Shown in pieces: positions 1-64,000 of a stretch of DNA of 64,000 nucleotides. The translations under genes and the position numbers were made by a program. How positions within the stretch are numbered: the first letter of the stretch is position 1; each line of letters starts with the position of its first letter. The DNA lies in contig NW_015162476.1 in the NCBI RefSeq assembly GCF_001447785.1, positions 1,533,562 through 1,597,561 of the forward strand, given 5' to 3'. The stretch comes from Gekko japonicus. Lineage: Eukaryota. A model generated the notes under the pieces. The model was not told where the DNA came from and made no database searches. It saw nothing but the letters and a program-made list of their open reading frames with translations.

Positions 1-1590
1 CGTTGCACCTGCACCCGTTTTTACAGCGAAGTCCTCATCCGTTCCAGAGGTAGCAGAGTCACTTGATTTGGATTCTTCTTTGGATTCTTCCTCCGATCCC
101 AACTGACGTCTCAAAAATTCCTTGGCTTTAAAAATTGAGTCAATCTTTTCTCCTTTATCATTGATTTTAAAGATGACACCCTCAGGGATCGCCCACCTAT
201 ACAAAATTCCATTGGTTTGAAGAAATTAAGTCCTTATAGTTTTTCCTCTTTTGGCGAATTTCAAATGAAATGTCTTTTAAAGTCTTAATGATTGTATTCC
301 CCAGTTTCAGTGGAGTTGCTGAAGTCGCTTTTAAAATAGCATCTCTGGTCTGTCTTCTTGAGAATCTGACCACAATTTCTCCAGGCAGGCTATTTTTTTA
401 TTGTAATTGGAGTAAGCCCTGTAGGCAGTCTCCATCTCTTTTTCTACTTCATCCGCTGTTGAGCCTATTGCTGAAGTGATAATCTCGCTGAGTAACTTCC
501 TCAGATCCCCCTTTTCCGATTCAGGAACTCCCTGGAATCTGAGAATCATATTGGCATGTAATTGGAGTAAGCCCTGTAGGCAGTCTCCATCTCTTTTTCT
601 ACTTCATCCGCTGTTGAGCCTATTGCTGAAGTGATAATCTCGCTGAGTAACTTCCTCAGATCCCCCTTTTCCGATTCAGGAACTCCCTGGAATCTGAGAA
701 TCATATTGGCTTTTTCCATTTGTAGCTGTAACAAATGGTTTTCTTGGAAATTTTGTTTTGTTTCAACTTCCCCCATTCTTTTCTTCATTTTCTTGTTTGT
801 GGTGTTTATCTCTTTAATTCTCTCAGCCACATGCTCCAACTTCTTCTCCGTTTCTGCCAGTTGGAGCTGCTGTGATGCGAAGTTTTGATTCATCGAAGTC
901 AGTTGCTGGTTAATACCATTGAGTTGCTCCATCACCAGTTTAAGCATATCTGCTAACATTTTCATTACGTCTGCTCCCTCTTCCGGTTTTGGGCTCTGAC
1001 TACCCACCAGTTTCGTTTTAAACTTCCTTTGCAAGGACGCCATTTTAAACAATTTACAATTCTAAACCGCTTCTCACGGGCTCGAAAAATCATCGCCTCA
1101 ATGTCAGCGCTCAAGTAAGTCTCTCAAAACAAAGTTGCTGCTTGTTTCCCCCCCTACCCCTTCATTACGCTTATCTGTCCTTTCGCATAAGAGGCTTCCC
1201 TCTTTGCGCTCCGCTTTTCCCACGGGGGGGAGAATAGTTCGCTTTTAAAATGTTCCATTTATTTTGAACTCACGTTCATTGTTGGTCATTCCTCTGACCT
1301 CACTCACAACATTCGATACTCCGCTCGATCTCCAGCGCTTGTCCCGGTCAAATCAGCTTGTACCCAAGGACCACTCAGTGGCAGGACCGTCAGGGCGGAG
1401 GGGAGCCTCAATTCTCCAGCATCGAACCATTGAAGAGGCTATCCCTTAAAAGCCCTCTTGTCTGGAGCCTATTGCTAAGGCTCCGTGGGGATACCAATTG
1501 AGGTAGCCCCCCTCCATACCGCTGGTGTGCTAATCGTTCCCCCAAGGTCCGGGGAGAGCGACTGCCATCACCAATCCACAAACCGGAAGA
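1..1590 (-). mobile_element. L1-clade LINE, 5' UTR plus disrupted ORF1; continues off the left edge of the window
   Basis: ORF 546-1052 has a coiled coil followed by ILRFQGVPE. Later frames give LPGEIVVRF...DISFEIRQKRK...YRWAIPEG, typical of the L1 ORF1p RRM/CTD. The 5' UTR is CpG-rich and begins CTTCCGGTT...GATGGC at ~1590. Confidence 0.85.
402..710. repeat. Tandem duplication (154 bp x2, period 155) inside L1 ORF1
   Basis: 402-555 equals 557-710, separated by one A. It introduces a frameshift and a stop codon. Confidence 0.95.
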
Positions 1591-1648
1591 GGTATGTTGG
1601 TCTTGAACTGCACTAGACCCTTGAATTATACCTGGAAATACATTGGGA

Positions 1649-1890
1649 TAGGGATGCCAGCCTCCAGGTGGGACCTGGTGATCCCCTAGAATTACAGATC
1701 ATCTCCAGACTACAGAGATCAGTTCCCCTGGAGCAAATGGATGCTTTGGAGGGTGAACTCTATGGCATTGTACTGCACTGAGGTTCATGTCCTCCCCAGG
1801 CTCCTTCCCCAAATCTCCAGGAGTTTCCCAACCTGGATCTGGTAACTTACCCCCCCCATCCCCTGCCAGTGGCCAGGGGGACCTAAAAAC
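1649..1890 (+). mobile_element. Non-autonomous DNA-transposon-like repeat (TAGGGATGCCA/TAGGGTTGCCA ends, hAT-like); related copies at ~32335-32492 (-) and ~39360-39522 (+)
   Basis: The shared core atctccagactacagagatcagttcccctggag.aaatgg.tgctttggagggtg occurs three times in the window. Confidence 0.65.
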
Positions 1891-1949
1891 TCTAAATTGG
1901 GGGCCAGTGTAGACTGACTGGAGTGACATGGTCCCTATGACCCACTCCA

Positions 1950-2512
1950 TTCAACATCCTGGCTGCAGCATTCTGGACCAATAGAGGTTTCTGAACACTT
2001 TTCAAGGGCAGCCCCATGCAGAGCACATTGCGGTAGTCTAATCTAGATGTAATGAGGGTATGCACCACAGTAGTCAGATCTTTTCTGTCCAGGAAAGGCC
2101 ACAGCGGGCTAACCAGTCAAAGCTGGTGAAAGACACTCCTAGCCACAGCTGCCTGGATCCAAGAACATCCTTAGACTATGAACTTGTTCCTTCATGGGGA
2201 ATGCAATCCCATTCAGAACGGGTGACACCTTAGATCCCAGGTCAGACTTTCCTCTCACCAGTAGCACTTTCATCTAGTCATAATTATGCTTTAGTTCATT
2301 AGCCTGCACCCACTCCAAAGCTGCCTTCAGCAATTGATTCAGAGATTCTACAGCCTCCCTGGTATTGGCTGGAAGCACAAGATAGAGTTGAGTTTCATTG
2401 GCATGCTGGTGACAGCCCAGCCCAATTCTCTGGATGAACTCACCCGGTAGTTTCATATAGATGTTAAACAGCATTGGAGACAAGATGGAGCCTTGCAAGA
2501 CCCCACAAGCCA
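1950..2512 (-). mobile_element. L2 LINE reverse-transcriptase fragment
   Basis: CGVLQGSILSPMLFNIYMK...CHQHANETQLY (a degenerate GVPQGS...YADDTQLY) and downstream TSRLDY...LVQNAAARML. Confidence 0.88.
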
Positions 2513-3329
2513 AAGATCATGTGGTGTTTGTATGATTGGACTAGGCTCTTAATGAAACAGAGCTGTTATATTTTCACTGGGTGGTATCTCAAACCAAGAT
2601 TTTTTTATCCCTCATTCAAATTCTTTCAGGATACAGCTGACTTTCTTTCTCCTTCCCCAGAAACCTTTATATTAATTACTTATAAAAAGTTTCTCAGAAT
2701 AGCCTGACTCCCTGGGGAGTTAATAACCAACATGAGAAAGCAATAAAAGCAAGAAAAATAAAATTGAAGAAATAGATAGTTATGTAACCTGGCAGCACAT
2801 TTCTGGGACATTAGTAGGAAAGAACCAAACACAGGGAAGGTGAAGTCTTAAATAAACTTGGGACAAAATGACATGCAACATTGGTGCTCTGGAACTCCTG
2901 ATATACAGTTTATTTTTTAATGTATTTATTTTATTTATTTAGATATGGACATCCTGCTTTTCTCCCCAATGGGGACTCAAAGTGGCCTGCAACAATACAG
3001 ATACAAAATACAAATCAACAAGTAAATAAAATGAATTACATCTTGGGCCAATCTGGGCCCTAAGAAATGGTCATGGGGGGTCTAGTATGGACTGTAGCCA
3101 TGGCTCAAAGGATGACGGGGATGAGCTCTTCTCCCATGTTGTTTCCCCCAAATGAAACTGGTAGGGGGGGAAGGTCAATATTGTGCCCGTACCATGTTTA
3201 AGCAGCCCGGGTGTGTGTGTTTTTGATCAAGCACAAGGAGAAAGAAATCCCCCATCCCCAGTGTTGCAATCCATACTGGGTCTCCCTAGATTGCTTTCTT
3301 AGGGCCATATTACACATGTAATCACACAC

Positions 3330-3750
3330 TGAGGGAATGCAGCCCGGTCTCACCAGCTCTTGGAAGATAAGCAGGGTCAGTACTTGAAAGAGAGACTACC
3401 AAGGAAGACTCTGTGGAGGAAGGCAATGGCACAGCCAGCATGGTGTAGTGGGTAAGACTGACTAGTATCTGGAAGAGCCAGGTTCTAATCCCCACTCGTG
3501 CCATGGAAACTTGCTGAGTGACCTTGGGCCAGTCACACCCTCTCAGCCTAATGCTCCCTCAAAGGGTTGTTGTGCAGATAAAATGAAGGACAGAAGAAGG
3601 ATGTAGGCTGCTCTCGGTCCCCATTGGGGGAAAAGTGGTGTATAAATGAATTTAGATCAATCAATCAATAAATCACCTCTGCTTCTCGCTTGTCTTGAAA
3701 GCCCCCTGCTGAGGTCACATAAGTCAGCTGTGACTTGAAGGCACAATCAC
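3330..3750 (+). mobile_element. 5S rRNA-headed SINE interrupted by a Squam3-type SINE (3431-3672)
   Basis: 5S-like gaagataagcagggtcagtacttg, then ggcaatggca|...|aatcacctctg split by a tRNA-head SINE (gccagcatggtgtagtgg...gtgaccttgggccagtca). Confidence 0.7.
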
Positions 3751-4767
3751 ACAGTCCCTGTGCCAGATGTGGATCAAGCCTAAAACAGTGTACTCTTCTT
3801 ACACTGTTCAAATGGTATATATGGAATAGCCTTTTAGGGGCAAAGATCTGTATTTTTACCTAGTAAAAGCAAATGGAATTCCAATGTAGAACACATTGCC
3901 TTATAACGTGATCAGAGGAGCTGTTTTATTTGTACGCACTTCTGATTTCAATTGCCCCTTATTTAACTCTGTTTGACAGGTCATACAGCTTGTGTCCCCC
4001 CCCCCCAAGATTTACAGATATTGATTCCCCTGTATGTGTGGGGGGGGCAGGGAGGTGGAAAACCCAAAAACATACTTGACATATTCTTCAACTGCTGTTG
4101 AGAATAACAAACAGGGAAAGACTCTGACAGTTCTCTTGATGTATTGCTTTTATGATTATGAGCCAGGGTAATTATTATGAGCCAGGGAAGAAGTTGCAGT
4201 CTATGACCCATTAAGATGAAACATGTCTGGCATTTCTGCAATAATATTGTAAACTTCTTATTAACTTTTTTTAAAAAAATATTTGTTTATTTGTGTGTAC
4301 ACATTTCATTGAGACACTCTGTCTGGGCTGGTTATTAATATTGAATTGCCTCTACACTGTATATAATCTGCTAATTATTTTTGTTGTGTCTTAACTGCAA
4401 TTTTAGCCAGTTGGAATATCTTCCTCAAATCACAACTCAATGGGGTAAATAAGACCTCTTCCAACACACTTCATCTCCACCCCAAGAACTCCTCTCCTTC
4501 CCTTATTTAGGATTGTCTTCAGGACCTAAGACCTTCATTCTTCTCATTGTTGGACAATATCTGTGAGCTTACCTGGATCCCTCTTCCTTTTTGCCAAGCC
4601 ATGAAAAAGGGATTTTTGTTTTCATTCAAACCCCAAATTCTATAACTGAAGCCAGAATCTAAAGCCAGAATCTGAATGTAGCTACAAAACTTGTCCTGTT
4701 CCTGGTGCACGTTATATGCCTCAGCCTCTTTGCTGGTCCTTCTCCTCAGTTTACCTTTTGCATCACT

Positions 4768-4898
4768 AGGTTGCAGTCACTCACACTAAATAATACACTT
4801 TTGATCCACTTTCTAACTGAGCTTTACTGCGTGAACTGGCGAAACCCAGTTTGAAAGTGCACTGGAAATGGATTATCTAGTGTGTGTGACCGCAACCT
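4768..4898. mobile_element. Short palindromic MITE (PIF/Harbinger-like); related copy at ~46195-46295
   Basis: Terminal inverted repeats aggttgcagtcactcacacta ... tagtgtgtgtgaccgcaacct. Confidence 0.65.
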
Positions 4899-5021
4899 CA
4901 TTCTCTATGACCTTGCACATGGTATACACTTAGTAGTTTGAAAGTGCACTGAAAATGGATTATCTAGTGTATGTGACCGCAACCTCATTCTCTATAACCT
5001 TGCACATGGTATACACTTAGT
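4848..5021. repeat. 87-bp tandem duplication covering the MITE right end and its flank
   Basis: 4848-4934 and 4935-5021 are near-identical. Confidence 0.92.
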
Positions 5022-5031
5022 TAGTGGCCTT

Positions 5032-5155
5032 TTCATGCATCTAACAAAGTGGGCTGTAGTCCATGAAAGCTTCTGCTGGAATAAAAATGTATTAGTTTGT
5101 AAGGGTTTACAAGACTCATGTCTACTTTTGCTTCAACAGACTGATATGGCTACTT
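5032..5155 (+). mobile_element. Penelope-like element (PLE) terminal fragment; another at ~19675-19777
   Basis: gcatctaacaaagtgggctgtagtccatgaaagctt..ggaataaa..ttagt..taagg..acaagactc, the typical reptile PLE end with a degenerate hammerhead core. Confidence 0.7.
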
Positions 5156-6134
5156 TGGGATTTTGTTCAGGTTATTTCCAGTCTAAAGAGGAGACATGGG
5201 GTATAATAACTGGCATGTCAGTAGCATTAGGTGGTCAAGATGCCAGCAGTGGATACAAGAGGCCACCTAAAAGTTAGTTGCAGAAGTAGGTTCCTTTGCC
5301 ATTTATGACATACCATGTAAAGAATTAAAACTTTCTGTTTCATAATAGAGAAATTTCTGATTTTAAAAATGTTGGTGTCCATTAGTATTATTTCAGATGT
5401 GATCTTACTCAAGATTTCACCTACCAGACCTGCCCACCTCACCCCAACCCCAGCTCACAATGAATTTGACACTGTAAGACATAGAGTGTTTTCCAGCAGG
5501 AGAGCAGTACCTGCAAAACACTGGTATGTAAGAACAGAGTGGCCTGTTTGTTAACTGAATGGGAAAGGTGTGGTGTTCTGTGCTGGATTTGTTTGTCCCA
5601 GCAGGAGACTTACCTCACAGGAAACCTTCAAGGTTATCTATTTAATGTATGAGCTAAAGGCCTAGACTCACATATGGGCAAATGTAATTAAAGCCGATAT
5701 TCATAAAAGTGTATAAATTTAGATCCCTGAAATTTAAGCCAAAGCAGTGGGTGGTGATTTGTTCTACCATTTTCCTTTCACTACATCTTCTAGCTAATAG
5801 CAAACTAGGGGATTGTGCCACTATTCTGAAATATAATAAAAACTAGAAGCCGCAGTTACCATTTCCTTATCTGTTCATTTAAACACCAGTTAGATCTGAA
5901 AAGGAAAAACATCAAGTAAGATGACCATGACATCCTGAATTATATTTTTAAAAATCTTGCATGTGCGTAAAATCACATTTTGTGTGTGTGTGGAAATCAG
6001 TATGGAAACTAGCCCATTCATATTTACTTGCAGCCTAACAAACTACCTGAGTTAAAGAACTTTTTAAAAAATACACAAGTACAATAGAATAAGATACAGG
6101 AAAAAGAACTAAGAGCTGATGCTCTACATTCCAT

Positions 6135-6452
6135 AAGAAGAAGAAGAGATTTGATTTATACCCCACCCTTCACTACCCGGAGGAGTCTCAGGGTGGCTTA
6201 CAATCTCCTTTCCCTTCCCCTCCCCACAACAGACACACTGTGAGGTAGGTGGGGCTGAGAGATTTCTGACAGAAACTGCTCTTTTTCAAGAACAGCTCTT
6301 ATCAGAGCTATGGCTTGCCCAAGGTCATCCAGCCAGGTGCAAGTGGAGGAGGGGGGAATCAAACCCGGTTCTCCCAGATTAGAGTCCGCACACTTAACCA
6401 AACTGGCTCCAGATTAGAATCCGCGCACTGTGTAACTTAACCACTACACCAT
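6135..6452 (-). mobile_element. Squam3-type tRNA-derived SINE with an L2-like tail; head partly duplicated
   Basis: Reverse complement contains tggtgtagtggttaag, ctctaatctgggagaaccgggtttgattccc and gaccttgggc, with a (ctt)n tail. Confidence 0.8.
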
Positions 6453-7299
6453 AAGGCTTACAGACCACACATTCCCTCTCCTAGCTGCTCTTGTCTAATG
6501 TACAAATTCCACCTACCTTGGCACTGACTTGATTCTTTTGATTATCTAAATTGGCCCACAAGTAGGTGATTGAGTGGAGTGAGGCTATGTATCCTTGATT
6601 CTTCTGACTGTAAATCAACCTACTGCAAGCAGAATAAGTGCCGCTGTACATGGTGCTGTACACTTCCTTGCTATATGCTCTTGGGGCTGTAGTGCTCTAG
6701 GGCATGGAAACATCAGTTCCTCTTGATTCCTCCCTGTGATGCAACTGTCCAAAGCACGGAACCTCTGCCCACAAGAAAAAATAGCAGCCTACTTCTGCAG
6801 AGTTATGGCAGCTACAATTGCATCTGTGAATCGATGCATACAAACGTTTCTTTCTCTTATGGTCCAGAAGTGTTTCAACTCACCATGCCCAAGAATTGTA
6901 CAGGAAACAGGAGACTGAGGGCTCTATTGTACTGCTTGATAGCATGGTTTGAAACTTAAATAGCAGCAAGAGCAGTTCCACTAGGGCTAGGAATGCTAAA
7001 TCTCAGGCTTTGGCCCTGAGACTCAGCTTGGGAGCTCATCATCAGGGTGGTGAAATGAAATCTCTAGGCTGACAGCAAGTGAACACACTTAATAGTTTTT
7101 CCTTTCAAGGCATGTCTGCTTATGGTAACCACTGCACATGGGAATTAGAGATGGGAACAACGATTTGGTACCAACAACTCAAACCACATTTTACATTTGG
7201 CACATAGTTCATTTCCATGTTTTTAAAAATTTCTCTGTGTGTCCATTTCTGCAAAGCCACATGATTGTGACTATGCAGATTCACAGATGCCATATAACA

Positions 7300-7750
7300 A
7301 AGGCCTTTCTGAGCCTGCAAGCACCTTTGGGATTCTGAGGCAGGGTGGTGGGTGCAACCACAAAATGGCTGCCACAGGATGTAGAACCAACCACAAAATG
7401 GCTGCCACAAAAGGCAGAGCCAACCGCAAAATGTCAGGGGGTGAGGTTATCCATAACTCTTCAAATAGTAACTCTTCAAAGTTTCAGACAGAAGCCCTGC
7501 TTAACAGGATGCCTTTTAAAATGGACATATTGTTTTAAAGCCTTTTCTTGCATACACACAGCTTACTTTCCGTCACACGCTGAAGATCCTTGTGCTATGG
7601 TGGCAGCTCCTGCTGAAGCAATTTTGTTTTTAAAAAATCTGCATGGCTGATCAGATCTCAAGTGGCCGGCCGCAAGCCCTGCTGGGCAAAGTCCCACCTG
7701 GCCCTGCCACACTTGGCATGCCCAGGAAAGGTGACAGCAGGCAGGCACTC
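7300..7750 (+). mobile_element. Partial hAT-type MITE with internal accacaaaatggctgcc repeats (same family as 21175-22430)
   Basis: Shares sequence blocks with 21175-21280 and 21995-22140. Confidence 0.65.
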
Positions 7751-7948
7751 GTGGCACTCATGGCTACCATGCTGGGGACCCCTGCCATGTGATAGGATTC
7801 CAAGTAGCATGTGGAATATCATTCAAAGTGATACTTTTTGTGAATCACCAGGCCGTCGCCCTGTGACATCACCAGGCTCTGTACCATGAGGATTTAGAAT
7901 GCTGTGGGCCTGGCAGCACTAACTAGGCCAACATCTAATAGGAGCCAG

Positions 7949-8661
7949 TGTAAGGTTCATAGTGCTGCTATACACAGAGAATGTGGTCAAGGGTGTTAGA
8001 TCGCACTAACAAAGGACTCTTAGAGTGATTCAGCAAGTGATTCAGCTTTATTGGAAGTAACGAACAAGCACTCAACTTAGTAAGAAACCAGAACAGAAAA
8101 CAGTGGGAGCTTATGCTCCTTTTAAACATAACCGGGCTAATGTAGCCACGCCTATTTACAAATAACAACCAATACTAACTCAGCTTGGAGGGAACATTGG
8201 TTAAGGGAACATTAATGTAGCTATTGACTGCTAAAAAAGGTAAAGGTAATGGTTCCCTTGCTCGAAAGCCAGTCGAATCCGACTCTAGGGTTGCGGTGCT
8301 CATCTCCGTTTCAAAGCCGAAGAGCCAGCACTGTCCAAAGATGTTTCCGTGGTCATGTGGCCGGCATGACTAAACACCAAGGCGCATGGAACGCTGTTAC
8401 CTTCCCACCAAAGTGGTACCTATTTATCTACTTGCAATTTCTTGCTTTCGAACTGCTAGGTTGGCAGGAGCTGGAGCTAGAGATGGGAGCTCACTCCATC
8501 ATGCGGCACCCGGGTCTCGAACTGCTAAACTACTGACCTTCCACAGCCTGCAGTTCAGCGTCTTAACCACTTGAGCCACCGCAGCTCCATCTACATCACA
8601 TACATGACTGCTACATCACAGCATATGATTCCTCACCATCAATACTTGTCCATTCCTTACA
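7949..8661 (-). mobile_element. Solo LTR (~330 bp without the insert) carrying a nested Sauria SINE
   Basis: TGTAAGG...CCTTACA ends and a minus-strand AATAAA. Shares ttca.caagtgat.tcagctttatt with the LTR at 30872. TSD not preserved. Confidence 0.6.
8234..8604 (-). mobile_element. Sauria (Squam1) SINE
   Basis: Full body with (ACCTTT)n tail and core ccaacctagcagttcgaaa...gtagataaataggtacc. TSD tgactgcta at 8225-8233 and 8605-8613. Confidence 0.9.
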
Positions 8662-9817
8662 TTCTGTTAGGGCATCTGTGCTTCTAGCAAGGAACATGAT
8701 AGGCAGAAAGAAACTGACCAGGTGAAATTTTCCAGTGCAGTAAAAAAGAACTTAGCACACCTGTTTATAATCACTACATGTTATAAGCCTGCCTGATGAA
8801 ATCTAATTGTGTCCCCTTTGATAGGGAAAGGACAGGTCTTCCCCTAAGTCTCCTTGCGTGGCACCAAAGAGCCATTTAAACCCATATGAGCCCTGGAGAT
8901 TGGCCCAAAAGCTGTAATGAAGTGGTGGTGTGGACAGCAGATGGTGTGTTCTTGGGAAAGGAACAGAGCCACCAAGCCCTGCCCTGCACATCAGACAAAG
9001 GTAGGTGCCCCAACTGAAGCGCATCCTAGACTACACCAATCAATTTGGCAGGTTTTATACATCAGGATGACTTGGAAAAAAATCTCCAAATCAGGCTTGT
9101 ACACAACTGATGCTTAGCTCAGCTGACGGTTGAAAGCAAAGAAATGTATGTGTGTGTACGTGTTAAAATACATTTAAAAATACATTTTAAACACATTTTT
9201 AAAATACATCTGTTTAAAAAAAAAGAGAAAGAAAGCATAACCTCAATGCTCATCAACGGCTCTATTTTTCCAATTTTATGGGTGACATTCTGGCCTGACA
9301 AAGAAAAGTTATTTTGACATTTTGCTCTAAAAGGTGACATTCGCTCCCACTATGGTTGACTGGCAGTGGCGTGATCAAAATCTGCAGCCATATTCCCTCA
9401 GGAAGCCAGTGCAGCATACAGCTCCAGCGCAGTCCTTTCTGCTATCAGACCTCCAATTATTTCTTCCTTAGGATGTGGTGAAGGGATATCTGTTCAATCC
9501 CCCCCAATGGAAAACTCTGACAGAACATGGCAGAGTGAAACTTTTAATATCATGGTTGTGAAATGTTTGATAGATAGAAAATAGATAGATATTGGATTAA
9601 AATTATTTAAAGAATGTAATTTTATAGTTCTTGGGAATTAAGCTGTCAGATATTTGACAAAGTTAACATACCTGGATAACCCAGGCTAGCTTGATTTCAT
9701 TGGTTCTCAGAAGCTACACAAGATTAGGCTAACAATGTATATTATAAAAGTTCAAATATTTATTAGGGTGTACACATGTTAAAACATATACTGATACCAA
9801 TCTTTATCTAAGTATCA

Positions 9818-10199
9818 NNNNNNNNNNNNNNNNNNNNNNNNNNNNNNNNNNNNNNNNNNNNNNNNNNNNNNNNNNNNNNNNNNNNNNNNNNNNNNNNNNN
9901 NNNNNNNNNNNNNNNNNNNNNNNNNNNNNNNNNNNNNNNNNNNNNNNNNNNNNNNNNNNNNNNNNNNNNNNNNNNNNNNNNNNNNNNNNNNNNNNNNNNN
10001 NNNNNNNNNNNNNNNNNNNNNNNNNNNNNNNNNNNNNNNNNNNNNNNNNNNNNNNNNNNNNNNNNNNNNNNNNNNNNNNNNNNNNNNNNNNNNNNNNNNN
10101 NNNNNNNNNNNNNNNNNNNNNNNNNNNNNNNNNNNNNNNNNNNNNNNNNNNNNNNNNNNNNNNNNNNNNNNNNNNNNNNNNNNNNNNNNNNNNNNNNNN
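9818..10199. other. Assembly gap (other gaps: 48626-48811, 49516-49540, 56083-56123)
   Basis: Runs of N. Confidence 1.
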
Positions 10200-10902
10200 T
10201 TTTTGTAATAAATCCAATTGTATAATAAATTTAACCCAAATTAAAATAATTGAATTGGTCAACAAACCTGGTAACAGAGATTTCATAGGTCTGAATGTGT
10301 AAAGATTCTGTTACAAGCTGCCAGCTCTCTTTTGAATTTTTCTGGTTGTGGGATGTTCCTGGCCATAGCCAGTAGTTGTTACATACGTGAGAGAATGAAC
10401 AGAATGACAGAACCTCAGGGAGGCCATATATGACTTAGTCAAGAATGCCACAGCCCTCTGTTTGCAAGACTTGAGCAAGGCTGTTAATGATAGAATGTTT
10501 TGAAAGTCATTGTTTCATGGGGTCATCATAAGTCGGAAGCGACTTGACAGCATTTAGCATACACAGCTTGAACTGAGCAAAAACTGAAGGATCAGCCACA
10601 TGACATTGGCTCCAATCGGGTTGCAACTGGCAAGGGATGGGAGGGAACTTACTGGAAGTGGGAGGGAGGCCCAGCTGATGTGGCAACAATGTGTCTACAT
10701 CAGTTCCAAACTTCCAACGTGACCTGGAAGTGATGTCATCACACAGCAAAGTTGGGGCAATGCTCTGGTATTTGGGCAAAACTGTATGGTAAATTTTGCT
10801 TCTACTGTAGAGTTTTGGCCCAAATACCAGAGGGTCACCCTGACATCGCCAAAGTGATGACATCCCTTCCACATCATGTCGGAAGTGACATAGACATGTC
10901 GC

Positions 10903-11000
10903 CAGGGGTCATTTCGTAGAAAAAGAGCTAGGGGGAGTCATTAGCATAACTCATTAGCATATGCCACACCCCCTGACATCACCGGAAGTGTGTCCTCCCC
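10903..11000 (+). mobile_element. Left end of a hAT MITE (same family as 30035-30501), embedded in an older gtgatgtcacttcc-rich repeat
   Basis: CAGGGGTCATTT.GTAGAAAAAGAGCTAGGGG...cattagcataactcattagcatatgccacac is shared with 30035. Confidence 0.75.
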
Positions 11001-12411
11001 ACAGCCGGCGGCAAGCTCCAGCGGGCACCAGCAGGGAGCTCCAGGCCCCGCCCTCCCGCACCTCACCTGGGGGGATGGCGTCCCCCCACGTCCTGGTACG
11101 TGCCAGAGGTAACGTCACCATGTTGAGGGCAACGTAGCCTGAGCTTCCCTCCTGCTTCTGGTAAGCCCCTCCACTAGCCAGCTGATCAGCAGTGAAGTGG
11201 TGGGGTCTGGTTGCAGGGGACCCTCGCCTCCACTGGGGGGTCTGGCAACCCTATATTCCACCCACTGATTTGCTAGATGAGTCACAAGGGAAGGCTTCTT
11301 TCACCTGCTCTCTGAACAACAACTGAAATCTCAGCAACATGTTCCGTTTCCCCCATATTTATTTTAAATGACTTTCCCACCCCCCTCTGTATTTTCCCCA
11401 GAGGAGTAAAAGCAGCTCAGGTGTGACATTTTTGGTGACAAAACAGCAGAGGAAGAAATGTGTGTGTGTGTTTTTTTTAATAAACATGAAAAAATAGAAC
11501 ATGCAGCCGAACCTGAGACTTTGGCAATTCTGCACTTCCACATCTCAAGTGGATCCCAGATGGTTCGAAAGGGGGGAGCTATGGAAGAAGCATAAATAAC
11601 AATGTTTTCTAATGCCTCTTGAGAAAAGGTTAACAAGGCCTTTGCCTGTGTCTCAGAGCAAGCAGCTGAGGTACATTATAAAGGCAGGAGCCTTTTAAGA
11701 TTCTCACCTCCAGCTTCCTAGCTTCCCTGTGACGTCCCAGCTGTGTTCTTGGCAGTTTCTTTCAAACATCTTACATTTGAATTTACTTTTAAAAAAAAAA
11801 AAAGCTCCCTGCCCTTCCCTTCCCTTCCCTTATGGTCTTTGAAAGCAATCAGCTGCTCCTGCCTCAGCACACCTTCAGTCTCTCAACACTTGGGCAGCAG
11901 GTGACACTTTGGCAAATGCAGGAAAGCCATTATATCACACTTGAGAGATGTGTTTCCTGTGGGAAATGAGAAAGCTTTCTCACAGCTTCATAGCTCCTCG
12001 GCCTTTAACACAGGGCCAGGCCTTGTTTTGTGGTGAGTAAAGGCAACGCACAAGGGGAAAAAACAGCAGTTAGCATAGAGGCTGTAACTAAGTTCATTCA
12101 TGATCCTACTCTGAATAAATTTCACTACTTGTTGACCATCCGAGTGCTATCTTGCCTCGTGTAAGAGTAAAAAGGCTAGTTGCAGGCATAAACTGGGGGG
12201 GGGGGTGTAGCTCCTGCTGTGGTAATGAAAGTAGCAAAACCAGGTCACCCACAGACAAAGCAGAGCTCTGTATACTCTTGGAGGCTCCCCAGGTATGCAT
12301 AAAAATGTGTCTTGGGACGTGAACCAAAAGAGGATATAGTGGGGTTGGGGACTAGCCTGCTGAGGACTAAATATGTTCCAGAACAGAATCAATTAAAGAG
12401 AAAAGGGGGGT

Positions 12412-13459
12412 TGTGATGAACTGACCTCCAAAACCAGGATACTTAGTGCAGTAAATTCAGAGAGCTGGGAGATTAGGGGTTAATGCCGCACTTGATTGAC
12501 AGCCTGCTGCCTGTGTGCACCCCCTTCTCTCTGACTGGTCAGCGCCAGCTGAGTAGAGCTTTCAAAAGTATAGTCAGCCTTGTCAGAGGGAGTCAGTCGT
12601 GGTTTGGACTTTGGCTTGGCAGTTGCCAGTCAGGAGGAGTGTGTGCGTCAGTCTGAGGGAAACAGACAGTAACTTGAGAAGTGAAGGGACACAACTCCTT
12701 GCCCTTACTGTGTACCAACACAACTGAGGAAAAGTTCAAAAATCAGAACTGAAACTCTAAGTGTCAGCCCTAGCTGAATTCTGTTTATTCACAGTCTTCA
12801 GAACTGGAGTTTAGGTTTGACAGTAGGGCCTGGACAGTAGGCTGAAACAGCAAGTCTAGCCAAACAGAAAAGGATTATGACTCCTAGGAAGAGGAGGATA
12901 TTTCTTAGCCAGTTGTCCAGAGGGGTTTGTGTAAAAAGGGAAACGGTTTTAGACTCCTCAGGAGTGAAAAGGGGAAAATTATAATCCCACAAGGGATGTA
13001 TTCAAATACAGGAAGAAAGTACTAAACTACTGTTATTTATGTGTCTTATTTTTATGTAAGCTGCCCTGAGCTGGCCTTATGGCTGGGAGGGCGGGTTTAT
13101 AAATTTGCTAAATAAATAAATAACTTCCAAAAAACTAAAATAGTTCTATGAAACTTTGTTGAGACACACTGTTGCTGAAAGAAATCTCAAAGGCAAACAA
13201 ACCTCTCACAGTTAAGAACGGAGTCTCTAAGAATATAAGCTTCAATTATACACTGTTGCCTGTTCAAAATATTCTAATTTATATAATCAACAACAGTTAC
13301 CTCAACATCTTGTCCCCTGCCCTATTCCTGGTTCAATCGTGCCTGTTCAATAAAACCAACCTTTTTGTTTTAACTTTACTTCATGTCAAGCACCATTTCC
13401 AAAGGGTTTTATAGGAGGGCTCCTGGCCTGGGCAAAAGCCAAATAACTTCTCTATCACA
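12412..13459 (+). mobile_element. ~1 kb LTR (Gypsy/ERV1-like), probably solo; contains an L2-type tail fragment at ~13035-13122
   Basis: TGTGAT...ATCACA termini, GGGT on both flanks (12408-12411, 13460-13463), and AATAAA at ~13348 followed by a T-rich tract. Confidence 0.7.
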
Positions 13460-13954
13460 GGGTGGGACATGCAGAAAGTTATGATTCTACAATTTAAACA
13501 GGCTACTAAGAGACTGTTCAACCAGAGAGGGGATCACTGTTTTGGTGGGAAAATCTGTCTCAAAGAGAAGAAAAAGCAGGGGTCCGTCCCTCCCCCATGG
13601 TTCCTCCCACAATTCCCTGCTTGGTTTTTTTTTACTTCATGAAGAAAGGTCCTGGAACCTCCAAGTTCCAAGTCCTGGAACCTCCAAGTTCCAAATCATG
13701 GAACCTCCAAGTTCCAAGTTCAAGTAGGGGAGATTAGATAACACGTCATAAACATAGCTATAGAGATGTATATTTTCATGTCATGAGTTGGATCCTACCA
13801 GTTTTTCCACTGATGAAAAATGGATGAAGAGGTCCTCTGTAAATACCATGCTGGGGGATCATGGGACCTGCGTAGACAAAAGCCTTGTGAGATGGGGACT
13901 GTAGTAACAAAGGGAACTAAGGGAACCCAATTGTTGTTTTTCTTAATTTGCTAT

Positions 13955-14552
13955 GAGTCCGATCAGACGGCTCTTTGGATCCATGCAAGGCACGATTGCC
14001 TCGCGGATCTAAAGGTAATGTCCAGACACAAACATCTGGGAAATGTCCCTCTTCCATGGGCATCCCGTTTTGCTGCACTTTGGAGCCATACTTAAAATAT
14101 ACCACTTTAAATCTGGGGTTTTCAGTTACCTGTGGGACAACTGCGGACTTTCACCTGTCTGTTCCACCAGCGCGCAATCCTCCTGTCGAGGTGGTCTGAC
14201 GTCAGACCATCCTGAGCTGGCACCATTTTAAAAAATCTCTGTGCAGATCAACAAAGATGCGTTGTCATGTCTATGCGTATGCGCAAAAAGTTTTCTTTTA
14301 AAAACTCACCGCATGCCTCCATCAACAAGGATATGCTGTGATGCCTATGTGCATGCACAATTTTTTTAAAAAAACAACCCTACCGTGCACGCCTCCTTCA
14401 ATGGGCGCCATCTAGACAATCCACAATGGAGACAGTGCGTGGTAAGGTGATTCACCAGGGGGATTTCTGGTCGTGCTACGATGGATTAAAAAGATCGGGA
14501 TCAAATTCAGGCTGGCATAATGGCGGGATTAGCTGCTCGTCTGAATGCACCC
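13955..14552. mobile_element. PIF/Harbinger-like MITE
   Basis: Imperfect TIRs gagtccgatcagacg ... cgtctgaatgcaccc, with 3-bp TAT on both sides. Confidence 0.7.
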
Positions 14553-14959
14553 TATATTTAGTTAGTTGCTATGTTGCCTTTCACAGTTTCTTTTTTAAAG
14601 TTTGTTTTCAAATGTATCATAACCCACATGCAGCCTTCAAGCTATAGTGACAAAGGAATAGAAATAAATAGATTATAGTTCAACAAAAGTCCAAAGAAGT
14701 AAGACAGTGGTTTTCAACAGGGATACGCATACATTTTTGTTATTAATCTTTCTATTGTTATTAGTCTTTCTTTCAAAGTTGATTTGGTTGCATTAAATAA
14801 GACATTTAAGTTATTCAATTTGGTTTTAATTTTCATGGGAAACCACATTTCTAGCACTAATCCCTCCTCCACTCCAGCTGGGATGAACATCTCAGAATCC
14901 TTCCCCAAACCAAGGGCAGTGACCTTGCCCTATTTTAGGCAGAAAGGAGAAAAAGTCCC

Positions 14960-15850
14960 AGTTGGAAATCTTACTGGAATTGTGAGCACAGAAAGGCATT
15001 TTGCTAGTCAAGAAAGCAGCCGTGGATGCAAATAATTTACAATAGTAAGATGGGAGAATCTTTATTTGTCTTGGTTCAGGGACAGCTATCCACTCAGCAT
15101 CTTCCACAGGGAAGACTGATGGAAAGACTACACTGAGTGCATTCTACCTATCCTCTTTCATCAATCCTATTACACATTTGTTATCAGTGTCCAACAGGTT
15201 GCCTTGCTAGTTTTCTGTTTCTTATGGCTGCTCAGCATGAACTGGGGTTTCTCTGAATCCTTGTGTCTTGAAGTGGCCTAATGAGCACTTAAATGTATCC
15301 CGAAGCCCTTAAAAGAGTTAATTGAACCTAAATGTTTGGTTTACAATCTGAATCTGTGTCAAAAGCCGTCCACCTGGCTGGTCCAGCAGAGCCCACAGTG
15401 ATGTATGCAGACAGGTAATATTCAAGATAAGAAAGAATTGAACTTGTACCCTAATCGAAGACTATCTTCACCACATACCTGAATGCTCTTTGTCCTGTAA
15501 CTGGCAGCTCTCCATTCCAGTCTCCAGCATGCCATCTGCACAGGATGAATATTTTCCCAATACCAGTCCCTGCTCTGCCCCGTCAATTCTGTTTGTGTGT
15601 CTGTCTTCCATCTGAAGGTATTAGCATGGATTGGCAGTGTGTAGATTCCATTTGATTTTTGACTCTTTTAATGCTCTGAGATCACTGATGACTGCTAGAA
15701 CACGTCGCTTGCTTTCCCAAACTTTGTTTATTTCCCTTAAGATCTCTCCATCTGTTGTATTCATCTGTTCAACAAATTTTTCCATGTTTTACAGTTTTAA
15801 ATCTGGCAAGCATTATATTATCCCTCTGTCTTTCCAGTCTTAATTTGGTG
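14960..15850 (-). pseudogene. Possible heavily degraded NACHT-domain (NLR-like) relic
   Basis: Frameshifted motifs in NACHT order and spacing: GTGIGK (~15553-15570), ML-DW-NGEL, FRYVV, FKGFG (Walker B-like, ~15300), MLSS-IRNRKL-SKAT..LIT (~15182-15238) and LSVLTIPV (~14972-14995). Confidence 0.35.
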
Positions 15851-16002
15851 ACTAGAGTTCAGATGGCATTTAGTACAATAAAAAAGTTGAGATCCACAAA
15901 TTTCACCAAAACATGATCTCCTTTCTTGAAATGTATTAGTGCACCATGCTACTCAAATGCATTAGTGTTCCTTAGCTTCCATTTCTAAAACTAACTCAGC
16001 AC

Positions 16003-16233
16003 TATTTATTTACTTACTTCATTTATACCTTTGCTTTCTCCTCAATGGGGACCCAAAATAGTTTACATCATTCTCCTCTCCTCCATTTTATCTTCACAAG
16101 AACCCAGTGAGGCAAGTTAGGTGAAGTGCATGCCTGGCCCATGGTCACCCAACAAGCTTCAATGGCAGAGTGGGGATCTGAACCTGGGTCTATCAGACCT
16201 TAGTGTGACACTCTAATGACTATATCACACTAG
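16003..16233 (-). mobile_element. Squam3-type SINE (older copy)
   Basis: Reverse complement has a tRNA-like head, the gtgaccatgggccagg core and a tggggacccaaa/ataaat tail. Confidence 0.7.
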
Positions 16234-16440
16234 AGCTGCAGTCACACTGGAGGCTTGCACCTCTGTTGTGGTGGTTTAAATAGTTGTGGGAATTTCTGAG
16301 GCTTCACTGCAGGCTTGCCTCATGGTCCATTGTTCAGATTGTTGTAGCATTCTTCTTTTTTTGTCTTTCACCTATGCACATATACGTATATCTGAAGTTT
16401 TGCCTATGCACATATACGTATATCTGAAGTTCTGGTTCCT

Positions 16441-16742
16441 GCAGTTTGGTGTAGTGGTTAAGAGCGTGGACTCTAATCTGGGAGAACCAAGTTTGATTCC
16501 TTTCTCCTCCACGTGCAACTGCTGGTGTGACGTTGGGTCAGTTACAAGTTCTTTCAGAGCTGTTCTCTCACGAGCAGTTCTTGAAAGAGCTCTCTCAGCC
16601 CTACCAACCTCACCGCCTCATAGGATGTTTGTTATGGGGAGCAGAAGGTAAAGGAGATTGTAAGCCACTCTGAGATTCCTTCCGGTAGTGAAGGGTGGGG
16701 TATAAATCCAATCTCCTCCTCCCCCCCCCCTTTTTCTTCTTC
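16441..16742 (+). mobile_element. Squam3-type SINE
   Basis: gcagtttggtgtagtggttaagagcgtggactctaatctgggagaaccaagtttgattcc (A/B boxes) ... gtaagccactctgag...gggtataaat. Confidence 0.8.
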
Positions 16743-17867
16743 TCAGCTTCACAATCACTCGATCAAGTACTCCAGCTCCTCACAGTCTCCTTCCCTTCAA
16801 CTCTCTTCCATGGAATCCGGGGGGAGGGGGGGAGTGCAGATTTACATGAGAGTAGTCCCATTGACCAGTGCATTTACCCCTGTGTCAATCATGGGATGCT
16901 CTCAAACTGATGCAGAAACAAGAGAGAAGGTTTTTTTGGGGGGGGCATTGTCGCTCGAAAACAACTCCCCCGGAGACTCCCAATCCAGAATGACTACTTG
17001 GCGGAGGTCATTGACAGTGCCAGGTGTGATTATGTGCTTAGCGAACATCACTACCTGATTCCTCCCCCCCCAAAAAAAAATGGAAGGGAAGGTTCAGACT
17101 GCCCAAATGGCTTGACTTTGCAAGAGGGGAGTCCAAATAGCCAGAAACGCGGAGTGAAAGCGCTGGCATCCCTGAATACCGGACTTTCCCCAGTGCCTGA
17201 TTACTCCACTTCCAAAGCAAGGCAAAGCGGGATGCTGACGACTGGGGCACAGAAGGCAGATGTCATTGTCTGATTGTGCTCTTTAAATCTGCAAAGGTAA
17301 CACAACTAGATCGGCATGAACTGCTCGTGTGACCACAGCCTATCTCTATATAAACCACAATCCAACCAAGGTTAAGCTTAACTCTTCCACTGAAATCAGT
17401 GAGACATGAAAATAATTTTGGTTGGCCATGCCTTCTGGTAAGGTTTGAGTGGCCTGAAAAGCAGGATAAAAACTTTTTTTAAAAAACCAATAAACTGTAT
17501 TAGATTGACAAATGCAGGGAACAGATGCCATTAAAAACAGTATCCAAGATTTAAAACATGTTTAATTATTTTAATTTTTTAAATATAAATGCATGCCACC
17601 ATTCTCTAATTCAGGGGTCCCTATGTGGTTCCCATGGTACCTTTCTTGGTACCTGTCGAGTCTTTAAGAAGATGGGTAGGGCCAGCTGGGGCTTTTTCCT
17701 AGCAGGGTTTCTGAAAGGAAATGAATCATCAAATTACAACTGTGTCTTGACTGCACAAAACTCCCTTCCTCTCCCTCCCTCACACATGTGTGTATGTAAA
17801 TGCTATGTAATCAAAAGCATATAAAAATAATCAAAACCTGAAGTGCTACGAAACTCATCCTGAAGTA

Positions 17868-18117
17868 AAGAAGAAGACCTGGGTTTTTTATATGTCACTT
17901 TTCTCTACTATAAGGAGTCTCAAAGTGGCTTACAATTGCCTTCCTTTCCTCTCGCCACAACAGACACTTTGTGAGGTAGGTGGGGCTGAGAGAGTTCTGA
18001 GAGAACTGTGACTGGCCCAAAGTTACCCAGCAGGCTTCATGTGGAGGACTAGGGAATCAAACCCGGTTCCCCAGATTAGAATCTGCCACTCTTAACCACT
18101 ACACCATGCTGGCTCTC
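17868..18117 (-). mobile_element. Squam3-type SINE
   Basis: Reverse complement of the same family as 16441. Confidence 0.8.
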
Positions 18118-18157
18118 CAGAACCTCACATTTATTTTTATAATCAATAGCTAACTTT

Positions 18158-18523
18158 GGCCCCTGCCACACGAGGGAAGAAGGGACGGCCAAAGTGCGGC
18201 TTTTAAAAAGCCGCACCTAAATAGGCACGCGGCGGCGGGATCATACAGATCCCCTGAGCCGCTGTGCATTTGCTCCCCGGCACGATCAGATGCCAGGGAG
18301 ACGGGGAGAAAGGCACAGGAATCTGCTGAACTGCGCATGTCGGAGCATGCGCAGTTCGGCAAGGAGCTGGGGATGCGCCGGCAAAAGAACGCACCGGCGA
18401 TCCCATGGCCAGCGTTGCTGCGGCCGTTCAAAAAGAACCACCTTGGTAGGTGGGATCGCGCCCGTTTGCTCCACCCCCGTTCAGTGCCTCTCCCGGCCCT
18501 AATCCTCTCGTGTGGACAGGGCC
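18158..18523. mobile_element. CpG-rich PIF/Harbinger-like MITE
   Basis: TIRs ggcccctgccacacgaggg ... cctctcgtgtggacagggcc, with an internal palindrome gaactgcgcatg.....catgcgcagttc. Confidence 0.75.
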
Positions 18524-19081
18524 GTTGTTAGCTTTCCTCCAATCTTAGCTGCTCTGTCATCAGGCTTTACTTAACTAAACATGATTGCAATTATTAGCAG
18601 AAATAGTGTCATATTAAGGTTTCCAGGTCCCCTCATTGCTTGGGGGGGATTGGGGGGGGCATTCCGGGGTTGGTGTGAATGCCCCAAACCCCACCCCCAA
18701 GAGTGACCACCCGTGCAGCCACCCATTTCCCTCCCCTCCTGCCTGATTTAAAGGGCTTCAGCTGATCAGCGGGGACCACATGGCCCACCAACCAACCCTT
18801 TAAATCTTGCAGGCAGGAGGGAGAAGGGCAGTTGTGGGTAAACTAAATGTAAGTAGTAGATCCAGTTCACATTAAAGTTGCAGTCAAAAGAAGAGAAAGA
18901 AGCCTAATCTAAAGAGCACTTTCCCTATCACAAATGGCCAGCTTGTCCAGCATCATGTTTAGTGAGAACCGTGTATCTACAGGAGAGACCTGCTGTAAGT
19001 GTGTGAGAGAGGAGAGGTCAGAGGGCAGTTCCCAGGTAAAGAAGCAGAAGACAAATTTTTGTGTCTGGAATATACACTTAC

Positions 19082-19670
19082 GGGGAGCGGTGGCACAGAG
19101 GATTTATCCTCTAGTTATAGTAACATCTGAGCTGAACAGTACCGCTGTCAGTTCTAGCCCCATGCTGGTGTGAGCTACCAGCCTTGCCCCCAGCTCGCCA
19201 TCCACCCAGTGGTTCGAAAGCTTCGGCGAGTAGATAAATGGGTACCACTCCTTAGAGAGGGTGGGCACACCAAAAAAAACCCCGGTAGGGGAGGTGTTAG
19301 CCGTCGAACAGAATGCTCAGCTTGCAAGATCGAAAGCCTAAGAAAAATCTCTTCAACTCCGAGAAGCCTGTAATGGGCCATTCCGGCCAGGTGGTGGCAG
19401 TGCGGCGCTGCAACTCGAAGACCTGGAGAAGCTGACGTCATCTAGCCAAGCCAAAGTGAATATGCCACCGGAACACGTCTGACCCTGCAGCTGAACAAAT
19501 CCCCGCCGGTTGCGAACGTGTGTGATTTAAAAGATATATGTTGTCCTCCCTTACCCCCATAAATCATTGTTAGTCCCGCGTGAATGAGTAACTGTAAATC
19601 GCTCAGAGCTAGCAAGCTCTGCAGGATTAAGCGATTAATAAAACTGAAAGATGATTATTATTATTATTAT
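19082..19670 (+). mobile_element. Chimeric SINE: tRNA-like head + Sauria-like central domain + unrecognised ~330-bp body + L2-type 3' stem-loop + (ATT)n tail
   Basis: GGGGAGCGGTGGCACAGAGG (A box) and gtgagct...ccccagctc...gttcgaaa...gagtagataaatgggtacc align with the Sauria copies. The tail is gtaaatcgct...agcgattaataaa followed by (att)n. Confidence 0.75.
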
Positions 19671-20048
19671 TTTAAAGTGAGCTCTGACTCACAAAAGTTT
19701 ATGCTGGAATAAATGGTACCACTGGACTCCTGTGTTATTTTGCTACTGAAGACTAACCTGGCCACCCATCTGGAATTTTCATCATGGATTCCAATGCCAG
19801 AAAGGTCCTATCTACCAGGGACTGATTGGTGTTTTAACAGGAAAGTTTTCAGGGAGCTGCTGCCCTAGAGGGCCACTGGCAGCCAAGAACAAGTTGGCAT
19901 CCATCAAAAGGCATTAAAAAAAAGTCCTAAGAAATAATTTTTAAAAGGAGAGGAGTATAATTTTTTGAGGGTGGGGGAAAATGCATTTTTACAATTGTTT
20001 GGACAAGATATTAATAACAAGATTTGTTATTGTTTGGACAAGATTTGA

Positions 20049-20478
20049 CAGAGGTGTCAAACATGCGGCCCGGGGGCTGGATCAGGCCCCCAAAGGGCTT
20101 CCATCAGGCCCACAGTGGAACTGGCTGTCTTCTTCTTCTTGTTCCAGTTCTGCTGCTGCTGCATCATTGTAGGTTTACAGCTTACAGGTACGCACCTGAA
20201 TAGCATACTCAAGATTGCAACAGCACAGACATTTTGATGTAATAATTCAGAACAAGAGGTGTCAGTTATCACACTGTTAAATAAACAAAATATTGCAAGA
20301 GTGCTAATGTTTTAAGTATGTTTTTATTTTAAGTTAAAAAACCCTTTGTGTTTGTGTCCTTTATAAAGTTTATATCTCCACTACCTGGCATTACATTTTA
20401 TGACACACATGGCCCGGCCCAACAAGGTCTCATTTATGTCAGATCCGACCCTCATAACAAATGAGTTCGACAGCCTTG
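20049..20478. mobile_element. hAT-Charlie-like MITE
   Basis: TIRs CAGAGGTGTCAAAC ... GTTCGACAGCCTTG with subterminal ggccc motifs. Confidence 0.75.
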
Positions 20479-20524
20479 GTATAGTACATAGGAAATCTAG
20501 TCTGTCCAAGTCTCCAATTACTCA

Positions 20525-20705
20525 GAAGTCCACTGGCTCCTTAAAGACTAGCAACATTTATTCCAGTATAAGCTTTCATGAGTCAGAGGTCATTTCACCA
20601 GATGCATGAAGTGAGCTCTAGTTCACATGCTGTAATACAATTTGTTAGATTTGAAGGTGCCACTGGATGGCTGTTTGATTTGCTGTCACAGACTAACACA
20701 ACTAA
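20525..20705. mobile_element. Head-to-head Penelope-like ends (degenerate palindrome)
   Basis: ccttaaagactagcaa...aagctttcatgagtcagaggtcatttc | gaagtgagctctagttcac...ttgttag.tttgaaggtgcc. Confidence 0.7.
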
Positions 20706-21557
20706 TGGCTCTAGAATGATGGCCAAGTTTATATATATTCCACAATCGCAATCAGAAATCAATGTTAGTTGGAGAGGCCTACATTCCGAAAATCTCAATT
20801 TTCTGTTTTTGAAAGAAAGTTTGCAGCCTTTATATAGCTATGAGTGTGAAGATAAGACTTAAAAGTACTATGTGTGACGCTAATGGAAGCAGGGGAGAGA
20901 GAGGCCAAGCAAGACTTCTAAGTGGTCAGGATGTGGGCCTTCAATTCCCACATAGCTTCCTGCCTCTCTTTGTAGGTAGCAGATGTAGAATAAATTATGT
21001 AAAATAAGCCAATTGATTCCAAAGAACTTAATTTGCAGAATCCAACAATTCTTTGTCGCAGAATTTGAGTTGGTTCATGTATAGTTTTTTCCCCTAGCGA
21101 AGCATATGAACGTTACTTATTATAATTGTTAAGCACCTGCACCTTACAGGTACACACAGACTATAATTCTAAAGCAGGGATCCCCAACCTTTTTGAGCCT
21201 TCAGGCACCTTTGGAGTTCTGACACAGCATGGTGGGTACAGCCACAAAATGGCTGCTGTAGGAGGCAGAGCCAGCCACAATATAGCTTCCACATGATCAA
21301 GAGATCAATCCACAGGAACTTAGCAGCACCTGTTTACATAAAATGTAAAAGTAATATACAGAGATTAAAATTCATAGCCTTATTGTGCTGTAATTAATTA
21401 TACATAAAAGTTATTTAAACATTTGGCATATCTGCTTTGACCACTTTAGAGATGGTCTAATTGGAGAGGTCTGCAAGGAGGAGATATGTGTAGAATTTCT
21501 CAGATCTTCCTGGGAACTTGGATAGAGTAGGGGTGAGATATGTGGAATGGATGTCCT

Positions 21558-21964
21558 TATAAAATGGACAGTATAACCCGTGGGCACTCAATGAAATTGC
21601 TGAGCAGTCGGGTTAGAACAGATAAAAGGAAGTACTTCTTCACCCGAAGAGTGATTAACACATGGAATTCACTGCCATAGGAGGTGGTGGCGGCTACAAG
21701 CATGGATGGCTTCGAGAGGGAATTAGATAAACATATGGAGCAGAGGTCCATCAGTGGCTATTAGCCACAAGGTATACATAGGAATTCTCACTCTGGGGCA
21801 AGTGATGCTCTGTATTCTTGGTGCCTGGGATGGGGGAACATTTAGAGGGCTCCTAGTGTCCTGGCCCCATTGCTGGACCTCCTGATGGCACCTGGTATTT
21901 TTGGCAGTGTTGGACTGGATGGGCCATTGGCCTGATCCAACACTGGCTTCTCTTATGTTCTTAT
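21558..21964 (+). mobile_element. CR1 LINE 3' end; further copies at ~25380-25570, ~25966-26566 (+), ~44931-44980 and ~56963-57130 (-)
   Basis: TRGHSMKL...RKYFFTRRVINTWNSLP ORF2 C-terminus and a 3' UTR ending ggcctgatccaac...tcttatgttcttat. Confidence 0.9.
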
Positions 21965-22147
21965 ATTCCTTAACACATGTTGCACTGTTTCAGCTGTTTA
22001 CCTTCAGCCATATAGTGAAGATACTTATGCTATGGTAGCAGCTGCTGCCAAAGCAACATTATTAAAAATCTGCACAGCTAATCAAACCTCCAATGGCCAA
22101 TCAGAAGACTTGTGGGGGGAAAGCCCCACCTGTCCCCACCTACTGTC

Positions 22148-22350
22148 AGGGAGGGGCTGTGGCTCAGTGACAGAGCATCTGCTTGATGTGCAGAAGGTCC
22201 CAGGTTCAATCTCCAGCATCTCCAATTACAAAGATAAGGTAGTGGGTGATGTGAAAGATCTCTGCTTGAGACCATGGAGAGCCACTGCTAGTATTGACCT
22301 TGAAGGACCAAGGGTTTGATTCAATATAAGGCAGCTTCATGTGTGTTCAT
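22148..22350 (+). mobile_element. tRNA-derived SINE with a CR1-like tail; another copy at ~44712-44920 (-)
   Basis: ggggctgtggctcagtgacagagca (A box), ggttcaatctcc (B box), and a tail ggacca...tgattca.tataaggcagcttcatgtg. Confidence 0.75.
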
Positions 22351-23823
22351 GTGTAAAAACACTTGCTGGGCACCAGAAATGGTGTCAGCAGGTGCCCCGG
22401 TGCCTACAGGCACCACATTGGGAACCCCTTTTCTAAAGGTTAGCTGTGTAAGTCTGTTGCAGTATAAGCTGTCGAGTCAGATACGGAGTATATAATCTTT
22501 TTGGAGACATCTGTATAACCAAAATTTTAAATGGGGGCAAGGGGGCAAGAGTGGGAGACTACTTGGCCTAGCCCCCTCATTCCCTGCCACTGTTTGACAG
22601 GCGAGTGGGGGAGAAATGGGGGTGCGATTCACCATTGTACAAATGCAGTGTCACTTTTGGTGTGAAACTGAAAGCGTTGTCATCATATTGGGGCAATGCG
22701 CTAGGATTTACTCAAAACTATGCTTTAACCATAGAAATTTAGGTGACTCCTAGAGTGTTGGCTGGACACGGTGATGTCACTTCTGGTTTCACGCTGCAAG
22801 GGACGTTGTGCCTTTGACTTGACATCACGGCTTGTCTCACCCAAATTCTCCCACCAGGGTGTCAGCTACCGTAGGTAAGGGAAAAGCTGTAGCTTTAGCA
22901 GAGAAATCCTGTTGTAAATCATTCAAGTGTGAATCCCTACAACAGGTATATGTCTGCTACCCTCCACTGCCCACCTACTTGTAATATGACTCCATTCCTT
23001 TAATGGTGTCCCCCAGGTTCAATCTCCAGCATCTCCAATTACAAAGATAAGGTAGTGGGTGATGTGAAAGATCTCTGCTTGAGACCATGGAGAGCCACTG
23101 CTAGTATTGACCTTGAAGGACCAAGGGTTTGATTCAATATAAGGCAGCTTCATGTGTGTTCATGTGTAAAAACACTTGCTGGGCACCAGAAATGGTGTCA
23201 GCAGGTGCCCCGGTGCCTACAGGCACCACATTGGGAACCCCTTTTCTAAAGGTTAGCTGTGTAAGTCTGTTGCAGTATAAGCTGTCGAGTCAGATACGGA
23301 GTATATAATCTTTTTGGAGACATCTGTATAACCAAAATTTTAAATGGGGGCAAGGGGGCAAGAGTGGGAGACTACTTGGCCTAGCCCCCTCATTCCCTGC
23401 CACTGTTTGACAGGCGAGTGGGGGAGAAATGGGGGTGCGATTCACCATTGTACAAATGCAGTGTCACTTTTGGTGTGAAACTGAAAGCGTTGTCATCATA
23501 TTGGGGCAATGCGCTAGGATTTACTCAAAACTATGCTTTAACCATAGAAATTTAAGTGACTCCTAGAGTGTTGGCTGGACACGGTGATGTCACTTCTGGT
23601 TTCACGCTGCAAGGGACGTTGTGCCTTTGACTTGACATCACGGCTTGTCTCACCCAAATTCTCCCACCAGGGTGTCAGCTACCGTAGGTAAGGGGAAAGC
23701 TGAAGCTTTAGCAGAGAAATCCTGTTGTAAATTATTCAAGTGTGAATTCCTACAACAGGTACATGTCTGCTACCCTCCACTGCCCATCTGCCTATAATAT
23801 GACTCCATTCCTTTGATGGTGTC
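22199..23823. repeat. ~812-bp tandem duplication (22199-23010 / 23012-23823)
   Basis: Direct comparison gives an offset of 813 and near-identical copies. Confidence 0.95.
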
Positions 23824-26800
23824 GCTCATGGAAGTTTATGTAAAAATAAAATTGATTTAGTCTTTAGATCCTAAAAACCCCATGAACCTCAAGTTGAAAG
23901 AATCTGACTAAGAAACTACAATATGCATCCTGTGTTTCATCCATCTGCTGAACTGAATTGAGGCTTCATTTGTTATTGCAGAATCCAGTGTTGTTTTTTT
24001 AAGGGGCCGCTCTACTTCGTGGTTGCCTGCTGTCTCTTGAAAGTCTAGCAACTTTTACCATTGTCAGCTTTTGGTATCTTAAGTGCAATGTTAAGAGAGG
24101 AAATCCTTGTGTGTCATGTCACGTTTGCTTCCTTAACGTGATATGGCTTTTTGTCCAACAAAGAACAAGATTCTCTCCCCTGTTGCATTAAACTTTTCTG
24201 AAATGTCTTCGTATCACATTATGTAGTGCAACAGAGTGTAAAGCAACCTCTTGACACTTGCTTTAGTTTTGTCAAGTTCTGTTTGCAAATTCAAAGGTAC
24301 CCGACATAAATAGCTGTCAACGCTTACTTATTACAGCAGCAGCATTCCACAACAAGAGTTTGGGTACATGGCAAGTGCTCAAGTCTTATCTGTAACGCTA
24401 CTGCAATTGTTTCTCTTCCTGTGAGTTTTCACAGGAAATCTAATCGTGCCACTCAAGATACAATTGCCTGGTTGCCAGAACAAGACAGCTGGGGAGTGAT
24501 ACCACCCATGTGCTTAGTGGCCTTGACCCTACAGAGCTGAAGCAAATGGAAGGGCCAGTCTTGTTCCTTTTCAAACCATATGATGTAGGGGCTCAATGGC
24601 CCAATCTGCATCTAGCATTTGCTCTGCTGTTTTGACAAACCCACGCTGGAACAGAAATTCCCCTCTACATTGCAGGCCACTTTCACTTTGATTGATCATC
24701 GGATTTTATGGCAGTGTCCAGACTGCATGCCGCTTTCACTTCGTTTGATCTCTTGGTTTTGTGGTAGCCGTCTGCATAGATTTATGGCTGTTTTATGGCC
24801 ATTGGGGGATGTCTCTGCAGTCAGTACAACATTGGCCCAGGGTATTTGAATGTGGTTTTCAGCCGCATCTTTTTCTGTTCCAATGTGGGTTTAGTAAAAC
24901 AGCAAATTCTAGATGTAGATCGGGCCAATGAGTGGTGCCCCAAACTGAGCAGGATGGTGAAAGGAAAGGCAAAACAATAATTAAAAGGAAAATCAAATTA
25001 TTAAAAGATTGCAGAAGTGTTTACCATATTCATTCTGAAGATGCATCAGTAGAGTAGAAAAATTAACCATGCTTGCTGTGTCTTTCATTGGATCAGCTGT
25101 GCCTCTTTCAAACAGCCTCTGCGATCCTTTTTAGCTGCCATTTGGTAATTTTTTTAAATGTCATTTCAAACAGTTTGGGGGCCCAGCTGCTAATGGATTT
25201 TTTTTAACCCTCTCATACAATTGTGTCTCATTTGCAAAGCAGGGCTGAGTGTTTTTTTGTTTTAAAATTCCTCCCCCCCCCCCATTCTCAGGTGTTCTTT
25301 GTGCTTCTGAATCTCCATAGTGTGGTGTTTGAAATGTCTGTGGCACTTCTGAAAGTGCTGCTTTCAGCACTTTTTGGTGACTAAAGGGAACCTCCATGTT
25401 CAGAGGCAGTCAACCTCTGAATCCAAGTACCAGGGGGCAATATCAGGGGAAGGCCTCAGCCTCTATTCCCTGTCGTTGGACCTCCAGAGGAACTGGTTAG
25501 CCACTGTATGAGACAGGATGCTGGACTAGATGGACCACTGGTCTGATCCTGCAGGGCTCTTCTTATGTTTTTGTGCTTTCTCCCTCTATTTCAGCTTTTT
25601 AAAAACATTCAAATGTTTGCACTGTAGCGCTAGACCGGTACAGCAATTCAATGCTTTATTGACAGCGTCCAGATATTGCAGCTGTCATTAAATTGCTATG
25701 TTGGTCTAAAAGGCCAAAATAGGACATGCTGTGGAAAAGGGCAGGGGGGAAATGTGTGTGGTTTGAAAAGGGAAGAGCACTTCAGACATGGTTCATAGAT
25801 GGATTTAAATATACTGTCTGAAACCTCTGTCCCTGTGTCACTTTACAAGGAATCAGATGAGCAATTGATAACAACCAGTTTATAACGACAATGTGACAAG
25901 AATCTTTGGATTCTAGAACAGTATTTCTATTATTCTGTGCTACAATGTAACACTTCTGATCACTGTACCTCGAAAAGGACATTGCAGAGCTAGAAAAAAA
26001 TACAGAAGAGGGCAACCAAGATGATTAAGGAGTTTGAACGTCTTTCCTATGAGGAAATGCTAAAATGACTGGACTTTTTAGTTCAGAATAAAGATGACTG
26101 GCGGGCATGATAGAGATTTATAAAATTATGCTTAGGGGAGAGAGAGTGGCTAGAGAGAACTTATTCTTCCTCTCCCCAAATACCAGAGCTTGGGAGCACC
26201 CAACGAAGTTGATAGGCAATCAATTCAGGATGGACAAAATGAAATACTTCTTAATTCAATGAGTGAGTAAATATGAAATTCACTGCCAGAGAAGGTAGTG
26301 ATGGCACAGATTGCTTTAAAAGAGGATTTGATACATTCATGGAGGACAGGTCCATCAGTGGCTAATAGCCCTGGCAACTAAATGGAACCTCTGCATTCAG
26401 AGGCAGAAAACTTCTGAATACCAGTGCTAGGCAACATCAGGGGAGGGCCTTGGCCTCTGTGCCTTGCTGTTGGCTCTCTAGAGGATCTAGTTGACCACTG
26501 TGTGAGACAGGGTGCTGGACTAGATGGACCACTTGTCTAATCCAGCAAGGTTCTTCTTATGTTCTTGGTGTCTTCCAGCATCTTCAAGACTTGACATTGT
26601 TTGGATTCAACCCGTCATAATTCCCATCAATCTCAGGCTGCAATACTAAAGATGATTTTTTGGGAGTAAGCCTCCTGGAATAGTATGGGACTTCTGAGTA
26701 GAGCTGCTTTATTTGTAAGCTGTTTTAGAAAAAATATTTTAATTAAACATCATATGGTAATTTTTTAATACGATCAACATGTGACTGGAAAGTAGTAAAA

Positions 26801-26989
26801 CTGATAAGGATGGTCATTAAATGTCTGCATTGCCACAAAACAGCCCAATCCCATCTGTGTTTCCTCTGGAGTAAGTGTGTATAAGATTGCAGCCTGCTCC
26901 TATGCAGAATTAGTAGCACTGCCAGGTGCTCAGGATCCCAAACCCTGAAGCTCATGAGGTGGAGCCTGGGGAGGTCACATTGAAAAATA

Positions 26990-27677
26990 CTTATTTGTTT
27001 ATTTAAAATATTCATATGCCCACCTTTTTTCAGAGCATCTCAGGACCCAAGGCAGGTAACAAGAATATTATAAATCAAATGTTAAAAACAACAGATATAA
27101 AACCAGTGTAAAAATACCTTATTCCCCCCGCCAGCAGGTATTTCCCCTTCCCAAGGCTTAGACTGTCCCCAAAGTTCTCAGGAGCAGCTGCGTTTTGTAG
27201 CCTCACTGGAAAGCCAGAAGGTGGTAGCCCCCTTTGTGTGGAAGCCCCCCCACCCCTCAACATCTTCCAGGAGGCTGTTCCAAAGGCGTGGAGCAGCCTT
27301 TAAAAACGTTGACGCCTGAACTGTTATTAAACATGCCTCAGACTAGGGAAGGTACTTACTGATAGTAGACCATGCTGTGAAGAATGAAATTGCTGCACAG
27401 AAGCATGCAGGGAGAGGTGGTTCTTCAAGCAGACAGGTCCCAGGTCCCAGGTCATGAAGTACTTTAAAGCTAAGCACTAGCACCTTGTATTGGACTCAGA
27501 AACTAATTGGAAGGCAGTGAAAGGACCTCGAGATAGGAGTACAATGTCCCAGCTAGTTAGCCCCAGACAACCAAGAGACTGCTGTGTTTTGCTCCAGTTG
27601 TAGTTTCTGGATTGTCTTTAAAGGCTGTCCCATATAGCCTGAAGGTTATTGGACCACGAGCCAGTGTGGCCAGATTA
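26990..27677 (-). mobile_element. L2 LINE 3' fragment
   Basis: Reverse complement gives LATL...HCLPISF-type L2 ORF2 end and a tail ending ggcatatgaat...aaataaacaaataa. Similar to the + strand copy at ~37150-37600. Confidence 0.6.
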
Positions 27678-27972
27678 AAAGGTAAAGGTTTCCCTTGCTC
27701 GAAAGCTAGTCAAATCAAATTCTAGAGGGTGGTGCTCATCTGTTTCCAAGCTGAAGAGCCAGCGCTGTCCAAAGATGTTTCCGTGGTTATGTGGCCAGCA
27801 TAACTAAATGCAAAGGCACATGGAATGCTGTTATTTCCCTATTTATCTACTCCAATTTCTTGCTTTCAAACTGCTAGGTTGGCAGGAACTGGGGCAAGAG
27901 ATGGGAGCTCACTCCATCATGCGGCACTAGGGTCTCGAACTGCCGAACTACAGACCTTCCGGTCTGCAGCTC
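27677..27972 (-). mobile_element. Sauria SINE (5' truncated, internally deleted)
   Basis: aaaggtaaaggtttcccttgctcgaaagc... same family as 8234. Confidence 0.85.
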
Positions 27973-30034
27973 AGGTGTCAGTAAATAGGGGACCAGCTTC
28001 TGAATTAGATGTAGGGGCTGCCAATAATCTGGAGGAAAAAATGTCTTGCCCCTTTAATAGAGGCTTTATGTGTGGAAATGTGCAGATGAAGCTTTGGAAC
28101 TGGTGAGTGGTATTGAGCTAGGCAACCTCTGCATTTCTTGTTGACTCAGCTCTGGCAACGTTAATAAAAGGATGAGACATCCCGGGGGGATGTGGACCCC
28201 AGCACTGGGGCTTCACACGGGCATTGTGCAATGCTGTGGCGTCACTTCTGGTTGGGTACCAGAAGTGATGTCACAGCATGGCACGATGTTCTAGCAAATT
28301 CCATGACATCACGTCTGGGTTTGCAACTGGAAATGATGTCCTGGTGCTATAAGACACCCATTTACAGAGTCTCTGCCCTCCAAATGCTCCTGGATCCACA
28401 GGGCCATTTCAGGTTGAGAAAATGGTACGTAGTAAGGGCTCAAGCCCTTCTCCTCACTGCCTTGATCTGAATCTGACCCCCACACACACATACACCTGGG
28501 GATTCACTTCTGAACGTAGACTTGGCAGAGCATGTCTGATCGCATCTGTGTGATTAGGTCCTTACCATGTCATTGTTAGAAATGAAAACTAAGGTGAAAA
28601 AGACACAGATTACGGTAGTTTGCTTTCTTTGTAATGTATGCAGTCAGAGAATTTCTGTCCCCTGAAATAGCAACTCAGGGCTAACTGAATAGAGAAGGAA
28701 ACCAGAGAAGTCTTCAAAACAGATGGTAGCTAAAGTCCTTTCCAGAGCTTTAGCTTTCAAGGTCTGAAATACAATTGACACTGACAGTTACGTGTGCTTG
28801 CGAAACCCAGATTATTTTGGCTAAGGGAGCTATTTTTTTCTCTGTCACTCATAGAAACCCAAGGCCTATTTCTCATTGGGGTAGGCTGTATCAGTTTGGA
28901 CTACTGCTCTCATGAGGGAATGCTTCTTCAACGTTGTGTACAGTAGAAACAACAACAGAATTTTTGGAAAAAGGGATAGATTTGGAAACCCTTCTCCTTG
29001 GCATGCTAATTTGGTATATGGAGGATATTTTTTTTTATGTGAAGAAGCTTTAGTCATACAAACTTCCACACCTGCTGAATGAAGTGAAACATCCTAGACA
29101 GGTTACCTCAGTGTGAACTGGGGGGGGGGAGGGATAAATGTTATGTGCAGTTCTATGATCCTTTCCCCAAAAAATTGCTAAAAAAAAAGAATGCAGCCAC
29201 TGGATCTATAAGCTAAAGGGGAAAGATGATGTAATGGGAAAGGGGCCTAGTTAACCCTTTGCCTCATTTTCACACTAAAATCACCCACCAAGATTTTACC
29301 TCCACAACAAATACATGCATTTTCCCCAGCATGGAATAAAAAAGCTTAAAATTGCACTTTTCAGTACAGCAAAGTTAGAATAAGGCTGGTAAAGTAACCA
29401 ACTTTAGTGGGTGGCCTATCACCAGTCACCGTAGTCCCCTGCCAATGCTCCATATGGTAGAGGGAAACAATACGGGGAGTGAAATGGCATCTGTCAACAC
29501 CATAATATCACTTCTGGATGCATAAGTGGAAGTGACATCACTGTGCTGCAGGTTGCTCTAGAATTCATCTAAAACTGCATGATTTACCATAGAGCTTCAA
29601 GTGAATGCCATAGCGTCTTGGGACAGGGTGATGTCACTTCTGGTTATACAGCCAGAAGTGACATCATGGCATTGATGGATGCTATTTATGTAAGTCCCAC
29701 TGTTCTCAGTCTCCCAGAGTTGCCAGTGTTAGAACGGCCCTCTTCCCACATGCCAGTCTCCCTGTTGAAACAGCTACCCCAGCATCTAAACTTGGCTTTA
29801 ACAAAGGGGACCACGGAACTATTTGAAACATGCAGTTCTCCTCCCTGGGCTGTAGAGAGAAAAATAAAGCAGAGACAATTGCACACCTCCTACAAACAGC
29901 CACTGAAGTTAGGGCTCACAAACTATAATGGCTTTAGTGTGTACACTGAATGCAGGAAGAAAAATCATAGTAATAAACGCTAGGAGGATATCACCAACGG
30001 CAGGGGGGGAGAAAGATGGCCAGTATATAAAGTG

Positions 30035-30501
30035 CAGGGGTCATTTAGTAGAAAAAGAGCTAGGGGAACTCATTAGCATAACTCATTAGCATATGCCACA
30101 CACCCTGACATCACTGGAAGTGTGTCATAAGGCCACACCTCCTGACATCACTGGAAATGTGTCATAAGGCCACAAACCCCGCCCCCAACGGTCCCGGCCG
30201 CCGGTGCCGGCTTTGCAGCTCCACTGCCAAGCCCATGAGGGGCCCGGCGGTGGACCTGCAAGGCCGGCGGGAGTGCAAGGAAGCCCCGCGAAGGCCCTCC
30301 CTGGCCCCAGGCAGATAGGGGTGGGGAGAGGCAGGGAGGAAGCAACTTACCCTCCCTCTTCTCCTGCCTCCTCCTGGCTGAATGAGGGCTGGAAGCGGGG
30401 TGGCCGGAAGCAGGGGGCTGGGCTTCGTCATGTGCCCCGCCCCTCCGTACCTCACCAGGGGGAACTGCGTTCCCCCGCGTTCCCCCCCGAAATGACCTCT
30501 G
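30035..30501. mobile_element. hAT MITE with GC-rich interior
   Basis: TIRs CAGGGGTCATTT ... AAATGACCTCTG with partly matching flanks (ataaagtg / gataagtg). Internal repeat ccacac..ctgacatcactggaa.tgtgtcataaggccaca. Confidence 0.8.
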
Positions 30502-30537
30502 GATAAGTGTAGTTTTAAAAAATGTAGAGCAGAGGTA

Positions 30538-31222
30538 AGGTTTCCCTTGCTCAAAAGCTAGTCAAATCTGACTCTAGGGGGCGGCGCTCATCTCCGTTTC
30601 CAAGCTAAAGAGCCATTGCTGCCCGAAGACGTTTCCGTGGTCATGTGGCCAGCATGACTAAATGCAGAGGTGCACAGACCGCTGTTACCTTCCCACCGAA
30701 GCAGTACCTATTTATCTACTTGCAATTTTTTGCTTTCAAACTGCTAGGTTGGCAGGAGCTGGGGCCAGAGACGTGGGCTCATTCTGTCATGTGGCACACT
30801 CGGGTCTCAAACTGCCAAGCTACAGACCTTCCAGTCTGCAGATTCAGCATCTTAACCTCTGAGACACTGTGTGTTAAGTATGACACGTAACTCGGAGGAA
30901 CAGTTCAACAAGTGATTTCAGCTTTATTCAGTGAGAATAGCATAAAGGCTCAGCCTTGTAAGGACTAGACCAGCTAGACAATTTCCATAAGCAAAATGGC
31001 AACTTATATACAATTCTGGCTGGGATAGCCACACCTACAATGTTTTACAACAACCAATCACATTAGGTATGTTACATCCAATCACAATCAATACATAATG
31101 TCCAATCAAAACCATTCCCTCCAGAATGCACACCATTGGTCAGTATTTACAATCCGCATAATGAGTGAAGCTAGATTAGGCTTTTACTATTATGTCTCTC
31201 AAGACATAACACTGTGGCCCCA
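30538..31222 (-). mobile_element. Sauria SINE interrupted near its 5' end by a solo LTR
   Basis: 13-bp TSD tagagcagaggta at 30525-30537 and 31223-31235 brackets SINE plus LTR. Confidence 0.9.
30872..31211 (-). mobile_element. 340-bp solo LTR
   Basis: TGTTA...TAACA termini, perfect 5-bp TSD CTGTG (30867-30871 / 31212-31216), and minus-strand TATA-like and AATAAA signals. Confidence 0.85.
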
Positions 31223-32524
31223 TAGAGCAGAGGTAGGCAGCCTAAAAAAATGCTGGGGGGGGGGGAATACAACATCTACCTATGAAGAAGTTGGTGTGCC
31301 AGCAAATAAAATGTGGGGAGAGGGAGGAGATAAAGGTTGTACTTGGCCAGACATGTTTGGAGCAGGCCAAGCCCCAGCTGTGCTGCCAGCATCTCAGGGA
31401 TTCGCCTGGGACTCTGCCGGGAGTTGCGCAGACTAGGAGGTGATGACAGGCATATGCCATACCCATATTGCCTTCTCTGGCACCGCTGGCCTCAGAAATG
31501 CTGCCAATGCCTCCATTGCCTGGGCAATAATCTGACCTGGGTGCCAAGCAAAATGGTCTGGTGTGCTGCTCTTGGCACCCAGGTTGGGGGTTGCCTATCC
31601 CGATGCAGAGTTTAATTAATTAAAACCATGTGAGTCTTTATTACTGTTCCTGTTTCTCCTTCATGGTATTATGTTTCCATCATCTATATGCACCCAGTGT
31701 TCCTGCTAATCCTTTCAACCTGTTTAACGAATGTTAGCCATTTCTGGAGGGATTTTACCTAGCCTGCCTTTGAATTCTCTCTGGCCAGATGGCTGTCGGG
31801 CTGCTCGGCCACTACCATTGGCAAGAGCTGGATACATGGAGCTGCGTTCACAAACTGAAACTCTGGGGGATAATTAAACCTCCATTTTTCTCTGTTTGAG
31901 AGCCACATGGTTAAATTTCCTTGCATGCTTATTTGGGAGGACACCTGACAGGTAACAGCCAGCCTAAAGGCAATTCAATTCAAACAAGTGAGCAGGATTC
32001 TACTTAAGAAATTAAAAGTAATACAATATTAAGAGGCTGCAGAGCATTTTTGGAAAGTGTTTCTGGGCAGAAGAAGCATATGTTTAGGAAATATTTTAAT
32101 GTGGCAAAGTTGTCAGGGGAAAAAGCCTTGGAAAAGCCAAGTATAGCTTTTTGCCTAAGCAAGCCAAGACCATACTTTAAAAAAGAATAAATGAAACTGA
32201 AAAAGTGTTTCAGAGTCTCATTTTTAGTGTAGTAACAGGACTTGCTGCAGTACTGGAGTTAAGTAGAAACCTCAAGGAAATCACAAGACAGAAGGCCTCC
32301 ATTATCAGGGCTGAGGGAAAGTATTAAGAATTGCCAATTCTGCTGGGTTGGGACATTCCTGAAGATTTGGAGGATGGATCCCAGAGAAGGTGGAGTTTGG
32401 GGAGGGGGAGGTTATTCCATAGAGTCCACCATCCAAAGCAGCCATTTTCTCCAGAGGAAGTGATCTGTATAGCCTGGAGATCAGTTGTAATACCTAGATA
32501 GAGGGATAGGCACAAACCAGAAAA

Positions 32525-34297
32525 CTCATCAAGCCCATGGATTATTATCCCTTCTTGCTCATCCACATGGGAACAAATGATACCGCCCAGCACAGCCCAG
32601 AACGTATTAAAAGACAGTATGTGGCTCTGGGTAAAAAGGTGAAGGAATTGGGAGTGCAAGTTGTATTCTCGTCAGTTCTTCCTGTCGAAGGCAATAGCTT
32701 AGGAAGGGAAAGAATACTGCAGATCAATGACTGGCTATGTAGATGGTGTCTTCAGGAAAGGTTTGGATTTTTGGACCATGGCTTATGCTTTCGAGATGAA
32801 GCTCTTCTATCAGGATATGGTTTGCACCTCACGAGGGTGTGTTTGGAAACAGCCTTGCAAACCCAATAAGGAGAGCTTTAAACTAAATCCTGTGGGGGAG
32901 TGAAACAAAAGTGCAAAGCCCAGTACGATGCCCAGTAACTGGAGATAAGTTTTGCGGGGAGTGGCACGTATGCTAGATAACATTAACTCACATGTAAGTA
33001 CAGAAACGAAAACCTCAGGGTACATAAAACATGGATTCCGATGTCTCTACACTAATGCACAGAGCATGAGAAACAAGCAGGAGGAACTTGAAGTCCTAAT
33101 ACAGGAAGGAGACTATGACTTAATAGGCATTACTGAAACTTGGTGGGATGACACTACAATTGGAATATTAGGATTGAGGGGTATCACTTATTTAAAAGGG
33201 ACAGACAAATAAGGAAGGGTGGAGGAGTTGCATTATATGTAAGGGAGGTATATACTTGTGAGGAAATACATGAATCTGAGCATGAAAGTCCAGTTGAGAG
33301 TTTCTGGGTAGAAATAAAAGGAGTAAGAAATAATAGTGATATTATGGTGGGGGTCTGCTATAGACCACCAAGCCAGACAGAGGGTTTGGATGAGACACTC
33401 CTAGAACACATTACAAAGTTCTCAAAGAGATGGGACATGGTGGTTGTGGGAGACTTCAAATACCCAGATATCTGTTGGAAGTCCAGTTCTGCTGGCTTTC
33501 TCGTACATGTAACTAGGAAAAACACAACAGGACTTTATCAGCTGCTCTTAAGTTTCCAGATCACGTGAAGTGATCACTCTGTTCTGGTTAGACCTCATCT
33601 AGAGTACTGTGTTAAGTTTGGGGCACCACAATTTAAGAAGGACATAGAAAAGCTGGAATGAGTCCAGAGGAGGGCAATGAAGGTGAGGGGTCTAGAGACT
33701 AAGTCCTATGAGGAAAGGTTGAAGGACCTGGGTATGGTTAGCCTGGAGAGAAGATGACTGAGAGGTGATATGATAACCATTAAAGGGCTGTCATATAGAG
33801 GATGGTGCAGAGTTTTCTGTTGCCGCAGAAGATCGGACCAGAACCAATGGGTTGAAATTAAATCAGAAGAGTTTTCAGCTAAACATTAGGAAGAACTTCC
33901 TGATAGAGCAGTTCCTCAGTGGAACAGGCTTCTTCGGGAGGTGGTGGGCTCTCCTTCTTTAGAGGTTTTCAAACAGAGGTGATGGTCATCTGACAGCAAT
34001 ATGGATTCTGTGAACCTAGGCAGATCATGAGAGGGAGGGCAGGGAGGGTTGACTCAGTGCTTAGTTCTTGTGGCCTTTCTTACACGCCCAGGGAAATGCT
34101 GATTGCCAATTTGGGGTCAGGAAGCAATTTTTCTCCAGACCAGTTTGGTTGGAGATCCTGGAGGTTTTTCTGTCATCGTTGGGTGTGGAACAGTGGTCAC
34201 TGCATGTGTGGAGGGGGAGGTACTTGTGAATTTCCTGCATTGTGAAGGGGGTTGGACTAGATGACCCCAGAGATCCCTTCCAACTCTATTATTCTAT
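32525..34297 (+). mobile_element. CR1 LINE with an internal deletion: ORF1 esterase part, ORF2 endonuclease start, RT C-terminus and 3' UTR
   Basis: LLIHMGTNDTA...VVFSSVLPV...FGFLDHG...GLHLT (SGNH ORF1); CLYTNAQSMRNKQEELE..DLIGITETWWD, VGVCYRPP and GDFKYPDICW (APE); LVRPHLEYC; tail ccttccaactctattattctat. Confidence 0.93.
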
Positions 34298-35599
34298 GAG
34301 GTTTTGGTTTGTGGTGTGTGCAGTTCATGAACTATGGACCATCATGACCTTTTTTGCACTAGACAAAGCAGTGCAGTTCATGTAGTTCATGATGCAGTCG
34401 AATGGCCCCCCAGTGTGCTAGAGACACCAAACTTGTAGGGGATCTCCAGATGACTCTTCTCTATCTGCCTTCCAAGTGATTGGATTTACAGGATCTGAGT
34501 TACACCCCCCCCCAGAAGGAGCCCCCAGGAAATTGCTTTCTGGGGAAATGACAGGCACAGGTTCAGGAGTGTATAGAACGGACCCTGCGCAAGCAAGAGA
34601 CACCATCTCACAGCCAATCTCTGACTGGCTCTCCTCTACCTGCCCTCCAAGTTTGGTGAGGATTGGATTTATGGTGTTTAGTGGTGTGCACATTTCTCCC
34701 CCCCCCCAGAAGGTGCCCCATCCTCCATTGTTTCCGATGGACTACGGTCAAACCAGAGAATTTCTGCAGTAGAAACTTAAGGTGGGGGTCATTTTTGCAA
34801 CCCCAGCAGAACCAGTGCAATGTGCCAAGCACAACCAGTGCAACTTTGGCACTGCAAACTCAACAGGACTAAGGGCAAGCTAGGATAATGCTCCTCTACA
34901 ATCTCTCCAAGTTGGGGGTAGGTTACATTTCTGGGGTTATGGACCCCCTCCCCAAAGGTCTCTCCAGTGCTCTCACTGGAAAAGATAGCTGCAGTTACAG
35001 GAGTCTATGGAACGGCTGAAGAACAAGCCAATGACACCAAACTCACAGGGAAACTTTACCTGGGCAGACCCCCCCAGTGGAAGCAAAGGACACATCTCCC
35101 CTATGTTTGCAGCCCCCCCAAACCTCCAAAGGCAGTTTCTGAAGGACAGAAAGGCAGACATCCCCAGAGTTTCAACAGGGGCTCCCCAAAGTTACCCTAT
35201 GACAGCTTGGTGGGCACCACAGCCCCACCAGACCAGTAGAAATCAGAGTTTTCCACTTTAACTGATTAGTGATGCCACCCATGACAGAAAAACAGACATC
35301 CAACAGGACAGGGGCTCCCCAAAGTAATCCCATGACAGCTTGGCAGGCAGGGCACCCCAGATCAGTAGAAATCAGATTTTTCTATTTAAAGTGAACATGA
35401 GGTAGGTGTTGCATTATGAGCTAGATGTTGTTGTTTCATGAGGTAGGTGCTGGGTGAGGGAGCCCACCTCCACCCAGCAGAGGTGGCCATCCTTCCATCC
35501 AAGCACCAAGGGCTCTCACAGGCCACAGGCCAGATCACCCAATGAGGAGGAGGAGGAGGAATGGGGGGACACACAGGGGAAAACAGGACCTGTGAGGGC

Positions 35600-36980
35600 C
35601 AGAGAGGGGTAGCCCAGCAGGGGAGGTTGACCTTCAGGACAGCCAACTTATCTACCCTGGCTAAGTCCAGGCAGGAGCAGAGGAGGCGGGCTGAGAATGT
35701 CTCACGGGTGAGAAGACACCCCCTTGCTCTGGACACTGGTGGGAGGGCAGGAGAGGAGACTCATGGCCACACAAGAGAGGTTGGGCCAGACGGCAGCCTT
35801 GTGTGACCAGTACTCCAAGAGATCGGCAGAGGCGGGCTCAGGGGACTCAGCAAGGTACTCCCTCACCATCACCTCTGCCGAATCCTCCACCATTGCACGC
35901 CTGGCATGCCCACAGATGCCCACCCACAACCTCTCTGTCAAGGCCCTGACCTGTGGGAGAACAGGTGTCCCCTTGAAGGCCAGCATCTGGTCCTACCCTC
36001 GAATCAGGGTGATGATTTGCCCCAAGCTGGCTGTATGGGCACATAGCTCACTGGTGGTGTCCTGGAAGGGCTTGAGGACACACATCATTTGGGAGAAGAT
36101 CAGACTGTCCTTGGAGCTGATGCTGAGCTCCACTTCCCCATGCAGGATGGTCATGGAGGAGATTACGTCCTGCACAGTGCACTTCTGCTCCACCAAATGT
36201 GCAGTCATGGCATAGGTGGAGTACCAGCGGGTAATGAGCTGGTGTTTGGCCTTATCCCCCCTCTCCCGCCTCTAACAGAGCAGACAGGCAGGCTTGATGC
36301 TGTGTGAGAAGTGGGTGGCCAAGTGCTGGCAGGTCTCCAGCAAGGCCTGCATCTCAAGGGCGGCAGCCTCCCAGGTGGCCCTGAAAGTGCTCCCCAGCCC
36401 CAGAGCCTCAATGTATGCGCCAGGCATACATGCCCTTGAGGCACACAGCCTTCACCGCTGCCAGCATGCTGGTGCGACTGTACGTGACCATGTAGCCACA
36501 GAGTATGTTGCCGCCTGTCTGCCCACTCCTTTAGGCTACTCTGTATCATGGTGGTGATGTTTTTGTGCCTTGTGGTCGGCATCTATTCCCTGCACATGGA
36601 GCAGAACCACTTTGTAGCCTGGAAGCAGGACTGTCCCCTCTTGGGGCCTGGGCCATACCCTGACAGTCTGGACAGAGAGGTCCTCTGGTTGCCACCAGTG
36701 GGTAGTGAGGAAGTGGTAACCGTGCTGCTGGCTGCTCCAGAGGTTTGCTTTGAAGTGCATGGTTTTGGCTTGCGCTCTGGAGAGCTCAGGCTTGACCATT
36801 GCCACTGTGGAGCTGATCCTGGTGGGCAAGACTTGTCGGCTTATGGTCCTCCATGAGGGGATGGAGTACCAGGGAGCCAAGTGTTGCAGCAGCCAGTAAA
36901 AGGCTACATCCTCCACAAGGGAGAAGGGCTGGCCATCCACAGCAATCCCCTCACCAACAAGGTGAGTGACTGCTTTTTGG
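35600..36980 (-). pseudogene. Decayed hAT (Ac/ZBED-like) transposase
   Basis: DGQPFSLVEDVAF..LL..LAPWYSIPS.RTISR, HF.ANLWSS, CLAHTL.L, VLKPF, and the dimerisation domain YLAE...DLLEYW...WPNLSCVAMSLLSCPPTSVQS. Multiple frameshifts and stops. Confidence 0.9.
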
Positions 36981-37149
36981 GCCCACCAAAAAACTCACCA
37001 CTCCTTTTTATTAAGGGGTTGATCTTTTAACATTATTTTATAGTTTGTTTTTTAGCCTAGACATGTAGACGGCTCATTTTAAGTTACTTCATGTTTAATA
37101 ATTTATGCCCTGGCTGGGTAAGCTAATGCAGCTGCAAAAGATGCTTTGT

Positions 37150-37600
37150 TCCAACTTCATTGAGCTCAGAAGATGGCCCTACTACCTTGGCTCAGCCAAT
37201 CTGGCCACCTGGATCCATACCATGGTAACATCAAACCTGGACTACTGTAATGAACTCTGCATGGTCTACCCTCATCAGCTCAGAGACTCAGCTGGTATAG
37301 AATGCCGCAGCTTGGTTATTATCGGGAACTAGGTGGAGCATGCATATTGCATCCATTCTGCAGTCACTCCATTGGCTGCCTATCAGTTAGTCCAATTCAA
37401 GGTACGGGCTATCACATAGAAAGCCTCTCAGTAAGCAGAGGTCAAGGGGGAAGCAGAGGAGGAGAGCACTCTCCCTGGGGCCCCCAAAAATCTGGAACCC
37501 CCTCCCAAGGAACATTCATCTGACTCCCTCCATCCTTCTCTTGTGCAAGCTGGTGAAGACCTTTCTGTTTTGTTTGGGGTTCCTTCACTTCCCTGGTTGT
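37150..37600 (+). mobile_element. L2 LINE 3' fragment
   Basis: ANLATWIHTMVTSNLDYCNEL...LHWLP motif series. Confidence 0.8.
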
Positions 37601-37706
37601 GATGTTATTTGAGGTTGTGTGTTTATTTGTTTTATCAAATTGTTTAAATACTTTATATACACTTGTATACTAAATGTTGTATTAAATAAATATACTATAA
37701 CAGAAT

Positions 37707-37960
37707 GGAACCAGTATGGTATAGTGGTTAAGAGTGGCGGACTCCAATCTGGAGAACAGAACTGGGTTTGATTCCCCACTCCTTTACATAAAGCCTGCTG
37801 GGTGACCTTGGGCCAGTCACAGTTCTCTCAGAACTCTCTCAGCCCCACCTACATCATGGGATGCCTGTTGTGGGGAGAGGAAGGGAAGACAATTGTAAGC
37901 TACTTTGAGACTCCTTAGGCGTATAAAAATAACAACTACTACTACTGCTACTACTCCTTC
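37707..37960 (+). mobile_element. Squam3-type SINE; another at ~42521-42748 (+)
   Basis: ccagtatggtatagtggttaagagt...gggtgaccttgggccagtcacag... Confidence 0.8.
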
Positions 37961-38381
37961 AGAATGGTTCAGGAGGTGCTTTATAAAAGCCAAGAGACTG
38001 TGAACTATACCACTGTGTATAGGATGTATTAATCTGTTTGCTGTATCCTACTCTTGTTTCATTATTTGATACTGATGTAGTATTCTTTTCTGCGTTGTTT
38101 AACATATCATGTCTATTACTCTATGCCTTGTCTCAGATTTCTGTAATTCTAACCTTTAGTACATTGCTTATTAGAAGCCTCATCTTACTAGTTGTATTGA
38201 CTTACACTGTGTAATTCACCTTGAAAGGTGGCATGGAAATTTCCCAAATAAATACAAAATACTATATTTGGATTCAAATCCAGCTATGGCTAACAGTTTT
38301 ACTTTACTCTTTCTTTACATTGCCTGAGAAGAGTGTATATCATTTGTTCAAGAATGAAATCTCACCCTGTATTGATTGTAT

Positions 38382-38596
38382 AGGTAAAGGTAAAGGTTCC
38401 CTTGCTCGAAAGCCAGTTGAATCCGACTCTAGGGTTGCGGTGCTCATCTCCGTTTCCAAGCCGAAGAGCCAGCGGTGTCTGAAGATATTTCCGTGGTCAT
38501 GTGCCCGGCATGACTAAACACCAAGGTGCACGGAACACTGTTACCTTCCCACTACTTGCAATTTCTTGCTTTCAAACTGCTAGGTTGGCAGGAGAT
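38382..38596 (-). mobile_element. Sauria SINE 3' part
   Basis: aggtaaaggtaaaggttcccttgctcgaaagcc... Confidence 0.85.
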
Positions 38597-41500
38597 TGAT
38601 TGTATATTTGAAAGTAAATACTGCAAAATCTGATTTCATGACATGAAGTCAGAAACATGCAGCTATGGATTCACTAGCAAACATATCCCTGTATCACACA
38701 CACACAGGCTTGTGCTGATGCTCTATTAGGAATAATTTCACCCTAACTAAACTGCAGATGATCTTTCACACCATCAGCCTAGAGAAGAAAAAAAGCAACA
38801 GGGAATGTTCCCAGCAAGGATTAGTTGTGAAATAAATGGAAGCTTGGTTTCCACCAATTTACCCGGTTTCCACCAATTTACTTCGTTGGAAATATCAGAG
38901 ATGGGCAAATGGAGCACTCCACAATTAAGAAATTGTGCAACAGTTTTTTTTTAATTCCAACACTGCTTGAAGTGTATCTCATTGATTTGCAGAAATCATA
39001 AAGTGAGATGTATAATAACTATTTTATGTTGAACAATGAGGCTATTTATCAGCCTCTTGGATATTTCAACAATAAACACATGTAAAATGAACCCTCCCAA
39101 TATTTCTTTTTAGAATATGTTTCATTGTAAAAGTACTAGATTCAAATGTTACTGACAGTAGAAATTAGCAATATTTTCCCCAAAATACGTGGTTAGATAA
39201 AAAAATAGGCAGATGTTTACAGGCACACACACAGATACATTCAGAGCTATGTGACACTTTCATGACTATAAACATATACACTTCCTGATGTACCTTAACT
39301 ACGAGAGTGCTGAAAATAAATGTTATTACAAAAATCTGAAAATAGATATTCTTACAACTTGGATCACCAACCGCTGAGTTGGGACGTGGATATCTCCCAC
39401 AATTACAACTGATCTCCAGACTACAGAGATCAGTTACCTTGGAGAAAATGGCTGCTTTGGAGGGTGGGCTCTGTGGTGTTATAAATTTCCAGGAATTTCC
39501 CAAACTAGAGTTGGTAACCCTAGTGTGCATCTGTCCTGCAGAACTGAGGACTTGACATGACCCCCCCCCTTTCTGGCATTTCTAGGTCATCCAGAGAACT
39601 GAAATCAGACAGATACTTGTCAAACTTCTGGAAAGTGGGGAAATATTTTGTGATCCTCTGATGAGAAATCAGAGCAAGAGGGGTAACCCTCAAATGGCAC
39701 CATGTACTTTGTAGCCACCCAGAAAGATGGAATGTGGTACATACAGTACTTTGACTAGAACTCTCTAAATTAGGTCATTTTTGCACATACTTCAAAATGT
39801 TGGGGTATGAAGTTTATCTCATAATAGAAGTCACTATTTCAGTCCACAGCAAATAGAGCGAGGGGTGTGTGTATATGTGTGTGTGTGGACTAGATATTAG
39901 GGTATGAAAGTTTTTGATGAGGGAGAAGTGTAATTTCCAGTAGAAACCAGCAACATCATTGCATGCTTGCAGAATGAAGCTTCTTTAACTAGTGTAAGAT
40001 GGCTGAACCTTACCAAAGGCATTGTGATGGGCCCGTTTCAAAGCAATTACATTCATTAAAACCTTTTAGAGTCTACAATAACCTTCAAGGTTCAGTGCGC
40101 TGCTTTGTAAATATTTGACTTTTTATAGTAGTAGATTGAGAGCTAGCTGTTCCGGCATTTATTTTTCCATTACAAGGCACCTATGAAAAGACGTCACAAG
40201 GAGATCCGAAGGGGGAGGGGTGCATCATTTATCAGAATATGTACAAGTCTCCTTTATTAATGATCATTTAAATAATGCATAGCTCTGGGTTTTTTTTAAT
40301 CTTGAGCTATCACTGCCATGGAATTAATATTTTGATTTCTTCTGTAATGCCCTACTTGTCAGATATGAATGCATTCCGTGAACTGAAGGGCCATTTCACG
40401 CATTGTATTTAAAAAGAAAAACCCAAGATGTTTCAAGTGTACTGCAAATAATGCCAAAGGGAAATGAGACAATACTGTGTCTCATATAGGTAAAGTAAGG
40501 TGGAATGCTGTGGATTCCTGCAAAAAAAAACTGCTGAACACTCAGTGATAAAGCTAGTCTTTGACTCTATGTAACATATCAACTGGCCCCTGTATCTGAC
40601 TTCCCCGTTCTTTGCTAAACAGGATTATAATGGCTGCATCTTTTGATGTTAAAAAAATGCCCCTTGAGTAGACCATTGGCAATCACACTACCTGTTTCAA
40701 GAGTGATTACCAATCTCGGACCAAATATGGTTTAATTAATTAATACATGCACTCACAGAGAAGATTCAAAACCGGCCCAGAGTCAGAGGAATTCTGTGTC
40801 CATGGATGGCTTAACTATAGGGGGAAGGGAAACTTCAGACCATCTGCAAGCAAAGTATGGTACTAAAGAAGTCCACAGAAATGCCTCAGCAAGAAAAGAA
40901 TTCCTCTGCAAGCCAGTGGCTTTCCCTGGTATGCGACTGGCTGGTCTTTCTGCAGTGGTAATAGGACTATATAAGGCAGAAACAGGAGGGAAATGAAGTG
41001 TCAATGCAAAGCAAAAACCAACTAGCAGCTTGGTAACTGGACTTGAGAACCCTAAGATAAAATTATCTAAACAGTAGGAAGTTGTTTGGATTGGAAAAAT
41101 AAAATAGGAGTTTCCAGGGTGACCATGTATGCACAACACAATAATAATAAATATTAATCACTATTGGCATATTGATTTACGTTTACTGATCTGGTTTTTA
41201 CTGTTTATAAGGGCTGCATTTAATCCTGTCATATAGATGATTCCCAGTGAAACAGCATTCAAAATACTGAGACTGAACTCTACGCAATTACTGCCATAGA
41301 TACTGAACAGGATTATGTTGAAAACTTGAGACTTGTATTATGTTTGATTGAATTATGGATGACTTGTATTCTAGTATATGTCTCTTGAGTACAACAAAAC
41401 AGGACAATTCTGACCTAGTCCTACATCAGTCCTCTCCCTTTTTGAGCAGCCAGTAATATCAGCACGAATATTTCAGATCAAATAGTAAGACATACAGAAC

Positions 41501-42875
41501 ACATGCATACAGAAACCTACAAGTGACATAAGAGAGATAAAGGTGGTGGTGCTGAACAATATGAAAAATAAAGTCTAATTTTAAAATGTTAATTTGAGAA
41601 GTGATCTCATTGGTAGGGGAGAAGCTTACCTTTGACCTGGACATGCCATCACAGAATATTACATTATATCCTCCCTGAGCTCCCTCCCCACATACCACTC
41701 TCAAATCTCCAGGGATTTTCCAAGATGGAGTTAGCATGGAACCTAGGGTATACTGCCTTTGAAACCCATGCTCCATCATTATCACTATTAAACTTTGTGC
41801 TGTTGCAACTGAAAGCTGTGTGGTACAAGAGCAAAATCAGAGAAAGGGCAAGCTGGCATCTTAACTGGCATCCTATCTACCCAGAATGAAGTCCAGTTCT
41901 TGTGTCGACACCACACACAGAGAAAACTTAAGTGTTTGTTCAAAACACTGTGCATTATATACCTAATGCACAATTAGGAAATCCATATTCCTCTTCCCCA
42001 GTGAGGCTAGTAGACACCAGGCCGGTAGCTACAGTGTGGCATCTCAGTGCTGCCCCCCCCCCCGACTTCCCACCCAGGCCTCCCAACTTCCCACCCAGTT
42101 TATTTTTCAATGTGCCACAGCCTTGCCGAGCCTTTGCCCTGCCCTGCCTGCCAGCGCCCTTGCCTCTCTCTCTGTCTCATCCCTTTTAAAAAACTTTTAC
42201 TCTCTCGTCACTCCTGACACAGCCTGGCTGTGTGTGCGGGGGTGCACTCCGGGTTGTTTAAATGCCCCCCGAACTCAAAGATCCTGGCTACAGCCAAACT
42301 GTCCTTGCATCAAGACATACAATCATGGAAGCAAGAATGGATGGTGCATTTCCAGCTGCAACATGAAACAGCAAACAACTGTGCTGTCAATGAACCTTCC
42401 TGAAGGAGGATGGGGACAGAGGACAGAGAGTGGCACAATGGGAACAGGAGAGGGTTAACTTAATGACACTTGAGAAGCATATAATCCATGCATTCATAGT
42501 CCCTCCTCAGGCTGTATTTGGAGCCAGCGTGGTGCAGTAGTTGAGAGTGTCTCAGACCTGGGAGACTCCATGTTTGAATCCCCACTATGCCATGGAAGCT
42601 TACTAGGTGAACTTGGACCAGTCACTTTCTCTCAGCCTAACCTATCTCACAGGGCTGGTATGAGGATACAATGGAGGGAAGCTGATGTAAGCCACTTTGG
42701 GTTCCCATTGGGGAGAAAAGTGGGGTATAAGCATAGTAAGTAAGTAAATGTATCTTTTGGATGACAGAGTCATCTACGGGGATGGAGGTTGTAGGTCATG
42801 AACTGGTGGAGCCTCCTTATGATTTTGCTGCTGAAACTTATTCCTTGGTTCTCACAAGGAAGTGAAAGTTGATAG

Positions 42876-43030
42876 ATGGCCCAGGCTAGCCTGATCTTGC
42901 CAGTTCTTGGAAGTGAAGCAGGATCAGCCTTGGTTCGTACTTGGATGGGTGACTTCCAAGGAATGCCAGGGCCATGATGTAGAGGCAGGCAATAGCAAAC
43001 CACATCTGAAATATCTCTTGCCTCGAAACC
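42876..43030 (+). mobile_element. 5S rRNA-headed SINE (SINE3 class); further copies at ~45895-46125 (+), 59010-59213 (+) and ~63472-63665 (-)
   Basis: gcc.gatct.gtc..atctcggaagctaagcaggg....tggttagtacttggatgggagac (5S A and C boxes) fused to an RTE/BovB-like tail ggca.tggcaaaccacctctg. Confidence 0.8.
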
Positions 43031-43038
43031 AAGTCTAG

Positions 43039-43057
43039 CTCACCACCTAGTGGTGCA
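43039..43057 (-). promoter_or_regulatory. Candidate CTCF site
   Basis: The minus strand reads GCACCACTAGGTGGTGAG, close to the CTCF core CCACYAGGTGGC. It lies ~4 kb upstream of the PPP3CA CpG island. Confidence 0.4.
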
Positions 43058-46000
43058 TAACGCTAAAGAGCTAGACCTTCTTGGTGCCAGACAATCTTAG
43101 GATCTCCTGGCTATACTACACACAATACCATACAACAACAATAATAATAGTCGATAGATGGATGCTGGAGGGACACAACTCCTCTATAAGACAAAGGCAT
43201 ATTATAGATATTGCACCTATACTGCTTCTATACATTGTGCATACTGGGCGCCCCGGATGAAGGCAAGCATTGCTAACCCCAATATGGTGTGCATTCGAGG
43301 CCGGCTTCCTGCTTTTGACATTTGTCATTAGACAATTTGGCCAGCAGAAGCTCTGCTGCTAATACGCACACTTCTGCATTTGCAACAGCAGTGAAAGGAA
43401 CATGGAGACTCCTCAGTGTGGAAGCAGCTCTACATAATTACTTCAGTCTTTTGCTGCCTCCCTTCACAAAGGCTGTTTTCACTCTGGGGAATGGACTGCT
43501 GGAGGTGGTCCACATACCTCTGCCACTTTCAGCTTTGCAGAAAGTGTATAAAAGTTTTATTGGAGAGAGCTTTCTGTGATTCTTACAGAAGGAGTTTGTG
43601 CTGAAGCTGAAAGGTTGCTTGAAGCCCAGGAACTAAAAAGGTCTTGAAGCAGAGGCTTATATGATTTTTTAAAAAAATTGTGATTGCTTATTGTGTTGGT
43701 GGTTTGCAGAGCAAATGTGATTTTATTGTATTTGTAAGATTTTCTGCACTTATGAGGAAAGAAAAAATAAAGCATTATGGGACAGCCAATCAGAATGGTA
43801 TAAACCCAGATTGTGGTTAACACTACAACAATTTGTTCCTGAGTCCAATCCCAGTGAAAAAGCTGTACATATGGGTGTGACCAATGCATCCACAGCAGGC
43901 TCAGTGTTTCAGTACATCCCCCATACACAATGCAAATGTCTTGGAATGGCTTTTCCATCCAATTGCAGTGGTGCTCAAAGACATAAACAAAGAAGTCAGG
44001 CCTTTGACATGAGGGCACCTCGCAATTCCAAAAAGTTGTACCCGGATGTTCCCTTTAAAAAGAGAAAATACACAAGTTACTTCATGTTTAGATCTGCCTT
44101 TACAGAATTACTTGGAGAACAAGTACTGGAAAGGTTCCAGGGTTCAATGGGATTCTGGACTCTGAGAACCTTTACCCCAAATATCAAAAGGGTATGAATT
44201 CTGGGGAAATTCAGGATAGCAAGATACACATATCAGGAATATGGCAAGAGTCTGCAATTTTTTTGCTTACAGAAGATGGAGGATTCTCTTTTCATCTTCT
44301 AACAGCATTTTATAATAATCTTTATAGCTACTTTGCCTCTGGAAGGCTTGACATAAGTGCTCCCACTACTGTAAAATTTGCAATTCTTGATGTTAGTTTT
44401 ATATTAAACTAGCCAAGTGCATCTTGTCATGTCTCCTACATTACAATGTGCTTCCCTCACCTCTTATCCAGTCATGGCTGCTGCTTGCTGCACTTCCAGA
44501 ATACTTTTGCTGGGAAAGCACGTGGGTTGCCAGGCTACCATTGTTACACAGCCAAGGAGGGCCACAAAGATCTTGCCAAGCAGTGGTGGTCTGTGATAAT
44601 ACAATGCCCTTCCCCAACCGTTTTCACTATACACCAACTTTTGTGCTAGGTGTCCAATATCATGCCTTCCTAGAGGAGCCAGTGTGACATAAACTAGCTT
44701 GTACATATGTGGTACACATTAAGATGCCTTATACTGAATCATACCAGTGGCCCATCAAAGTAAGTATTGTCTACTCAGACTGGCAGCAGCTCTCCAGGGT
44801 CTCAGGAAGAGGTATTTTACATCACCTACCATGTGATCCTTTCAACCAGATATGCCAGGGTTTGAACCTGGAACCTCCTGCATGCCAGGCAAATGCTCTA
44901 TCACTGAGCCACAGCCACTTCTCCATAACCTAGAATCATAGAGTTGGAAGGGGCCATACAGACCATCTAGTCCAACCCTCTGACCTGATCTAGTTACACT
45001 TTAAACTGTGGTTGCGGTATATGTTCAGAGGTTAACATTTGGGTGTTCCCACAAGCAAACAGATACCTCAGTACTGAAGTAGACCCACAGGGGCCAATAT
45101 AATTTCCGAACAGTCCACTGTGTCTGCTACCATGAACCTTTAAGATATGTGTTGGTGAAAGCCAAACAGATAAAGATTTAAGTTAAGGGTCGTGTACTTC
45201 CTGAATGTTTAGCTCTATTACACTTAATATAGACTAAGCCATCCTTAATCCAACCTTACATCACAGAAGAGATCCACCTAGGAAATTAATCCCAGATTAA
45301 GTGATCCAAAATAACTAATGATGCTTTGACTAGTTTGGAAAATCTCAGGACCTTAATTTAAAATATTAGGGAACCCAGCCAAATCAGAACCCCAAATACT
45401 CCAAAATTTTAACCCCCTTCCAAATCTCCTCTGAATCCTAGTGTTCATATACACATTCCAGGAGTACAGTATACACACATATTGTTTCTGATGGCATTCA
45501 GTGTGCTAGGCACCTGTGCCTTGCCACTCTGCTTTGAAAAGCCTCCAGCAATTAAGGCTGCAAATTCATAACCGCCAGCCCTAATGAAACCGATGTACAA
45601 GCTACAGAGTCTGCATTACTTGCCCCCCCCCCAGGTGGGTAAAGGGGCTCCTGCAGCATCCCCTGGATTGAACAACCATGCAGGCAGCAAAAATACCCCC
45701 GACAAGGGAAGGGGCTCTGCATATCTCAGGGATTCCTTAGGTATACCAAAAACATTACTTTGGCAATTAACTTAAAAAGTCAATGTCAGAATAAGCTCAA
45801 GGAGCAAAGAGTGTTGAAAGTGAAGGATAAGGGAGAATGGGGGAGAGGGTAACATTTGCCCACTTAGGCCGCTCAGAGTGGGAAGGTGGAATGCTATAGC
45901 CCAATCTCATCAGTTCTTGAAAGCCAATGGCTCAGGCTAGCCGGATCTTGTCAGATCTCAAAAGCTAAGCAGGGTCAGCCTTGGTCAGTATTTGGATGGG

Positions 46001-47748
46001 AGACCATCAAAAAAGTCCAGGGTTGCTACACAGAGGCAAGCAAACCAACTCTGTCCCTGTCTTTCCTTGAAAACCCCATGAGAGGTTACCATAAGCTGGC
46101 TGTGACTTTACGGCACTTTCCACCACCACCACCGAGGAGGATCTGTCCCTCTGCTTCCCACCTGCCTTGAAAGCCCCTCGCTGGGGTTACCATGGTGCCT
46201 TCACACATGCTAAACAATGCTCTTTCATTTCACACAGTAGAATCCAGCTGCAAAGTGGCTTGAAAGTGCATTACTTAGTGTGTGTGAAACAGCCCAGCCT
46301 AAGTGGGATGTGACTTAACCGCACTTAGTCCCCTCAGAACTCTGAAGGGACAGATCTTTCCAAATTGTCCCTCTAACCTCTGATTTCTCTCCCCCACTGC
46401 CCAAGAACTGAACTCAGCGAAGGAAATAAACTGTTTGGATAGTTTTCACACATGGCACTAAAAAACAGCTGTCTTGTTACCAGTGAATGTTTTCAATGAG
46501 GGCCTGAAAGGGTGTGTGTGTGTCAATTTATATACCCATTCACTAATGTAGGGTTATCATTCCCATTAAATACAGGCCAATTTGAACCTTCTCTTTCCGG
46601 TGCTCCCTAAGAAGTGTTTTTGTTGTCAAGTACAATTTATAGATTTGCATTTCCCCACCTCTGTAATTCTAAGCGGCTACAATGTACCTTTGATTTTCAC
46701 CTCCTCCACTTCCTATCCATTCCACAGAACGCTCAAAAACAGAAGTCCAGACATTCTTCCTTCCTCCAAATCCGCGGCCATGACTTGTGAACCCTCCTAA
46801 AAGCCCCGTGGTTTTAGATTCGAAGCTTTCGAGACAGTCACCCCTCCACGAGAAGAACACTCGTCTTTCACGCTCCGCAATGAAAAGGGGGGGAGGAGAG
46901 GAAAAAAAGCTTCACCCCCTTCCCATCTGAACAACTCCTCCTTTCCTCCACAAAACAAAAACAGCAAAGGTGGACGGGGGGGGGGGGGGGGGGGGGGAAG
47001 AGGGGTGTTTTGGGAAATGACCAGTCAACTGAAGGCGCCGCCGGAGCCCAAGAAGATCCAACCCCTCCAACCTCCTCCCCCCCCCCCGGCCGCAGCCCTG
47101 CATAGAGGGACGTGTCTTGAACTACTGCTGCTACTGCCGCTGCGAGGAACACGCAGGCGCGCTCCTTCCTCACCCGCCTGGAGCTCTTTCCTGTTCGTTC
47201 TGTAGCAAAGCGGGCGGCTACAGTGACTGGCAAGGCGAGACCGCCCCCGCCCGCTAATGAGATGCACTCGCTGGTCGCTGCTGCGGCCGCGGCCTTAAAG
47301 GTTCGCTAGCGGGCGAGACGATGCTGCTGACAGTATCGGCGGCACAAGGAAACCGGGGCTCCGCGTTGCTCGCCAAGGAAGGCCCGCCACGCGGAGAGCG
47401 GCAGCCGAGCACGGCGGGGTCGCCTTTCCTTCCTTCCCCGACGCCGCCCTTCGCTTGAGGCGAAGCTCTCGGTTCCTCTAAGGCTGCTCGTTCAACCAAA
47501 CCCTCTCACAAGCACTCCGGGGAAGGATGCCACCCGCCCTCGTCAGCCTCCCCCCCCCCCTTTGCACTGCTGCAATTTCTGCTTTGTTTCTCTGAGCAGC
47601 AACAGTCGGAGTCCCCCACTCCCCGCCATCCTCTACCCAATCCCGAAAGGTGCTAGCGCGCGTGGTTGCGAACACCTGAGAAAAGGAAAAGGGGGGGGGG
47701 GGGGGGGGGGGGGGGGGGAGTTTCAAGGGGTGTCCTCTGCCTTGACAG

Positions 47749-47777
47749 TGATTGGCAGCTCGGCTGGAGCCAATGGC
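47749..47777. promoter_or_regulatory. Pair of oppositely oriented CCAAT (NF-Y type) boxes
   Basis: tgATTGGca (47751-47755) and agCCAATgg (47770-47774), about 700 bp upstream of the PPP3CA ATG. Confidence 0.6.
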
Positions 47778-48466
47778 CGCGGCGCTGGCGCTTTGGGCAA
47801 GCGGGGAGGGCGAGGCTTCGGCGGCGAGGGTAGGCTGCGCCTCTGACTGAGCGCCGTTCTAGTGGTTGGGGCTGCGTGAGTGAAAGGAGAGACTCCGGGA
47901 AGAAAGGGAGGGAGGGAGGCGGAGGCGGCACTGGGAGAAGCAGAGGAGGAGGAGGCGGCGGCGGTAGTGGCGGCGGAGGGGGAAGGAGCGAGGCTACGGA
48001 TCCCGTGCAGCGGCAGCAGGAGGAGCTGGAGCAGCGGCGGCTGCTCTGGGCTGTGGGCTCGTGCGTTTTCGCAGCCGAGTTCATGCTCGCCGTCTAGCCG
48101 TCCTCTCGTTATCCTCCCCCCCTTCCTTTTTTTTTTTAAACTGCAGTTTTTCTCTCTCCCCCCGTTTATTCTCTTGGCCATTAATTCTAATAAAGGAGAG
48201 GCGTGATTGACATCAAGAAGGGGGGGTTAAAAAAATCCGGAGGAGGGAGGAGGAGCGGCGGCGGCAGAGCAGAAGGAAAAGGAGCGGCGGCAGGAGGCGA
48301 AAAGCGTCAAGTCGACCCGCAGCCGAGCCCTCCAGGACCCGGAGACGTTGCGCGCTCGGTCGGGCTTGCTGCAGCCGCCGCCTTCAGCTTTGTGTCTGGT
48401 GCGTGCGAGGGAGAAGCGAGCCGCGCCTCTGCCTTCCTCTCCGCCTCCTCTTCCAGGCTGCTGGAA

Positions 48467-48524
48467 ATGTCTGAACAGAAGGCGCTGGATCCGAAGTTAT
48501 CGACGACGGAGAGGGTGGTGAAAG
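48467..48524 (+). CDS. PPP3CA: Coding exon 1 of calcineurin A alpha (protein phosphatase 3 catalytic subunit alpha); the rest of the gene lies beyond the window
   Basis: ATG at 48467 gives MSEQKALDPKLSTTERVVK plus 1 nt, followed by donor G|GTAAGA at 48525. This closely matches the mammalian PPP3CA N-terminus MSEPKAIDPKLSTTDRVVK(A) with a phase-1 intron, and it sits in a CpG island. Confidence 0.96.
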
Positions 48525-51500
48525 GTAAGAGGTGAGCCGGGCTGCCCGGCCGGCCGACTGACGGGGCGCGCGGGGGGGGGGGGCCTCCCCCGGCTTCTCT
48601 CCGGCAGCGAGGCGGGCGGGAGGCCNNNNNNNNNNNNNNNNNNNNNNNNNNNNNNNNNNNNNNNNNNNNNNNNNNNNNNNNNNNNNNNNNNNNNNNNNNN
48701 NNNNNNNNNNNNNNNNNNNNNNNNNNNNNNNNNNNNNNNNNNNNNNNNNNNNNNNNNNNNNNNNNNNNNNNNNNNNNNNNNNNNNNNNNNNNNNNNNNNN
48801 NNNNNNNNNNNGGGCGGGGGAGAGCGGGATGGATCTGGCCCCGGCGGGTCTGCGTGCGGGTCCCTTTCTGTTGCCCCCTTCGCCACTGCCTTGGGCGGGA
48901 TCTCTCCCCACGAATCCTCCCGCTGCTCCTCTCTCGCGTTCTTTCTCTCTCGCTACATTGCAGCAGTTTCCCTCCCTCCCTCCCTCCCTCCGCCTTGAGT
49001 GACTGCACGCGGCTCGCGAGAGGCAGATAGGGGTGGGGGTGGGAGGCAGGGAGGAGAAGGAAACCCCCCGCTTTGCGGCTGGAAGATCCGGAGGAGGAGG
49101 AGGAGGAGGAGGGAAGCGCAGCAGATCTCCCTTTTCCCCTCCCCACCCTCCTCTTTCTCCAGTGCCTTTCTTCGGGCATTTCCACCTTCCCGCCGCCCAT
49201 CCTTGGGGTGGGTGGAGGGTGGCCCGCTTGGGGCGCCGCCGCCGCGGGCTCTGCGTGAGATTCGTCTCCCGAAATGCGTCCCAGTTTTCCAGCCGAGAGA
49301 ACCGTGCCTGACTATGGCTGGTGGTTTTGACAGCTGGGTCTTCCCCCCCGCCCCCCGCCGCCATTGCTTTGCTTTTTCTCGCACTAACATCCAGCTTGAC
49401 AACCTGGAGGTCGCGGCTGATCTATGGTGGGGGCGGCAGAGGGGAAGGCACGGGTGGGGGGGTTTCCTTGCTGCTCCCTTTTGGGCCACTTCTCTATTTA
49501 CAAGAGAAGTGTGCTNNNNNNNNNNNNNNNNNNNNNNNNNCGGCCCTCCTCCCCTTTGTCTGGTTTCCCCAGCCAGGGCTGGTGTGGAAGCAGAGGGTGA
49601 AGCTCCGCAGCAACCAGGGATCCTTGAGGGATCCCGTCCTGGCACCGGCTGGAGCTATGCCTTTCACGGGGGAGGAATACAGGAGATTTATCCAGGATCT
49701 CTTGGGACTGAAAGAGGTGGATGCAGATGTGCCCTCATTATAATCCCTCCAGCTACCAGAACACAGTGGAGAACAATAAATAGTTTCTTTTCTGTATCCT
49801 TTCCCCCCTCCCACACTACAGTTTCTGTCAGTGATCTGCCTTGGTTTGATGTTAAAGGATGTAGCAGACATGTTTGATTGGGATCGTCCATGAGTGTGTG
49901 TATATCCACCAGTGGGATTTTTTGAGCAGAGCTTTTAAAGTGGGATATATAAGATATAAGGCATTCTTTAAATGTATTGAAAATCCTTCCCCTTATTTCT
50001 GATTAGCTGCATGTGTGTGTATATAGTGGAGAAAGCTAAATATGGCTTTTCGAAAAACTATGTGAATATAATTTTACCAACCCTAGTCACCTTTATTCCA
50101 AAAGTCCTACTGGTTTAATACCATATTATTCCAAGTGAGTATGATTGGGATTGCTGTCTTGCAGTCCAATTCTAGACGTGTTTACTTTGAAAAGCAAGTT
50201 CTTCTATTTTCGGTTTTCTTCCAAATATGTGAGTTCAGGATTGCAATGGGGGGGGGGAGAGGAATTAACTTCTTATTGAGGTCATTGGCAGCACTTCCAT
50301 TGGTTTTAATGATGCAGGATTCCACAGCTTGTATTCCTAAATGCATTTTAAGGTGAAAGGCCTATTGAAATCAGAGAGATTTGAATAGAAAGGAACATGC
50401 ATAGGATCAGACTATCAAGAGTAAACTGATTATATAAATAGGTTTTGCAGGCCAGGTTGTTTAAAATGCACTGTTGGAATACAAAGTATAAATGGTGCAT
50501 GCAGATTTTTAAGCAGGACATTGGTGGCATTTTAATCTCGTATACAGCCTTAGAGTACAGTCCTGGACAACAGGAAAAAAATAAGACCGTAATCTTGTTT
50601 GGGCTTACCTAAAAGCAAGCCTCAATGAACATAATGGGACTTCTTTCCAAGTAGGCATGGGGTGGCATCAGGCTGTTAGCCCCCTGAAACATTTGTTGCA
50701 TCACTTAATGCAACACAAACATTTTGGTTTGTGTATGGTGTCACAATATGTCAAAGATGCTGAAATATGATTACGGCATTGCGTTTTAGTTTCTTTTCTT
50801 TTTAACAGAAAGCCATAATGCTGCAAAGTGGAGTTAGCTGGAGAGGCTTGAAGTGTTGTGAAGGGTACCACACAGTTTAGAAGTAAATCCTAGAGGATTT
50901 CTCCCTTGGGAAAAAAAAATCTGACGATAAGGATGAAAATCGACTGCTTTATAAAAGCATTTAGCTTTCTATCTTTCTGCCTATGACATTATGGAGCTGA
51001 AATCCTAACACACACGTGGGAGCAATCTCTTTTAAATTCAGTTGTAAACAAATTAATTAAAGTTAAGGTCTTGACCTGTTACATCTGCACATTAGGCCAA
51101 GTGAACTATGTAATAAATTACTTGAGGCTTTGCAGAGAATGATATGACATTGCAAAAAAAAAAAGGCATACAGGGGACTAACTTTTGTATTTAATGGTTC
51201 ACTTTGCTTTCAAAAAGACATCTGTGTTCAAGCCACACTAATAAGCACGTGGCTTTCAACTCATGGTGCTATACCAAACATAATAAGAGTGCCATGGTTT
51301 GTTAATCAAGTAATATCTTGGTCAACTGAATTTTTGCCTCTTGCATGAAATATTAATCATGGAATAGAACTAGATATAAATTCTGTTCAGCATCTTTATT
51401 TGACTGACACAAAGGGGGTAGGGGATACATGTCAGCATTTTTTCAATAAGACACAGAATAATTTAACCATTTCACTTTTTCAACCCTAGCATTTAACCAG

Positions 51501-54500
51501 CTTTGAAGTATTAAATAGAGAGCCTAGGAAGAACAATGCACACTAATACTAGTATTGAAATAGGCCTATTAAATGGCTTAAATTTCATTTTTACTGTTCT
51601 AATGCAAAAAAGGAAGATAAATTAGAACAAGTCCCCTCACCCTCATAATACATCAAATGCAATTTTCCAACCATATCTAGTTTATATATGTGCATATTGC
51701 ATTCTGAGCCTGTTCATATTTATTCAGAAGTAAGTACCTCTTTATTTAAATTGGGCCTCAGTTTGTATTTCTTTCTGTTTTAGATGTCTTCCTGAAGATC
51801 TGGTTTGGAATATTTCTGCATATATTAAACTGTATTTGGTTTGTTTAAAAAACAAACAGGAACATATTTATCTATTCTCCTTGCAGTTCTTACATGAATC
51901 ATATTAACCTTATTAATGATGGCAAAAATAGATCTTGTATCAGGTCAGATATTAAGGACAGGGAGAGATAAAAATCCAGTGTAATCCCAGTGCAGCTTGG
52001 CTTTGATTTTTGTGGCTATCTCAGGAGAAAACTGCCCAGGAATTTGCCTGCTGAAAAAAAGAGAAAGTGTTAAGATATTGCTAATTTTTGAAAATTCACA
52101 GTTACCCAGCAGAAGACTGGAGGTGTTTTGTTATTACAAGAATTCATGTTTCAGTGTAACTTCTAGGTAGGCACTGTTATATAATTGCTAGTTGTGGGTT
52201 TGAGGGGGTGAAAAATACTTGCTTTCTCAAAGATTATGTTCCTGACACTCAGTGGATAACTTTTAAAGGTAGGCTGTGTTCAGTACCTAGCAATGAAAGT
52301 AAAATGTTTTCATGTAGGGGTGCTTTGGATCGGTCTAATAGTGTTGTGATATATGAATTACCACTTATATGGATTGTCACCTGTGTATAGTAGAGTCCAC
52401 ATCTTATTGATATTTTTAAATATACATTCATGGAACTACTGGTCAGTGGTGGTGCTGGAATAGATGATAGAGGCGGAACTTGGAAAGGGCACAGTAGGCA
52501 TGGAGTAGACAATCTCTAGCTTGCGTTATGGTTTCTTTTTCTGTATTGTACAAGATCAACGCCGAGGAATTTCTTCATAGTCATTTCCTTTCTTTTCTCT
52601 TTTAAAGAAGGCATCTTCAGAATTTGGTTTAACAGAGTTACCCTTCCAGCTCTTGGAAAGCACATCTTGCATGATGGTGTTGAAAATACTTGATTTTTTT
52701 TAAAAAACCAAAAATCTAACCCCTCCTCAGATTTATCCTCTGAGGGCCTACAGTAATGGGCAGAGCATTGAAAGAGGGTTATTTAATGCAGCAATGGCTA
52801 TTCCCTTTTACTTCCAAATCCCAACTGTGTTGATTGGAATTGCTCTGGAGAAGTGCTGTTGCGGATGGGGTTGGGTGGAGCCCTTCTAAAGATACTGATG
52901 TCTGTAGCCATATTGCTGGGATGTGAAATCTGTGTGTGTGTGGGCGTGTTGCAAGCAAATAAGGTATCTATTTCATTTACCAAGAGTTGCTATGGTTCAA
53001 GTCAAGCAACGATAGCCATGGTGTGATAGCCATGGTTTGAGCTTCCAAACATCCAGTTATACGTTGTATGCTTTTGTTTTTTGTCTAGCTTGTTCCATAA
53101 GTAGACCATGAAGACAGGAGTGAATCTAGCTGGAGTTGGAGTGGTTGTAGCTAAATCCAGTTTGTCCATTCAGCCACTGCACCAGTCCATATTTAGCACA
53201 ATGGCTTGCCAGACCATTTCAAACCAAACCATGATTGTGAATCCAATTCTCTAATGGATCACAAACCATGCTTTGTCAGTTCAGGTATTTTATTAAAACT
53301 TCCATAAGAATGGTTTCACAATTACTTGGTGTGGTGTCTGGTTGGCTAAGTAAGTTTCATGTCACTATTGGGCACTGAAAGAAAAGTATATACAAACAAA
53401 AAAGCTGATGGAAAACAATGCTTCTTTTTTTATTCTTAGTGGCACGCCATCATGAGAACATACATGTGTTTTGATGCATGGAGCTCTGAAATTTGCCCTG
53501 GGAGAGAGAAGCATTTCACTTTCAACTTTCTTCCAAACCACATGCAGTGGGTTGCTGGCTGACTGAATCACCTTGCCACATGACTAATTTTTCTAATGAA
53601 GTGTGTTCAAATAGTTACAGAAGTCCTTCTGAAGAAACAACTTGGTCTACTAGACTCTGGATCAAGAGCAGTAGTCTCTTGCATAACTATCTTTGAGATC
53701 CAGCCACTTGTGAATGTAATAATGTACAGCTTGTTACAGTAGTATGTACAAGGTGCTCTGTTTTGCCTTAAGGCTGGTCTCCCGCATTGGGTTTGTCCAC
53801 GTGGGTCCCATCACCCCCAACCTTTTTCATGGTCAAGAGGACTCCTCCCTCTTAAATAGTGGAAGAGTTGGTTGGATCTAACACCTTGGCATGTAAATGG
53901 AACTGAAATCAAAGGGTTTGTGCCTTTAAAAGTGAGAGTATTAAAATAAACTTTACAGTACTGTATAGGATAGCTCCAATAATCTGTTAGCTGATAGTTT
54001 ATCAGTTTTGCACAGTGTCTGAATGAAGTGTAAGAACATCCTGAACTATACAGCAGATGGAACGGGGATGAGCTTTTAATATGTTCTTCCTCTGCCATGC
54101 TGAGAGTCCCTACTTATGCACTTGGCTCAGCATTGACTTAAATGTGGTATCTGCTGCCCCCCCCCCCATTAAAGGACCTGAAATTTTGGCTTGATAGTCC
54201 CAAGTGGCAAAGCCATAGCTTTTTGGAAATTATTCCCCCCCACACACAGTGAAACTACTGAGCTGCTGACAGTACATATATGTTAACAAATATCTGAACC
54301 CTGAGAACAATTGAAATTGTTGGTACATTTCTTAACCTGGATAAACAGTCACTATGTACAATGGTCTTCAGTTGAACATTCAGCATTGGGAGGGGGGAAT
54401 TCCTGGGGCAATAATGCCACAGAAATTGGGATCCCTAGTCCCTCCCCAGTATTTGGCAAAATTGCTTTCTTTTTTTAAATATAGTAAGCAAATAAGGCTT

Positions 54501-57189
54501 TAAAAGCAGTGATGGTTCTTGTATTCACTAGGGCAGTAGCTTCTGACATCCTTTTCAGAGAATTCTTTCTGTTTTGATATGTAGGCTGCGCAGTGTTTTC
54601 TTAACATGCTAGAGGTGATGTCCGTGTGCTACAGTGAACTGTTGGCTCATTGAAAGCACTGGCTGTGACTTTTCGGGCCTTATTGTCCTCTGTGAACTGA
54701 GAGGGCTATTGGGAACAGACTCAAACTCTCTTGTGGAAGATTGGTATCTTAGGGCAAGCTGTATTGAAAGGAAACCTGTCTACAGTTATTAGCTTTCTTA
54801 CTGAGGTGCACCTGATGAGCTTCCATCAAAATCTGGGTTTCCCCTAAACACAATTTGAATACCACTGCCCTATGGCAATGGGGTTTCCCCCCAGTGGGAG
54901 GGCCTTTTGAGGGAAGCAGAGGCTATGGGAGGGGAGCTGTGTCTTTCTCCTCTCCTCTAGGGAAGCAGAGGCTATGGGAGGGGAGCTCCTCATCCTCTCC
55001 TGTCTGTGCTTTGATTGCATTCTGACTCCTCATTGCCCAGGCATGCCTCCCCAATCAGCCGTAAATGGAGTGATTTCCTATCTACTTTAAGAGATGAGTG
55101 TTTCCAAGTTAAGCTTGTTAAATGCCCACTGATTTCAGTGGGGTTTCATCATGCTTAAGTTGGGTTGAGTGACACCCATTTATTTTAGTCATTTCTGTAG
55201 CCCTTTTCAATGTGTAAAATGATTTCCACCTCTAATTTACAGTTTCTGTGGTCCCACAAGTCGATTGAGGCTATCCACTCTGTTTCATGACAGAATGGGA
55301 ATTTGAATTTGCCCCTCCCCTACAATCAAACTCAGTGTTTTGTCTTTGGTGTTCTCCCTCAAGCTCTTTTTAAAGAGCCAAACTACTTCTTCGTTTAATG
55401 GATTGTGGTTTGTTCTCCTCCATAAACTGGGTTAAGGCAACTCTGTAGGAAATAGCAGATGCTTGTTTTTGTTGTAGCTGTTTGGGGTGGGGTGGGTCCT
55501 AACACTGCCATCCCTAAGAACACTTTCTTGGGAATAAGCCCCATTGACTAGACCTGAGTAGGATTCTGAGCGGGCCTGTTTAGGATTGCTCTCTTAAGTG
55601 CTCATCTGCTTGCCTTAAGGCTGGTCTGGCTGTAACATATCCTTCTGGGGGGCTATGGGAAACTGTCTAACAGAGTTTGGTGGCATCAGGTTCCACCTCA
55701 GCCCCTAGAGTGCATGCAGGATTCCCTGACCCTGACTAATAAAAAGATGTGACAGGTCTTTCTGTTGTTACCTTGTGGACAACAGATAGACCATATATCT
55801 CCCTTGCAAGAAAAGGTCAGGGTATTAAAAAAAACCACCCCAAAAAACACTATAAATGTAACACAGAGTTGCTAAACTACTACTGAATCCGCATAACATG
55901 CTACCCAGACTCTTAGAATACAAGGAAGTGCCACATGTTTTTGGAGTGGTTGGGCCACTATGAGATCTTGAACTTTGGATGGCTGTCTGAGGTACTTCTC
56001 CTCTGGAGCCAGCTGCCTTGGAAATGCCAAGGTAGCGTGACGGTACCACTTTCATAATTCCACCTTGCCTGCATGGGGTGATNNNNNNNNNNNNNNNNNN
56101 NNNNNNNNNNNNNNNNNNNNNNNGGAAAGAGAAAATGTATTTGCTTTGCCAGTTTTGTGGGCCACGTCTTTGAGACAGGTTGAATTCAGACCAGCAGACT
56201 CCATTAGGTTATTATGCACGCTTGCCAGTTAAAAAAATAAAATGCTTACTCTTACACGCAATGCCACTGGACTAATTAGGAAGCTTTCTACTATCCTCTT
56301 AGTTCTGGATAGTCCTTTGCTTGCCACTGCCAAGAGTCTTAAGGACTGCCTTTCCTGGTTTTAAACAATGTAGCTGCTGAAAGACTACATGGTATCGAGG
56401 CTGAAGAAGACAACTGGTAAGATTTTGGATTTGGCAAGACAGCCCTTGGAGGACTGCTGTAACTGGACTTTCCAACTGTTGCTTACATAGTGCTTGTCTC
56501 GGCTTTAGTTACAGTTTGACTACAGAATTGCTCCTTAAAAAGCAGAAAAGTAACATATGTGGCTAACGTAATCCACAGAAATGGAGTGAACCAGTGCAAA
56601 CAAAATATAATTGCCTATTTAAAAACATGCATAGGTATTTTTTTTTTCATATTTAGACATAATTAGAGTTGATACATGAAGTTCCTGCTTGATTTCAGTT
56701 AGAGCTGATCTGGTTGAGGGGACAGTTTTTGCAGACGCTTTGATGAGCATCAGAAAGCACCCCGTCATCTCAAAAGGTGGCTAGATGTTACTCCTGTTCT
56801 GTAATGGGGCTCTCACTCTTGATGGGCTTCCTTTGTCCAGAGTGGCAATGGCATATAACCAAAATTTGAATAGTGCTTAGTATTGGACATATTGGAGATC
56901 CCTCATTGGCTGAGATTGCTCTGGGAAGGAAGTGTTACCTTGATGGGTAAACAGACAGGGCTAAGAACATAAGAAGGGCCGTCATGGATTGGATCAAAAG
57001 CCCATCATCTTGTTTCCTGCAGTGACTCCACTAGATGACGTCAGAAAGCCTACAGTTCCCAAAACTGCATCCTATTGTTATTCTCTATTAACTTGTATTC
57101 CAAAGTACACTCCTTCTGAACATGGAGGGTCTCATTTCATAGAAAATCATGAAATTGTCAATCCTGGTAATTTAGTAAGAACAAGCAAA

Positions 57190-57535
57190 GGGCCACGGTG
57201 GCACAGTGATTAAGACGCTTAGCTGCAGACAGGAAGGTCTGTAGTTCGGCAGTTCGAGACCCGAGTGCCATGTGACAGAGTGAGCGCCCGTCTCTGGCCC
57301 CAGCTCCTGCCAACCTAGCAGTTCAAAAGCAAGACATTGCAAGCAGATAAATAGGTACCGCTTTGGTGGGAAGGTAACAGCATTCTGTGTGCCTCGACGT
57401 TTAGTCATGCCGGCCACATGACCATGGAAATGTCTTCGGACAGCGCTGGCTCTTTGGCTTGGAAACGGAGATGAGCACCGCCCCCTAGAGTTGGATTCGA
57501 CTGACTTTCATGCAAGGGAAACCTTTCCCTTTCCC
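57190..57535 (+). mobile_element. Full-length Sauria SINE in PPP3CA intron 1
   Basis: gggccacggtggcacagtg head to aaacctttccctttccc tail, with a ~14-bp TSD taagaaca.g.aaa. Confidence 0.9.
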
Positions 57536-58444
57536 TAAGAACATGAAAAGGATTAACCATAAGATTCATAATAGGTAAATGTTCTCTAAGAGGTTTTTTT
57601 GAGACGGAAGGGATATATCTGGTCCCCTTAAAGGCAGTACTTGCAACCCTGGAACTGGGAACCACGACAGTGGGAGATGTTTAAAACATGTCCTTTGTTG
57701 TTGTGTTCGAATGGGATTGGAAGTATCTACATTTTGTTAGATCCTGCTTTTTGAGCCTCAGTCTACAGAAGTGTTAATCACAATTATATAGCCCAATTCT
57801 TCCTCTTCCCCCTTCACCCCAGCCAGTTAATGCTAATTTCTCATGACACCTGTGTAATTGGTGCAGTTGCCCTTCTGCTGCAGTGTTCTTTCTTTTTTTT
57901 AAAATTCTTTAACATAGAAACATGCAGTTCTGGGAATGTAGGAAAGGTCCATTAAAATTCACGACACTTGGCAAAAGCTTATTATTTGTAGTTATAATTA
58001 TCAGCTTGTTCTTCGTTGCAGAGAACTGTAGAAAGCAGTTGCTGCTTAACTGTTTTCCATTACTTCCTGTATGAGTGGTATTTCTAGGCGCCAAAGTCAC
58101 AAATTGCCCACTTCCTTATTGCTCAACACATGCACAGAACAGTGATCCACTCTCGCATCTAAGCACATTATGCAGAATAACTGCAGACTTTTGGACTCTT
58201 CTAGAAGGCCTTGAAACATATTTTGTCTCTTTGGTCTCCCTTGACCTTCTCCATTGTATGTAACTAGATTAAGAGTTCTGAGGACCTTAAAAGATTGTGC
58301 TCACTATTTTATGATATTGGGGTGGTCTTAATAAAATAAATTGCATTTTGGATTTCCCCCCAGGATCAACATGTCTACCTTCATTTTTCTCTATGTGGAT
58401 TAAGCTTCACTGAATCTAGTTGCGTCTGATGTGTATGTCCTTAG

Positions 58445-58562
58445 GGTGTAAAGGAGTAGTAGTAAGTAATTGCATCTTAAGGATATGGTTCTCAAAGTGG
58501 GCGGTGTAAAGGAGTAGTAGTAAGTAATTGCAGCAGCTTAAGGAGATGGTTCTCAAAGTGGG
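58445..58562. repeat. ~59-bp tandem duplication; other short local duplications at 13650-13722, 16370-16431, 54909-54988 and 63917-63991
   Basis: ggtgtaaaggagtagtagtaagtaattgca..cttaagga.atggttctcaaagtggg occurs twice. Confidence 0.9.
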
Positions 58563-60337
58563 TTGTGGTCTTCTTACAGGTGGCTCACTATGTTTTTGTA
58601 GTTGAATGCAACATCCTGGCGAGCCTCTCTGGCCAGCTCTACTCGTCTCAGTAGGTATGTCAAGTCACCAAGGAGCCAGCTGGGATGTTGTAGTTGCTAT
58701 GGTAACTTCATTGCCTTGGCCAAACCTGGAAGACCCATCATCATTCCTCTTAGCAGGCCTTTCAGGCCCATGGAGAAAGATGGAAGCAAAGCTGCCAAGG
58801 CTGAAGAAGCCTAGTGGAACATTGTACTTGTTGTGGTGGCCCTAGAATACAGGCCAGTGTCTCAAGCCTTGATGGCACCACCACCACTTCCCTATCAGCA
58901 GGCCTGACACACTGAGAAACGTGGCAGAAAAGCCTGCCAGAGACCTGTGGTCACTGCTGAAAGTTAATTTGGAATGCTTGCTCAGTTTGTTATTGGTAAG
59001 GAGGAGGATATGGCCCAGGCTAGCCCTATCTTGTCAGGTCTCGGAAGCTAAGCAGGGTTGTCCCTGATTAGAATTTGGATGGAAGACAGCTAAGGTAGTC
59101 CAGGGTCGCTACACAGAGTCAGGCAGTGGCAAACCACCTCTGAATATCTCTTGCCTTGATAACCCCATGGGGGTCACCATAAGTTGGCTGCATCTTGAGA
59201 CACTTTCCACCACAAAGGAAGAAGTATCTGCTATGATTTCCTCATAGGAGCCCTCTCTGGAGTTAGATTGGAGAGTAAAACTTGAAAACGTATGCCGTCT
59301 CACACAAAGACATCTGAACTGCCAATCTCCGATCTGAGTTATTAGCTCTAGCTGTTGCCAGGACAATAACTAAAACTGAGCACATGCTGATCTGCAGATA
59401 TATGAGTGTGCACTGTTAAATCATGTGAGGTTCTTGTGTTTTATGTTCGTGATAGGGAGCAGAATGGAATTGCTCTGTGGGTGTGTAACACAAGGTAGCG
59501 TACATTTATCAGCAGATCAGAGTTCAAAACATTTGAGAACCACTAGCTTAGGAATCAATTTGGGTAATTTTAAATTTAATCAAGGGCTATTCTGTACTGG
59601 ACTGCTTGAGCTTCTATATTCTTCAAACTATTATTACATTTAATTTTGGCTGGAAAATAAAATCTAAATGCAAAATATTGGTATCTGGGTTTGTTTGTCT
59701 TTTTGCAGTTGGAGCACTTATATGTTTCAGTTTATTTTTTAAAAAAATTCAGCTGGTAATTGGAAATGTGCCTTTGATAGTATTTAAGTGCTAAGCAACA
59801 TTATTCAAACATGATAAAGAACGCTTAGGGCTATGTTACTTATAAATCTTGTTGAAGCTACATTCATTGCTCTTTCATATCCTTCAAGAAATCTCATAAA
59901 GACAAATGAATGAAGCCACAGCTTGCAAAGGTGGATGCCACTTCAAGGAAGAATATGCCAAGTATGTTATTTATGTGGTTACATGATCACAGATTTTAAA
60001 GAAGCACCTTTTTTTGTCTTATGTCAAACAGCTTCTGAGTTTTCAGTTACCTTTTACGGAAAATGAAACAAGACCTGCACTTTTATGGTCTAATGCAAAT
60101 ATGAGCAGAGAATTAAAACACAGAATGTTTAATCCCTTCTTTTGGGATGGGGACCCTCTAAAGAAATGAAATGTTGCAGAGTATTGCTATTCTTTTTAAA
60201 ACAAAGCAAAGCTAGAGGATCAGCCTAGCTGACTTGATGCCTTGACCAGCACTTCTTGCTGTTCTCAGGCCTGGTGCCACAAGGATTTGTAGATTCTTTG
60301 TGCTGCACAGGTATGGAAACCTGCATTATTACAAAAT

Positions 60338-60551
60338 GGGTAGCCATGTTGGTCTGTCTGTAGCAGTAGAAAAGAGCAAGAGTCCTGTAGCACCTTAAAG
60401 ACTATCAAAATTTGCGGCAGGGTGTAAGCTTTCATGAGTCACTGCTCACTTCTTCAGATATCAGAAGAAGTGAGCAGTGACTCAGAAAGCTCATACCCTG
60501 CCACATACTTTGATAGTCTTTAAGGTCCAACTGGACTCTTGCTCTTTTCTA
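60338..60551. mobile_element. Head-to-head Penelope-like element ends forming a ~185-bp palindrome with minimal hammerhead cores
   Basis: Arms 60367-60459 and 60460-60551 are inverted around GATATC. The minus arm reads CTGAAGA-AGTGAGCAGTGACTCAT-GAAAGCTT. Confidence 0.8.
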
Positions 60552-60959
60552 TGTCATTATTACAGGCACTCATAGGGTTGGGTCCAGCCAGTGGAAAGGG
60601 TGGTCCAGGGGGACCACCTCTTTCCTTTTTCACCAGTGAAAAAGCTGGTTGGAGCCCACTCATAATCTTTCTCTGTGCTGCTTCTAAATCATGTGAAGAA
60701 GGCAGGCCTCTGCACTTTCCCAAAGCTCCAGGCAATGAGGTGAGACCCTATGCTGCATTTTGGCTGGGTTTTTTTTTTTAAAAAGATAGAGCAGTTGCTT
60801 CTGAGTCTCACAAAGAGGGGAACCATATGAGTACAGATAAACTGTGGGGTTTTTTTGTTTGAAATGGTTACACTGATGAGTGAAAATGTGTAACCCCAGG
60901 ATTAATGTAATTTCAGTACCTTGGGTTTGCTCTCCTCTCCCTTTACTGGGCCATTGACT

Positions 60960-63430
60960 TTACTGGAGCGTAGTTTGCAGATCAGTGACTTTTTTGCTGA
61001 ACAGATTAATCAACATCAAACCTATTGACACCTTTCTGCAGAGACATAATAAGAAGCCTGTCTTCTCTTTAAGCACGTCAGCAAGATTATCTTTCTCCGG
61101 TGGGTCCTTGGCCTCCCCCTGGAGGGGCAACAGATGCATTTTGCAGTGGTTTGGACTTGGACTCTTGAACAAATCAGTGATTTGCACTCTAAAAGAAGGG
61201 TATCTCCTGGATTTTGCCTTGCTGCCATTGGGAGGATTCAGTCCCTTTCTTTTAATTGGCAACCCAGAAAAGCCCAGTCACATAGTCCATGTCACAAACA
61301 CCTTCTAGATACCTGAGCAATCAAGCTGGTTCCAACAGAGAAACCCTGTATAAGGGTTTTGTTTTCTCCAGTGTCCCCCACTCTCAAAAAGGCAGGCTTG
61401 CTATTGACTCCCAGGATCTTCACTAAAATTCTGTTAGCACTATCTACCAGATTATCTGAGGTAATGAGATTTGTACCTATGTCCATACCTGGGCATAGTC
61501 CTCACCTGGTCTCCCTTCCCAAACCATTGGCAGGTGTTTCCACATACTATAATCCAGCAGGGGTTCTGCAGGCCCAAAACAAGCTTTAACAGAAGTTTGA
61601 TCCTCTCCTTCCAGATGATCCTCCATCTGAGTATGCATGAATACACAGACATGCATCAGAAGTGAGGGTAGAAGCCCCAGTTACTCTGGCAAAGAAGATG
61701 AAGTCAGCTAAGTCTCTAAGACTCCAATCCCTTTGCAGTTTCTTCAGTGTGATTGTGTGGAGCATAGGAGTCTTCCCCTAGGCTCAGCTGCATTCTAGGA
61801 CTCCTTAGTAATTCTGATCCCCTTTCAGACCCAGATTTCTGTCAACCTGTCCTGAGATGTCATGATCCCTAGCCTTGACAGACCTCTGGAGCCAGTGAAG
61901 GAGGTCTTGACCACTGATGCAAGCTAGAGAGGCTGGGAAATCAGTTGCAAGGATATGTTCTGCCAGGGGACCTGGTCCAGATTGTTTTCAGTGTAAACCT
62001 TCTGTAGCATAGAGCAGTGCAGCTTGTACTCTGATCTTTCCTGCCTAGGCTGAGGGACCATCATGTTCTAGTAAGACTTGACATCAGTATGAAGGCCTGT
62101 TGAGCTGCCAAGATTTTTTCTGATTCACTGGGTAGAGAGACAGCTTTGTTTGGTCTCAGCATCTCAAGAGTAATCTGAATGCTTGAACTGTTACAAGGTA
62201 GATGAGACTGTCTGGGCACTGAACCAGGAAGTCTTCCTTTGGATATCAAGATGGTTCATGACTCCCAAAGTCGACCTCCTTGCCCCATCAGATGTAGAAT
62301 GAGCTGAGCTTTGAGCACAGTGGTATTCAGGGAGTATGCCACCCATCTCCAGGACTGTAGGAACAGATACAGTGTAGAGATCATTCTTATAGCCCCCAGG
62401 CACAGATGGGGGGGGGGAGAGATGACCTGAAAATAGGCTTCACTCCACCTCTCAAATCCTGTGGTCCAGCTGGGCATGTCCCTCACCATGGCAAGGTTAG
62501 GGCCAACCAGATGCTGGGGATGGTGAGTCTGAGCAAGGGCCTCCTTTTCTGCACTCCAGCTCACAGCTGTGGGGACTTGTGCCCACCTCTCTCTTTGGGC
62601 TGGGGTGGCCCCAGCACAGGAGAGCAGGATATCAGCCCATTTTCCTTGTTGGCTTAATGGCCAGTTCACGTTGTGTAGCCCCAAGTGCCTCTAGATACCC
62701 CAGGTCTCTGGCCTGATGGAACTGTTGATCGATTCTTGGAGACTTACACCAGACGTGGATGTCTGGGTCTAGGGTCTTCTGATACAACCTCATTCACAGA
62801 CATATCCATTGGCTGCTGGCCAAAGATATGCATTTGTTTCTTCAGGAAGGTTTGACTTCAGGGCTGAGAACATCCTGAGAAGGCAGATTCCAGCTGTATT
62901 GAACAATCTGGGAGCTCTCTCTCTTTTTGACTTCTTATCCTTTGGAAATTGGGTATTGCCTTTTCCCCTGTCCTGGTGGTTGATACAGGTTATAGGCTCC
63001 ACCTACTGCTCTTCCAATCAGACTGTTCCTGAGGCTATTATGATCCATTCAGTAATGGTGGGTGGTGATTTCAGTGGTATTATAGGAGAATGCCCCTCTA
63101 GAAGAGATCTTAGAAGAGATCTTATTCTGTGTTATCATTTTTCACTGCATAATGTACCTTGTTGGCTCTGCAGATACTCTGCAGAAGCAATTTTGGCATG
63201 AAGCCTACTTCAGAGGGTCATGAAACAATAATTGCTTGGCAGGTGCCAGGGTATTTGAGCGTTTGGAAGGAGTCCTTTTTCTCTCACCCTCAGCTGTACT
63301 GCTTTCGAATATCCCAAACTCGAATGAATTCTTGCCTGTGAAGAGAGAACTTCTTACCAGGTGAATTTCTGTTTGTCTTAAGGAGGTCATTGACTGACTT
63401 TGACAATGGCTCAGGTGTTGAGACCATCCT
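60960..63430 (+). mobile_element. Degraded DIRS1-type tyrosine-recombinase retrotransposon
   Basis: TLKEGYLLDF (pre-RT), TPRIFTKIL (APRVFTK), PYLGIVL (PYLDDWL), LTTDAS*RGW (RNase H, 61907-61936), and LRRQIPAV / IRLFLR (YR N-terminus-like). Confidence 0.8.
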
Positions 63431-64000
63431 GGGTTTTTTGGTGCGGATTTTGTCTGCACTGTGTGCAGTTTTCAGCAAACTTGTCACAGCTGACTTATGA
63501 CAACTCCATAGGGTTTTCAAATTAAGAGACGTTCAGAGGTGGTTTGCCATTGCCTGTCTCTGTGTAGTGACCCTGGTATTCCTTGATGGTTTCCCTTCCA
63601 GGTACTGGCTAGGGCTGACCCTGCTTAGCTTCTGAGATCTGATGTGATTGGGCTAGCTTGGGCTTTCTGCTGGTCAGTTAACTAGAATAGACTCTTATCC
63701 ACAAGAACCAAAGCTCACTAGGTAAGAACTTCCTTTCTTGAACACCATACATACTAAATATATGTAGAAGCACTATGGGTGTCGGTTTTGTTTAGGTAAA
63801 AACAGGAATTGAGCATTAATGAAACAGCATCTATAAAAGGAATTTACGTTTAATCCAAGCTGAGTTTTGATACCTGTGCTAGCAGGAGGCATGGTTTTTC
63901 TGACCCAGTGAAATTTCTCAGTAAAATAGATCTGGTTAATCCTCAGTAAAATAGGTCTTGCAAGTTAGTCCTCAGTAAAATAGATCTGGTTGACAAGTAA

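Follow-up and report, generated by a model that had tools for sequence, protein, structure and literature searches.

The CORE domain of CORE-SINEs was reportedly described by Gilbert and Labuda in 1999. In its published form it measures 65 bp, and CORE-SINEs are stated to share only the 5' 45 bp of it (PMC4824008). The functions of SINE central domains "remain unknown" in the words of the same source, which names RNA stability as one possible role, and their role is called "still unclear" in PMC11481361. The closest published counterpart concerns the V domain, for which a hairpin has been predicted (PMC4758252); a tandem-pseudoknot fold for CORE was not found in the open full-text literature, although an earlier description is possible. 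For reptiles, Squam1, 2 and 3 are given independent origins in PMC10702118, and SINEBase classification may already place Squam1 under a known domain.

Here we analyze a SINE within a window of 64,000 nt from Gekko japonicus (contig NW_015162476.1, positions 1,533,562 to 1,597,561), in which an initial annotation had proposed a covarying fold common to two SINE families. Comparison of sequences shows that the body of this element is colinear with that of Sauria-type copies and likely derived from the CORE domain. On balance, we favor a model in which this presumably CORE-derived body folds as two stacked H-type pseudoknots, likely a stabilizing scaffold whichever LINE copies the element.

Results

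The element and its relatives in the window

The element (Table 1) is single in the window and high-copy in the genome, as judged from DNA reads at 85% likeness. Read depth is about 2,400-2,500 over 19190-19257 and 3-7 in the flank at 19768-19850, which reflects the high interspersed copy number expected of a tRNA-derived SINE. The start of the head aligns with Sauria-type heads in a comparison within the window, loose read ends pile up before 19082, and the family read depth climbs at 19088. The head, with its degenerate B box, gave no match to the Rfam tRNA model. Around the element no exact target-site duplication of at least 6 nt was found; the (ATT)n tail is present. We tentatively take this tail to be of the L2 type from its resemblance by eye to the tail in the BivaCORE-SINE2 supplement, and it has no significant match to other SINE tails in the window. 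In the RNA data, both strands are about equally represented in run X21, and such runs cannot reveal a polymerase III transcript.

Table 1. Positions of the element, its predicted helices and the Sauria-type copies in the window
Feature	Positions	Strand	Description or basis
SINE element	19081-19670	+	About 590 nt: tRNA-like start, domain, middle, (ATT)n tail
tRNA-like head	19081-19163	+	A-box-like start, degenerate B box
Hairpin A (stem 1 of pseudoknot 1)	19164-19182	+	5-bp stem 19164-19168/19178-19182, 9-nt loop
Pseudoknot 1, stem 2	19172-19196	+	19172-19176 (GAGCT) with 19192-19196 (AGCTC)
Hairpin B (stem 1 of pseudoknot 2)	19198-19212	+	3 bp and a closing T-G/C-G pair
Pseudoknot 2, stem 2	19204-19243	+	19204-19208 (ACCCA) with 19239-19243 (TGGGT)
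22-nt insert, loop 3 of pseudoknot 2	19213-19234	+	TCGAAA junction and hairpin C (19220-19227)
TAAA	19235-19238	+	Adjoins last pseudoknot strand; predicted minor-groove strand
Hairpin D	19245-19264	+	Folds here and in two of three Sauria-type copies examined
Family-specific middle	19265-19590	+	Multi-copy by reads; no similarity to Sauria-type copies
3' stem-loop and (ATT)n tail	19591-19670	+	Fold computed; L2-type by resemblance
Sauria-type copy, domain	8414-8500	-	Similarity and alignment
Sauria-type copy, domain	57274-57360	+	Similarity and alignment
Sauria-type copy, domain	30702-30788	-	42 bits with model R2; absent from R2 training
Sauria-type copy, domain decayed at 3' end	27833-27918	-	41.7 bits with R2; absent from R2 training
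Sauria-type copy, hairpin B fragment	38577-38594	-	Copy 5'-truncated and internally deleted

Against the window the domain shows similarity above the chance level, 72% over 101 nt (E 3e-8). Positions 19164-19247 are 70-75% identical to four Sauria-type copies and a fifth retains a fragment, none of the five having the remainder of the element. The initial annotation had held loops and junctions to be fixed between the two families. The TCGAAA junction of the Sauria/Squam1 body is indeed shared, as are all helices, whereas the linker after hairpin A varies between families, and the middle of the head, the stems and the 3' part of the element differ from Sauria. The label Sauria-type for the five copies is an assumption taken over from the initial annotation; copies of this type point to a squamate host. 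In length, and in having tails of the ACCTTT type, they match the account in PMC10058329, and the 3' part of Sauria is linked to Bov-B in PMC13295347; that of the present element is not Sauria-like.

Other repeats lie nearby. A distinct high-copy repeat, seen in the reads, occupies 18855-18958, immediately upstream of the element. Within the element, loose-end reads reveal a subfamily with another small hairpin after the A run at 19273-19300, and short deletions in such reads join about 19270 to about 19370. Elsewhere in the window, the heads of another SINE family (22153-22224, plus strand; 44853-44913, minus strand) reach the Rfam tRNA score, its copies aligning over about 200 nt. A further repeat family, at 42876-43030, 45927-46126, 59010-59213 and 63483-63663, has a start that, by eye, we presume to derive from 5S rRNA. 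Near-perfect tandem duplications at 22199-23823 (812 nt, 98.6%), 402-710 (154 nt, 100%) and 4848-5021 (87 nt, 96.6%) are possibly assembly artefacts.

Families carrying the domain

Related families were sought with patterns in which the letters of loop A, of TAAA and of three among the five pairs of stem 2 of pseudoknot 2 (knot 2) were prescribed; these patterns left free the stems and the partner strand of pseudoknot 1 (knot 1), 19192-19196 being free in all patterns; some of the fixed letters were taken from the reptile copies. The metagenome scan returned at least 106 stretches, some of them duplicates of one another, with 92 in three flank groups, 3 SINE-like by eye and 11 without SINE context. 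Four of the 15 matches from a genome-collection scan were SINE-like, and a search of their five source genomes yielded 15 matches, further variants included. One of four matches in a further scan was SINE-like (L189). Other pattern scans gave SINE-like matches at 0 of 3, 0 of 1, 0 and 0 of 9, and 1 of 61, the last already known; blastn of plasmids returned no match. We infer that the matches are animal DNA in the assemblies.

Alignment A4 holds 13 sequences selected by hand, namely three window copies and ten loci, with M1a and L006 excluded for their extra gaps. A2 holds 18 hand-picked CORE-type loci and no reptile sequence, and in A3, where hairpin A is misaligned, counts were restricted to hairpin B and knot 2. 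For family M1a, a loop length of 8 nt was adopted in parsing once its sequences had been inspected.

Pairing and covariation

Two H-type pseudoknots in series are predicted for the domain, with lengths of loops 1, 2 and 3 that fit this class, in which a short loop 1 and a loop 2 of 0-1 nt precede a longer loop 3 (3/1/9-13 nt in knot 1 and 2/0/4-30 nt in knot 2). Over the 19 pairs of the four helices, 94.6% of 242 cells in A4 are paired, and slid partners pair at 32-38%. Both sides change in 12 of the 19 pairs, a count reached by 2 of 500 shuffles that ignore the relatedness of the families. The initial annotation had suggested a covariation analysis, and the covariation seen here supports the idea put forward there that SINEs which differ in their 3' parts make use of one selected RNA module with pseudoknots.

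The individual helices contribute unequally. Hairpin A covaries in all five of its pairs (89% paired in A4), in a form redrawn with 5 bp and a 9-nt loop because the top pair of the 6-bp stem first proposed is A-C in the copy at 8.4 kb. The pairing of its loop with the downstream strand, at first only a suggestion, proved to be 95% paired, with two-sided change in three of five pairs and G-C/A-U swaps at two positions. Hairpin B begins 0-1 nt past knot 1 and is present in both families as claimed. It is 96% paired with two-sided change in three of four pairs, and its stem appears as CAG:CTG, CTG:CAG, CTC:GAG, TTG:CAA and CCA:TGG. The loop-B pairing, ACCCA:TGGGT here and ACCTA:TAGGT in the Sauria-type copies, was likewise confirmed at 98.5% pairing; since the search pattern fixed three of its five pairs, knot 2 rests in the alignments on one varying pair, which is found as C-G, U-A and A-U.

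Hairpins C and D, also part of the fold first proposed, are present in the sequence and have no covariation support. Hairpin C, found in too few families for covariation to be judged, has 2 bp in this copy and is missing from its minimum-energy fold. Hairpin D was rejected as a general feature of CORE, as it does not rise above shuffles in most non-reptile families.

For the CORE-type loci of A2 taken by themselves, 90.1% of cells are paired and the covariation score is 0.387, a value that none of 500 shuffles reached. The number of pairs changing on both sides and the number of pair types do not exceed the shuffles (57 and 50 of 500). In an unbiased ranking of 1668 column pairs, the proposed pairs take 8 of the first 10 places; when only the seven non-reptile families are ranked (1784 column pairs), they take 8 of the first 15. 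The p-values of this ranking are too small, as they treat pairs as independent. Stem A, the loop-A pairing, stem B and the loop-B pairing are the top four distinct helices among 783 possible helices of 5 bp; at 4 bp, a rival pairing of the knot 1 partner with the last strand ties with knot 2. Limited to structures free of knots, RNAalifold predicts stem A and the knot 2 helix. Four large families have 67-100% of free positions paired per helix (the anchors being fixed), and 22 context-free matches have 27-41% (stem A, 42/110; knot 1, 43/110; stem B, 27/66; knot 2, 6/22). In small groups and single copies some helices are broken, with pairing down to 53% in stem A of M4, 40% in stem A of L106 and 20% in knot 1 of L006; both L106 and L006 break knot 1, and M3 has U-U in stem B. 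The families sampled, about ten and related, are too few for a phylogeny-aware test.

It is conceivable that no RNA fold has been selected at all and that the likeness is plain inheritance, or belongs to a DNA-level element with incidental palindromes. CORE copies are described as acting as enhancers in mammals (PMC4824008), and folding of single sequences is weak, with z-scores of -1.71 for this copy and -0.49 for the copy at 8.4 kb and minimum-energy folds that favor other pairings. Some of the compensation may be CpG decay. Among the best 40 of 343 difference rows, reads carry G at 19200 in 1758 of 2117 cases and C at 19210 in 2031 of 2440, so stem B is rich in C-G in the family, and its A-T form in this copy is a double change at two CpG sites that may have arisen in this way. 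The same rows give T at 19187 in 1905 of 1947 reads; in 1694 of 2351, one more A follows 19235. In the consensus of 402 loose-end reads, loop A ends in A rather than T and the fifth loop-A pair is therefore lost. Against the absence of a fold, the stems diverge and yet pairing persists in four helices, and G-U cells exceed A-C cells by 24 to 2 (9 to 2 without two pattern-fixed pairs), an excess that marks one strand and points to folding of the sense strand. We therefore consider a purely inherited or DNA-level likeness very unlikely and a conserved fold highly probable from the aligned sequences.

Relation to the CORE domain

The central domain follows the head directly, as in CORE-SINEs, and its motifs are colinear with those of CORE once an insert is allowed for. 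The BivaCORE-SINE2 consensus (supplement of PMC4824008) shows by eye a hairpin, a partner strand, a 3-bp hairpin with an AC..A loop, TAAA and a complementary strand. It shares with the gecko domain the position after a tRNA-like head, the motif order, the four predicted helices and the loop lengths of knot 1, and adds U-A at a second varying position of knot 2. This colinearity with SINEs of other animals was absent from the initial annotation, which had likened the domain to that of MetaSINEs; the pair ACTCA:TGAGT is found in the BivaCORE-SINE2 consensus and not in the bivalve Meta rows examined, and CORE is the better match. The 5' part of the Meta/MESC domain, inspected by eye, resembles knot 2 in having a hairpin with ACC in its loop, a run of A residues and the strand GGTA; in the bivalve consensus rows, no knot 1 and no extended match (66 bp at 61-86% identity) were seen by eye.

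The reptile domain differs from CORE in loop A, which reads GTGAGC where CORE has TTG(G/A)GC, and in the insert of 22-26 nt before TAAA. This insert is absent from CORE-type families and measures 26 nt in the Sauria-type copies and, at the same place, in L189. TAAA is kept with or without the insert, its letters being fixed by the search pattern. In L189 (297-383, minus strand), the insert-bearing knot 2 comes without a knot 1 partner, and the 3' part resembles by eye a Sauria-type tail.

With a three-block CORE profile that allows for the insert, scores of 32-36 bits were obtained for the present element and for three of the Sauria-type copies; the comparison is partly circular because the pattern behind the training set took some of its letters from reptile copies. 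The element itself reaches 35.4 bits, the best of 60 shuffled windows 28.2, and the decayed copy at 27.9 kb does not surpass the shuffles. A covariance model built from CORE-type loci alone (R1) recovers the reptile copies only as fragments at E 0.6-3.7 (L189 at E 0.016), and the domain therefore stands outside CORE membership in the strict sense. Together with the bias of the search pattern and the independent origins reported in PMC10702118, the failure of R1 on the reptile copies could be taken to mean that the reptile domain is structured and arose separately, or that the letters in common stem largely from the pattern. In the plain MAFFT alignment of A4, nevertheless, the stretch from hairpin A through its partner strand to hairpin B matches the CORE-type loci without a gap, and BivaCORE-SINE2 has the same motifs independently of the scan. 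A separate origin thus appears improbable, and the reptile body is probably homologous to CORE, as far as sequence comparison allows this to be judged.

Discussion

The predicted arrangement may be placed into the context of a SINE transcript. In a polymerase III transcript, the loop of hairpin A would pair with the strand that immediately precedes hairpin B, and the loop of hairpin B with the strand after TAAA. As the two knots lie 0-1 nt apart, they could form one stacked rod behind the tRNA-like head. In H-type pseudoknots a loop strand lies in the minor groove of a stem, and TAAA may occupy that of stem B. Inserts would be tolerated in the loop-3 strands alone and be mostly self-contained hairpins there; those observed are hairpin C in loop 3 of knot 2 and, within the knot 1 of Squam3-like copies, an extended hairpin. 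A rod of this kind would be expected to withstand nucleases and to prevent mis-pairing of head and tail, so that more intact RNA may reach the LINE reverse transcriptase. A scaffold working with any LINE would allow the domain to outlive changes of tail and partner.

Partial losses of the domain are informative here. L213 and L214 keep knot 1 and then switch domain, and L189 keeps only knot 2. Since successful SINEs exist without one or the other knot, neither is essential, and each appears to be a separable module. The sharing of only the 5' part of CORE (PMC4824008), and the report that domains are not minimal units, fit such losses. In L213 (1501-1574) and L214 (1501-1557) the 5' CORE half is followed, by eye, by a Deu-like domain, which also begins with a hairpin and TAAA. 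Squam3, stated to have lost 32 nt of CORE (PMC7983390), is represented in the window by copies so labeled by eye at 3518, 16527, 37802 and 42607 on the plus strand and 6328 on the minus strand, which keep hairpin A and its partner CAGCC(C/T). In the four that were parsed, the spacer measures either 7 nt or 50-52 nt, and the longer version is predicted to fold into a single hairpin with a z-score of -3.16. For a module that is helpful, dispensable and indifferent to its partner, a stabilizing, insulating scaffold suits best, and stabilization as the main job of the predicted fold is a proposal we make tentatively, at slightly less than even confidence.

A tandem of pseudoknots also calls catalytic RNAs to mind. 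The HDV ribozyme is a nested double pseudoknot with a catalytic C, and its relatives at the start of RTE, Ingi and R2 LINEs, the HDV-like ribozymes, place two pseudoknots in retroelement RNA, as is predicted here. Neither the nested topology nor the catalytic C was found in the gecko domain, which is internal and whose supported helices are serial; the HDV, twister, pistol and glmS topologies presumably all fail to fit. A ribozyme was one of the options named in the initial annotation; a self-cleaving one, of the sort found at RTE and Ingi 5' ends, would account for two pseudoknots with constant unpaired purines, and LINE 5' ends both carry ribozymes and supply SINE bodies (PMC5786205). As argued in that source, however, cleavage would separate the element from its promoter. 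In two RNA runs, read ends do not accumulate within the domain, a weak proxy as libraries are usually fragmented. An Rfam search, which had also been suggested, gave no match of the domain to a ribozyme or an Xrn1-resistant RNA, whether at gathering scores or with E relaxed to 10; in the window at large it returned two unrelated tRNA-like heads at gathering scores and two chance matches at E up to 10. Self-cleavage is, on this evidence, extremely improbable.

The edges of the domain could instead point to a barrier for reverse transcriptase, at which pausing would promote template switching and the joining of new tails and modules. Families diverge right past GTAC, and L213 and L214 right past knot 1; CORE has been proposed to aid exchange of 3' ends in work cited by PMC4758252. 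Blocking full-length copying would, however, be a cost that the element bears at every round of copying, any selection on the domain would leave divergence at its edges, and the family read depth falls only about twofold from the domain to the head. We regard a barrier function as improbable.

The main rival to a scaffold is docking, in which the head and the stacked pseudoknots would attach to the ribosome, or to a protein of the host or of the LINE, and bring the RNA close to newly made reverse transcriptase. Alu RNA is held to be brought beside newly made reverse transcriptase by SRP9/14. The loop letters TG.GC, ACC.A, TAAA and GTAC are far more constant than the stem letters, as would be expected of a recognized surface, although this constancy is partly imposed by the search pattern. 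In tobacco mosaic virus, the tRNA-like domain and the stacked upstream pseudoknots bind 60S and 80S ribosomes (bioRxiv 2025.10.12.681957), and the sequential pseudoknots of the tobamovirus upstream domain are compactly stacked beside the tRNA-like domain, as is predicted here. The likeness is one of analogy: no sequence relation is shown, the viral RNA is translated, and the order is opposite, with tobamovirus knots 5' of an aminoacylated 3' tRNA mimic and those of the SINE 3' of a 5' head. Docking seems unlikely, though likelier than the other rivals.

Beyond the stabilizing scaffold that we favor, it could be speculated that CORE is a conserved tandem-pseudoknot module of which the Sauria-type body and the present element are unrecognized derivatives, that knot 2 recurs in Meta, and that several "independent" domains are one shuffled module which docks SINE RNA on ribosomes or shields it, as a counterpart of Alu and SRP. 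This wider proposal is doubtful as a whole. A model at the level of base pairs nonetheless makes testable why SINEs of animals as different as fish and molluscs retain the same central domains, and the predicted fold supplies natural boundaries to the partial losses and exchanges seen in CORE. The abundant Sauria-type SINEs may be reclassified in consequence. Mammalian MIR copies are CORE-SINEs, and if they share the fold, numerous transcribed and exapted elements would be concerned.
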